From positions 2,852,001 through 2,916,000 of the forward strand of contig CM039006.1 of assembly GCA_017499595.2 (NCBI GenBank): a DNA stretch of 64,000 nucleotides, read 5' to 3'. Position 1 is the stretch's first letter, and the number at the start of each line of letters is the position of its first letter. The notes below the pieces were generated by a model, which worked only from the letters and a program-made list of their open reading frames with translations, did no database searches and was not told where the DNA came from. Source of the stretch: Psilocybe cubensis. Lineage: Eukaryota. The translations under genes and the position numbers were made by a program. Positions 1 to 64,000 of this stretch are shown here, in pieces.

Positions 1-2952
1 ATCCTGGAGACGCTTTTGTAAATGCGAAAGGGTGGGATTTCTCAATGATGGCATAAAATGGTACATAATTAAACTATTACACAATAATCATGGCTACTTG
101 AATGCCGAATCGCCAATCCCACTTGTGATTAGCCGCTCTATAGAACGACAAATGCCCAATTCTGCGGAATGTAACATTTCGCTTAACGGATGTAAGTTCC
201 GTATTCTATTCCCAAGTTAGATGAAAGCAGATAAGCAGCTATAATTTCGCTGGGTAATATCGCTGAATCAAAATTTCCTCGGGATTTACAGATTATTATT
301 GAAGGTGCAAACATTTATTGATTTGTACAGTGTACAAATCAATAGATGTTTGCTCTGGATAACCCACTGAAGTTACTTGTATGATAAGTCGATTTCTTGG
401 TCTATTGAAGACCATGGATTATAGTGGTATTAGCTATAAAGGAAGAGAATGTACGCCCAGGGTCTAAGCCTCTGAGGTGGTGCCCTGAGTATGTTAACTC
501 TGGAATGAATAGGACCCGCATTCTATTTTTAACCTCTCCAGATGGAAATAGATCGAAACAATTTCTTCCCTTCTTCATCGAATACACAACTCGAATCATA
601 TTTCCAAAGAAGGTATGCAACATGCATATACAATGACCTCAGAATTCACTACGTATCCGCTTTATACCTCCACACTTCCAGCATTACACATATAGTAGCC
701 AGTCTAATGTAGGTCTGATGTAAGTATCACAGAATTATTGAGGGTAATTTTCCACACCTATCCTTTGACAGTATACATATCAGACAGCCGATAAATTTTG
801 TATCAGTTTCTAATTGCTTAGAAGCATACAATGGGGACGAACTTCCACGAAAAGAATGAATATGAGTAGAGTAAGAGTAATACTAAGTTTGCGAAGATCT
901 CATCTCACGGACAGCCTGGTCCTTTTTCAACATTAAGAACATAAATGATTGGGTTAGATATCTACATTTCAGACATTGAAAGTAGTAGAGAATACATTTT
1001 GACTTTAGGAACTGAAGTACTGACCACCAATGACCGGAGCTCTCTGTGAAATCAGCCGCAAATCAAAAGAGTGGTTCTGTCGCCGTTGCGGTCTAGGGCC
1101 TCAAGCTACAACAAAAATTAAAATTATACATAATTTCATTTGTGTTTGTACGTGAAGATATTTCAAGGTGAGCTAGCTAGCAGTTCAAGCTGTCCTACTG
1201 CATGGTGCCGAGGACGGCTGGCACTGACAGGAAAGCTCCAGTGATTACCTCCGAGTTGTTCTGTCACGTGTACCTGCTGATCAGGACGCGCGCACGTCGC
1301 GTCAGAAAAGTATACCACCCGTGGAGAAAATTGAATCTGGGAAATAGTCAAAAAGATTTAAGATGATATATGGCCATGAATGAAATGGATACAGATTTGT
1401 TATCGAAAAGTAGGATAGAGTAATTAAATGACTAAGCATCGAGTACACCTAAATCTTTGAAATGTTACTATCTTTTAAGTCACATTAACATCTAGAACTC
1501 TGATATCTATACGCATTTCCTAATGAACATAGACTTGCATATTAGATTGGAAGTATTCGATACATAATTCTATGTCTATTTTGTTTCCTTAAATGTAAAC
1601 CATTGCACATCAAATTTTTTCCCAGGAGTGAATTGTGAATGAGTATCTTGGCGTTTGGTAGCCACGTTCCCAATGCGTCATAGTTACTTCTATCATAGAA
1701 CTCTTCCTAATTAAATTATCCGATTACTATATATATATATTTGCATAAATAATACCTTCCTATGATATCTAACACCTCTGGTAGATAGGTGTCGGGTTTA
1801 AACAAAATTGCCACCCTAAGCTGGGTTTCAAGATTAATGCTTAAATATCCCACCAGAGGTACTGAAAATGTACATCAAGATACACTAGACAGCTCCGCCG
1901 ACAGACCTTGGGAGGGCATGAGAGCACAAAGCTATATTGATCCTTTCTCGTGTTAAAATTAGGCAGAAGCAGGGCTGGACATCTTGAAAAGATGAAATAG
2001 TCGTGGTATTAATAGCATTCTTTCAGAAGAATGTCTTTTAACATGTGTAGCCATTCTACAGCTATCATAGTACATTATCCAATGCGGTATTACTTGGAGC
2101 GTAAGTGTCGCTCTATTGAACTGACACGGTAAAACCGTGAAAACCATTGGGATGTTTGTGAGTTGCCTCGGCGGCTGCGTGTTAACCGATGGACCGAAGC
2201 CGCGATTACCAAAAGTCTGTCATTTTCAAGTCGACAGCCTCACCCTGGTGCAACGACGAACGACAGCTCCAGCACAGAACGTACGGCATTCATTGGGATC
2301 TAATAGGTTTATAGTTTTTTGATACCATGGCAGTTTTCACTTTAACACTACCGCCAGTACATTTATAATAATTCATCCTTACACAGGAAACAAGTGAATT
2401 GTGTATATCTATGATATGAATCTTCGACGTCAATAGAAGCCTAAACGCATCTTCCCAGAAGCCGCCAGGAATAGATCGTGTGTGTGATGAATACTGTACA
2501 CAGAACTTTCCGCGTCTGGTATATCTATCGCGCGCTCCTCCTTTGCCGACATTGCGTTCCTTGCCTGGACCCTCCCAACTATCTTGGACTCTCTTAAACT
2601 GCGAATCCGAATGACTCTTGGTCGTGCTCGTCGGAGGTATCCCAACAGGATTGGTGTAGAAAAGATACCGACGTAATACATTTCACGTATTGTACAAGGC
2701 TGAACAAGGGACCTGCCTAAACTCAAACATTCCAGTGCTAGCTTGTGATTGGACATGAGTGGGATTAGTCAGACGGCTTCCTACCTTTCTGGAAACAACA
2801 TCCCACAAGAATTCACAAGAAGTGCTTATGACCTGACGGCAATCGAGATGCATATAAGAGATATAAAGTAAGGAGTACGACGCACGCCACGCAACGACGC
2901 ATCCATACATCACAAACACCGGTTCCATCTGTGTAAGTTATCCCCTTCCCCC

Positions 2953-4177
2953 ATGTGTTTCCCAAGCAAAAAACAGAAAGACAATTTCGCCGACAACAAC
3001 AAAGATTCCAAATCGAAATCTGAATCCAAGACCAAATCTAGTAGCGGAGAGAAAGCCGAGCCTACAAAAGCCCCAGCTCCTGAAGCGGCTCCAGCTCAAT
3101 CATCCTCTCCCGAACCTCCTACAGCACAACCTCAGACTGAAACCGCTCCCAAAATGTCCACACCCAAAGTCGCGATTGTCATCTACACAATGTACGGACA
3201 CATTGCTAAACGTGAGCCCATGTTCCTGCGAGTTGGAGCACAACCTGATTGAACACAACGCAGTCGCTGAAGCAGAGAAGGCCGGTATCGAAAAGGCTGG
3301 GGGAAAGGCGGACATCTATCAGTACGTACTATCCCAGTTAACCAGACTGTTCCTAAATCAGACTGCGCGTTTTCCAGAGTCGCGGAGACCCTCTCTCAAG
3401 AGATCCTGACAAAGATGTATGCTCCTGCCAAACCTGATTATCCCATTGTGACCCCCGACATCCTGGCCGGCTACGACGCGTTCCTCCTCGGTGTTCCCAC
3501 TCGTTACGGAAATATGCCCGCCCAATGGAAGGTGCGTTGCCTCCAAAACAAGTAGCCATGTTAATATAGACTCAATTTGAACCACCGCAACGACCAATAG
3601 GCGTTCTGGGACTCCACAGGCCAGCTCTGGGCAGGGGGTAAACTCGCTGGGAAATATGCCGGGTTCTTTGTCTCCACTGCTGGACTTGGAGGAGGGCAGG
3701 AATCGACGGTTCTCGCGTCTCTGTCCACGTTGGCGCACCATGGCATCCTCTATGTTCCTTTCGGTTACTCGCATGCGTTCGGCCAATTAACCAACCTGGA
3801 TGAGGTTCATGGAGGTGAGTTGAATTTCTTTCTTCACTGCATGGTCGCCAAGGCCTACGCACGCAAGGAGGGTGTCCCAGGGTGTAGGAATTTTTTTCCC
3901 CAATATGCTGGGCTGGATCGGAACAGTCCTTTATGCTTGGGAAAATAACCCCTCATTCTGTCATAGACCACGTTGATCGTCATCAATGATCCATATCTCG
4001 CGTATTTGGTGAATTGTTACTGACGCAGCCTTATCTGATAACAATGTAGGCTCCCCCTGGGGTGCTGGAACATTCGCTTCGTCCAATGGCTCTCGACAAC
4101 CATCCCAGCTTGAGCTCGAAATCGCCACTACCCAGGGAGAAGCGTTCTTCAACACCGTGAAGAAAGTCAGCTTTTAA
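2953..4177 (+). CDS. Flavodoxin-like NAD(P)H:quinone oxidoreductase (WrbA/Pst2/Ycp4; 1,4-benzoquinone reductase type), 5 exons
   Basis: The spliced reading gives [49 protein letters not shown] and [12 protein letters not shown]. Introns are at 3212-3263, 3322-3377, 3532-3600 and 3815-4049. TAA is at 4175-4177. Confidence 0.93.
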
Positions 4178-5257
4178 CGATTAGGATCGGATCGCTGTTA
4201 ATTTGTCTGCTCGAAAGACGGTACTCTATTTAAATTCCAAATGTTTCGTGACTGTGAATTACTAGTAACTAGACAATTGTATTCATTATCTCGGTCCTTT
4301 CTCCACGCAGGACTGATATGAGACACGTACCCAGGAAAATAGTAAGCACGCGATACCTAAGAATCTCCACTGCTCCGAATTGCCACCAAAATTGAATTTA
4401 GACCACACACGGTCCACCGACATACCACCCACTGGGTGGTATGTCTTTATAAGATTCCGCTGGGTGCCACTTAAATGCTAGCAATTACATACCCGTACAT
4501 TAACCCCGCTGTTGAAATATAGAATAAATCATCGGATGTGTGCAGATGTATCGTAAAGGCCAGAAGTAGTTTGATACGCCATGGCGATCAAACCCGATAC
4601 AAGATCACTTCCACTCTCCGAACGCGATATAGATGTGGGTCGCCTGTGGTGTTCCGCTGTCCAGCCTCCAGAAATTTAGCGAATCGAATAGCGAGCGATA
4701 TGTCGTCCGCACAGCCGTTATGGGAAACAGGGACCAAGGGGAAGGTATAAATAGTCTGCGCAAGACGAAACGCTAGAGGCGCCACAATCTCACTCACTAT
4801 GGCAAGCCCATATTCAGAGTCGTTAGCCCTAGATAGTTGACACATGTCAGCTATATGTCAACATGATACTATTCACGCCAAACAGAAGGACAGCCACGAA
4901 CCCTTTGACGACTTCTTTGTCGGAAGAAAATATGTGCAAGATAACAACAGGATCCTGGATCAGATAGAGCGACAAGAAATGCCACAATGCAATCGGCATA
5001 TCTTCTGATCTCCGAAGAGTCCACCAAAACCTTTCCATCTTATTTTTCCGGAATTCAAAATACTCCAAGAAGATGCGTTCATGCTGCTACTATGCATCGG
5101 TCAGCACAATACTGCGACCGTCGAGATTCTGCAGAAATCCGTCAAAACAGATCTCTTGGACGTAGAAAAGGAATATCAACAACGCAAATTTGACCTGCAA
5201 TATGATCAATTTTCGCAACATTCTGGATTATGCGTTAGCATAATAGGCAAGTATCAT

Positions 5258-5488
5258 TGTGACGGGGCGCAGTTTCCCACGAGTCCCGACACACTCGAGC
5301 CTCAAACAGACTGGATAAATCACTCTATTCAAAGCTGGGGCTATTCTTCGTATACTACTGTACTTATATACTCTAGAACTACCTACGTAATGAATATTAT
5401 TCTAGCATTTGAAATATCTAAGTGAGTGATAAGACAAAGCAAACAGATAATCAAAGGTCGTTACCTTTTCGGTAACGACTCCGTCACA
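5258..5488 (-). repeat. 3' LTR (231 bp)
   Basis: Reads identical to 13374-13604; 8-bp terminal inverted repeat with TG...CA ends. Confidence 0.97.
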
Positions 5489-8400
5489 TACGCCCTCCAG
5501 GCATTCCAACGGAATGGCTCTTCTTTTGGGGTCGGTGAGTGTTATACGGATTGTGTCTTCCTGCCTTAGTGGCCGCCGCCGCTTGATTAAGGATGATGTT
5601 GTTGACTGTCTTCATGTGACGTGAATTCCCGAAGGAGGCGGCCATCTCGATGGCATTCTCAATCTCGCGGTCGGTTGGGAAAGGGATGTCCAGTGGGAAG
5701 CGTGGTAGCCTCGGTGTGGTCGCGATGCCTCCCATGTTATTGAACGTGGTTAGACGAACATCAGGTGAAGCATCCTGGTGCAGGTAAGTGACAAACTCCG
5801 GGTATCCAACGGGCATGAATAGCGATGGGTTAGCGTCAGGTTTGAGTACCCGGTAGGCGAATGCGATGAATTTCTTGAGTTGCGCGGCGTGAACAGAATG
5901 GATGACTCGGTTGGGGTCCAGAATTCCGTACTCGAAGCGCGACAGCCTAAAGAGAACGAGGGAGCCGGCCATGGGGAAATTGATCTGGAACGGTCGTCCG
6001 TAATGATCGCGCGTGAAGTCGAAGAGACTAGATATGGCTGGATCGACGCCAAGACTCACTGGGTGGTGAGTGCTAAAATTAGCCACCATGAAGATTCGCA
6101 CAAATCTAAACTTACTCGAATTACTCGCATTTTGGTCGTTGACCGAGGGTTGAGATGGAGGGTTGCCCTCTGAAACGGACTGGGTGTTGTGGGGTTGATC
6201 ATGAGTGTCTTGGATAATCATCGCATTAGACTCGTTTGACGCAGTGCTCGTTGAGGCTTGTGTTTGTTCGGACCCGGCGGCTATATTCAAATTGTGCATT
6301 TGCTGCTCGACAGGTATCGCATTGGGTTGAGTAGAAACAGATAATGTAGGCTGAGACATGGTGTTGCCAGTGTGTGTTTTCGTCCCAGTGTTTATATACT
6401 CTAACTCTCCAATATCCATTTCAAATTCAATAAGTCCCGTGAAAATTTGGGGGTCGTCTGGTGCGTGGTCTTGGATTTCTCTCGAAAGTTCTAATATGTT
6501 CTTTGCGCCTTTAGCGTCCAGGTACTCTTCAAATGCATGTAAGTGTTTTATTTCTGTGTAAGGAAGCCAGCTCTTATCTCCAGATTTCCATAACACCTCA
6601 AATGCTGCATTGATTCCTTCACCATTGTGTGACAAAATACTTTGTACCGCCCACTCGCCCTCCAAATCTTCGTGTGGGAAGAAGATTTGTGTATCAAGAC
6701 GACCTGGAAACAAGCGATCATCGTTGGGAACGTGCACGCGAAGCAAAGAAGAATGAAAAACATCATGGACTCCTCTTTTTCTCAGATTAGGCGAAATATC
6801 CACCCGGTAAGAGTTGTTTCCAAAGGCCTCTGTGATCTTGTAAGGTCCCAAAAAACGAGGTGTCAGCTTCAAGCTCAAACCTTTAGGTATAGAAATATTC
6901 TTAGTGGAAATGTAAACAAAGTCGTCTACCTTAAACGGCGCCGGAACACGTTTTCTATTAGCATTTCGTATATACTTAACCCGCGAGGCAATTAAAGAGT
7001 CGTGGGCTTGCATAATCGAAGCCTTCATCCTATTGGCAAATACCTTAACCCCGGGATATTCGACGGGCCTGTTTGATTCCCAAATAAATGAACGAGGCAT
7101 GCGACCTGTATTCAAGAAAAACGGTGCAAACCCAGTTGACTCGGATCGCGCAGAGTTAATAGCGAATTCAATTGCGGGTAGCCGTACAACCCAATCCTTT
7201 TGGTTGGGAGAAATGCACTGGCGCAGCATCTGGCCAATTGTTTTGTTAGCACGCTCAGTAGCGCCATCTGTTTGTGGGTGATAAGCGCTCGACATTTTTA
7301 ATTTAGTCCCAATTAATTTATGTAATTCTTCCCAGAAATGACTAGTAAACCACTTGTCTCGGTCACTAACAATTGAAGATGGCAAGCCGTGATGCTTGTA
7401 TACTTCAGCAAATACTAGTTCAGCAACATCCCTAGCCTTGTAATCTGTACAACCCGGGACCAGGTGAACCATACCCGAAAAAAGATCAATAATAACCACA
7501 ATCATATCAAATGAAGCATCTCTATTTCTAGATGTTGGTAACGGGCCTACAAAATCAATACCGATTGATTCCCAAGGCCGTCGAGGTAAATCAAGCGGAT
7601 TCAGCAGACCATACGGCTTGGTATGCGAGTCCTTAGTTTGCTTACACGTTGGGCATGAGTCACAAAAAACTTCAATGTCTTTTGCCATAGACTTCCACCA
7701 CACATTATCCCGCAGGTGCGTGTAAGTTTTTCTTGCACCCAGATGAGCCAAAAGTGAATGCGCTTCAGTGATAATCACCTCACGAAGCGACTGTCCTGAT
7801 CCTGGCAGCCTAACATCAGGTATGCACAGCAATTTCTTATTATCTTGCTTAAGATACATAAGACCTGAGGTCATATCAACCTCAAAATTTTTGAAGTCAC
7901 TCGGTGCCTTGGAAATTGGGCCAAAGAACAAGTCATCTTTGTAGTGTCCCTTTATCTCGTTCACAACGTCAATACCACCCATGTTTTCAAGATAGAAATT
8001 CAAAGAATTGTTATTAGGTTCAATTACATTATCTCTATCAAAGTTAACTGAAGGATTCTCAGGTGAAACTACATCCTGTGGAGCCAATGACTCGTCAGTT
8101 GGAAGCTTTTTCCGAGCAGGGATACGAATCACTAACCTTTCCTTGGACCCAGACTGTTTGGCCGCGCCCTCCGTGACTGGTTGAGGGCCCAATAATGTAA
8201 AGAAATTCTTCATACGGGAGGCAAATTCCTCAGAAGTTTCCAGCCGGCCGGTTTCCGCCCCTGGACGTTCACGCGCGGTTTTACTGCGGCGTCCAATAAA
8301 ATTAGGATTAACTACGGCGGAACAGACCGCCTCCATACCAACTAGAACTGGAGCGGCAATCAATTCCATTGCATGAGCTCTGGAGTCTATTTCCTCAATG

Positions 8401-11400
8401 TCATCATACTCGGTATATTCCGAGGGTGCGCGTACAGTTCCAGGTGCGTCGTTTGAGTATATTCGAGATAGGGCATCACTGAGAATATTCTCTGTACCCG
8501 GTACATAGATTACTTCGAAATTAAACATACCCAATTGTTCCAACCATCGGGCACGTCGCCCATTGCTCGTGCGTTCAACATCTCGATGATTTAATAAAGT
8601 AACTAACCCCTTGTGATCGGTATACCAGCGGAACTTCACACCTAGCAGCAAGTCACGATATCGCATCATTGTTTCAAGTCCCGCGAGCATCTCGACCTCG
8701 TGTACGGGATAATTTTGCTGAGCCGGTGAGAGTTTTGCAGAATAGAATGCTGCTACTGATGCATTCTTCCAGTCTTCACCTTGGCTGATCACGCCGGCCA
8801 CACCAGTAATACTGGCATCAGTGATCATGTTAATTGGCGGTGCGCCCTCCGAATAATCTAACGGGCGCCTATGGTGATCACGAAATCGATTCGCGCGCTG
8901 TTTAATTTCCTCAAACGCGCGTTGGTGAGTTGGTTCCCATCGAAATGGAACCTCTTTGCTAGTCAAGGTATGTAATACTCCCATGGGAATTCGTATGCTT
9001 TCGATGTCGTCAGCTAAATAACTTGCTGCACCTAAAAACCCTCGGAGCAAGTCACGATTAGTGGGAACCTTCCATTTTAGTAATGCATCCACCTTGTGTG
9101 GATCCATCTGGATTCCGTCATCGTCCACAATACGGCCGAGGATTTTCACTCGCTTGCATAGGAAATCCAATTTATTAGCTGAGAGATAGAATTTCTCTTT
9201 CTTCAGGATGTCTAATACAATTGTTACATGTTTAATATGGTCTTCAATTGTATCTGAATAAATCACTATGTCATCTAGATAGACATCTAAAAACTTCCCA
9301 ATGTATGGGGAAAAAATGTGATTCATTAATGACTGAAAGGTTGCAGGTGCATTACAGTCACCTTGTTGAATTACATGAGAGACCATATTACCATTTGGGG
9401 TGGAAAATGCAGTCTTCCAGACGTCGTTGGGTTCAATCCTGACTTGTTCGTAAGCGTCTTTCAGGTCAATCATGCTTCGGTAGGGCTTACTTGACACTCG
9501 ACGCATGATCCCATCAATATCAGGTAGCGGGCTTGTCAATTTTCGCGTGTTCTGATTCCTAGCTCGCAAATCATCAACTGTTCGCAACTTCGCAGGCTCG
9601 CCTGGCTTTGCTGGCTTGGGAATGAATAGCATTGGTACTGTATTCCGTGAGTTAGTGATTTCCCATCTACCCGTTTTGAGGTAAGCATTCCTTTTTTCAA
9701 CCCACTGATCCATAAAGGCTTCAGGACATCGTGTAGGACGCCATGGATATTGCAGAGTCTCGTCAATTAAGTCAATTTTGTGGTTAATGACTCGAAGCGG
9801 CGGTAATGGTGTTTCCGCTGCTGTCTTACACAAAGGTGCCGCCTGTTCTCGAAGGTAATCGCGAATTTCATCAAGATTTTCTTCTCGCAGCCTCGCGGAT
9901 CGCGATTGTAAGGTTCGCACAGCGGTTCCCTTGACTGGTAATGATTCTTTTGAGCCTACTATAACTCTTGTAGGGTTCAATCCCACCATTACTTGATGTT
10001 GATATATGAATGGTGTTCCCAGAATTAAGTCATAACTAGACAGGTTTATTATATCAAAGCTCCTCTGCTCTTTGATACCCTGATATGTGATTTGAGACTG
10101 TACCTTATAATTCACTTTAGATCTGGATCCTAAAACTGCCAGCTGTACAACGAGAGGTGTACCCAGTTCCTCTCTCTTTAGTCTCAATTGATCAGCTAAA
10201 GTAGAGGACATAAAATCGCACAATGAACCTGTATCAATTAAGGCTCGTGCTGGGCGTCCAGCAATGTCTACTACGATCACAATAGGGTCAGGAACTATCC
10301 TAGAAGGGTCCTTAATTTTTGCTGAATTTCTCTGTGCCGCAGGAATACTCTGTTCCTCCGGTTGTTGGGCGCTTAATTCAACATAGATTTGTTTTACCTT
10401 GTCTGTGGTCGTTTCATCGTCCGAGGTGTTTGTTTCAGTGTCGGACATTGACCCGGACTCGTCTGAAGTGTAATCTTCTATTAAGTCTTCTAAAAACTGC
10501 TCGTACTCCTCGCCCTCCTGACTTTGTGGATCAAAAAGGCATCTGAGGTCAAAGAAGTCAGTGAAATTTTCACAGTAAACTTCGTTGTACCACCTGGAGA
10601 AGTACTTCGATATCTTTCTATGAAACCAATCCCTAATGTTAAGCTTGGGATTCTCCATGTCAGAAGCGGGTACCTCAAAGTGTAGGTGAGTATTCCAATC
10701 AATGATAATGTAACCATCCGTATCTTTATTGTAATGGACACCAAAACGACTGGTTTTTCTCCGTCGTGCGGCCTTGGAAACAGCCAGAAAGTGTGCGAAT
10801 GACCTCCCCACGCTCAATTTCCATGCCGCGTTCGCTTCCCATATGTTAAACTTTGGGGTTCTCCGGAACCATCGCCGGATCGGTTTTACACGTAGTCTTG
10901 TTTGCTGAGTACGCTTGATAGCGTACCAGCGTCCAATCAGAAAATCCGGCCTCAATACTTGACCTACATCGAGTAGTTCATCTTCGCATGTTACCGAATC
11001 AAGCACCACAAGTTTCTGGCCTCCGTCCGTTGGGTAAACGTAGAAGCGGTCAAGCTCTCTACTCTCCCAGCTGGGATCTCCCGGGTAAGGTCGCATGGAC
11101 TCCAATTGGTGCTTCACCAGCTCACACAATGGATTTCCTAGCTCCCCATCGGTCCATTTACCTTCGTTGGGATCATACAGATTTCTCGCCGCTTCGTCAA
11201 ACGAAATCGCTGCCTTAGAAGCTTGATCCGGTTCATCAAACTCATCCTCAGCTATTCCACACATCCCCATGTCAACTTGCATGCAATGGGAGTCGATAGC
11301 TTGTTCCGTAGTATTTTCCAATGCAGACAGTGCGTTCTCATTCCCTACAGCAACCTCAATGTTAAAACTCTTTACCCCGGGTGGTTTCCCATTATTATAC

Positions 11401-13211
11401 TTAGATTTTACAGTTTGGGAACGAGGACAATTTCGTCCAATATGTCCCCGTTCGCCGCAACGATAACATTCAATTTCTGAATTAGAAGACCGTCCATTAT
11501 TATAACGGTAAGATTTTGAATTGTTTTCAGATTTGAATTCATTCGGTTTTGAACTGTTGAATCGGCCCTTTGAATCGTCAGGCTTCTCTTGATTGTCACG
11601 ACGAGCATCTTGACGATTGTCTCCCGAGTTACCTTTACTTTTTAGGTCATGATTTCGCTTGCTATTGAAATTATTTGAGCTTTGAGTACTCCTTCCATTT
11701 CGTTGTGAGTGTCTCTGATTGTTCTCAATTTGTTCTGCAATCTCATAGCGAGTAGCCACCTGAATCACCTCATCCCATGAGTTCTGTTCGTAGTCAAGGC
11801 CTTCTTTCCATAGCGCCGATTGTAGTTCGGGTCGTAGTCCATTCCACAAACGATCTACGCGTTGAGCGCTTGTTGATTTCCCAATTATCCTAAATAATAT
11901 CATGAGTTCTGCAGCAAATTCTGCAACTGTCATTGACCCTTGAGAAAAGTTTTCAAGCTTCTTTCGCTGTCTAAGGCGATAATCCGGCGGGAAACAGTAG
12001 TTGTACAGCTCAGTGAAGAATCTCTGTCGGTCATATTGCTCTACCGAAATGGAGACCATTGTAGAATAGAACTTGTAAGCCTTTCCTGCTAGATAATCTG
12101 CACATTTGACCACTTGATCTCTAGGGTGTAGTGCTGCTTCATCGCAGAATCGTTCGCATTGAGTTATGTACTTATAAAACTTCATGAAATCTGCCTCTCC
12201 ATGATATTTATCGGGTGCCGTTGGCGCCAGCGGTTTGTATCTTTGTGTTGAAGTCAAATTTCTCACGGTATCCAAAGGACCGAACTGTTGGGCGCTTATG
12301 TTTGCTTCGTCGTTGGTGGGAACACTAGGCCTGGGCTTGTGAAAGAACTGTCCGAGTAAGCTCTCGGGTGGTAGCTGATTGCTAGGGCGAATATTGTCCG
12401 CCTTAATTGCGTGCACGCGTTGACGTGCCGCTTGAGAAATCAACTCCTCAACGTCATGCGACATTGGAGTACTCGAAATGCCTCGAGGATTTCTATCCGG
12501 TTCTGTCCGGGTCTGGGCCTCGCTCTTTCTGCAATAGACCTCCTTGGCCTTCATGTAGAGTTGCTCCAGTTCACGGAACCGTAAGGTTTCCTCGTCATCG
12601 CCTTCCGGTTCATCAGATGAATTAATTTGAAATTTGTTATTTTCACGTGTATTCAAAATTTGTTGGTGGATTGCTTTCTGCACCTCAGGGTTCAATTCAC
12701 TCTCAGGGATGTCAATTGCACCCCAATTCAAAGGGTCTATACCCTTCCCTTTCGATGTACTAGCCTCTGGTTCTGGAGTATTTTCTTTGGAACCAATTAC
12801 ACTAGATTGCTGTTGCACTCCCAAGGCTCTTTCCAGAGTACTCAATCTACTCATTAAACTGTTAACCATCTCCTTAGTCTCACTTACAACTAGGTGAGCA
12901 TCCTTGATGGCAACCACCTCCTGTCTATTAGAGGTGGGATATACGCGTGTATCTAAGCTATGACTACGACGAATTCGCCTAGCTGCAGCGGCTGTGTTCG
13001 TCCCGGCCCCCCGGGGTTCATTCCCGTGGCCATTCCCAAAAGTTACACGCCGGTCATCCCGACCTCGCGTGTCCTCCTCATCGTGTTCGATGGGATCTTG
13101 CTGCTTCGAGGCAGCCGAACCTGGATTAGGTTCTGGGGAAACAGCATCTTTAGGGTGGTTACCCTTCAGCTGCTTTCCGCCCGTATTGCGTGTGGGATAT
13201 CTTCCCGACAT
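5484..13211 (-). CDS. Single-frame Gag-Pol polyprotein, 2575 aa (Gag, CCHC knuckle, aspartic protease, RT, RNase H, integrase, chromodomain, extra domains)
   Basis: CYRCGERGHIGRNC at 11427-11468; LIDTGS (DTG at 10227-10235); YLDD at 9270-9281; RNase H motifs TDAS/TDHK/SDALSR; integrase HHCC plus IDFVG/SDRD/DGATER; GPY motif; chromodomain EWAVQSILSH...FEVLWKSGDKSW at about 6510-6656. Confidence 0.97.
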   Translation of the reverse strand: MSGRYPTRNTGGKQLKGNHPKDAVSPEPNPGSAASKQQDPIEHDEEDTRGRDDRRVTFGNGHGNEPRGAGTNTAAAARRIRRSHSLDTRVYPTSNRQEVVAIKDAHLVVSETKEMVNSLMSRLSTLERALGVQQQSSVIGSKENTPEPEASTSKGKGIDPLNWGAIDIPESELNPEVQKAIHQQILNTRENNKFQINSSDEPEGDDEETLRFRELEQLYMKAKEVYCRKSEAQTRTEPDRNPRGISSTPMSHDVEELISQAARQRVHAIKADNIRPSNQLPPESLLGQFFHKPRPSVPTNDEANISAQQFGPLDTVRNLTSTQRYKPLAPTAPDKYHGEADFMKFYKYITQCERFCDEAALHPRDQVVKCADYLAGKAYKFYSTMVSISVEQYDRQRFFTELYNYCFPPDYRLRQRKKLENFSQGSMTVAEFAAELMILFRIIGKSTSAQRVDRLWNGLRPELQSALWKEGLDYEQNSWDEVIQVATRYEIAEQIENNQRHSQRNGRSTQSSNNFNSKRNHDLKSKGNSGDNRQDARRDNQEKPDDSKGRFNSSKPNEFKSENNSKSYRYNNGRSSNSEIECYRCGERGHIGRNCPRSQTVKSKYNNGKPPGVKSFNIEVAVGNENALSALENTTEQAIDSHCMQVDMGMCGIAEDEFDEPDQASKAAISFDEAARNLYDPNEGKWTDGELGNPLCELVKHQLESMRPYPGDPSWESRELDRFYVYPTDGGQKLVVLDSVTCEDELLDVGQVLRPDFLIGRWYAIKRTQQTRLRVKPIRRWFRRTPKFNIWEANAAWKLSVGRSFAHFLAVSKAARRRKTSRFGVHYNKDTDGYIIIDWNTHLHFEVPASDMENPKLNIRDWFHRKISKYFSRWYNEVYCENFTDFFDLRCLFDPQSQEGEEYEQFLEDLIEDYTSDESGSMSDTETNTSDDETTTDKVKQIYVELSAQQPEEQSIPAAQRNSAKIKDPSRIVPDPIVIVVDIAGRPARALIDTGSLCDFMSSTLADQLRLKREELGTPLVVQLAVLGSRSKVNYKVQSQITYQGIKEQRSFDIINLSSYDLILGTPFIYQHQVMVGLNPTRVIVGSKESLPVKGTAVRTLQSRSARLREENLDEIRDYLREQAAPLCKTAAETPLPPLRVINHKIDLIDETLQYPWRPTRCPEAFMDQWVEKRNAYLKTGRWEITNSRNTVPMLFIPKPAKPGEPAKLRTVDDLRARNQNTRKLTSPLPDIDGIMRRVSSKPYRSMIDLKDAYEQVRIEPNDVWKTAFSTPNGNMVSHVIQQGDCNAPATFQSLMNHIFSPYIGKFLDVYLDDIVIYSDTIEDHIKHVTIVLDILKKEKFYLSANKLDFLCKRVKILGRIVDDDGIQMDPHKVDALLKWKVPTNRDLLRGFLGAASYLADDIESIRIPMGVLHTLTSKEVPFRWEPTHQRAFEEIKQRANRFRDHHRRPLDYSEGAPPINMITDASITGVAGVISQGEDWKNASVAAFYSAKLSPAQQNYPVHEVEMLAGLETMMRYRDLLLGVKFRWYTDHKGLVTLLNHRDVERTSNGRRARWLEQLGMFNFEVIYVPGTENILSDALSRIYSNDAPGTVRAPSEYTEYDDIEEIDSRAHAMELIAAPVLVGMEAVCSAVVNPNFIGRRSKTARERPGAETGRLETSEEFASRMKNFFTLLGPQPVTEGAAKQSGSKERLVIRIPARKKLPTDESLAPQDVVSPENPSVNFDRDNVIEPNNNSLNFYLENMGGIDVVNEIKGHYKDDLFFGPISKAPSDFKNFEVDMTSGLMYLKQDNKKLLCIPDVRLPGSGQSLREVIITEAHSLLAHLGARKTYTHLRDNVWWKSMAKDIEVFCDSCPTCKQTKDSHTKPYGLLNPLDLPRRPWESIGIDFVGPLPTSRNRDASFDMIVVIIDLFSGMVHLVPGCTDYKARDVAELVFAEVYKHHGLPSSIVSDRDKWFTSHFWEELHKLIGTKLKMSSAYHPQTDGATERANKTIGQMLRQCISPNQKDWVVRLPAIEFAINSARSESTGFAPFFLNTGRMPRSFIWESNRPVEYPGVKVFANRMKASIMQAHDSLIASRVKYIRNANRKRVPAPFKVDDFVYISTKNISIPKGLSLKLTPRFLGPYKITEAFGNNSYRVDISPNLRKRGVHDVFHSSLLRVHVPNDDRLFPGRLDTQIFFPHEDLEGEWAVQSILSHNGEGINAAFEVLWKSGDKSWLPYTEIKHLHAFEEYLDAKGAKNILELSREIQDHAPDDPQIFTGLIEFEMDIGELEYINTGTKTHTGNTMSQPTLSVSTQPNAIPVEQQMHNLNIAAGSEQTQASTSTASNESNAMIIQDTHDQPHNTQSVSEGNPPSQPSVNDQNASNSSKFRFVRIFMVANFSTHHPVSLGVDPAISSLFDFTRDHYGRPFQINFPMAGSLVLFRLSRFEYGILDPNRVIHSVHAAQLKKFIAFAYRVLKPDANPSLFMPVGYPEFVTYLHQDASPDVRLTTFNNMGGIATTPRLPRFPLDIPFPTDREIENAIEMAASFGNSRHMKTVNNIILNQAAAATKAGRHNPYNTHRPQKKSHSVGMPGGRM

Positions 13212-13373
13212 CCTGATATGACGATGGTAAGTACAAAAATGAGTTCAACGGCGTCGCACCTGGTATCCTCGGGTGATCAAACCAAGGGGTAACCAAAGGG
13301 TTATCGTCGTCGAAGTCGAGTAAGAGCGCGAGAGTAGTAAACGAAGATAGAGTAGAGCGTGAAGTCAAAAATA

Positions 13374-13604
13374 TGTGACGGGGCGCAGTTTCCCACGAGT
13401 CCCGACACACTCGAGCCTCAAACAGACTGGATAAATCACTCTATTCAAAGCTGGGGCTATTCTTCGTATACTACTGTACTTATATACTCTAGAACTACCT
13501 ACGTAATGAATATTATTCTAGCATTTGAAATATCTAAGTGAGTGATAAGACAAAGCAAACAGATAATCAAAGGTCGTTACCTTTTCGGTAACGACTCCGT
13601 CACA
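13374..13604 (-). repeat. 5' LTR (231 bp)
   Basis: Reads identical to 5258-5488; contains a minus-strand TATATAA near 13480-13486. Confidence 0.97.
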
Positions 13605-15218
13605 ATCATGTCATTCTTACCTGGTCACGACATATTCAAGATGGCAGCCCTTCTATGACACCGATAAAACAAATCCATGTGAAAGACTTTCTAACGATGC
13701 CGGCCAGCGCGTGTGGGCACCCAAAAGGCGACTTTTCACTTTGTTTGATATACATGCATAATGGAAAGGGACTTACGTACTGGGACATCTGTTTACCCAT
13801 TGCTTCATCGTCTGTGAAAATGCTGGTGATTTTACGTTCTCCTGAACTAAATTAACAAGATTTCGGTTGCCTTTGCCAATGTCGATGAATCACCTTCAAT
13901 AGTTGCATCAAGTGATTCTCTTTTCTCCTGCAGCATGCACCGACGCGACCTTAGATTCGCTTGCAGGATTAACCGTCGCATCTAACAGGCAAATATTGAA
14001 AATGTGCGGATTGTCCTGTGGGCGGTAAATAAACGAGGCTTCCGACCATCCTACAGTCAGTTGAGAGTCGGAGACGTGGCATTTTGGACCATAATAAGTG
14101 AAAAGTAGAAGAAATGCTAGGAGCCTTGCGTAGCCTAAGCTAAGGGACACGCTCGCATTACTAGTATGGTGGTTATTAGTTAAAAGCAAGTTTAGGGAGA
14201 TCTCGAATTTTTTGATGGTAATAATTTGATGAAGCAGAAATTTTAATTAACGTTTATTTTCAGCAACATGCCGAAACCTGAAAAATATCAATAAGTATGC
14301 CAAATCTGGATACACATTTTGACTCCGCAACATGCCGACTGACGGCAAAAGTTAAACGCTGATAATAGATTAAGAGACAGATTTTTAGAGAATGTCAAGA
14401 ATGTTTTCTTTACAGAGATTGAAAACCAAACGGCATATGTTAAGATAATTAGAAGAAATCAGTGGTAAGGCTTCATTATACTGATATTCCTGAACTCTCG
14501 GCGCAATCTTGAAAGCGAGTGTTAGTTTGACACGTGCAAGCAACTTTCAAGCTTCCAATTCTAGCATCGCCTGGAGGGTCTTTTGCGGAACTAAGAACAC
14601 CAATCTGCCATACTGAACCTCCGATTTTGATCCAGCATTTATACCCTTCAGGTATTTTTTTCTCGTGGTGATGCAGGTGTAAGCCCAGGACAGGCAGATG
14701 CCAAGGCTCAATCACGAAAAAAAATCCTGTATCAAATCAAAGTGACCATGGTGCGTTGTCTTCCACCGTTGCATGTAAGTGTTAGAGAAGTTGAATTAAA
14801 TCAGCAAATGCATCACTACTACCCTCTGAGCGATCATGATTACTGGTTTTACAATCCGCAATGTAAATCAAGGTTTCCTGATTTTGGGCTTCTACTTGAG
14901 GGCCCTCAAAAATTTCCCGTAAAGAGCGGCTTGAATAGTTGGAAGTGTCTAGCCAGTATGCCGGCAGAATTCATCGCTTACTATGTTTAGTCTGGTTTCT
15001 TGCCCTGTGGCATACATTCTATTTATAGGGTAGTTTCTGTAATTGAAAGGCTTGAAACACACCTCCGGGTAGACGGAGAGATAAACTGACAACTGTTTTA
15101 AGATCCTGCGGTTTACAAGTGATTGTCGCTTCAGCCACTACGCGTTCTTGCGGTCTAGATTATATATATTAGGCCCCTCACCATTGTAGTCTACGCTTTC
15201 CCCGTCACCCTCTCGGAA

Positions 15219-17209
15219 ATGCCCAATACACCGGTGGAATGGTATGTTGACAGAAATGCTGTTGGATTGGAAGATTTAACAAAGGTTAGGGCGGTGTGAG
15301 TTCATATATATATACATTTTAAACCACCATTGCCTAATGATGTTTGCAGATATGGGCCTATGCAGATAGGCTCATCCCTCGGGTTGATTTTATTCGGGGT
15401 GAGCTACCCACTAGTTCTGTCTACAAGCATAAGTTAAGCGTAGGATTCCATTCATGATAGACCTTGATCTCACAGGTGAGGCCGAGCATGTTTATCATTG
15501 CTGAGGTTCCTCTAATTTCTATCTCGATTTCTAGATATATAACTACTATACGACAACACCAAAGTTAGCATTGGAATTTGCTTCTTGAGACTTACCTTAT
15601 CTAACAGACCATTTAAATATACAGAGATCTTCGAATAATCAGAATCCTCGTAGGCTTTTGAGTACTACATCCTGATTGACTATTGTGTACTAAGTTCTTT
15701 CGTAAGGTGATTTATCTGGCCATCGTTGAAGGGATTCACTCTGCTTGCGAAATACTTATTGTCTATGAACCTCTGGTACTAGGCTTCGGTAATATTTGTG
15801 CTGCTACTGAATAACACCCACATAGCTCACCCCAAGTTCTATGACGTCCAGGCGAAATTTCAGTGGTACATAAATACCCTAAAGGTACGGATCCCGACTT
15901 GGATAGATTATCTCTCATCGCTGACGTATATAAATGAAAAAGCCCTGCCTGCCCGTGAGTACATCTCCCCTTGTGTGCCGTATCCAATAATAAATCAACA
16001 GGCAACTCGGCAAAGAATCGATTACGATTGTACGGTCCCATCATCTTACGATCATATACACTCGGTGACAGTGCTTTTCAGGTGGCAATTTCAACCCCTA
16101 TTCAATTTTTTCTCGCCTGGAGAATTAAAATACTACAAGGATCAACCTTGATTCCAGCAATCATATGCGTCTTGTCGACCATATCATTAGGTACGAAGAA
16201 CGTCCGTGTTAATCAGCCTCTTTTGAAATTTCCCTTTAGTAGGAGGCCTCTGGACAGGTATAGGAGTTGCTATAGCAAGGGTCTATGCGACGAGCGCCCA
16301 AAGATACGCCCCTGTATATATGTGGCTTCTGAGTACCGCTACGGCAGACATTTTGATCACTGCATCGCTTTCATGGAGTCTGGTAACTTCTTTATTTCCA
16401 GTTTATAGACTTCGACCAATCACCCAGTTTTCAGTGGCAGCGCAGGTCCGGGCTACCGTCATCTAAAGCGGTTATCAGCCGTATTATCATCTGTGAGTCT
16501 CCCTAAGAGCTGCTCTAAGAAATAAACTCATGAGCTGTCAAAGTTACAATCCAAACTGGTGTGGTAATGTCAGGAACAGCCTATTTAACTGAATAAAGTG
16601 TAGCTGATGAAATTATATAAAGGTCTTTCCTCGCCATCGCCGATGTGGTCTTCCTTGTCTGTCTCCCAGTGAGTTTTACTTAGCATCGTCTTTGCGATTG
16701 TTTGAGTGCTGATTGCTGGTCTGAGTAAAGGAAATTACACTGTGAGTCGGCTTATTAAGGCATGTAGGTTGGCTGATTGACATCTCCATGATCATCAACT
16801 CAGAAACTGGATTTTCGAAGCCGTGTTAGCAAAAATATACGCTATCCAGCTGCTTAGTACGCTAAATGTAAGCGCATATATTTCAAGCCGAACCTAGTTC
16901 ACTATGTCTAATTTGCTTCCCATAGGCTCGAGATTCACTGAATAAAGTCTGGGATGACCAGCTCAATAAATTCTGTCTCGAAGCAGGAAGCAATGTAAGT
17001 CATCATGGTGGCAAATCCTTTTCTCCAATTCACGCCGTTAATGTAACAGTTTGTTGTATCTATGGAACCCGTGAGTCCACTTGTCATTACTACCTTTTTA
17101 GGTCCAACAAAATGATATCTAGAACATTGCCACGCCGGATTCAGGGAGTACATTTGAAGCGGTGTTATCAACACGGCAGCCTACAGGTTCACCCAAAATT
17201 GGTGTCTAA
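15219..17209 (+). CDS. Multi-exon multi-pass membrane protein (DUF6534-like agaricomycete family); 3' end approximate
   Basis: Spliced exons read YGPMQIGSSLGLILFG/TLISQ/IYNYY, QFFLAWRIKIL, WLLSTATADILITASLSWSL, TIQTG and LAKIYAIQLLSTLN. A TATA-like sequence lies near 15161. Confidence 0.75.
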
Positions 17210-19062
17210 GGACATCTTCAATTGTATATTTATGTATCTACTTTTATGTATATTTTATTACCGTAGTATAATGACTTACTCGAAGGGCATCCGATAGGAA
17301 ATTGTTCCGTGGTTCTCCCGAGAAATCTATTTTCCAGAGCCTTTTGACCTTTTGAATGAAAAAAAAGCATAGTCGTAATGAAGTGTTCCTATCCTGACGG
17401 TGAGTTTGTGTCAAAATTTTCGCCGTTGGCGGTTGGCCACCTCGGCCCCGGCCACGACCCTTGAGCGCGCTCTATTTATACTACTTTCCACAATTTAAAT
17501 TATATGGATAGAAAGAAGCCAACTGCCGCGAGCAGCGATCACCACGTATCTGTGTTAATCCCGGACTCTCGGAAAGGAAGTCTGAGCGACAGATGGGGCT
17601 ACCCTCTAAATCTGATTCACCCATTTCCGGGCGGCACGATAAATTATTCCAGTTACATATTTGTGGTGGTCAGCGGTTGTGATCGTGAAAAAGTTACGGT
17701 AGCGACTTCGATCGTGGAAGAGGCGAGGTAGAAAATCGAGTTGTCTCTGTATTCCAATTTCGAACTGCGACCACACCTCCTGTAAAGGAGGGTGCTGTCA
17801 ACGGCTTCGAAATGAAAGCAGCCCTGCGTCTTTTTCTGCACATTCCATTACGCATGTGTTGGATGCGAAGTGTAGCCGTCGGCGCAGTCAAGGTCCATCG
17901 ATACCACCACTGTCATCGACTTCCGGTCGCTTTACTCTGCAAATGGGGCGCCCTAAATATAATTAAAAGTCTTTTATGTGAAAGCCATAAATCTTTCAAG
18001 GATAATCAAAGCGGAGATCAACTTTTATATTTGAATATAAACCAACCTCTTTACTTCATCGTGCATTAGTTTGAAGTGCTAATGAATAGATATGGCTGTA
18101 TTTTAATAGATCCATTCCAGTCACTGTAAACCATATCAGCGTACTTTTAGAGACTCACGCAAGGCATATTGATATTGCTTCATAGATGGTAACACACATC
18201 TATAAAGACCACCAATAATTTCCGTTAATGGTCCATTTAATCGTTGAGATAAAACTTAAAAGTTGCTACGGAAAGTACGAACCTGGTGGCGTAGTAATAG
18301 AAGAAGGATCCGAAGTTCTAGAAACTTGACTTGATCAAAGCACTACAAGCGCTCGCAAAACTTATTCCAGTACAGGTTCAGAGTATTGGGAAAGATGCAA
18401 TTCCACACGTGTTCGGTCTGGTCACGCTTTTGTCTCGCAGGAGTCGTAGAAGGTGCTGGAGCGACTTCCACTAGTCTTTAGACACCAACCATCCTGAAAA
18501 TAGGAGCATAAGCACGCGCCTCCGACTTAATAGCTTAATCAAAAAGCTTACCGCAACGCGAAGCGCATAAACATTTTATCACGTTCTATTCATACCATGC
18601 TTATAAACCTTTAGCTTCATGCCCACTCATTGCCCTCCACGGCCAACTTCCGCTTTCTCACTCTGGGAGTCAGTAGTCTATGCACAATGCCACGATCCTG
18701 TGTAACGAGCCCCTGCAATGCGTAAGGTAAGACATGCGCTGGGACTCATGACCCATGGTTTCCTGGCTTTCGCAGCAGCGGCTTCAGCACCACGGGAGAC
18801 CGACCATAAGTTTGAAATTGGATTCTGGAGCGAATTTCCATTGAGTCAATCGACTAATATAACCCATTCTGTGGCGCGTGGTATCTATATAAAAGGAAAA
18901 GCTGCTATATCCTGTGAGATAATTCTACTCAAATCGACTTCGTCCCACTTGCCTGAAGCATAGCCAAGGTCACATTCGCTCTCCATCTTGCACTTGCATC
19001 AATACATAAACAACGCTCTGAAGAAAGCAAATCCACACAGTCAGCGATACAATTTGCATAGC

Positions 19063-19942
19063 ATGCCCATCGTCAAAATCAGTACATGGCAGGTCTCCGA
19101 GGCGCACATCGCAGACTCGACCCTCTGGACGTCACTCGCGCAGGAGATTGGTCAGGCGCCAGGGTGTCTAGGGTATGTAGTCACCCTGGCCACCAAACCT
19201 AATCAAACAATCCATTGACATTTGCTGTTGCATTTTTTAGGGTGTACTCTGGAATCGCTGAGGAGGATGGGAAGAGGTTCCACAGTTTCGTAGGTGCGCC
19301 TGTCTCCTTGTTTGTTCATTCGTTCTTCATCCTGTGATTCATTTCTTATTCAACCAAATCTTCCTTTCTCTCCGACACCCGCCGAACTGCACTGAACTGA
19401 ACACACAGTATGGGAATCCCTCGGGCATTACGATTCCTTCAGCAACTCTCCAGGCTTTGGCACGCTCCTTACTGCCTTCGAGCAAGTACGCTCTGGGCCA
19501 TCCCAGTCGTACTTTGTTGCATTTAACCAGGATTTCATCCCGGCACTTAGCGCACCAACGACAGAGATCCTACGAATGAGCATTCTGGACGGTAAGTCCA
19601 CTGAGGATCTGGAGAGCATTGTGGGGACGATCAAGGGAAGGATCGACTCTGGGAATGAGAAGTTTGCGCCAGTAGCGTGGGGCCCGATTGTCAAGAATCA
19701 GGAGGGTGAGGACGGGAAGCAATTCTACTTGGTCATTGGTTGGGAGAGTGTCAAGGTTAGTCGCATGTGTTATTTGGTTTTGAAGAGTGCGGTTGATTAA
19801 TTGGAATGTATTTGAATTCGGATGTGTGTATTAGGCGCATGTTGATTTTGTGACGGAGGCATCATTTGTGCCATTGATTGATAGTTTGAAGGAGACGGCG
19901 GCGCTGGAGATGTTCCACTCGCATCTGACGAGGAACGTATGA
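19063..19942 (+). CDS. Dimeric alpha-beta barrel (ABM-like, two-repeat) protein, 4 exons
   Basis: MPIVKISTW...APGCLG/VYSGIAEEDG, with paired VWESLGHY and IGWESVKAH motifs; canonical introns; TGA at 19940-19942. Confidence 0.8.
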
Positions 19943-20119
19943 ATGTATAACGGGAGGGCCCTTGAGATAGTCTCAGCAGGCCCGAAACAAGGACGTAAAT
20001 TATAAGACATGCAGAATTGATTAAATCTCATTGATACTTTGGTATAAGAAACAAATGTCCTGCAATTCGTCATCGTCAGCCAAGAAAATAACTTGAATGA
20101 ATTGGAAGAAGACGCACAA

Positions 20120-20736
20120 CTACATCCTCTTGTCCGCTGTCCCGATCTTACGCTTCACCTGACGCGCCGCTTTCTTTTTCCCTGACAGCTTTCCGCTCCG
20201 CGCTTTCTTCTTCTTAGGCTTGACAACTGGTTTAGGAGGATTAGTTGGCTCCGGCAGTGCACCGCGCAGTCTTATCCGCCCGTCCTTCAACGTCTCTGTG
20301 ATGATGGGGCTTGCAGCAGGTCTAAACTTATGTTCCTTTGAGTATCTAGTATAACATGAAGCTGAAGTTGAGATAATAGTGACGTATGGACAAAAAGAGA
20401 TATATACCGAGATGCATAGATGATCTTGGGCTTCTTGCTTTCCTGCCACGATCGACGCAGCAAGAATCCTATCCACAGAAGTGCCGCCAAGAAGACGAGA
20501 AGAATTAGGCGCTTACGAGACGTGACTTCATTGTTGCCTTGCGCAACTTCATACTGTTCGACCTCGTCGTCCGACGGTAACGACGAGGTGTCCCGCGAGG
20601 ATAGGGGTTGTGAATCTTCGTTCGAGTCGAAGTCATCCTCATCGTAATCATCTTCTAGTTTAATAGGATCTTCTTGTTCGATGTCCAACACATCAGCAGT
20701 TTCCGGGCGTTTTTCGTCGTTGTCCGATTTCGACAT
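20120..20736 (-). CDS. Hypothetical single-pass membrane protein, 2 exons
   Basis: Acidic N-terminus, TM segment LILLVFLAALLWIGFLL, then KIIYASR/YSKEHKFRPAASPIITETLKDGR across an intron at about 20347-20407; basic tail. Confidence 0.8.
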
Positions 20737-20920
20737 AGGTTTTGGTGGTTAACGGGGGCAAAGGGTCCGATGACAACCTAGTCACGCGTAATGTCGGAGA
20801 TTACATCGGACATGAATAGAACCTCGGGATGAGCTGCCGGGGGGCGGCCCACTCTGCCTTGGCATGACTTTCAAGGCTCGTGCACCAGAACGCGGAAAAA
20901 GAAAACCTAGTACGTAGAAT

Positions 20921-21572
20921 GGTTTTCCGTTCATAGGAGTGGGTGTCCCAAACAAATGACCAAAAAATGGAGACAAAAAGAGAGAGACTCGCAATGCTTT
21001 ATTTCTGTCAAAATTTTGAAGAGAAATGAGTTGAAAGTGCTTGACAATATGTACGGATTGTCACAAATACAAATTTTGTTAAATACCGTGTGAAACGAGA
21101 GGCTAATTTTCAAAAATTTCGCGCTGACGCGCGTCCAAGAAGTAGTCTACATAAATATGTATCTGTTACTTTGTCTGTACTCTGAGTTTCTATAATAATT
21201 TTTGCCTGGGTATCATGTAATGTACATATAATTCATAATATTACCCGAAGAGCCTCAAAAAACCAAACCAGAATGCCCGTCGAGCGTGAATTGAATGCGC
21301 AAGTGCGCAAATGTGGCTGTGTTACGGCACCTCGGCTGGCAGATAACATTGAGCGTGGCAGATAACATCCAGACGAATTCTACTAAATTGATTGCACTTA
21401 CTCAAAATTTAAAGGCACTGATGTGTATATACGCTTTCTACATGCTTGAATATATAATTTGAAGTGAAATCCATCCAAGGTTTTATGGTGAAAATTTTGA
21501 AAAGGGCAAGCTCGGGTTCTGCCGGGCAGATAACATGGCAGATAACATACCCACACCTATGATCGGTAAACC
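20921..21572. mobile_element. Putative ~650-bp MITE
   Basis: 24-bp imperfect inverted termini (GGTTTTCCGTTCATAGGAGTGGGT vs reverse complement GGTTTACCGATCATAGGTGTGGGT, 3 mismatches), four internal GGCAGATAACAT copies and no coding capacity. Confidence 0.5.
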
Positions 21573-22022
21573 CGTAAGCGTAGAATGACCAATCTACATA
21601 CGGTGAATACTACTCCACCATGGACCAGAAATGAATAAAATAAGTGTTGCCTGCTTTCCACTATGCCATCTGGCCCCTGAACCTCTCCGTCCGTGTCTCC
21701 CCCTGTTCCCTAGTCTCTCGTAGACAGACCATGTACTGTTCCCTCCCCCATCAACCTGTGTTTGGAAGTTGCAATCAAACTACCCACAAAACCCACAAAC
21801 GGTGGATATGGGAAAATACTGTTATTGGGAGTAAGTGGCTAGGACGCTGTATTGTAATGACTAGTGTTGTGCAATGAGGCAAATTTTGGGAAAATTGTGT
21901 TGCTCCTCACAGTTTCGCTCACAGCTCGCCTAGCTGTGAGCAAGGAATTGAATTGAGATGCTCAACTTGGTTATCCATGTAATGTTACAGAGGATTTTTC
22001 ACGATTAACAAACTTATTGTCA

Positions 22023-22116
22023 GACTAGAGCCACTTCGGTATACACAAGGTGTAATTCCGTTGGTGTATGACTAGAGCCACTTCGGTATACACAAGGTGT
22101 AATTCCGTTGGTGTAT
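22023..22116. repeat. Perfect 47-bp tandem duplication
   Basis: GACTAGAGCCACTTCGGTATACACAAGGTGTAATTCCGTTGGTGTAT occurs at 22023-22069 and 22070-22116. Confidence 0.95.
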
Positions 22117-22184
22117 TATGCATAGGCCTTAACATCGATAGTGTATAGCATTGTTCCTCTTCTAGCCAATACAAGCTACATGAT

Positions 22185-22889
22185 TCAGATCGTCACTGTC
22201 ATCCAAGTCGCTGCTTTCCCCCCATGCAGAACACTGCCTTGTTCAACAAACCCTGTGTTCCTGTACAGTCGTATCGCATCGTACTGGATGTCGTGCACAA
22301 GGAGCATCAGCACTTTTTTTTTCTGCTTCTTATCCTTTTCTTGTACCGTATCGCAGCTCTCATTTATCCCAGAAGCCTCTTCACACTGCTCGTTGCCTTC
22401 GAGTTTCGCCTGTTCAACGACCTCCATCGCTCTTTGCACCAACGCTTTCCCGACACCACGCCCCCGATGTGCTGGGTGCACCCACATACCGACCAGCATG
22501 TACACGTCGACCTCACATGCTCGCACCTCTTCGGCAATATGTGGCGGGTAGGCCGGGTCCTGCGGGTGACCTGCAAGCATGATGGGAAAAAGAACGGTTA
22601 ATGTACCGATTGCTGTTTCTTTTTTGTCATTTTCGCGAGGAGCTGACGGCGTTGCTGTGTGTGTTTCTGAACCGTGAAACAAAGCCAGCAGAGTCTCCCG
22701 TCCGCGTTCGTTGACCCTCTCGGCCCACGCATCATCTGAGAAGGCTGTCTCGCGCGCGTAGGTGGAGCCAAATGCCTCGGGGTTTGTGAGCAGTGCGGCT
22801 AGGCGGACATATTTATAGAGACTGAGGAGATTTGACGTTGAGATAGTGACGGGCTTGGGAAGGATGTGGATTGCTATCGATTCCGACAT
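22185..22889 (-). CDS. GNAT-family acetyltransferase, intronless
   Basis: RLAALLTNPEAFGSTYARE; acetyl-CoA motif GMWVHPAHRGRGVGKAL; AIRLYRNTGF. Confidence 0.9.
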   Translation of the reverse strand: MSESIAIHILPKPVTISTSNLLSLYKYVRLAALLTNPEAFGSTYARETAFSDDAWAERVNERGRETLLALFHGSETHTATPSAPRENDKKETAIGTLTVLFPIMLAGHPQDPAYPPHIAEEVRACEVDVYMLVGMWVHPAHRGRGVGKALVQRAMEVVEQAKLEGNEQCEEASGINESCDTVQEKDKKQKKKVLMLLVHDIQYDAIRLYRNTGFVEQGSVLHGGKAATWMTVTI

Positions 22890-23282
22890 GGTTTGAAAAG
22901 CGGATGAGGCACTGGTTTTGGCCGGAGACGTTTTAAAGATCAGTTTGAAAATGAAATAACAAAAAATTAGAGAGTAGATGGCTGTTAAAGGGTATGCTCA
23001 TTTCAATTGTATTCTTATGATTTTCGAATCAAATTGATTGCTCGGACTTCACATCCCGATTTGCTCGGGGTATTGGTTTAAATGTGATCTGCATCGACAG
23101 CTAGCGTTGCCTTTGCATCGTCCTAATCTCCTGCATTAACTGCTAGGCAGGACCACAATAGGAAATCTATGTCTCACAGCTCATAGCTCATGCAGTTACA
23201 TACCTATATCCAACTGCATTTCAATTCAGGAGATACCGGGGGCCATGGGAGCTTTTGCTCACTTGCTCTCACTTACCACATG

Positions 23283-24572
23283 CATCAGCAAAAGTGCTCG
23301 GATCCCCAAATGCCTTGTCAAGGCATTTGGAGGCGTCCAAAGGCCCCAATGCCCGAAAGGCATTGTGCGGTTCGTAACGAGAGACTCCGAAGACTGAAAG
23401 GCTTCGAATTATTTATTCCAAGGAAATGATTTAGGTAGTACTAAATATAGCCAAATCATTTGGTTAAAATTTGAGAGTGTCCGTAACATTTAGGCAACAT
23501 TTGGGAGTCCCAAAAACATTTGGCAAACATTTGCCAGTGTTTAAATGTTTTACACTGTTCACATGGTTCCTTATTTAGTGGATCCCTCAGATTATCATAG
23601 CAAGTAAAAAGAACTTGTTGCATTAAGAAAACTTATACTACAACATGACTCCAAAAGGTACAGAGAAGCGAGAAAGTGGGTAAATAACAAAATGATGCTG
23701 AGATGATGTCATCAATAGATGTTACCCATGAATTATAGGAGCTACTTTGGTTGCATGATGTAAGCAAGGTGTGTGTGCAGAAGTGCGCATATACTCACCT
23801 AAAAGTTTGGGAACTAGTGAATAATTATATACCAAGCCGGATATCCAGTAGATCTAAGGCAGAAGGAGAACGGTCTACGGAAAGGCAGATACATGGTCAG
23901 TTGAGGATGATCTAATCAGAAAGGAAGTGGCAGAATTACCTGTGAGTTAGATTCAGCTATGATATACGAAGACTTAGAGTTGAAAAGTCCAAGCCCAAGT
24001 CCCACCAAGCGTCGCCGGAGTAGTGAACATGAGAGTATGTGGAAAGAAAGAAACGGGGGTTGAAAGAGATTATTATGCACAAACAAACAAATATTTGATC
24101 TCCGATTCACTCCGATTCATGCTGATCGCATTGTGACTTCGTTGACAGTCGAGAAATTGTACAGACCGGGTGACCAACTGTACAGAATTCTAATTAGAAC
24201 TAATGTGGCTGTATAGCCAGTAAATTTTGGTGTGGATGAATTATTTCATCAGCATTTGAAAGTCCTGTAAACATTTCTCATAACCGAAGTGTAAAACCAA
24301 ATGTTTTGTGACCTCTTTTAATTTTGTTAAATGATTCCTTCAAGGTTGCACAGTCTACGAATTTTTTTTTGTAAATTGTAGTTACTAGAAATTATTTGGT
24401 GCTTGTTTTGTGCTTCAAAAATGTTTGTGGGGCCTCCAAATGACCACCAAATGATTTGAGTGTTCCCAAATGTTGCCCAAATGTTTTGCGTGACATTACT
24501 GTGTCACGTAAAACATTGGCATGCCTTATAAGGCTCCCAAGGCATTTGGGGGTCTGGTCACTTTTGCTGATG
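23283..24572 (+). mobile_element. Non-autonomous TIR element (1290 bp), CACTA/CMC-like, copy 1
   Basis: Termini CATCAGCAAAAGTG...CACTTTTGCTGATG, 2-bp TSD TG, and many subterminal CCAAATG/CATTTGG repeats. Confidence 0.85.
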
Positions 24573-24779
24573 TGGAAGAGATCAGAATCGACGTTTTAAT
24601 CATATCTGACGCGGACGTCTTAACCAGTTCCGATCTAGGGAACTGGTTAAATCAGCCTTTCGTACTCAGACGGCGAACGTCCGAGGTGTGAGTCGCGAAA
24701 GTGTGCTGAAACCGCTGGAAATACAACGGATAAACAGCTAGGTCAATAATGCCTTTGAGGGCCCTCTCAGAAAATTCTC

Positions 24780-26110
24780 CATCGGCAAAAGTGACCAGAC
24801 CCCCAAATGCCTTTTGTGCCTTTTTAAGCAGGTCAATGTTTTGCGTGACATGTTAAGTCACACAAAAACATTTCACTGAAATTTGGAGGTGCACAAAACA
24901 TTTGGAGAGCATTTGAATGCTCCACAAACATTTATACACCTCAAAGTTCAGTACAAAATATTCCATGTATTTACATTTATCTCTTAATGATTTGTTTGCC
25001 ATAAAACTTGCAGAGAACAATTGATTAAAAATAAAAACAAAGAATAAAACATTGAGTTTAACTTTTTGCTGACACAGATGATTAAAGGGCTTCAAATATG
25101 TTCAAAATGATTTAGGTACGAGAAATTTTACTGACCACACGTAATACCTATGACACTGGCAGGTTGTTTCCAATACGACACCATTGTCATAAGAATTACA
25201 TGTACGTGGGAAATTTAACTTCAAGAAATATAAATCAGAGAGGCCCGTCTCCGATGACAAATTAAATCGGAGACTGAACATCCGTTTTGAGCATAAGAAT
25301 CTGAGACACGCCCAAGTCGCTTTCTTTCTACCCTCTCATGTCCACCACTCTGACGACAGCGCTCTCTGGTTTCAATCAATACTGCTATGCCTCTTTCTCT
25401 GCATTTCAAAACTGTTGATAGAGCTGAAAAGGTGAAAGACATGCTCTCATTTTCATCACACAACCCTAACTGACTGTTTTATACCTTTTCATGGCATGTT
25501 CTTTCTCTGCCTTGATTATTCCTTTCTCTCAAGTGTATCATATAGCCAGATACACATTCTGGTCACCTTATTGGTACGTATATGCGCATATATTTTAGAT
25601 CTGCTTGACCGTGACTCATCACAAAGTAGATCTCGTTGGACGGTTGACACATCAATTCGATTACGTGACTTCGTAACGCCGCCCAGGTTGTAACTTGAAT
25701 CCATTTTCTCTTAGTCATTTCTATGTAGCCTTTGTTGTTCTGAATCTTTTCCAATAATATTTTTCATTGAACTACTACATTCTACTGTGTGAATACCTAA
25801 AGTGGCTAATAGAAGTAGAAATATACAAAATATATCATTGTGTCAATATTGGGTGAACTCTAAATGTTTTTGGGGCTCTCAAAGGCAACTTGAATGTTAT
25901 CCAAATGTTTTTGGGTCTCCCAAATTTTACCGAAATGATTTGATTAAATTTAAATCTAGCTAAAACATTGGTTTTTGTAAATAATTTATAGCCTTTCAAA
26001 ATTCCGAGTCTCTCGTTAGTCAATCTAAAAGGCCATTTGGGCCTTGGGGCATTTGGACGCCTCCAAATGCCTTGGCAAGGCATTTGGGGACTTGGTCACT
26101 TTTGCCGATG
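24780..26110 (-). mobile_element. Non-autonomous TIR element (1331 bp), same family, inverted relative to copy 1
   Basis: Termini CATCGGCAAAAGTGACCA...TGGTCACTTTTGCCGATG and 2-bp TSD TC. The reverse complement of its right end aligns with the left end of copy 1 over more than 100 bp. Confidence 0.87.
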
Positions 26111-27085
26111 TCGAACTGACATGACTCTCCTATCGTTCGAATGACAGTTATCACTAACGTATGTCTCTTTCGTCTTGTCCCATACGGCATGCCCTTTTAG
26201 AGGTATTCATAGTCGACGCCGGATTTATTTAGACCATTACTGTCGGAAATACATATTACTGAAAGTGAATAGTAGGGTCTTGTACGTGCATTGCAGGCCT
26301 TTCGAAAGTTAACTCGTATGAAGGGTAGTACACCATTCCTAGCCTACTTCAAAGGGTGGGAGAACAGGCATTTCTGATACTAGCAGACCCCTGTCAATAT
26401 GGTCTAATCTGTGTATGACATGTATAGGGATATGTGGAGTCGGGAACCGAATTCGAACGTACGAGAGACACTGACGGGAATTTTTGCGATTTATAATAAC
26501 TTTTAAGTATATTTTGAGAGCTTGAATTGTTGATGATATGTTTTAGCATATGATAGAGAAGGTTATTTTTTCTCAGTCCTTGCACATCTAATCTTCTAAG
26601 TTGCAACGTTAAGACATTTTTTAGCACTGAATGTGATGCTCTTATTGTAATGAACATCTTACCGTCACCGATCCCACGTTCAAACTCGTCATACTCGAGC
26701 TCATTCAAGTGGATTGCGCCCACTCAGCCTTTCTCCCATCTTAATTCTACCACCGTGTGTTTATTTTCCTCATCAATTAGAAACAAATACCTTATAGATA
26801 AAATGATTTCACTCTTTTTACTGCAGAATCAAGTGGTTGCTGACATTGTCGTATTTCAAAGTCCATGATCGATAGTATACATTCCAATACGGTAGGGTAT
26901 AGTAGTAGGGTCCTGTGCAATGTCCAATGGGAATAAGGCTGATCGTGTGTAAAGAATGGCGAGATTTACAAGGTGACACGACGAAGCTGAAGAAAAGGAG
27001 AGATGTATCCGGGTTCCAGCCAGGAGCATGATACTTTGAGAAATGATGTAAGAGCAGATAAAGAAGTTAACAACCATGCTTACAT

Positions 27086-27439
27086 TTAATACGAAGGATC
27101 AACGTCTGGAACCACTTTGTTCATTCCCATCCCTCCCGCTACCCACATGGCCTTGCGCAAGGCGAACGCAAGCCAAAATAAAAATACCACAAAGATAATA
27201 AGAGCGGCCCTTGCAAATGGTGATGGTGTTCTTATTCGAAAACGCGGGTCTGAATCGAAGGGAGGGATTGGGTCCCGACGTATGCGAGGTCGACGTGGAG
27301 CTTCCTCTTCTATATCATTCTCAAAAGGATGGTATTCCTGTTCAGCCTCGTAAGGAGGTGGGTATGATGGAGACTCGGGGCGCGACGATGAGGGGCTATA
27401 TGACGGCTCAGTGGGTAACAGTTCGTATTTGGGTGCCAT
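27086..27439 (-). CDS. Small hypothetical membrane protein (117 aa)
   Basis: ATG in ACCATGG context, Pro/Ser-rich N-terminus containing PPPY, then DPRF...PSPFARAALIIFVVFLFWLAF TM segment. Confidence 0.78.
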   Translation of the reverse strand: MAPKYELLPTEPSYSPSSSRPESPSYPPPYEAEQEYHPFENDIEEEAPRRPRIRRDPIPPFDSDPRFRIRTPSPFARAALIIFVVFLFWLAFALRKAMWVAGGMGMNKVVPDVDPSY

Positions 27440-27757
27440 GGTGGTTGGAGTAGCAGAGAGCGTAAATACGACGCATCGACAAACCGTCGTTTCTATGTTT
27501 GTTGTTGTTGGAAACCCTCAGGTGATTGAGGGACATGGATCATGTGACCTTCTGCAGAGACGCGTATAGGGGTGGCGCGTTCAGGATGATCTAAAATTAT
27601 AGTTGGGTTGAATTTTGGGCAAATGAACTGGAATCTTTGTGGAAGAGAATTGATATATGGTGATGACCTCCGAGTATGACAAACATGGTATGAATGGGAA
27701 TGATATAAGAGAATACTGAAAGTGGAATGAAATGGGGTATCATATAATGGTATATCT

Positions 27758-29355
27758 TTACCATTCTCCAATAGGTTTCCCAAAGGCGTCAAATGGGAAC
27801 ATTGCAATGGCAGGACCGGCAACAATAGTCGAGTCGTCGAACCTCACATCATTGATGTTATCCCTGCCCCGTACAACGCTGACAAAGACAGTGCCCCTAG
27901 CAGCGAGATCCCTTGGAACTTGAACGAAGTACCTGCGTCGATTCTCTGAGCCAGAGCCCTCAGCATGTTCATCTCGCTCAATAATGACCGCAAAAATGGT
28001 TTCAAAACCGACCAAGAACGCGGCATAAAGTCGTTCTCCATCATCATTTCGCGAGTATGGGAATGAGATCTCTGCTTCTTCTCCAGGAATCAATCTAGGT
28101 GCGAGCGACAATCTTGGGTAAGGATGAACTCCGGGGGGAAGTAGCCCGCGATTTTGACCAGGCATTGAATCGAAGTCGAAGAAAGACGTAAGGAGAGTAA
28201 GCACCTGATTGGGCGTGAGAGGAGTCTATAATTTTGATAGTAATAAGTTCGTTGCAACGTCGGCATCCTCAAGTGGAAGCGGATCTCTGAGAAGTAACTT
28301 ACTTCAAAGGCCGTATTCCAAGGGTTCTGCTTGCGAACGGATCCATTGATCCAAGCAGCTTGACGTGCCTCTACCGCTAGAATGGATGCAAGGACTGTAA
28401 TATACTCCTATATGTGGAAAATTATGGAATTTAAAAAATGAAAGAACGCAGTGATTACTTTACTTACCCTGAGTTCAAAGTAGTGCAGTCCCCCGACATA
28501 AGCACTCGTAGCTATAGTCGCTATAGCTTCACTAATGTCAACGAAGATACGGACATTATCGAATTCGCTGTAGAAAACGTTTCAATCAGCTGTACACAAT
28601 TTGCATGAGTAGAGAGGAATGCTCACAATCTGTAGTCGCAGGCTTGAACCCTGTCCCTTCCGGAAGTTGTAACTGCGCTCTGAAGGAATTCAACGTGGGC
28701 ACGTTCATGCTCCCTGATTTGTTCATAGCGTCCCCTAACCCAATCTGCATATCCTGCCGCCCTGAAATCCTCTGCGGAGAATCTATTGAGACCATTTTCA
28801 AAGAACGCAAATTCAAGTTGGGACAGGAGAAGCGCGAGGTTAAGGTATCCGTTGTCGGCCTCGTTGTTGTTGTTTCCCCCGCGCGATATCAGAGTCGTTG
28901 CTGCACGAATCCAGTGATGAGTGTGATCAACACATTTCATGACTCAAGTATAAAATGATCGAAACATACGTATGTAGCTAGCTAAACGCTTAAAAAGTCC
29001 CCCCGAATCACTCCCCAAAAGTCCTCGAGGAGAAGGGACTGATCCTGCAATACCATCGACAGGTCCTGCGATTGCTCCATTGACGTTGCTCTCTACACCC
29101 TCTGTATTGAATTATCAATATACATGCATCCTCGTTTTTTCATACGTACCTACGGTGGCCCTGCGGATTGACGGAACTGACGAATATAATAGGTAAGAAC
29201 AGTGTTATTGACCATGTCAAAATATTAATCAACGACTTACCGATAGTTTTCAGAGTTGTATTTGTGACGGGAGATGCCGGTGGAATCACATTTGCCACCG
29301 CAGTAGTCGCGGCTAAAGCAATTGCCACGAAGCGGCCAAGAATGGCTGATTTCAT
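27758..29355 (-). CDS. Secreted ferritin-like Rds1-type protein, multi-exon
   Basis: Signal peptide MKSAILGRFVAIALAATTAVA; YLNLALLLSQLEFAFF, EQIREHERAHVEFL, ASILAVEARQAAW, PWNTAFE and C-terminal TIVAGPAI. Confidence 0.85.
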
Positions 29356-29892
29356 AGTCTGTTGTGTTCAATGATAGTGAATAGAATTAAAGATAGTGGG
29401 TATGAGCAAAATAGTTGAATGTGCACTAAGAAGGTCGCATATGCTTAAACTGAATCATAGCAATGCCTCTCGTTTATATACCAAGGTGGCTGACCCTATG
29501 TGGCTAACTTGGGCGCCTGGGCTGACTTCAAATTCGACTTCGGTGGGGGTAAAAATAGTGAAAAGTCTATCCTTTCATGTATATTTGATCGCATCCTGAT
29601 TCGGCATAACGCTTTGTGCCTACGTGTAGTCTCAGGCGAGCGCTGATGACGATATAAATTGAAGTATTGTTTGGTTTCCAGAAGCCATTGATTGGGCTGG
29701 ATGTGCTACTCCTCTCGGACTTTAGCTCACGCGGATTACATCAGAATCAACAATAAATGACAATCTATTTCATGGTAAGGGCAGACCGTTACACATTTCA
29801 TAAGGATACAAAGAGTGGAGTAGATCTCGATAAATAGAAAAAGACTGGAATATGAACTCGAGTCACACTTCATTCTTATAATAGTGAACCTC

Positions 29893-31628
<1,736 letters not shown>

Positions 31629-33004
31629 TGGTATCGAGATATCCGAAGAGAAGGAAGATAGACTGCCTTGGCTTTGACTGCACAAAGTAGCCTTGCTTTT
31701 ATACCTTCATCTGTGAGAGGTAAGGCAGTACCAGTGAGAGACCATAGACAACAAATTGACACAGCCGATTCACGAGTCATCATTTTCTCAAATCTTGGGA
31801 GATATTAAAAGACCTATGTGAGATCAATGTGAGCATCCCTTGCCCTTGGGTCGTTGTCTTCACATACGATTTATTTCTGTCCATCCGCCGTCTACCTAAT
31901 TTTACTCTTGTAATTAGACTGCTTAAATTTAGATGTTCTTTTTTTATACTTTTCCGTGACTCTGTATGGTCTCCCTGACCCCAAATAAACGTTGATAGCT
32001 AACCGTAAATCTGCTAAGAGTGGTTATCAGTATGAATGATAACCGGCTTCAGTTTTACTTGTACCTGACTAGGGCATTGTACTCTGGCTTTGCGACCTTA
32101 GGTCCTGTTCAGCAGCGACTATTACTAGAAAATACTAAATAGAATTGAGATGACATCAAAAAAATATGACGATGTACCACCTGACAACAGATCATTTTGC
32201 TTTTGAGTTCAACCAAACGACAGAGCATGCCACATCTGTGGGACATCCCGATGATCCTTGATCCTTACAAAGAAACTTTCTCGCTCCACACCCGATGATA
32301 GTGTGAAGTGATGCTTACTCGCAGCATAGTATATCCTTGGCGGCTTTCTTGGTTGCCGCGCCTATTGCAACTTTCTGCAAAGGCCCTGAAGGAGCGTCCA
32401 ATCAGTATCAAGAAAGAGAGGATATTTTTAGTTGGATATTGTACTTATTTTCATCCATCTTTCAATGCCATGCCACAAGGTTTGGGCGCCGTGGTCCTAT
32501 AGAACTAGTATCCATTTGTTTGGTATAGAAAAGTTGCCACGCTGTGGTGTCATCGTGAGTTTTCTGAGCCGACAGGTATTTGTATATCCTTTCGTGAAAA
32601 CACAATACCCAGAGGGACGGTAGCGACAGTGACGAGTTTGTGTACATCTTTGCCTATATGTCTTTAAATATCAAAGGATTTCCGGCTTTCCACGCTTATG
32701 ACCGAACCGAGGGCATATCAAGAGAGGCGGCCCCGAGCCGTGCTTGAAATAAGCTAGAGGAAGCATCCAGAAGGTCTGCCGTGAACGTATGTGGAACATA
32801 GAACCTGTGTCGTGCAAAGTTCCACTTGAGAAAACGGAGCCCAGTCAACGGAACCAAGTAATACTATGACGATGATTGGTTATCGTATTCCCATCCAGGT
32901 AAGCATTTTACCAACAAAGCTTCGTTGTGTGACCAGAATATATCTGCCTCCGTCCACGCACACGATGATACCACCGTTACCGTTATTGTATGAGCGATAT
33001 CTAG

Positions 33005-34819
33005 TTACAGTTGGACATAATCGTATCTTTTAAACAACCCCTTTCTGGCCCGAATATACCCAGGGTTAGCTACCAGTACAGGAGGATATGAAAAGTGCAA
33101 CTCCAATCCATCCTCTATCTCCATGTAACGAGTCAGATATTGTATAATGTCCTCCTCTTGATCCCGCAGAAAGTCAATGTTGATGCGCTTGAATCGCTTG
33201 GCTTTACCTTTATCAGCACTCTCCATTCTCTTTATAAGAAAATCTATGACATGTTCATCTAGGAGTCGACGAACGCTGCCCAGGTCGATGCTTGTCAACT
33301 GAGCCCAAACGCAATGCCCGCTGATATCAGGGGTCAGCATTTTGATGCTGGCTGCGGCAAAGTCAACGGGGAAATTCTTCATCGTTCGTAACCAAATTGC
33401 CTGTTCGTCGGAAGGTCCTCGCCGGCAAGATGTACTTGAAAATCGCTCCATATTCGGAGTAAGCAGAACAACATCCATCCAGTCATTAAGAGTTAACATC
33501 TGAATATTTACGGTCAATGCCAAAATATCGGTATTTCGATATTGAGACAGAAGCGCGATGAGGGGGGATCGCCTAGTCATCGATGGCCGAAACAAAGTAT
33601 GAAAGACAATGGATCGCAGAAAAGGGAAGTGGACGGTGTTAAACAGAGTTGGGAGTGCGTGAGCAGCATCAACGATGTCAAGCGATTCCAGATATCGCAG
33701 TGATACATCATCCCCAGAACATTTGGCATCCGGCGTGTCTTCAACGTCGACTGAACAGTGCCTAAGATTGCGGCACCTCGAAAATAAAGTATACGTTTCA
33801 TTGATAGTGAGACCTTTACTTTGCCATGAATTCCGCTGATCCGGGATTTCCAAATGAGTCAGCCGGGACCAGTCGATGTCGAGCAATGGTATTTGGAATG
33901 GGAAATGGTGGAAATGCAAAACACGAAGATTTGGTGTATCAAGTAGGTTGCTTGAGGTCCATAATGGATCATGAAGGTGGCCCCAGCCTTGCCAATGCTC
34001 GACGAATGAGATGTGTAATGTGTTGAGTATGGGAACCGCCGAATACGGTATAGATGCAAAAAAGGTCGAATAATCTCCTGTTAGAATCGTGAGCTCAAGA
34101 TTAAACCACCGGGATGAAAAATCCAAAATCGTCTCGAGGTAAGGTTTCAAAAAGATTTTGGCATCGAATGGGTATGTGAGTGTTGGATGCAGTGAAAGCG
34201 AGAGAGGACACGATCCTGAACGGAGAAGCCATGCACGTATCGAGTCGCAATGCTGAGCAATCCTGCAGTTAAATGCCGAGAGATGGGAGCCGTAGCTTTG
34301 TATGTCTTCCAGACTATCGGTGGCTGGAGGGACGATATTAATTGGAAGTGGAATGTGTAATGAGGCCCAGAGACGCGGAGTCCGATAAGCAACGATTTTC
34401 CACCGACGACATACCTGACAGAGCAGGAGCGGTGCATCAAGAAGATGCATAAGAGCATTGTGACGCGTAGGAAGACAGAATAAGAATATTTCTTGTAGAA
34501 CGTCGTCGGGCAAGCAACGAAAAGGCGTGAGTAGACGACGGTGGTAAAAGATAGAACTTTGAAGAAAACGTCTCTTCTGTTGTGCATCATTCAGAATTCC
34601 TTGAATATGTGTCATTTCCGCCATGAGTTTTTGTGACGTTGAAACGGGCTCCAACATCATGTCTTCAATGTAAACGCGCTCATGATCCTGAGGAACATAG
34701 TTGGTCCCCAGTTTTTGCGAAAATGGTGTCGAGAACGATGTCTGAAGATTGAATGGTTCCGATGTACTAAGACAACAGTAGTGATCAATGGCTTCAGAAA
34801 AAGACTTACCATATATCAA
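33005..34819 (-). CDS. F-box-like/LRR-like protein, intronless; true start may be a downstream Met
   Basis: 604-aa ORF with a coiled coil, [15 protein letters not shown]...[23 protein letters not shown] and [14 protein letters not shown], followed by LxxL repeats. Confidence 0.88.
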
Positions 34820-35317
34820 GCTAAAGGCGATATATGAGTTGCAAGATACGAAGTTCTGTGGATATTTGGCGAGAATTCAATGTCATCGAAAGTCGGGATG
34901 GGTCAATCACAGCACCAGCAGTGGCTGTGATGTTTGTACCTGGCAAGAACGGCGTTACACAAATAGATAAGATAAGATAAGAATTGAGAAAATCACGCCA
35001 GTTGGCTCAACAGCATTTCATGCATGCAGCGCCTACGGGAAAGCACTGCGTTGTAGATATATGTATTGTTATGAAGCTTCGACATGAGGCATTTTCTCAA
35101 GAAAGATAAGATTCTACTACTGGCAGAAATAAAACGCAGTATCGTTATTTAAAAGTAATTGTGTTGGAATCCTCTCATTGTCAAGAATTTAGTGGAATCC
35201 ACGAGGTAGAGAATGACAAAACTTTACAGGAATAAACATAAATTCCATACCACACAAAAGCAAGAGGAAACAAAAAATCAGCATGTCAATGTTCCCGCAT
35301 CCATCAGCTTTGTGAAA

Positions 35318-36397
35318 TTACCAGCATCGACTGTCTGTGACCAACCATATCCCCCATTTTCCATATTTTCCCTGCCAGGAAGATTCATTAAATGAGGATC
35401 GGTAGGGGAAAAGGTATATTACCCAGTCAGCGCACGAAGTTGGCCCATTGTAGTGAACACCATTGATTATTGCCGGCGTCGTACTGCACATCTCTTGCCA
35501 GTTATCCCCGTTTTGAAGGTTCTCCAGCGGTGCTTCATGGCGCTTCAAAGGATTGAATAAGTATTTTTATTTACTCGATGACTGGATTACTTACGCGAAT
35601 TCCAGGCTCAACACATCCCTATGCGATGAACTTCAGTTCATAGAAGAAATCCACCTCAGGATACTTCTTTTACCTTGTCTTTGAAATAGCTCCACCAAGG
35701 AGTGCAGCTCGCCTCGCTGGAATCAACCTTCCAATGACCTGTAACATGCCCACATATTCTCTATTAAAGAGTTTTTAGAAGATATGTTCGCTGAAAGAAA
35801 CAGAACAATCACCTCATCTTCGCAGCTTGTAGGCATCCATTCTTTCCCATGAATTTCAATCGGTTTGATGTAACACTCCTGCAATGCATTGAAACCGGAT
35901 GCGACATTGGTCAAAACCGCTGTATACTCTCTCACTCCATAACGTAGGCAGTTTCGTGGCTGAAGAGCCGACCAGGTAATCTCCCGCCTTTGTTGTGCCT
36001 CTTCCTCTAGGTGACGTTTCTCTTGCTCCGCCTTATCCGCCGCTTCACGGTCCCATTGGATTCGATCCTGACGCATCTTCGCTTCCCTCTGTTGATGATC
36101 ATGGATTCTCTCGAGCAGTTTGTCGTGCCATGACTGATAGTAAACTGTGTTCAGCATGAATCCCAACATCAGACCAAAACACAGTAAGATAATTGCTGGC
36201 GCGCAAAGCAAAGCAACTTGATGTTTGGCAGATTTTGTAGTGACTCTTCCACTGTCTCCAAGAAGAAAGCTCCTCTCTGTATATGACTGTTGACCAATCA
36301 CCGTTCTTGCTTGGAAATGATTCCTCTGGGGGGATGCACCATCTGAATAGGGAGGCGGTTGGGCGCTTAAAAGGTTTACGTTCAACCGAGACATCAT
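35318..36397 (-). CDS. Type II membrane protein with coiled coil and duplicated Cys/Trp-rich C-terminal domain, multi-exon
   Basis: PPPY, one TM, a charged helix, then two related repeats (CLRYGVREYTAVL..C..PIEIHG..PTSC and GCVEPGIRRHEAPL..CSTTPAIING..PTSC). Confidence 0.75.
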
Positions 36398-36755
36398 TTG
36401 GAGTTTCGGTAGAACGCTGAATGGACAAACCTCATGTTTCCAAGATATGCAGCACGAATAATATTTAACTAGAGAAAAAATTGAGCCTATTTTTTGCAGG
36501 TCGTGGTGGATATCAAGTTGGCAACGTTATAAGAATCGGACGAGCGAGTGTTTTCGGACCTTGAGGCTGCAATCGGATTAATAATCAGTGTCACATGACG
36601 CTAAACACAACACGCGTGCACTAGAGTGCACGAGTTGGTCAGATAGGGGCAGCGAAAATATGAAGTTTATATGACTGGATGAAAAAGATATGTGTATTAT
36701 TACATCGAAGGAATTTTCATGAATTAAAACAAATAATAAGACGTCCAAAGTATGC

Positions 36756-38285
36756 CTATACATGAGGGAAGTATGATACCCAGTCAATATCTACAAATGC
36801 GCTAGTTGGGAGCTCTCGAAGAGATATAAAAATGAGTACAACAAGGATAACACGAGCAGAAATGTAAACAACAACAGACAATAGGAAGAGGCAGAAAATA
36901 AGCGATTTGCTCGTGAATTCGAAGAAAGAAGCAAATGAAAGGGTTGCTAGATTATCGACCTTCATGCTGGCCCTCCCAGAGATCAGCACAACAACAGGAA
37001 CATTGAATATTACTAACGAACATATTCTCCATGACCACATTTCCATAATTGTGGGGTATTCGAATGTCCAAGCTGTACAATGGATGACTCCAAATACCGT
37101 TCCAACGAGGACCATAATGTAGGAAGCAATCACTGATGAATATTCTTCTATTTTCGGTGAATAGAACGTTGGAACGCGGTTTGCGCCTTTGAAATAAGTG
37201 AGGTTGACCATTTCGTCAAAGAATCCAAGGAATTTTGCCAGAGGTTGATAGATAAACATAGAAACCACGCTAACAATTAAACCGTGTCTTTCCCTCCTTG
37301 ATTTCCAACAACGGCTGAGTTTTTGAATCGGCAAAGACAAAATGTCGCCAAATTGTTCCTTCAGATATATGAATATGCACTTGAGAAAAGGTATTGAATA
37401 GTTCAACGCAGAGGACTGTGTGTTATAGAAGCCACCATGGTTCGCAAACATAGGACGATATTGGTCCGTTGTTCGAGGTAGTTGAAAACTATCTCCCGGT
37501 ACCCATGGCTCCGATTCTGGAATTGTAGGTAGAGGAGGAGTATATAGGGGCGTAGTATTTCGTTTATGCAGAGTGTGTGGGGTTCGTTTCAAATATACGG
37601 GTACGGGGCGTCCGACTCCAAGAGGCTTTCTCCACCAAAGCGCGTAAATCAACATGGTGAGCGGTGCATATGCAAGAGTCCCAACCTCCAACTTTGTCAA
37701 AGTCAATTGACGACATACACGCATGATGCACTGGATAATAAACCATGTGCTTTGCATAATTACAACCCCCTTGGAGAAGAAGTCGCCTTTGCTTTTGTCA
37801 TTGATGTCGTCTGCTGTTATCTTAGGCCACTTCACTTTGCCTTCTTTCTCGAGTGTTTCAAGTTCTTCCTCTTCAAGGATCCGTACAAAGGTGCCATTAT
37901 CATAAAGAGCAAAACCACCCATTATTAGAAAGAATCCATGTGTCATAGTCCACCCTTTGGCTGTTAAATCATATGTGAGTTTATCCTAATATTATAACAT
38001 TTATGACGCACATTTATGTCTTCTTGCGATTTCGTAAGCCCCAAAAAACTGACGTGTAGCCCAGTAAATGACGAGCTCTGGCGTCAAAAGCATAAAAAAT
38101 ACGATGGCAAGTCGTCGACTAAGCACGCGGATACTTCCTTCATTCGCTGCTGGAATGTTGGGATGAATGGCAACCCAGGTACAGGCGATGAGTGTGGCGA
38201 GGCAACTTGTTATGATATTCCACAGCGACCTTGTTGGGACCGCGGTGGAGTCGAAAGAGATAGCTTCAATTAAAGTGTCATTCAT
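36756..38285 (-). CDS. Uncharacterised multi-pass membrane protein of an expanded fungal family, 2 exons
   Basis: RSLWNIITSCLATLIACTWVAIHPNIP, WTMTHGFFLIMGGF, DKSKGD, FGVIHCTAW..PT..E..W and a terminal PHV. Confidence 0.85.
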
Positions 38286-39692
38286 TTTTCAGGTAAATAG
38301 TGTCTGGAGCCAAAGGTTAAGCTGAATATGCAGATTGTGTGCTGCTGTGAAAGCGATACAAAATCAAAGAGCGAAGGTGAAAGCTTGCTTGTATCTGAGC
38401 CATATGCTCTTCAGACTCAGACTTTAGGGGTCTGATGTCCTATATGGGGAATCTCTTCCAAGAACCCATACTTTCGAGTCAAAAAAGCGGTGTGTATATC
38501 CATGTCTATAACACTGCCTCGAAAATAAAATCATGGCAAGGTAGACATTGGCACTAGAAGGTGCAGCTAAATAATGCGGTGGATGGCAAATGGATATGTC
38601 GGCAATGGTCGTGAGAGTCGGAAGAATTTTTTAGACGTCAACTGCTATGAGTTAATAGTCTTTAAATGCCCTTCCAGTCACGTTGTACTAGTCTCTGCTA
38701 CCCTATTAGATTGTCCGAGCTTCTGGTAGCAAGGCGGTTCCATCAACAAAACTTCTTACTGCTCTATATATGTTCATTACAGCAGGTGCAGCCGACCTAG
38801 GTTTAGGAGATGGAAATGAGCAAAAATAGCTCATATCTCAGCCAATCCCGTGTTGTCTGTGCCTTTTCTCGTGGCGACAAGTTTTCTATTAGCGCTTGGT
38901 GAAGTATCTAGCGCCTACCAAAGACTGAATGGGGTAAGGTGCGGTTAAATTTATTCCTTTTTTGGATATGATTTATCGAATTCGCAGGTCTGTTGCGAGC
39001 GAACTTATCATGAACAATATGTATTACCCATTGATATGAACTATTTTAGGACCTAAAATCTCCGTCAACGAAAGCACAGCACGTCAGTGCATCATCTTCC
39101 ATGCCTTTATTATTTCCAGAACCTGACCATGCATTTGTGACCCACTGCAATGTGAATCTACCTGACAAGCGCTCGAACATTCCTCAGACAGAATGAAGAT
39201 AATATATTGACAAGACAATTTGTAAACCAATATCGAAAATGTGGAATAAAAGACCAAATTCTCCTCAAGGACTGGCAGTTGAGTTAATATGCGACTTTTC
39301 TCTTCCCTACGGTAATTATCCAACTGACACTCAAAAGAAACTTTACAGAGGCATCGTTCGATGGCCAAACCAGTGGTACGTCATCTAATCGAAGGAAGCG
39401 AAAACACATAAGGACGATGGGATATTTGTTCATTCGACAATGCAAATCATATTCTCGATTCTCCTTTACATTCCCTGACCTTTTCATCTTTATGCCCGTG
39501 CGAATGTTAGTGACAGACGAGCCCCGCAACTATATTCGTCAATGAGACCATCTGCATCCTCATCCCAGTGTGAAAACCCTTCCATGCTGTCTACCTAAAT
39601 CAGCCCCATTTCTCACATGTCAGGCCTCAGATAGAGCGACTCAAAAAGACGGTTTCTCACAAAGTTCAGACCCCACTGTGTTATCTTCAACC

Positions 39693-40847
39693 ATGACCGA
39701 CACGAACCCGATTGAAATTTTGTACAAGCGGGCAGATGGTGTAGACATCTTTATGGACGTCTACATTCCCTCAACAGCATCCAAAGCAAGCCCGGCGTCG
39801 ATCCTGCTTTGGTGGCATGGTGGGTTTTCCGATCCCAGTGTGGAATATTGTTGATGATACTGTCGCCTTTCAGGTGGCGGATTACTCCAGGTATGCCACA
39901 CCCTGAAATTGAACACTCGTCATATTGACATTATGGGCGTTCCAGGGCTCAAGGAAAGGTAGTCTGGATCCAAGTCATGAAGACAATCTTCATTGACCAT
40001 GTGGTACCCTTTACAGCTGTTGCACCGCACATGTTGCAGGCCCCTGAGAAACACAACCTCTGCATCGTGTCTGTGGACTACCGACTTGCTCCACAGACTC
40101 GCATGCCAGGAATTTTGGAGGATTGTCTCGATGCGATAGATTTTATCCACGGAGTCCGTTTCGCCGAACAAACTGGACACCGTGCCAATCCATCCAAGAT
40201 TGTCGTGAGCGGCAGCTCGGCAGGCGGGTGGCTGTCTCTCCTAGCAGGAACTGGTATCGGGTACAAGGCGTGTGGACTCCCTGCTCCGAGGCCTGTGCAG
40301 GGAATTGTTGCTATCTATCCTATTACAGACCTCCTTGACCCATTCTGGAAGACTAAGCAACGTCCCGTGTCGTATATGGACCGGGTCATTGACTTCAGTG
40401 AAGTGGAATCGTTTGTCGACCCAACAAGCGCGAAGACGTCTTGGTCCGCCCCCGACGGAAAACGATCGATATTTTATCATTACATGGTTCAAGAGTCAGT
40501 ATTCGAACGTTACACATTGAACGTACTACTTCCGCTCATGCAAAATCTTCAGGGCTATACTGTCTTCTCTGTTGTTAGATGGGACAAACATCAAAGAAGA
40601 ACACTTTAGCATTGCTGCTGGAATCAAATTGAAGAAAGATACCGTCATCCCTCCAATCTACATCGTCACTGGAAACTCGGATGGCAAGGTTCCACACGTT
40701 CAATCCCTGGATGTTGTAGCAGCACTTAAAGAAATAGGGGAAGAGGTTGAATATGAGGAGCTGGATGGGCTTGACCATGGTTTCGATAGAGAGGCTGAGT
40801 ATACGATGGATAAACTTTATCAGTTCGTGGCGAAAGTGACCAAATAG
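39693..40847 (+). CDS. Alpha/beta hydrolase (HSL/Abhydrolase_3-like)
   Basis: WWHGGGLLQGSRK is assembled from microexons 39874-39890 and 39946-39958; DYRLAPQ, nucleophile GSSAGG, GNSDGKV and DHGFD follow. Confidence 0.9.
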
Positions 40848-41194
40848 ACTAGATCGGATCAATCTCAATGTACTGTGCTAAACGGCTTGATTATGGCATG
40901 CTGCGACCTCAATTCAGATGTTGTTGATGATTGACGTTCACATTACCATTGGCCAACTTGCTGGCTTGCTGCCGACTGCTATGACGTTACTACCCTTGTA
41001 TTTGGGCTGATCCACGGCACGTACTTCAGTAATTCATTGGACATCTTCTATCACCCTTGTGATTGATATTCATCGTATGCGCCGCAGCAAACAATTCGTA
41101 TGGCCACAAGTACGACAGATGTGGGTAAATAACGAACTCATTCATAACCTATAAAGGAGACTACAGGTTAGTCATGAACGTTTGAACATTCAAC

Positions 41195-43169
41195 ATGCCG
41201 ATTTCCGTAGGAATGGCTATTCCGTCTGCCTTTTCTTATCTATTTTCCCTGTTGGCTTTAGTTATTGGGAAGGAACCACACTGCCGCTGCCTCTACGGAC
41301 AAGATTGTTGGCCTTCTTCTACAGACTTCAACATTCTTTCAGCTCAGTTAACACAACCACTTCTGTTCCCCAAACCGCCTGCTTTACCTTGTTATGTTAA
41401 CGAATCGCAACAAAAATCGCTCTCGGACTCTGAGAGCTGCTCAGATGTAATTATGCAGTATACAAATGGGACCTGGCGGGCAGATACACCCGGGGCTATG
41501 CAAAATACGAACTTTGAGGCGTTTATATTTTCCAACGGAACTGTGGACGCGTGTTACCTTGATGCTTCCCTGGGTTTCCCGTGTTTGCAAGGAAGCATAC
41601 CACCGATTGGGGTCGATGCTAGGACCGTGTCTGATGTTCAGGCTGCTGTCAAATTTGCGAAACGCTTCAATCTACGCCTTGTAATCAAGAATACAGGTCA
41701 TGATTACCTCGGAAGGAGCGCTGGACGTGGTGCATTTATGTTGTGGACTCACTATTTAAAAGAGATGACCTACGACGCGTCATTCACTCCGCTCGGAGCT
41801 TCTTCAGAGAATTCGCATTCCACATTCAAAGGTACGAAATTCAGAATTTGTCGCATTCAAGTTTACATGTGCTGTATACTACCTAGCTGTTACCTTTGGG
41901 GCTGGAATCCAATGGGCCGAGGCATATGCTTTTGTACAAGAGCATAATCAAACTGTCGTAGGTGGTATATCCTTGGGAGGTTCCGTAGGTGCTGCTGGAG
42001 GCTGGGTAATGGGCGGCGGTCATAGTGCAATGTCCCCATCTCTAGGGCTAGGTGAACATAATGCCTTCCCGTCATACACTATACCCTAATCATTTTGATA
42101 GGCATCGACAATGTCCTTCAATTCAGCGTTGTACTAAGTGACGGATCCTAGGTCATAGCAAATGCATACCGGTATCCTGACCTCTTTTGGGCACTTAGAG
42201 GCGGGGGCGGTGGTACCTTTGGCGTTGTCGTATCAGCCACCTATCAAACTCACCCGATATCTCCTGTAACCATGGCTTTGATGGTCGCCAACTTTTCTTC
42301 TACTTCAACTGCGCAGCTCGTAGCTAGCAGATTTCTTCGCTTTCATGTGAGCGTATCCGACCAAGGCTGGGGGGGTTATACGAGTATATCCAATTCAACG
42401 TTGCAGATTTTGTTTGTCAAGCCAAACACCTCAAATGTCGAGGCAGAAACTGCATTTGGTTCCTTCATCGAATTCACCCGAAATGCCACCGATGCCCAAA
42501 CCCTAAGTATTTACCAGACTTACCCTGGATTTTTGGATTGGTATCAGGCCATCTTTGGATCGAGAACGGGGCAGGTTGGCTCAGCAGTCGAGATTACTTC
42601 ACGTTTGCTTCCGCGAGAAATAGCACTCCGTGACCCGGATAGAGCTGCGAAACTCATGTTGTCTATTGATGGAGGTTGCACAACAAAGTAAGTTGATCAA
42701 AAATTTCATGGTCATTAAACTCATATCTTGACAGTTCTGTCGGAGGTGGTGCTGTTGCAGACGTTGATCCCTTGTCCACTGGACTGAATCCGTCTTGGAG
42801 GGCCTCAATTGCAGAAGTGTATTCTGTTGAAACGTGGCCAGAGGGTTCGTCAGCAGAGACGATTTTAAAGGCCAGAAACCGATTAAAAGGTAAGACTGAC
42901 ATTCTTGACAAATTTACAACTGACTCGGCAGCATATTTAAACGAGGTTGGTGTTCTCTATCTAGCTGATCTACTATGATTGAGACACTTTGTCCTTAGGC
43001 ATCTCTCCATGAAATTGATTTCAAAAAATCATTTTTTGGAAGTCATTATGAAAAATTGAAGGCTGTAAAGGACATTTATGACTCCACGTCCCTCTTTACT
43101 GTCCCGCTTGGTGTGGGGTCTGATGACTGGGATAGTGAATTAGAGTGCCGCCTCAATACAAGGCAATAA
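41195..43169 (+). pseudogene. Secreted FAD-linked BBE-like oxidoreductase with one in-frame TAG (probable null allele)
   Basis: CRCLYGQDCWPS, IKNTGHDYLGRS, GGGHS, DLFWALRGGGGGTFGVV, AYLNE and FFGSHYEKLKAVKDIYD are present. TAG at 42149-42151 falls within VLSDGS*VIAN. Confidence 0.8.
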
Positions 43170-43542
43170 GACTGTTATATTAAGACATTGACGCCATCTG
43201 TTTCTTCCGGCAATCTAACCAAGTGTAACGAGCTATTTTGTGTAACCTATGAGTAAAATCTGGCTAGGATCACAGCGGTGGCCTACATGGTCCACAGATA
43301 ATGGTATACCAGACGTTCTGAGTCGGAGGTGATCATGTTTTGGTGCCGATTCGATATCGGATCAATGTTTGTTCCGACAACATCAATCGGATCGCCCGGC
43401 CAAAGAGCGAATGGCTAGGCCAATGGCCCAATGCCGAGTTGGCCGTAGGAGCTTCCGGACTTTCCCGTTGTCCACGCGTCAAGGCCTATTCAACTGTATA
43501 GTACAACCGCGTGTCTTGCGAAAACTTTTCCTAACATTGAAC

Positions 43543-44994
43543 ATGTCAAACCTACCAGTCGAAATCATGGACGAGATTATGACCACAGCAGTATCGACGT
43601 TGCTTCCTCCATCTCTTTCATCCATCGCCCTTGTGGCAGTGAGGTACCGCATTCTGGTCAACAAAAGCCGTTTCTCATCGATAAGTCTTGGCTCTAAGGC
43701 ACAAGATGTCGACGAGCAGTACTGCAAACGGTTGAATAGCCTCGCGGATCTCATAAAAGGAGGATTTTCTGTAAAAATAAAACCACCCGTGGCCAGCTTT
43801 ATTGTCTCGTTCTCACTTTACGTCCGCGGAGACACCAATAACCTTCGGCCTTTGTTGCACAATGGATCCCTTGCATACATATTTGGTGTACTCTTTCGAC
43901 AATCTCCTGATACTCCGTATTCACCGCGCTCCAAGTTTCGCCGGGTTTCCTTGGACATTCTCAACTGGGATTATAGAATGCCAAATTTTGATTCGGACAC
44001 AAGTTCTGAAGCGAGTATCAACGGAGAGGAGCAGGAGGAGCAGGAAGAAACGTTTCTGAACTTTTCTCTGGCTGATTCCGCTCTAACTGTGTCGTTTGTC
44101 GATTTCTTGCTCAACTCCCAAATAACCCACCTCCATATCTCGCATATTCACAATATACCGTTAAATTTTCTTCTCGGCTCGAAGCTTCATCACCTGAGCC
44201 TCGGTGATGTTTCATTCTCTGAGCCGGATGAGTCTGATATCAACCGTTCAACGAGAGGGATTACTCTTCATTCGGTTGTCATTGGAGGCATGGCTTGGGT
44301 TTCTTTTGAAATCTTCGGACGTCTCATTAGCAACGAACCCTTCCCACCGCCGAGCAGCTTCAACACTATGACCAAACTCACACTCGGCTTGGGGAGTCCT
44401 CGACAAATGGAAATTCTGAAGGAATTGCTGACTGTTACAGTTCACCTTGAAGATCTTTGTCTGAATTTTGTTTCTACCTCGTCAAACGGTAATAAAACAA
44501 CCTATATGCCGCGTTCAATTATTGAAGTTGTATTTTTAGTGCAAAAGGAATGTATAGATTACACCCACCTTTCTCAACTGAGAACCATAGAGATACAGAC
44601 ATTTGACTGTGGAGCGTCATTCCCCTTCGTCACCAAGTTGCTGGGACGTCGCATTCCACCATCCCTCAGTACAATTAAGATCTCTAATAACGAACTACAC
44701 GAAAGCGATTCCCTCTCCATGATCAGCAGATCCTTACAGTTATACCCATTCGACATCCTGGATAACCACTTCGAGCATTCCGGTTTCAGAAATATCACAA
44801 TGGTCATATTCTTCTCTGTTCGAATCAATGACAGATACAATCCGATTACCTTTGACGCCGACGCCTACAGGAAGGAGTACTATAGCTACGTAGCGAGTAA
44901 GTTTCCGTTGTGCTTGACGCGACATCCTCCGCTTTCCCTTTCCGTGCCAATTACAATTCAGATGGAATATAATGGAGAGCCATTCGAGCTTTAG
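43543..44994 (+). CDS. Divergent F-box-like/LRR-like hypothetical protein
   Basis: Long ORF with likely start MSNLPVEIMDEI..LSSIALVA; a probable in-frame intron at 44489-44539. Confidence 0.75.
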   Translation: MSNLPVEIMDEIMTTAVSTLLPPSLSSIALVAVRYRILVNKSRFSSISLGSKAQDVDEQYCKRLNSLADLIKGGFSVKIKPPVASFIVSFSLYVRGDTNNLRPLLHNGSLAYIFGVLFRQSPDTPYSPRSKFRRVSLDILNWDYRMPNFDSDTSSEASINGEEQEEQEETFLNFSLADSALTVSFVDFLLNSQITHLHISHIHNIPLNFLLGSKLHHLSLGDVSFSEPDESDINRSTRGITLHSVVIGGMAWVSFEIFGRLISNEPFPPPSSFNTMTKLTLGLGSPRQMEILKELLTVTVHLEDLCLNFVSTSSNGNKTTYMPRSIIEVVFLVQKECIDYTHLSQLRTIEIQTFDCGASFPFVTKLLGRRIPPSLSTIKISNNELHESDSLSMISRSLQLYPFDILDNHFEHSGFRNITMVIFFSVRINDRYNPITFDADAYRKEYYSYVASKFPLCLTRHPPLSLSVPITIQMEYNGEPFEL

Positions 44995-45131
44995 GGTATG
45001 TTCTTCATTATATTTTACCCAGATAACGAACTTGCTGAAATTCTGAGATGATTTAAGACCGCGTGTCCATTCTAGTATGGTAAAGAATCACCATCAAATG
45101 TACCAAGTTGTTTTAGATCTCTTTGAGAAGA

Positions 45132-46550
45132 TCATTGTTGGTTTTCTGTTCTCATCTTCCGCACAGAATCTGCCTGGTCGGGCGTTGCTAGCACAAACTC
45201 CTTGTACACATATGCATGAGATCTGGGTTCTTTGAAACCGCGTGCTTTAGATAAAGCGATATTGTTGACTATTTCTGGTGCCTATGGTGAGCGAGCAAGG
45301 TTATTGAATATTCATGTTGAGGGATAGTAAACCTTACGACAACCAAGGACGGCTTGACTCCGAACGTTATATCCGAGGTAAGATAGGGATCTCCTTTAAA
45401 ATACAGCTGTGTTACCACGGACTCGTACCCTGGCGCCTTAACATTATCTTCAGCATCAACGTGGCAAAAACTCCAAAGCATTGCAACCTACTTGGATAAC
45501 AACATGAACGTGGGCTGGTCTATAGAAGTGTCTACCAAGTGCGGAGATTAGACCTGCGGCAGGACCCTTGTCAGGTATAGGATACGGTACGGGGCTTCAA
45601 CAAAGGTTGTGTAAGTTAATGCTGAACCTTTGATATCAGGAAGTTTAAATACATGACGGCACGAAAGGCGTATGATCCATCCAGTGCTGTGCGGATACGT
45701 CCTCTACAATCTTCAAGCCCTTGATACTTGGTCCTGATTGAGTATAATATACGTGCATTAAGTTGAGTTGAAAAAATGACGTACTTGAACATCATATAGT
45801 CCAGAGTCGTCAGCTTCCCATATATCGAGAATTGCGCCGGAGATTGGATTCCCTGCAAGGTCAAGAACACGTCCCTCTATATACAGATATTCGCCTTTCC
45901 CTTCTGACGCGATGGAATCACCCTGTTGCACTATGCACCAGTATAGCCAACATTTATTTTCAGTTTTCCAGCGAGGGGTAAAAAACAACATACCTTCGCG
46001 AGCATTCTCCTTGAAAAATGGACCAAGTAGAACGGCCTCAGTTGCGCCAGATGGTTTTCCGTAATTGATGTCGTGGATGAGTGTTGTTATTCCCAGGATG
46101 TCAGATAGGATATCAAACTCTGTAACCCGTGAAGCGGTAAATCAGCGACAATATCTTCAGGCAAATTTTGCAAGCAAAACTGACGGGTTTCTCCATTTTG
46201 ACTGCCCGCTGAGGCGAGAAACTTAATTGCTGTCCTTGAAACCATGAATATGAGTCATAATCTGGCTTGGATGTCACATCTACTCACCGCCATTCAGTTA
46301 TAGTTAAAGAGGTCTCTCGAACGAAGTCGTGCAAGTGATCGACCTATAAATTGTTCAGTAAGGCATCATTGGCACTCGTTTCGAGTCTAACAAGTTTATC
46401 CATTATATCTCGCAATCTTGTGTTCTTACCTGAAGAATATCAGAACCACATAATTCATTCAGTGAAAGCACAAATCTATTGACTATACGACATACAGTTG
46501 ATATTCGCAGCCTTGACCTCTTCCGCAAAGGACTTGAAGTTAGTCTCCAT
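45132..46550 (-). CDS. Intradiol ring-cleavage dioxygenase (hydroxyquinol/catechol 1,2-dioxygenase family), multi-exon
   Basis: HLHDFVRETSLTITEW, LSDILG, ATEAVLLGPF, DIWEADDSGLYDVQ, PVPYPIP, RPAHVH (Tyr,Tyr,His,His iron ligands) and TQLYFKGDPYLTSD. Confidence 0.93.
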
Positions 46551-47160
46551 GATAACGGTAGCAGATTTTAGTACAGTGGGTGTATAGAAGTAATACCCAA
46601 ATAAAGTCAGCTGGGAGAAGGATGGTACTTGGATGGTATGCCCCAGCTGGTTTTCCAGAGCTTTAAATGCCCTCATATGAATATCAGAATATTATAAATC
46701 ACTCAAATGACACGTTTCCACGGGAGTCCAGCAAACGTGGATGCATGTGGGACTGCGTGGGATATTATATATGTGTTATGAGGTATCAAGATGAGGGACT
46801 TGGAGGGATGAGCAATAGTAGCTCAACTGGAACACCTTATAAGAAGGAAAACACGTGCGAAAAGCATTCCCATAGAGGACGTCAGTGTCTGTGGGATGTT
46901 CATAGAACTTGTGCTAAACTCACAGGTTGCATAATGCTTTTGGCAATACATCTGGCGTTATTAAATTCTGAAACGCCAGAAACTACAGAGATTACATGCC
47001 TCGAGCCAGTTTTTATCCCCAACGCACCACCGCTGACGGGGACCTCGGTATTACGTGAAGTTCTTTTTTCCAAACTATGCTGTACAGGCTGCATATCATC
47101 CGACTTTGTAATTCTTTTGGAGAGCAGATGAAACAAACCGAGTCACCGTACGTTTATTGC

Positions 47161-49822
47161 TCAAGAAACAATCAGATTGGAAACTGAAAGGTTCCTTCTA
47201 TCATTTTGATCCTTGTCCAATCTAGCCCTTCCACGGGGTGTAAGATCTGATGTCTTCACATCTTCTGTTAGATTATTAGAAAGGAAGGCACGCAGAGTTA
47301 CCTTTTCTTGATATGACCTCGAAGACCGACCATATCCCAGATTCTTATAATAGAATGTCGGTCCGAACAATGGTTACATCGAAGCTCATAGGCGGGCTCA
47401 ACTCCCAGACGAAAAGGTGTACGAGGCTTTATTGAAGCTCGCTTATCCACAATAATATCCCTGCCCACTTTTGGCTTTTCGATAGAATGTCTGTGAACAA
47501 TTACGAGATCAGATAACGCACCAAGGACGATCAAATGCGTATACTTCTTTCACATGCCCGATTGCGACTTGTTGCGTCACACCTCCCTCATAGTGCATGG
47601 AACAATGGTTACAGCACCATGCTTTCCAGACTGGTAGCGGGTGCGCGCGTTCCTGAGCAAGTACAAATTTTATGGCTTCAGGTGTCAATATACGCCACGA
47701 AGCATTCCGGCAATGAGAAAGCTCTCCTAAATGAACCATATCTGTTTGATGAGACATCTAGATGGCAATGAGAATGAGAAGAAGAAATAAACGATGCATT
47801 AAACACTCACAAACTCGTGCCATGTAAAAACTTTCAGGCTCAGTATTCCACGAGAAGTTGCTGTAGGTGTACAATTACCACATAAAAATCTGTCTTTCCG
47901 ACAATCCATATCCTGGACAGTTGTCATGCAAGGATCCAGGCCAACTGACTGCAGTAGAGCGCACGCAAAGGTTGAAATAGGAGCGTTGTATCTGTATGTA
48001 GAGCAAGAGCTACGGTATGTGCTCAACGAGGATCCGGAGAAGTGGCCCAAGATTGTATCCCATCCAACGAGTACTCTTCCTTTGCAGTTTCGCTTCTCGC
48101 ATTCAAGACAGGACACGATGAGTGTCGCAGAGTCAAATTGCTTAATATCGTTCAATTGATGCATAGCACCATCAGACCGTAGAAATCCAGTTAATTGCAG
48201 CTGATGTATCTTTTCCCAATGACGAGCCAAGCGCTCAAAAAGAAGCGCTACATCCTCAAGTTCGACAACGCCAATGTAAGGGACTTCAGAATGAAGAAAG
48301 GGGTAAAAGATTTCGGACGTTGAGATGAGATAGGATGGAGGGAAAAAAGGCCATTTCTCCGGGAGCTGTGTTTTCTGATACGCTGTATAAAGGCCGGAGA
48401 GATACTCTACGCGTTCAGACTTAAGTCGACTTAGCATCGATTTCCTGACGTAACCTTTAACCGTAGGTTCAAGTTTTCTGAACACTGAGTAAGAATCAGA
48501 TTAGCAAGCGTTATAGTGGTAGCCTCTTCACTTGCCTTTAGAAGTAAGCTTCCGTACAGCATTCTCTTTGATGACCCCTGATATGAAGGGCCACGCGTTT
48601 TTTATATCTCTCGGGTCATAGCCCAGACTCTTCATTTGATTGTCGCACCTGGATGTATACACTTTTAAATTATAGATTTACGTGCTGACGTATCTACATA
48701 CCGATAGATAGCAGATTTAAAGTCACTTTGTCGCTCACGCATCCATGATTTATAGGTTTCGATGGCCCAGCCATTGGCATTTTCCGCAGCCTAAAACATT
48801 ATGAGATAATCATTAATTCGAGCAGAAGAGCACCTGACCGCATGATGTTGGGAAACATAAGATATTCTGGACGCCGTGTACGCGTTGAGTATTTCGGTGA
48901 GCTCGGGAAATCCATGATCAATGAGGATCCGTAGTAATGTAACCTTTTTCATTGTATCGTCAAACATTATCTTCAAAACCCTTGCTCTCCAGATAACTGG
49001 CGGTGCAAATGTATAAGTATGGGCATCTAAAATCCAATAAGACCTCGTTATGGCAGGTAAGAAGGCACGGACTGATTCTGAAGGAATGCGGAACCATCGA
49101 AACCACTGGGTGGTCGAGTGAAAGGTGCTCCCCATTACTGTCTCTTAGGTCTCTAAAGTAACGATAGTTTCGTGTCTGAAAACACATTAGCGACAGGAAT
49201 AAAGTGGTCAAATCTTTAGGAGTCACCATACAGTGTTGGCAGTACCTTTGACAGAACGCGAAATCCGTCATAGCCCCATATTCACCGCACGCCTACAAAA
49301 ACATCGTTGGATACAACGTTATGGGAGGCGATTAAACAGCCACATACCATGCATATAGCACGACCAAACAGTAAAAAAGCCCATGTCGAATAGTCAAGGC
49401 GAGGTGGACATTTGGGTAACTCTGGGTGTCTCAAGAATGCAATTTTCCATACATCTTGAAAGGCCCCACTCATTATGAGTCTTCGAAAGCCCTTAGAAAC
49501 TTGGGACAAATGAAGTAAGTCAATTGGATGAAGATGTTCGAAAACCTTGAGAGCCAAGTCATCAAGAGCTGAAGGATGTTTGCTCAATTATACGGACCAT
49601 AAAGCCAAGTTCAGTCGGAAGGCGAAAGAGTAAAGCAGCATCTCCTGAAACGATTCTCTGCGAGCGGCGAAGCTGTTTCATGGTCCATCCAGCAAGAACG
49701 TTTACTGCGATTGATGATCAGGAACAATGCAAGCAAGTGATTGTAATATACGTACTCGGTCTGGACCTCCCTTTGGCAGTGTCATCTGCTTCGAAAAAGG
49801 GTAGGGCAATATCTTGATTCAT
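47161..49822 (-). CDS. Multi-exon F-box protein with Cys-rich motifs; ends approximate
   Basis: RLPTELGFM/VFEHLHPIDLLHLSQVSKGFR..W..PKCPP..WAFLLF..C, followed later by GLDP..TT..DMD...RFLCGNC and WCCNHC. Confidence 0.72.
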
Positions 49823-50586
49823 GTCGATATAGATGCTAATATAATAGCATTCCAAGAGGTTACAGACATGGCAGAGTTTTACGGTCAGCATATTCCGATG
49901 CGTGCCGAACTAGGCTCGTGCCGTTGCTGACTCAGCAAATTTTGAGCTCCGTTGTATGTACATTGCTGTGTCGTGTTTGGACGGCAAACATCACGCGGAT
50001 TGTAATCGGACCTCAAATGCTGTGGAACGACCAAAACATTTGTACACGCTGTACGCCCCACGGTATCATGTTCAACATTCAATATTCCATAATTGATTAA
50101 TCATTGCTCACTCTCCTGCCAGTGCCATACCCATCTATCTAAATACTGCGGCGTGTGCTCCATGGCTCTTCGAAAAGCATCCTCTTCTTTGTTAGACGAA
50201 CACCCGCCATCAAAGCAGACAAATAGCATTTTCCTGAATCGTCATATTAAACTGATGTGGAAGTCAAAACCTTTGGATAAGAGTGCGCGCAATGGCCTTC
50301 TAGGGATTTAACGTGTCTTTTAACAACCTATTAGACCCGGTTTTCATCAAGAAACGATGATTCGAGTTGATCATCATCATCCTGTGATCAGGACCGTTTG
50401 GTTACTGGGAGAGTCCCGGGGGCAATACCCACAAAGCTCCAACGAGATCATGTCATTTTTAGCACTCAAACTAGACCAACATTAGATGCACATAAGTTCC
50501 TGTGTGTATCAAATCATCTCGACATTTGTTCTGCTGGCAATCAACTCCCCGTATCTCACATACACCTTCCCTCCTTTCCTTTCCCT

Positions 50587-52200
50587 ATGAATCTTCTGGA
50601 TTCTCTATGGAGTGGCCTTCATGTCGTTGAATCTGTTCGATATGGCAGACGTGAGTATTGCAGTTATATTCATCGACGTGCATAATGCTCATCGGACATT
50701 CAGTGGCCACAGTTACGATTATTTTCTTCGATCATTGTGCGTCTCTCTGCACGCTTGACTAGATTTGTGCTGAGCTGAGGGCCTTAGTAATTATGCTGGA
50801 TCAAGAGGTACGTATACGTTCTTTTCCGTAGTCAATGGTTCAACTTACACATTCCCTAGATCGATTATATTTGGGTAAGGCTCAAACGAAGGATAAACAA
50901 GGCTCAAAGTTGAGGTCATCCGCTAGACGGCTAGGTGGACCGTCATAAGCATTTTGTATATCTTGGTAAGAAGGCCGTCTACCTGCCGAATAACATTCTA
51001 ATTCCTTATAGAACAGATATTACGCCCTTGTGGCGGCAATGTACGATATCTTGCTTGTTTCAATGCGCAGCTCACAAGAAAGATTTCGTAGATTCAGTCT
51101 CTATGGTATGTTCTACAATCCAAACCAATCTAGGATTCATATAAAATCGATTAGTTTTCTTCAACAGCAATCTTAGCAACTCGGTGGGTAAGGACACCGT
51201 GTCTGACTTACTGGACTTACCTTCGCGTCTAGATGTATGTCGTACTTTCAAGACACCTCGTGATCACTGACATATTTAATCACAATCACCCCGATGTTGC
51301 TGACAGATGTGAGTACAGAAATCCATAACGTTCAAGGCGTTTTATCTCATTCTAATGGTACAAAGGCACTGTTTTCCTCAAATGGGAAGGGTGGACCGGC
51401 TTGGTTTTCGCAATGCTCGGTCAAAGTAACATATTTTTATCATTTGCGGGTGCGGTTACTTACTACCTCACCAAGGCATTCTGCAGTTTCGCATTTATGC
51501 TCTATATTCGGGAAATAGAAGGGTTGTTGTTCCCATGGTCACTATCTTTGCAGTCTGTTCGTCAATCTCCGGATGGTTGATGTGGAAAAATATCTCTAAC
51601 TCTTCCGGTATGTCCTCGTGTCTTAAAAGGAAGTATAACTGACGGTCTTGCCAGTCGTCTCCCACAACTATGGGACAGGTCCCTTCTGCAGAGCAATTCA
51701 AGGAGGTGGATCCACACTATATGCCTTTTGGATACCTGTTATCGTCTTCGAGACTCTGTTGTGCCTGCTCGCTTTATCTGCAGGCATCAACTCATTTATC
51801 CAGGATGGCTACACCTTTAGGCATAGTGGCAGACTACTACAAATACTGCTACGAGACTCAATGACCTATTTTGTAGTGTGAGAATACCCACTTGTCTCTT
51901 AATCGTGTCTGCTCATTGTGACTACAGCATCACTGGAACGGCATTTGCATGCTTGCTGGGAGCCATCATAAACGGCGGAGTACGTTCTTTTGCACTTTCC
52001 GGATTCTGTCGCTAAAATTTACTTTCAAGGTGTATCTGGAGTCCCCCGTAGGATTTTCTGTGGCTATGATTTGCACCTTAGGAAATCGGCTCATACTCAA
52101 CATCCGGGACGCAACGCGGCAGCGCGACATTACCCTCCGATTTGAAGACGATAGTCTACCGACTTCAGTCAGGTATAACAGCAAACTGGTACCGATGTGA
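50587..52200 (+). CDS. DUF6533-like multi-pass membrane protein, many small exons
   Basis: TIIFFDH/LIMLDQE/IDYIW, LYIL/NRYY, FWIPVIVFETLLCLL, LLRDSMTYF and NRLILNIR. Confidence 0.8.
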
Positions 52201-53015
52201 TTACAATGTCAGATATATATGACTCGACTCAACCGACATTGTTGCCGCTTGTTTTTGGCTAACGATCATGCTGAGCTCTGGGTTCCCATCGGTAAGTGCT
52301 AGAACCAGCCTGATGGCCAGAAATACCCGCAAGAGAGACATGCGCATAATTTCCACTATATTCGAGTTTGTGCTTGGGACAATGTGTTGTACCCCGCCAA
52401 TACAGCTGGTTTCTACTTGACTAGAAATGAATAAATTTACGCATGTTGAGACGGTGTCGACGTGACTGAAGTCCGACGAAGGATTTTCGCATGCGCCTGC
52501 ATTTCTCAGTAAAAGTAACACGCCGCCGGACTTCGTGTTCATTATTTCCATGAACCCTGAGTCCCATCAATTTGCTCAGCATCTATCACCTCTCCCGGAG
52601 AAACTCGACGTTTGCCACGTCTCTCCGTTTTCAACAATGTAAGAACGCCGTTCAACTCATTTTGAAGCTCTTTTCCTTATTCGGAATCCCCTACGTGTTC
52701 ATATTCTTCTCAATCACTGATTGCAATGATATAACGAACTTAGAGTTAGGGCAAAATAATGCACTTCAAGGCCGCATGCTAAATCAGATCACACGTCTAT
52801 CACGAACACTGACAAAAATATCTAAAACCAATCAATCATCGTCACCCCCTTGACAAGTGACACCTCTTCTGAGATTCAAGAGCCAATTAAGACTCATGAC
52901 CTACGTTTTGTATCGTTAATATATCTCATGACAGAAACCAGAAACATTCAGTGTCCCCGTTATTTACATCCTCACACCATCAGCGGTCCGCGCTTATCTG
53001 GTGCTGCAATAGTCT

Positions 53016-54882
53016 ATGGATGAGACAGTAGCCTCTGGGATTCTCAACGTCCTTCTTTCAACATTACAGACGACACAGGTGAGTGCCATCGTATGCCTCT
53101 CGGGAAGGTCTGTTTTGAAACCCCCCTCAGTATCTCACAGGTGTGTTGGATAGTAGTTTCGTTTCGCCGTGTCGCTGGAGCTTAACAGAAAAACCACATA
53201 GTCATCTCTTCGACTATCCTTGTTTGGGATGCGGTGATTACTTTGGATGTTGAGGTTGGAAGAGTCATCACTTTTCAGTGGATCCCACTAAGATACTCTG
53301 AATTATGAGGTTAGGAGAGTGTGGACAACGAAGAAAACGTTTGGGACTGCATTGTTCTTTATTGTGAGTCTGTGGTGATAACCTCTGACTTACGATTCCT
53401 AACAAAACGCCAGAATCGCTACGTCCCACTTTGCCTGCTGGTATACGATTTGTTCTGTAGGTCACCTACCGTTATCCGATATCCTGTGAACATTATTTGT
53501 AATAATGTGAAACTGCAGACGAGTTTTCTCTGTCGCAGTCTCTTTCTGTCAGTGAATTTAATTCTAGAAGCATTCTCTGAGTTGCAGTGCTGACTTCGTC
53601 TCTGCTTTAGTTGTAAGCAATGTTTCGGCATATTGGTCGACTGCTGCACCCGAAAACCAAGCTAACATGGCACAATTGTGGTCTATAGCTGCAAGAACTA
53701 TCAAATATCCTTCAGCATCCTCAGCATGATATCTATCGCGGCGATTGAATGTAACGAAGCTCGATTCTTCTATCACACGATTTATCTAACACTTGTACAT
53801 AAAGGTGTCTTCATTCTGCGTACGAATGCACTGTATCGAAGCAAGCAGCTGTTCCTGTTCCTTACGTGTTTGGGAGCGGTAAGCACGGTTCCTGGTAGCG
53901 CAACGGTGTGAACTTACTCGTGAGAGGATATAGCTATCAATCGTCACTATGCTTGTTTGCTATCTTGTTGTATTCAGGAACACAAACTGTGAGTCTCTAC
54001 ATTAATACTACCGTGAATGGAAATCAAATAGGGCCGTTAGTTCAACCACAGAAGCCCTCTGGGTACAGACACTGTCTAGCGGAATGCTCGTCTGAGACTT
54101 GCCATATATCGCTGATAGTGTTCTGGATACCCTTCTTCTTTTTCGAAACCGGTAAGCGCAGTTAATCGGGCTCCATGGCATTGGAATTCAACTAATTTTA
54201 ACCTCAGTTGTATTTCTACTTACAATCCGGAAATACATGCAAGAGTGTGAGTTGATTGTTCTTAAGCAACTTACGGTAACTTTATGGTTCCCCCATACAG
54301 TCAGATGTGTAAGATCTGTTGGGAGGTCTACCGTTCTTCGAGTTCTGATGCGTGATGGTGAGCATATTTCACTGGGGAAGTACCGAGAGTGCCGCTATTA
54401 ACTGCAATAAACAGGCATAATATACTATCTCGGTTCGTATCTCAAGCAGAAGATCAAACAGTTACATGGTGCTCATATCTCTGCTTTTTCCGTTTCTCAG
54501 TAATCATGGGTACGCAACACTGAGAACTTGATTAGGTCTCGTCTGAACTTTGCCACCAGGTATATCCATTGTAAATCTTCTAATGTGGGTTGTGGACCCG
54601 TTAAAGGCGTTCTATGCCATCGATTTATCCAAAAGTCTTCAGGCGACGATATGTTCAAGGTAATTAGATTTTATACATCAAGGTGTAGATATCCTCTGAA
54701 GTCCACTTTCTAGACTCCTTCTGAACTTGAGAGGCTTACTGGAAACCACGAGATCAACCACACATTTTACTCAGGAAAGATCGGTTGTTCCTGGAACTTT
54801 ACTACAGATGAATTCCTTACGAGACTATGCTGATTGGACGGTCGATGATGATATTCGACACGGAGATTCGGACGAGGAGTGA
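53016..54882 (+). CDS. Second DUF6533-like multi-pass membrane protein, many small exons
   Basis: TILVWDAVITLDVE, VWTTKKTFGTALFF, NRYVP, ILRTNALY, FWIPFFFFET, LMRDGIIYY and RLLLNLR. Confidence 0.8.
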
Positions 54883-56266
54883 GTATATAGATTTGTATTG
54901 TAATTTGATTGTAATAATATTGTCGCTGTATCAACGGTTTCCCCATTACATGGTACTCCTAATTTGATTGCTATAATTGCTTTTGACCTCAATTTTAGGC
55001 TGGCCCTTTGGCTTGCCCCAATTAGCACGCAAACTCACCTGGCGGGTAGGTAGATCATACTTGTTATTTTTTTCATCACAAGCCCCCTTGAACATTAGTG
55101 AGGTAAATGTACTGCTTTTGACTGTCAAACACGGATTCAAGAAGTCTCCTTAGCTACTATAGTATGTGACAGTGCTAGGTGCAGCTAGTTTGCACTATCG
55201 CCAAGGGCCCGCGACACATCCCAAACGCATCCACATCTGGACTTATTTTGATTTTGGCTCTCAAATCCGGAAATCCGGTGCCATAATTAGATCCCTTTGG
55301 GAAACTTTTTGTTCCTGGTGTTAATTTTGGCCCAGATGCTCGCTTTATTACCAAATTGGGACTAATTTGGGTCTCAATTCCAAGAAAATGAAATGGGTGT
55401 AGGATGAATAGTATAAGGCTTTTCTTACAGGTACAAACTTCTCAGTTGTTTTATTGTAGTAGATACCTCAGAGATAGCGTAATGAAGAAAGAATATCAAA
55501 TGCAAAACCTATGGAAAGCGACAGAATGCTATCTCCTGCCAGTGCTAGGTCCGGCACATCCATGCCGCGTCTAGTCTCGGCCATCTATATGGCCACCGCA
55601 CCTTACAGGCCGTGGGAATCAATGTTCCTTGCTCTTGCTTTCCACATGGAATCGACGTTTCAATCCTATCTTACGCGGACGCCTCAATAAGTTTCCTGGT
55701 CCTCAATTACCAAATCATCCCTTCCTACTCAAACAGGAAAATTCCGTGTGGGTCCCGAAAATGCACTGGCACCAGTGGAAATCTAATGGATGAATAACCA
55801 GGTTAATAATGTCTTTGAAGGCCCTCTCAGCAGATTCTTTAACTGACATGACTCTGCCTTCGTTTTTCCGAATGACAGTTGTCGCTAACGCATGCGCAAG
55901 CTTGTCTGTGTCTCATTGTTTCATAAAGCATTCCATTCTCGAGCTATCTGTAGTCGTCGCTGGTGTTATTCAGATCGATATTGTAAGTATATGCCAGCAG
56001 ACATCGTGATAGCTTTCATTTTGTTTTTATGGATAACTGTCTGGCGCAGCTCCAAGTCAGTCTCTTTATCAAATTACTTCACTATTGCTGATATAAATCT
56101 AATAATTTAGAAAATGTTCCATTTTGAAATATTTGACTTGGTTCCGACATCGGTCATCATTCATTCATACTTATCCGCCGTCAACACTTCAGGCACTTAG
56201 TTCTCTTTACGAGACGACCCGATTATAAAATGTGGCAATGCTTCAACTCACTTGGAACCAACAGCC

Positions 56267-57995
56267 ATGGTATTGAACTGGACAAACTTGTTCATTTTCA
56301 CCGTTTTCGTGAGTCGTGTTGGACGCCCTTGATTGTTGGCTTACAATTCACTTCCCAGCACTTTGTCAATGGTCTACCTTCTCTAGAAACTCGTCAAGTC
56401 ACTCCATCGCTTCCCACGGGGTGGACGTCTATTGGGTGTTACAGGTATACACACCTACTTAGAAGGCATTTTGCTATTAATACATCGACGATTTTTTACT
56501 CGACAGTGACACTAGCTCTGCTCGAACATTGCGAGTGGCAGCATATACAGATGTAACTGGCATGACTATTGAGTCGTGTATAGCCTTTTGTACTCCTGCT
56601 GGATATAAGTACGCAGGTGTTGAATTTGCCAGGGTACGTTTTACTTCATGATTACGTGGCAATGTATGCTCAGAGTCGATTTTACGAGCTAGGAATGCTG
56701 TAAGTCTCCCCTAACATTTTTAGGATCGTTCATAACATAGCCTTTAAGATTGTGACAATGTTATAGAATCACCGGGCGCACTTATCTCCGATGACACTTG
56801 CAATATGACTTGCACTGGCGATGCCGATGAAATATGCGGTGGTCCTGGTGGATTAAACATTTTCATCAAGTACGTGCTACATCAAACAGGTCATCTGTTA
56901 GATACTCAGTTTCTTTAGCTCCAATCCGACCACTGATCCTTCGGAGCCACCTCCTGCAAGTGGTGTGATTAAACCATCTGCTGGGGTGTTCCAGTACAAG
57001 GGTTGTTTCCAGTAAGTCCTCATTGACCTTTGAATTACAAGGGAAAATGTCATTATAATACCAGGGACGGTGTCAATGGAGCGCCACGGTCTCTTCGCAA
57101 TCAACTCTCAATAGTAGCAGGTGTAACCGCTGAGACATGTACCTCCGCCTGCAAAGCTGCAGGATATGCTCTTGCTGGATTGGAATTCGGTCAGGAATGC
57201 TGTAAGACACGAAATTCTGTGCATCTATATCGTCGTCTAATGTACTGGAATGATAAAAGGGTGCGACAATTACATGCCATTGGCCGTAAATACCCCAGAT
57301 TCTGACTGCAACATGGTCTGTGTCGCCGATAACACTGAATTATGCGGTGCTGGAAATCGATTAGCTGTCTATCAAGATACAAGTCTTGGTAGCGTCAATT
57401 TCCAGCAATGTTTGACCGACTCAGATTTGCACACCTCGGACAGCTTCCCATTCATCATGTTTGCTGTTCCCAATTCTGGTGGAGATCCGGTTCAGGTAGG
57501 GACGATTGAAGTAGTTCCCCAACAAGTGGGACAACCAACGTTTTTCACGCTTTCGGTGCGATCACATTAGTTACCGACCTGACTGACGCATTGACGTGTC
57601 AAATAGACTCTAGCAGAAGCCTTGCGCGAGTCACATACGTTCAGACTGTCTGGAGGATCCCTCCTCCCAGCACAATGGAACGGCGAGGGTCTTCCATTAC
57701 CCATTGGCCCGACCTTGGGTCAAGTGCAAAAATTCCAGGCCTTCTCGACTGATCCACCATACCGTGGTTATTGCGCCATGGTGAGTTAATGAATATTCAT
57801 TGTCTCTCATGGTAGTTTCTGAAGTCAAGCTAGTACAACCCTGTGTCCTCTTTTGGGCCCTTTATTGGACCCCCTGTCCTCGGTGTTGACCAGAGGTCGG
57901 ACCTTTGGAGCATATGTGGGACGGGAATCGTATACACCAACCCAGACAGTCTTTGCCAACAGGTAGTGCTCGAGATGGTTCAACCCGTAGTATAA
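56267..57995 (+). CDS. Secreted protein with two WSC carbohydrate-binding domains and an unknown C-terminal domain
   Basis: TATAAAA at 56224. The first WSC reads WTSIGCY..MTIESCIAFC..YAGVEFARECYC..CNMTCTGDADEICGG. The second reads YKGCF..TAETCTSAC..LAGLEFGQECWC..CNMVC..ELCGAGNRL. Confidence 0.88.
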
Positions 57996-58379
57996 CGGAC
58001 TGCGTTGTAGTGGGTGTTATTATCCGTTGCCGGAGATTATGTTTCATGTTGGTGTTTGCCGCCCCCAGAAGCCGCCAGAGTAACTCTCGCCAAATATGAT
58101 AGTTATGATATCATGTTTCAAATGTAAAGTTAGAGAAGATTGGAGACTCGTCAAGAGTCTTGGAAGCCAGCTTATTAGCAACAATTTGACTATGCAACGT
58201 GCCAAAAGCCCTTGCAACGCGAGCGACACGCAAGATGGTCTTGGCTTCCGGCATCATGACACCGTGCCACGCCATATACGGGATATTTAATCGAGCCGCC
58301 ATGCATAATTTTTACACATTTTGTGCTGCGATTTTTCTTCACGACGCTTCTGTTCTTTCATGACTCACAATCCATTTTA

Positions 58380-59686
58380 ATGTATCCCCCAACTGGCAAC
58401 ACTGGACGATACCAACGTCTAAGTCAAGATCCCGAACGCATCCTTGATCCCCATACTTCTTCCTCCTCCAAATCCCTGTTATTCCGTATCCATTTGCGAG
58501 ATGTACTCCGCGATCTATGGCGGATACGCTATGCTAGATTCATGGGATTTTTGACAGCAGTTCTCTTGATAGGTGCTCTAGGCAAAATCTATATGACCGA
58601 TTCTCCAATCACCGATGTCTTTGCTTTTGATCAAAACGAAAAACCTCTCTACCTCAATACACATCCTCAAACTCCCCTTGCCCTCAGACTGACGATTATG
58701 TCGCGCGTGGAGGAGTTCGAGCGTCGGGAGACACTTCGACAAACAATGTTAAACGGGGTTTTTTCTAAAGACGTTCACCTTGATTACAAGTTCGTTGTGG
58801 GTAGAGCTGTGGGTCTGATGGCGAGGGCAAGGATTTTCTTCGAACGGTTGTCCCACGATGATATGCTTATATTAGAAGATCTCAACGACGTAGCTAATAG
58901 ACTCTCTGAAAAGAGGTATGCGGCATTGCAGTGGGTTCGTTTTTGTTGTTTACTTACTCAATTTTTGCTCAACCATCTGCTAGGCCAACATAATACCACA
59001 TGATGAATATGACTTTTCGATGACCGTGGACTCTGACACATTCTGTCGGCTTGGCGCTCTTGCTCGTAGGTTGCGTCACGAGTACCCTGATATCAAACCT
59101 AGAAACGAGTCTATCATCATCGCCAGAATGTTATCCAACCTTGTTTACTTTGAAAACACAGTCCCGGACGGCAACACAGACGACGACGACGAGGACCACT
59201 ATGTAAAGGGACCGTGGTATTCACACCCAATAGGATTCGCATACCTCATTAGGTAAGAAAAACAACAGTGGAAAATTCAGACACTGAATGATTTCGTTCG
59301 CTTTCAGTTCTAACACAACTCGCACAATTTTAAGCGCCAATCCACCTCTTCCTCATCACGTAAATTATCCTGGCGATGACGTAATGATTGGTTCGTGGAT
59401 TGCAGGTTTCAAGCATATGAACGATCCAAGCACTGTGTTCGAGACCGTACCTGAAAACACACCACCTCCGCAATATCGTGTGTATCCAAAACCTTATATT
59501 CCATATACTATGGACACGAAAGTCGTAGACGATGAAGCCGGGTTTCATGATGTTAAAGGCAGAGGTGGGAAGGATGCTCGAGTTGGTTGGCAATCTGTTT
59601 GCGTGCATAGACTAACTTCCGAGGAGATGAGACTCTTGAGAGAAAGAGAGGAGATAGAGTCAGAATGGGAGAGTCCTATTAGGTAG
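58380..59686 (+). CDS. Glycosyltransferase family 31-like type II membrane protein, 3 exons
   Basis: N-terminal TM, IMSRVEEFERRETLR, YKFVVG, SEKRYAALQW, DxD motif TVDSDTF, GFAYLIS, DDVMIGSW and CVHRL. Confidence 0.85.
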
Positions 59687-59746
59687 CTAGTGTGGAACTT
59701 TTACAAGATTCTTGTTGCATAATATGACGGTCTTTTGGTATGACGG

Positions 59747-61015
59747 CTACTCCGATACAGAGCTAGTATCCGCACGGGTGCCTTCCCCATTAGTCTTTGG
59801 CTCGAGCTGTGAACTTATATAACGTTCCTCAAAGGATATGCCTGATAAATCGGTTGTTAGAGTCTCCTTTCTTCCATTTACGGGATTCGCCAGTGCAATT
59901 CGGGCAACCACTATGGTGGGTGCCATACCCTATAGAAAAGGTGTATACTGAGCCAAATAACTTTATGTATTTTCTAGTTTGGAATGAGCTTACCGACACG
60001 ACATACAGCACTATCTGCACATAGAACGATGAAATGTTTACAGGAGACTCGGCGAGGTAAGAGGCACTTGGAATCACAGCAACAACTGCATTAACGAGCA
60101 GAACAATGCAATAGATTGTTGATGATTCAACAAGAATCTTTGTGACATGCTTTACTCTTTTCGCAGTGGATAAGTTATTGCCCTGTTGAGATAGGGTATA
60201 GATTCGATATCCAATCAGGGCCGTGGTTAACGTCGTTGTTAAAAATGACACAAAGAGGGCAGCACTTTGAACTCTGTCCATAAGAAGTGCAATCGGGCCT
60301 CCCAACAATGCGGCTGGGACATTTCCAATAATAGCAAGAGAAATTCCTTATTTATCCATTAGTTGACTAACGTCTGCTGTTTATTGAGATCTCAGATGTA
60401 CCTGTCTCCACAAGAAGGAATGCTATTGGTACTGCGACTGAGCGCAATGAACAACCCCAAACGTGGAAGCATCTCCAAATCTAGTTCAATCGTATCAGTA
60501 GATATTTAATAAGAGATGGTGAATATCTCGGACCAATAAGCCATCAGAAACCACAAGTAATGTATATTGAAGAGTAACGACAATGACATGAGCCCATAAC
60601 GGGCAATTTGACATTGTCGCAATGAAAATAGTTGGCCTCGTTTCCCCATCGCTGGTTATTGCCACCCACTCCATGAAGCGCCACTGAAGTGAGAATATAC
60701 ATGCACATGCTACAAATAGGATGGTTATCGTTATTGATATAAGTTTTCTGTGCTGTTGCCTCTTATTTGATACTTTATCCACCAAATGGGTCATGTACAC
60801 TCTCATCTTCATAACAGAAGCTCACCAAAAAGATATAGTGTTCCCAGATAAATGACAGAATATATTCCTTCCAATAAATATATTAGTATGCCTTTAGTTA
60901 GATATGAGATTCAATTTCTACCCATTAAATACGTAAACAGCATCGTCGAGTTGAAGTTGGCGCTCATAACCGACTGCTGCACAGCAGGACTGGCGGGTGC
61001 CTGCATTGCTACCAT
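59747..61015 (-). CDS. Uncharacterised ~7-TM membrane protein of an expanded agaricomycete family, multi-exon
   Basis: NSTMLFTYLM/GIYSVIYLGTLYLF, VSDGLL/IWRCFHVWG, TTALIGYRIY, ILVESSTIY and GMAPTIVVARI. Confidence 0.82.
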
Positions 61016-61393
61016 AACTGATAGCTGTTGATCGATGCCTTGCGTTAAATAAGTAGATTCAAATGCAATTTGAGGGGAATGGCTGTATGATAGAGAGCTG
61101 CAGAAGTTAAACTCTGCGTTTTATACGTTATCAAAATCATATCAAAATCAAAGATCTACAAGCAAAAACAGAAACAGCGCTCATCCGCAGCAGCTTCGTA
61201 TTGACATATGTGCTGCTAACCAGTATTAGTGCCAGTGGTGAGTGTTCTCGGTATGATTTAGACAGCAGGAATTTGAGACTAGATTTTATTCATAACCAAA
61301 GACTTCAAGTTCAAACACGACGGGCTTGCAGTTCTTGGTAAAGGGGTGTATTATTTAGGCTAATATCATGCTAAACTGAAATATGGCTCCAAG

Positions 61394-61846
61394 TAAGGCT
61401 CCAACCGTTTAGTTTCCGTTTAAATTTTTTTACAAACTAAACGGAAACGGTAATAAACAGTTTACAAACGTTTATAAACGTTTGTAAACAGTAAGCTCGA
61501 GGGTGGCTACAAGGGCAGGCGTTCAACAGCGTTCAACGCATCACTTGTCCTAATGCGGCCCATTTGCCAAGGAATATAATAGTCGGCACCTAATTGGTAC
61601 AAACATGGGACCAAAACAAGAGTGCAAATGAGTTAGTTTGGTGTAAAGAATAAAAGAGGAATCATTTGATGTAATACGCACCTAATATTGTCCAAAAAAG
61701 AGATATACTTTAGCACAAAAATCTGTTACCGTTTGAACCGTTTATAAACGTTTGTAAACTGTTTAACAAGGCTCGTAAACTAAACGAAACGGTAAATGGT
61801 ATATACGGTTTACAAACGATAAACAAATGAAACGGTTGGAGCCTTA
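61394..61846. mobile_element. hAT-type MITE (453 bp)
   Basis: Perfect 17-bp TIR TAAGGCTCCAACCGTTT/AAACGGTTGGAGCCTTA, 8-bp TSD GCTCCAAG (61386-61393 and 61847-61854), and subterminal AAACG(G/T) repeats. Confidence 0.93.
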
Positions 61847-62785
61847 GCTCCAAGACACCTCATCAATGCCGCCCACGTTCAAAATAGTAATACCAGCGCA
61901 TCTGTCCGTGATCATTCAAATAATAACATGATTGGCTTGCAACTTAGCAAAACTCCTAAGTGCGAAGAGAAAATGTAGCCTCTTACCCATTGTTCATGTT
62001 TGAATAATTGACGTAAAATACAAAAACCGTGATGAGATCAATTGCCGTTCGGCCGGGTTCTCGCTCCATTGTTTACATGTCAGCAGTACTTTATAGGCTG
62101 CAGCCAAGGCAACAAAGATTTGGCTTACATTCCCTTTACCCTGCCGTGTTGAATCATTAAATAGGTGCTACTCGCAAAGAACGTTAGTCGCATTCCCATC
62201 CGTAATAGGGCACAATCTCCACCAGTAAGAGCCCGGGACTATTAACTTTAAGCGGAAATCGAAGTTGGAGCCGAACGTTCTTTCAAATTGTCAATCAATT
62301 TCATCCTCCGCCAGACTCCCCCAAACATTTGAAACCGAGATTCTGCAATTAAGACTTATCAATTTGAGTCCAATTCTTGTCCGCGGAATCCTATGATGTT
62401 ATTGAATGTAGCTATAAAATATTGACCGACCCATTTGATCAATACGTGTCTGGTTTAGAAGAGCTGGTTTGTGGGATGAGCGCGAGCACCTGGTCGTGGA
62501 GCTTGTGAGCAGTAGGCCGTGTTGTGCCGTGTGCCGCGTTTTATTTTTAGACTGCGTGAATAATTCTGTCAGCATTGATGTTTGATTTCCCACCAATGAT
62601 GCCATCAACAAGATAATTCCTTCGCTGCCAATACGTTGCCAGACAGACTCTGATGCAGTAACCTGAATTGGCCAACTATTAAGATAGTGGCAGTTCATTG
62701 GAAAATAAATAAGTAAGATACTATGTGATATATTGATTGAAAGATGAATTAGTGCTGTTAACACCATCCTGAGTAGTATGTACAT

Positions 62786-63193
62786 CTACGCCGCTGCGGC
62801 CAAATATTGGAAAATGGGATTGGTATCCAGGTACTCGCGAACATCTATAATCTTCCCATCCTTCAAGGTAAATTTGGTCAGAATTTCATTTTCGTAGTGT
62901 TGTCCCTCCGCAGGCCCGTCGGCTTTGGCGAGGTATTCTACGACAACATCCTGCTCACTCGCAGTGATGCTTCGAACATCGTAGGAGATGGCGTTAGCTT
63001 TTCCAAAAGCCTCCTTCAAGTATGGGACTCGATTAACAAGGAGGTGGGTCCCGAAGAAGGGTAGCTTCTCTTGTGGCCCTGATATCCACCATGTTGCGTC
63101 GGGAGATGAGATGGCGAGAAAGTCGTCATAATTACGGTTCTGAAATATGCTGATAAACTGAGAGACAATACGACGATTCTCTTCGGCGGACAT
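62786..63193 (-). CDS. SnoaL/NTF2-like (ketosteroid-isomerase-like) protein, 135 aa, intronless
   Basis: MSAEENRRIV..F..SPDATWWISG, ITASEQDVVVE and YENEILTKFTLKDGKIIDVREYLDT. Confidence 0.9.
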   Translation of the reverse strand: MSAEENRRIVSQFISIFQNRNYDDFLAISSPDATWWISGPQEKLPFFGTHLLVNRVPYLKEAFGKANAISYDVRSITASEQDVVVEYLAKADGPAEGQHYENEILTKFTLKDGKIIDVREYLDTNPIFQYLAAAA

Positions 63194-64000
63194 TGTAAGA
63201 GAATGAAACAATACTGAAACGGAGATTGTGGGCTAAAATTAATGTAAATGTCAATAATGGTTTGGTTAGAAAACGAATCATAATCCTACTAGGTTTATGT
63301 GATGCGACAGATGACTGGGGAGGCTGATGCTTTTGCTGAGCTATTTATCAGTTTCTGTATTGTCTACTGAGAATAGGTCCACAGTTTCTGCTCCGCTGAT
63401 TGCTGAATCAGGTCTACACCGCGCACTTCTATCCTTCTCTGCGTTAGAACTTTACTAAAAGCGCCTATACAAAACCGACAAAATGAAAGTGGTGATTGGT
63501 GCACAGACTGGCGGTGAGACTCTTTTGTCGTTATTTGGTGCTGCTGCGCCGCGAGAGCCAACAATTTACTCTCGTGTGTTATAGCGATGTATATCACTAA
63601 TTCAAAAATCAAAACGCTGACTTTGAGCGAGCACTGTCATGGCGCGAATATGGATTCCCGATATATACTAGCAGCAGCAAAGTCATTTAATTGCACAATG
63701 CAAACTATTGATTGGAATGCGATGGTATCCACATTTTCGATATCTTCGCTCAGCATTACGTCGACAGTGCTCTTTTAATCCTGGTAACCTACATCAGAGT
63801 GACTTCGCGTCTTAAATTTGGAGTCCTCCTGTAAAACGCATCTCGAAGCTTCGCCATTTAAAGTGCAAACATTCCCATACATTCCCATATCAGTCTGCTT
63901 GTGGCGTACCGAGTTCGTCACACCTGTCGGCAATTATTGGTCACGGAATGTGATAGCCAGATTCTTGTCAACCTAGCTCTTTTGAGGAGGAGATACATGC

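Follow-up and report, generated by a model that had tools for sequence, protein, structure and literature searches.

The Ty3/gypsy LTR element at positions 5258-13604 of the window (the whole 64-kb stretch of Psilocybe cubensis DNA analysed here, with the element and all of its features on the minus strand) carries behind its integrase a tail of about 340 codons which, judged from its sequence, is a real protein module with conserved sequence rather than the product of chance read-through. We give roughly even chances to the reading in which this tail is an accessory module that forms the C-terminus of Pol and works with the integrase. The last 1.0–1.2 kb of the internal region would then encode a module that is under selection and confined to the element lineage, and that would be made of four parts, namely a short conserved hydrophobic motif, a linker of low complexity, a globular domain (about 165 aa, no fold match) and a basic end. 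By its reading frame, the module is translated as the C-terminal end of a single Gag-Pol polyprotein, right after the integrase SH3 domain and a chromodomain-like part. From position and composition alone, we infer that it may act with the integrase and the pre-integration complex, either in nuclear traffic or in tethering to host chromatin or a nucleic-acid partner. This might happen with the module still joined to the integrase, or once the element protease has cut the linker, for which the conserved motif would be the obvious candidate site.

Retroelements come by new abilities, among them targeting, regulation and host evasion, through accessory genes and domains, and to our knowledge very few of these genes and domains have been characterised in fungi. 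An orphan module of about 340 aa with kin in at least five other mushroom species is a testable candidate for either a new integrase partner domain or an in-frame subgenomic product.

The element and its single reading frame

The two LTRs (3′ LTR, 5258..5488; 5′ LTR, 13374..13604) are direct repeats of 231 nt that are 100% identical, and their ends, TGTGACGG..CCGTCACA, are of the TG..CA type and lie next to a short target-site duplication, read from the sequence as ATGAT (5 bp; 5253..5257, with the second copy at 13605-13609). An empty-site allele, in which 5252 is joined to 13605 (8352 skipped, overlap 5), is found in runs X3 and X4, and among the assembled run contigs this LTR is also seen attached to other flanks. 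Compared with the window ORF, the copy in run X4 has 16 differences, 12 synonymous and 4 non-synonymous, and the sole one that falls in the tail is synonymous. Because the LTRs are identical, the target site is duplicated, an empty-site allele and other flanks exist, and the differences are mostly synonymous, the element is young, recently mobile and still intact. It is low-copy and polymorphic among the sequenced samples, and an Rfam search of 5000-13900 returned no match.

The only long ORF of the element (5484..13211) encodes 2575 aa, running in one frame from Gag to the LTR, with its stop codon (5484-5486) within the first 5 nt of the 3′ LTR. Pfam places along it Retrotrans_gag (residues 374-461), zf-CCHC (581-596), RVP_2 (975-1088), RVT_1 (1197-1360), RT_RNaseH (1459-1562), Integrase_H2C2 (1807-1861), rve (1901-1979) and the Tf2-type SH3 domain SH3_Tf2-1 (2097-2158), which is the order gag, PR, RT, RNase H, IN of the Ty3/gypsy (Metaviridae) arrangement. 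An exact look-up of four versions of the window protein found none of them in the protein collection.

The earlier note had taken the segment after these domains for a chromodomain. Its place after the Tf2-type SH3 domain stands (6507..6662, residues ~2184-2235), and it bears some resemblance to the chromodomain consensus, but its identity is not borne out: Pfam Chromo gave no match at E<=10 with either a 410-aa or a 70-aa piece, a PDB sequence search with the segment retrieved no chromodomain chain, and the single-sequence AlphaFold model was too poor to interpret (pLDDT 56). The claim that the ORF runs on far beyond this point is correct, since about 340 further codons follow, up to residue 2575. 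The 50 codons that lead from the chromodomain-like part to Met2285 are free of stops, the tail extends Pol without a break or a shift of frame, and the proposed Pol fusion holds in the window copy as one uninterrupted frame with Gag-Pol.

The tail and its relatives

The chromodomain-like segment is followed by an acidic linker (6360..6506, residues 2236-2284; pI 4.3), which contains the internal TATA considered below and whose IEFEM..ELEY part aligns to the start of P0004, a relative from Agrocybe. Further on come the conserved hydrophobic motif VEQQMHNLNI (6282..6311), an S/T/N/Q-rich low-complexity linker whose length differs among relatives (6069..6281), the conserved tail domain (5577..6068, residues 2381-2545) and a basic end (5487..5576, residues 2546-2575) with a pI of 11.7, 9 K/R/H and zero D/E; the linker, globular-looking block and basic tail that had been described from the letters are all recognisable in this layout. 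The motif has the pattern hydrophobic-xxx-hydrophobic-xx-hydrophobic-x-hydrophobic, is present in the window and in six of seven relative proteins, and may act as a protease site or as a signal of the NES type. The last codons, PGGRM, are encoded by a purine-rich GGAGGG stretch (putative PPT) together with the first bases of the LTR.

Codon usage sets the domain apart from the remainder of the ORF, third-position C being 0.40 in the domain against 0.19 elsewhere (Fisher p 1.6e-7). Its GC3 is 0.62 overall and 0.59-0.65 throughout in windows of 150 codons, while the maximum upstream of the tail is 0.527. Such usage is unexpected for a segment that has long resided in one polyprotein.

The domain matches no family in Pfam, and Foldseek against PDB gave no match for the tail at E<=0.001. 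AlphaFold, run from an alignment of eight sequences, reached a pLDDT of 49; the VIA-wide structure comparison had a best Z of 5.7, which is inside the stated noise of the tool; and an Atlas search yielded no usable match. The sole PDB profile match of the tail, maltase-glucoamylase at E 0.019, is taken as chance. The tail bears no likeness to the remainder of the polyprotein and has no second copy within the window.

A search of 1,835,955,588 representative proteins brought out six relatives of the tail (E 4.9e-45 to 3.8e-4), all of them named Agaricales proteins and representing five species besides that of the window, a result that goes against chance read-through. The family (the window plus P0002-P0010) is defined by significant likeness over the domain and by placement at the 3′ terminus of Ty3/gypsy elements. 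Across the five other species, the domain is 30-63% identical to that of the window, and 10 columns of the alignment (7 or 8 sequences) are invariant. The C-terminus GGRM recurs in two of the four relatives that reach the C-terminus (P0002 and P0004), and therefore the layout of ORF end, purine tract and LTR must be old; a basic C-terminus is likewise common, three of these four having 8-10 K/R/H within the last 35 residues. A link to Pol is visible in P0007 (Cyclocybe), whose gene model runs from an RNase H/integrase fragment (49% identity with the window) into the tail (27% identity). A word-index search for long proteins with the tail (1416-4507 aa) found no annotated full-length Pol-tail fusion, and word-index searches with the 291-aa tail product, at near and longer lengths, and with residues 2390-2560 found no match, although these same searches also failed to retrieve relatives that the collection does contain, so that the blanks count for little. 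A scan of viral contigs for relatives of the tail found none, and the metagenome locus L001 was rejected, as its 15-residue match sits in an unrelated 515-aa ORF.

The preferred reading, in which the tail is an extension of Pol that serves the integrase, has parallels in other elements. Targeting modules at the C-terminus of integrase include the chromodomain of chromoviruses and the C-terminal tethers of the Ty5 and Ty1 integrases. Integrase C-terminal targeting is reportedly also the subject of Gao et al. 2008, which PMC3248453 cites. The tail would resemble these modules in its position at the integrase C-terminus and in a plausible role in choosing or reaching a target; it differs from them in having no likeness of sequence or fold, in being far larger (340 aa) and in having no known partner.

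According to Novikova et al. 2010 (PMC2864245), fungal chromoviruses carry a dUTPase at varying places, the C-terminus of Pol included, and some fungal families have an unnamed “additional ORF of unknown function”. These elements are like the present one in being LTR elements of the order gag-PR-RT-RH-IN with a single fused Gag-Pol and extra C-terminal coding capacity. The tail differs in having no Pfam match and being no dUTPase, in lying behind the chromodomain-like part and in reaching into the LTR; it may be identical to the “additional ORF” of those families. If the tail is an extension of Pol only, it is one more lineage-specific add-on, mainly of concern to transposon specialists.

Possible separate expression from an internal start

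The main alternative is a third gene, in which an internal promoter (TATA at 6398-6392) would give rise to a 3′-coterminal subgenomic RNA besides the Pol fusion. The product, a protein of about 32 kDa starting at Met2285 or at the next Met (at 6299, inside the hydrophobic motif), would function in trans, be it in regulation, in traffic or against silencing. We regard separate expression of the tail as doubtful, and hold this particular form of it to be no more probable; a second expression from Met2285 is possible, and the data are explained without it.

The succession of TATA and ACC-ATG-TCT on which the proposal was founded is present as claimed. TATATAA lies at 6398-6392, inside the Pol-tail frame, and the A of the in-frame ATG of Met2285 (6357..6359) follows at 6359, 39 nt past the first T of the TATA; from there a product of 291 aa (computed as 32.2 kDa, pI 9.2) extends in frame to the common stop. 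The CACC-ATG-TCT context is a good one. The sharing with the TATA of the LTR, which the earlier note put at a decamer, is confirmed, but its length is 12 nt: the 12-mer TAGAGTATATAA (6392..6403, read in frame as (L)EYIN) is the same as that at 5364-5375 in the 3′ LTR and 13480-13491 in the 5′ LTR. These are the three copies in the 64-kb window, two in the LTRs and one internal. Moreover, only two TATA[AT]A sites, the internal TATA among them, lie in sense orientation within the 7.9-kb internal region.

With at most one mismatch, 0.37 matches to TAGAGTATATAA are expected in the window, and none of 100 shuffles reached three or more. However, a word of at least 12 nt in common with the LTR occurred in 14 of 200 Markov simulations of the internal region, about 1% of which contained GAGTATATAA, and the score of the local alignment between LTR and internal region was equalled in 28 of 100, which is not significant. 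The sharing of the 12-mer thus exceeds chance only weakly.

The spacing of TATA and ATG speaks against the third gene. An RNA-like contig of run X1 starts at 13439, 47 nt past the first T of the LTR TATA, and by analogy an internal start would fall at or past the ATG, only 39 nt from its own TATA, which would leave either a leader of some 0-8 nt or an ATG that is passed over. The 3′ part of the tail is covered with zero differences by contigs of two runs (5465-5910 and 5465-6021), and one of these runs is RNA, because it holds a spliced host contig; this would suit a transcript of the third gene. Yet the analysis is of assembled contigs only, which on the tail side reach 6021 at most and cannot reveal transcript starts, and whose depths cannot rank the parts of the element. 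None of the listed runs that contain the sequence is recorded as RNA. For the two runs presumed to be RNA, there is no contig over 6022-12858, and for X2 none on the 5′ end either; this hole, which takes in the ATG and the start proposed at 6365-6375, is uninformative either way. The common contig end at 5465 is most likely a branching where LTR variants meet.

The relatives argue on both sides. In the window, and likewise in four of five relative lineages, a Met lies 13-17 residues ahead of the hydrophobic motif, and the independently annotated gene models of those relatives begin there, which could point to a start, or an ORF, of its own. Such models start at a Met by construction, and their starts may reflect masking of Pol before gene calling. 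P0004, for its part, has no Met at the position of Met2285 and begins 40 residues ahead of the motif, exactly at IEFEM of the window; therefore the stretch upstream of Met2285 is open and conserved coding sequence there, the TATA position included.

The third gene has precedents, each of which matches it in part. In Saccharomyces (PMC4599808, PMC8458377), Ty1 encodes its own restriction factor, p22/p18, from a transcript initiated inside GAG. As with p22, the in-frame AUG of Met2285 would yield a protein identical to the C-terminal part of a larger product; unlike it, Ty1 being a copia-type element whose p22 is half of Gag, the tail is a non-Gag orphan domain behind the integrase and its internal start is hypothetical. 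The Tor elements of Oikopleura, whose env is driven by an added internal promoter (PMC4402516), and foamy viruses, whose 3′ genes are expressed from an internal promoter (PMC13220597), offer the likeness of a promoter downstream of the 5′ LTR that expresses a 3′ gene, the promoter being hypothetical here. The genes concerned there (env; tas/bet) are separate ORFs, whereas the tail is neither membrane-like nor a separate ORF in the window copy.

The designation “env position” is not supported in any env-like sense. The element has one frame from Gag to the LTR and not the separate ORF of an env-like third gene of the Athila, errantivirus or Tor type, and the Kyte-Doolittle profile of residues 2184-2575 shows no signal peptide, transmembrane or fusion-type hydrophobic segment, the top 19-residue mean being 0.83.

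Somewhat less probable still is the version in which the tail is an independent accessory gene on the sense strand that would start internally, in the frame of Pol, and be shared among genera of the Agaricales through conservation. In favour of a third gene, the C-rich third positions would fit a unit translationally selected on its own or of separate origin. Against it, an independent gene needs no open in-frame link to Pol. Intronless messages tend to accumulate poorly in fungi, and the independent-gene layout would fit a shuttling adaptor that aids the nuclear exit of the long intronless element RNA, the motif being export-signal-like; it would fit a p22-like self-regulator equally. If the tail is separately expressed, Agaricomycetes would have in it a Ty3/gypsy counterpart to retroviral accessory genes or to the principle known from p22 of Ty1.

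The intron-like stretch and read-through

A further alternative makes the tail subject to a splicing switch. The 43-nt motif GTAAGT..CTAAT..TAG at 6073..6115 would, if removed, put the downstream sequence out of frame, and a stop would follow after 7 codons. Partial splicing of 6115-6073 would thus give Pol, or a short protein from Met2285, ending 7 codons later and lacking the tail domain, while unspliced RNA would give the full tail. No other complete GTRAGT..CTRAY..YAG motif occurs in the element in sense orientation; the stretch sits in the variable linker, and its translation, KFRFVRIFMVANF, falls at alignment gaps of most relatives. Against this, 26% of simulated sequences of the same length and composition contain such a motif, the splice joint occurs in no contig, and splicing from any upstream frame into the tail frame is blocked by a stop that, in the frame required, stands 2 codons ahead of the donor. 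The motif is probably chance, and we consider the switch very unlikely. A far-upstream donor spliced to the acceptor at 6073/6072 was likewise rejected, since the phase of the candidate at 12887 does not fit and an X1 contig reads through this donor.

That the tail is functionless, a chance extension of the ORF or a fragment captured recently and simply read through, would accord with its odd composition and its want of a known family or fold, but is close to refuted by the identity and invariant columns retained in five other species, by the same GGRM end at the same place in the element among relatives, and by an element that is intact, young and mobile. An alternative-frame ORF of 100 aa at 5750-6052 is probably a by-product of the GC-rich stretch.

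The retrotransposon and its reading frame

The tail lies within a complete LTR retrotransposon of the Ty3/gypsy type (5258-13604, minus strand), whose two 231-nt LTRs (start TGTGACGG, end CCGTCACA) are 100% identical to one another and which is flanked on either side by a 5-bp duplication, ATGAT. A single ORF of 2575 aa runs on the minus strand from 13211 to a stop at 5484-5486, within the opening bases of the 3′ LTR, and Pfam recognizes in it gag, zinc knuckle, protease, RT, RNase H, and the zinc and core domains of integrase, as well as a Tf2-type SH3 at residues 2097-2158. A polyprotein of this length is unusual, and three further stretches of 230-375 aa each have no Pfam match: residues 1-370 ahead of the gag domain and 600-975 between zinc knuckle and protease (both within 13211-10300), and 1570-1800, which separate RNase H from the integrase zinc domain (8500-7800). 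The sequence next to the 5′ LTR (13320-13373, TATTTTTGACTTCACG...) has no obvious primer-binding site of the tRNA type, and only 7-nt complementarities to the region near the likely transcript start turned up.

The element family is recently mobile, since a contig in sequencing runs X3 and X4 represents the empty site, linking 5252 with 13605 with 5 letters common to both, and other flanks adjoin an identical LTR end elsewhere in the run contigs. Between the window copy and the X4 copy, 12 of the 16 differences are synonymous, and CpG observed/expected in the element is 0.97, i.e., without depletion. Elsewhere in the window, an inverted repeat (23283-23415 / 25978-26110; 133-nt arms, 80% complementary, 2562 nt between) may be another mobile element.

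Anatomy and relatives of the tail

The earlier note held that the frame stays open past the chromodomain, and indeed 340 further codons follow a chromodomain-like segment (about residues 2184-2235); a chromodomain in this segment was not confirmed by Pfam, PDB sequence search or a single-sequence model. The tail begins with an acidic linker (residues 2236-2284, minus strand) that holds the TATA and is directly followed by Met2285. Sixteen residues further on lies the motif VEQQMHNLNI, whose hydrophobic-xxx-hydrophobic-xx-hydrophobic-x-hydrophobic pattern is present in six of seven relative proteins; classical leucine-rich export signals have this pattern, and the motif could equally be a protease site. 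A S/T/N/Q-rich linker of variable length, a conserved domain (residues 2381-2545) and a basic end (pI 11.7) complete the tail, in which no membrane-like segment was found. Searches of Pfam, PDB sequences, Atlas clusters and known folds gave no match to it, and a structure model from eight sequences was poor (pLDDT 49), with a strand-strand-strand-helix order followed by helices.

HMMER, run exhaustively against 1.84 billion representative proteins, returned six matches and no others (E 4.9e-45 to 3.8e-4), labelled by their sources as hypothetical proteins from Gymnopilus junonius, Psilocybe cyanescens, Agrocybe pediades, Cyclocybe aegerita (several loci) and Gymnopilus dilepis, with 27-63% domain identity to the window and ten invariant columns. 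Two of them share the window's GGRM C-terminus, whose codons in the window are a purine-rich tract plus the initial LTR bases, so the 3′ layout as a whole is inherited. In addition, a Cyclocybe model of 663 aa fuses an RNase H/integrase fragment (49% identity to the window) to a diverged tail (27%). Together, these findings place the tail in one Ty3/gypsy lineage found across several gilled-mushroom genera and show it to be a real protein module.

Codon usage also sets the tail domain apart, third-position C being 0.40 versus 0.19 in Gag-Pol and GC3 0.62 versus 0.42 (Fisher p 1.6e-7). GC3 is 0.59-0.65 in every 150-codon window of the domain, the mean across the ORF is 0.43 (sd 0.065) with a maximum of 0.527 upstream of the tail, and ten other long ORFs within the window range from 0.41 to 0.55. 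These C-rich, high-GC3 codons suggest that the domain either arose separately or is under selection of a different kind. A second-frame ORF of 100 aa (5750-6052, minus strand) overlaps the tail domain and is probably a by-product of the local GC-rich third positions.

PMC2864245 describes fungal Ty3/gypsy elements that carry extra domains or an 'additional ORF of unknown function', and the element with its tail is a variant of that kind. Judged by title and abstract opening, full-text searches for fungal chromoviruses carrying an extra ORF or unknown-function domain gave no candidate beyond that paper, and a search for Psilocybe Gypsy retrotransposons gave only genome papers of other mushrooms.

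Pol C-terminus and a possible additional internal product

The tail, a conserved accessory module, is produced at minimum as the C-terminal end of Pol. Open and in frame with Pol, it fits the fusion that had been proposed. That the Pol C-terminus is the working form, acting with integrase or freed by protease, is in our estimate an even bet. It is less likely, though plausible, that the tail is additionally made as an internal product. In its favour, the TATA and ATG of the earlier note are indeed present, TATATAA at 6398-6392 and CACC-ATG-TCT with its A at 6359 in good context, from which a basic 291-aa product of 32 kDa is possible, and the tail's codon usage is unlike that of the remaining ORF. 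The internal TATA equals that of the LTR, the shared word extending to 12 nt with only three copies in the window (two in the LTRs, one in the tail region). The statistical weight of this word is small: a word of at least 12 nt common to the LTR occurred in 14 of 200 simulated internal regions (the decamer of the earlier note in about 1%), and the surrounding sequence does not align with the LTR, an equal local score arising in 28 of 100 simulations.

Further in its favour, annotated starts (MS or MA) stand 13-17 residues ahead of the motif, at the place of Met2285, in four of five relative lineages; however, gene-model starts are Met by construction, and these may stem from masking of Pol prior to gene calling. 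Moreover, the Agrocybe protein lacks a Met at this place and starts 40 residues ahead of the motif, exactly at the window's IEFEM, so the stretch ahead of Met2285, TATA position included, is conserved coding sequence. An independent gene would also have no need to be open and in frame with Pol. Finally, a contig of run X1 spanning 12859-13439 begins 47 nt past the first T of the LTR TATA, and an equal distance from the internal TATA leads to 6351, beyond the ATG at 6359, so the geometry is tight. To the remaining readings of the tail we give little weight.

Transcripts and contigs across the element

Run X1 is, by our reading, RNA. In an X1 contig, 11 letters identical to 13721-13731 stand directly ahead of 13781, indicating that a 49-nt GT..AG intron (13732-13780, minus strand) was removed from a host transcript next to the element and thus that host transcription on this strand heads towards the element's 5′ LTR. 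A further X1 contig covers 5000-5219, just past the 3′ LTR. Contigs of X1 and X2, the latter also presumed to be RNA, match the window identically at 5465-5910 and 5465-6021, so the 3′ part of the tail is transcribed, although transcript starts cannot be read from assembled contigs such as these. Splicing of the sole intron-like stretch in the element (6115-6073) would cut the frame short, and a motif of this kind arose by chance in 26% of simulations.

A 230-nt contig in X3 and X4 matches 5481-5516 and then, on the other side, 22 nt at 6651-6672, at a depth of 655 in X3 and 138 in X4 (element about 100 and 40-50). The joint skips 1134 nt, exactly 378 codons (the chromodomain-like part plus the tail), without GT..AG ends, and could represent a more abundant sister family, a tail-less deletion form, or an effect of GGAGGGCG at both places.
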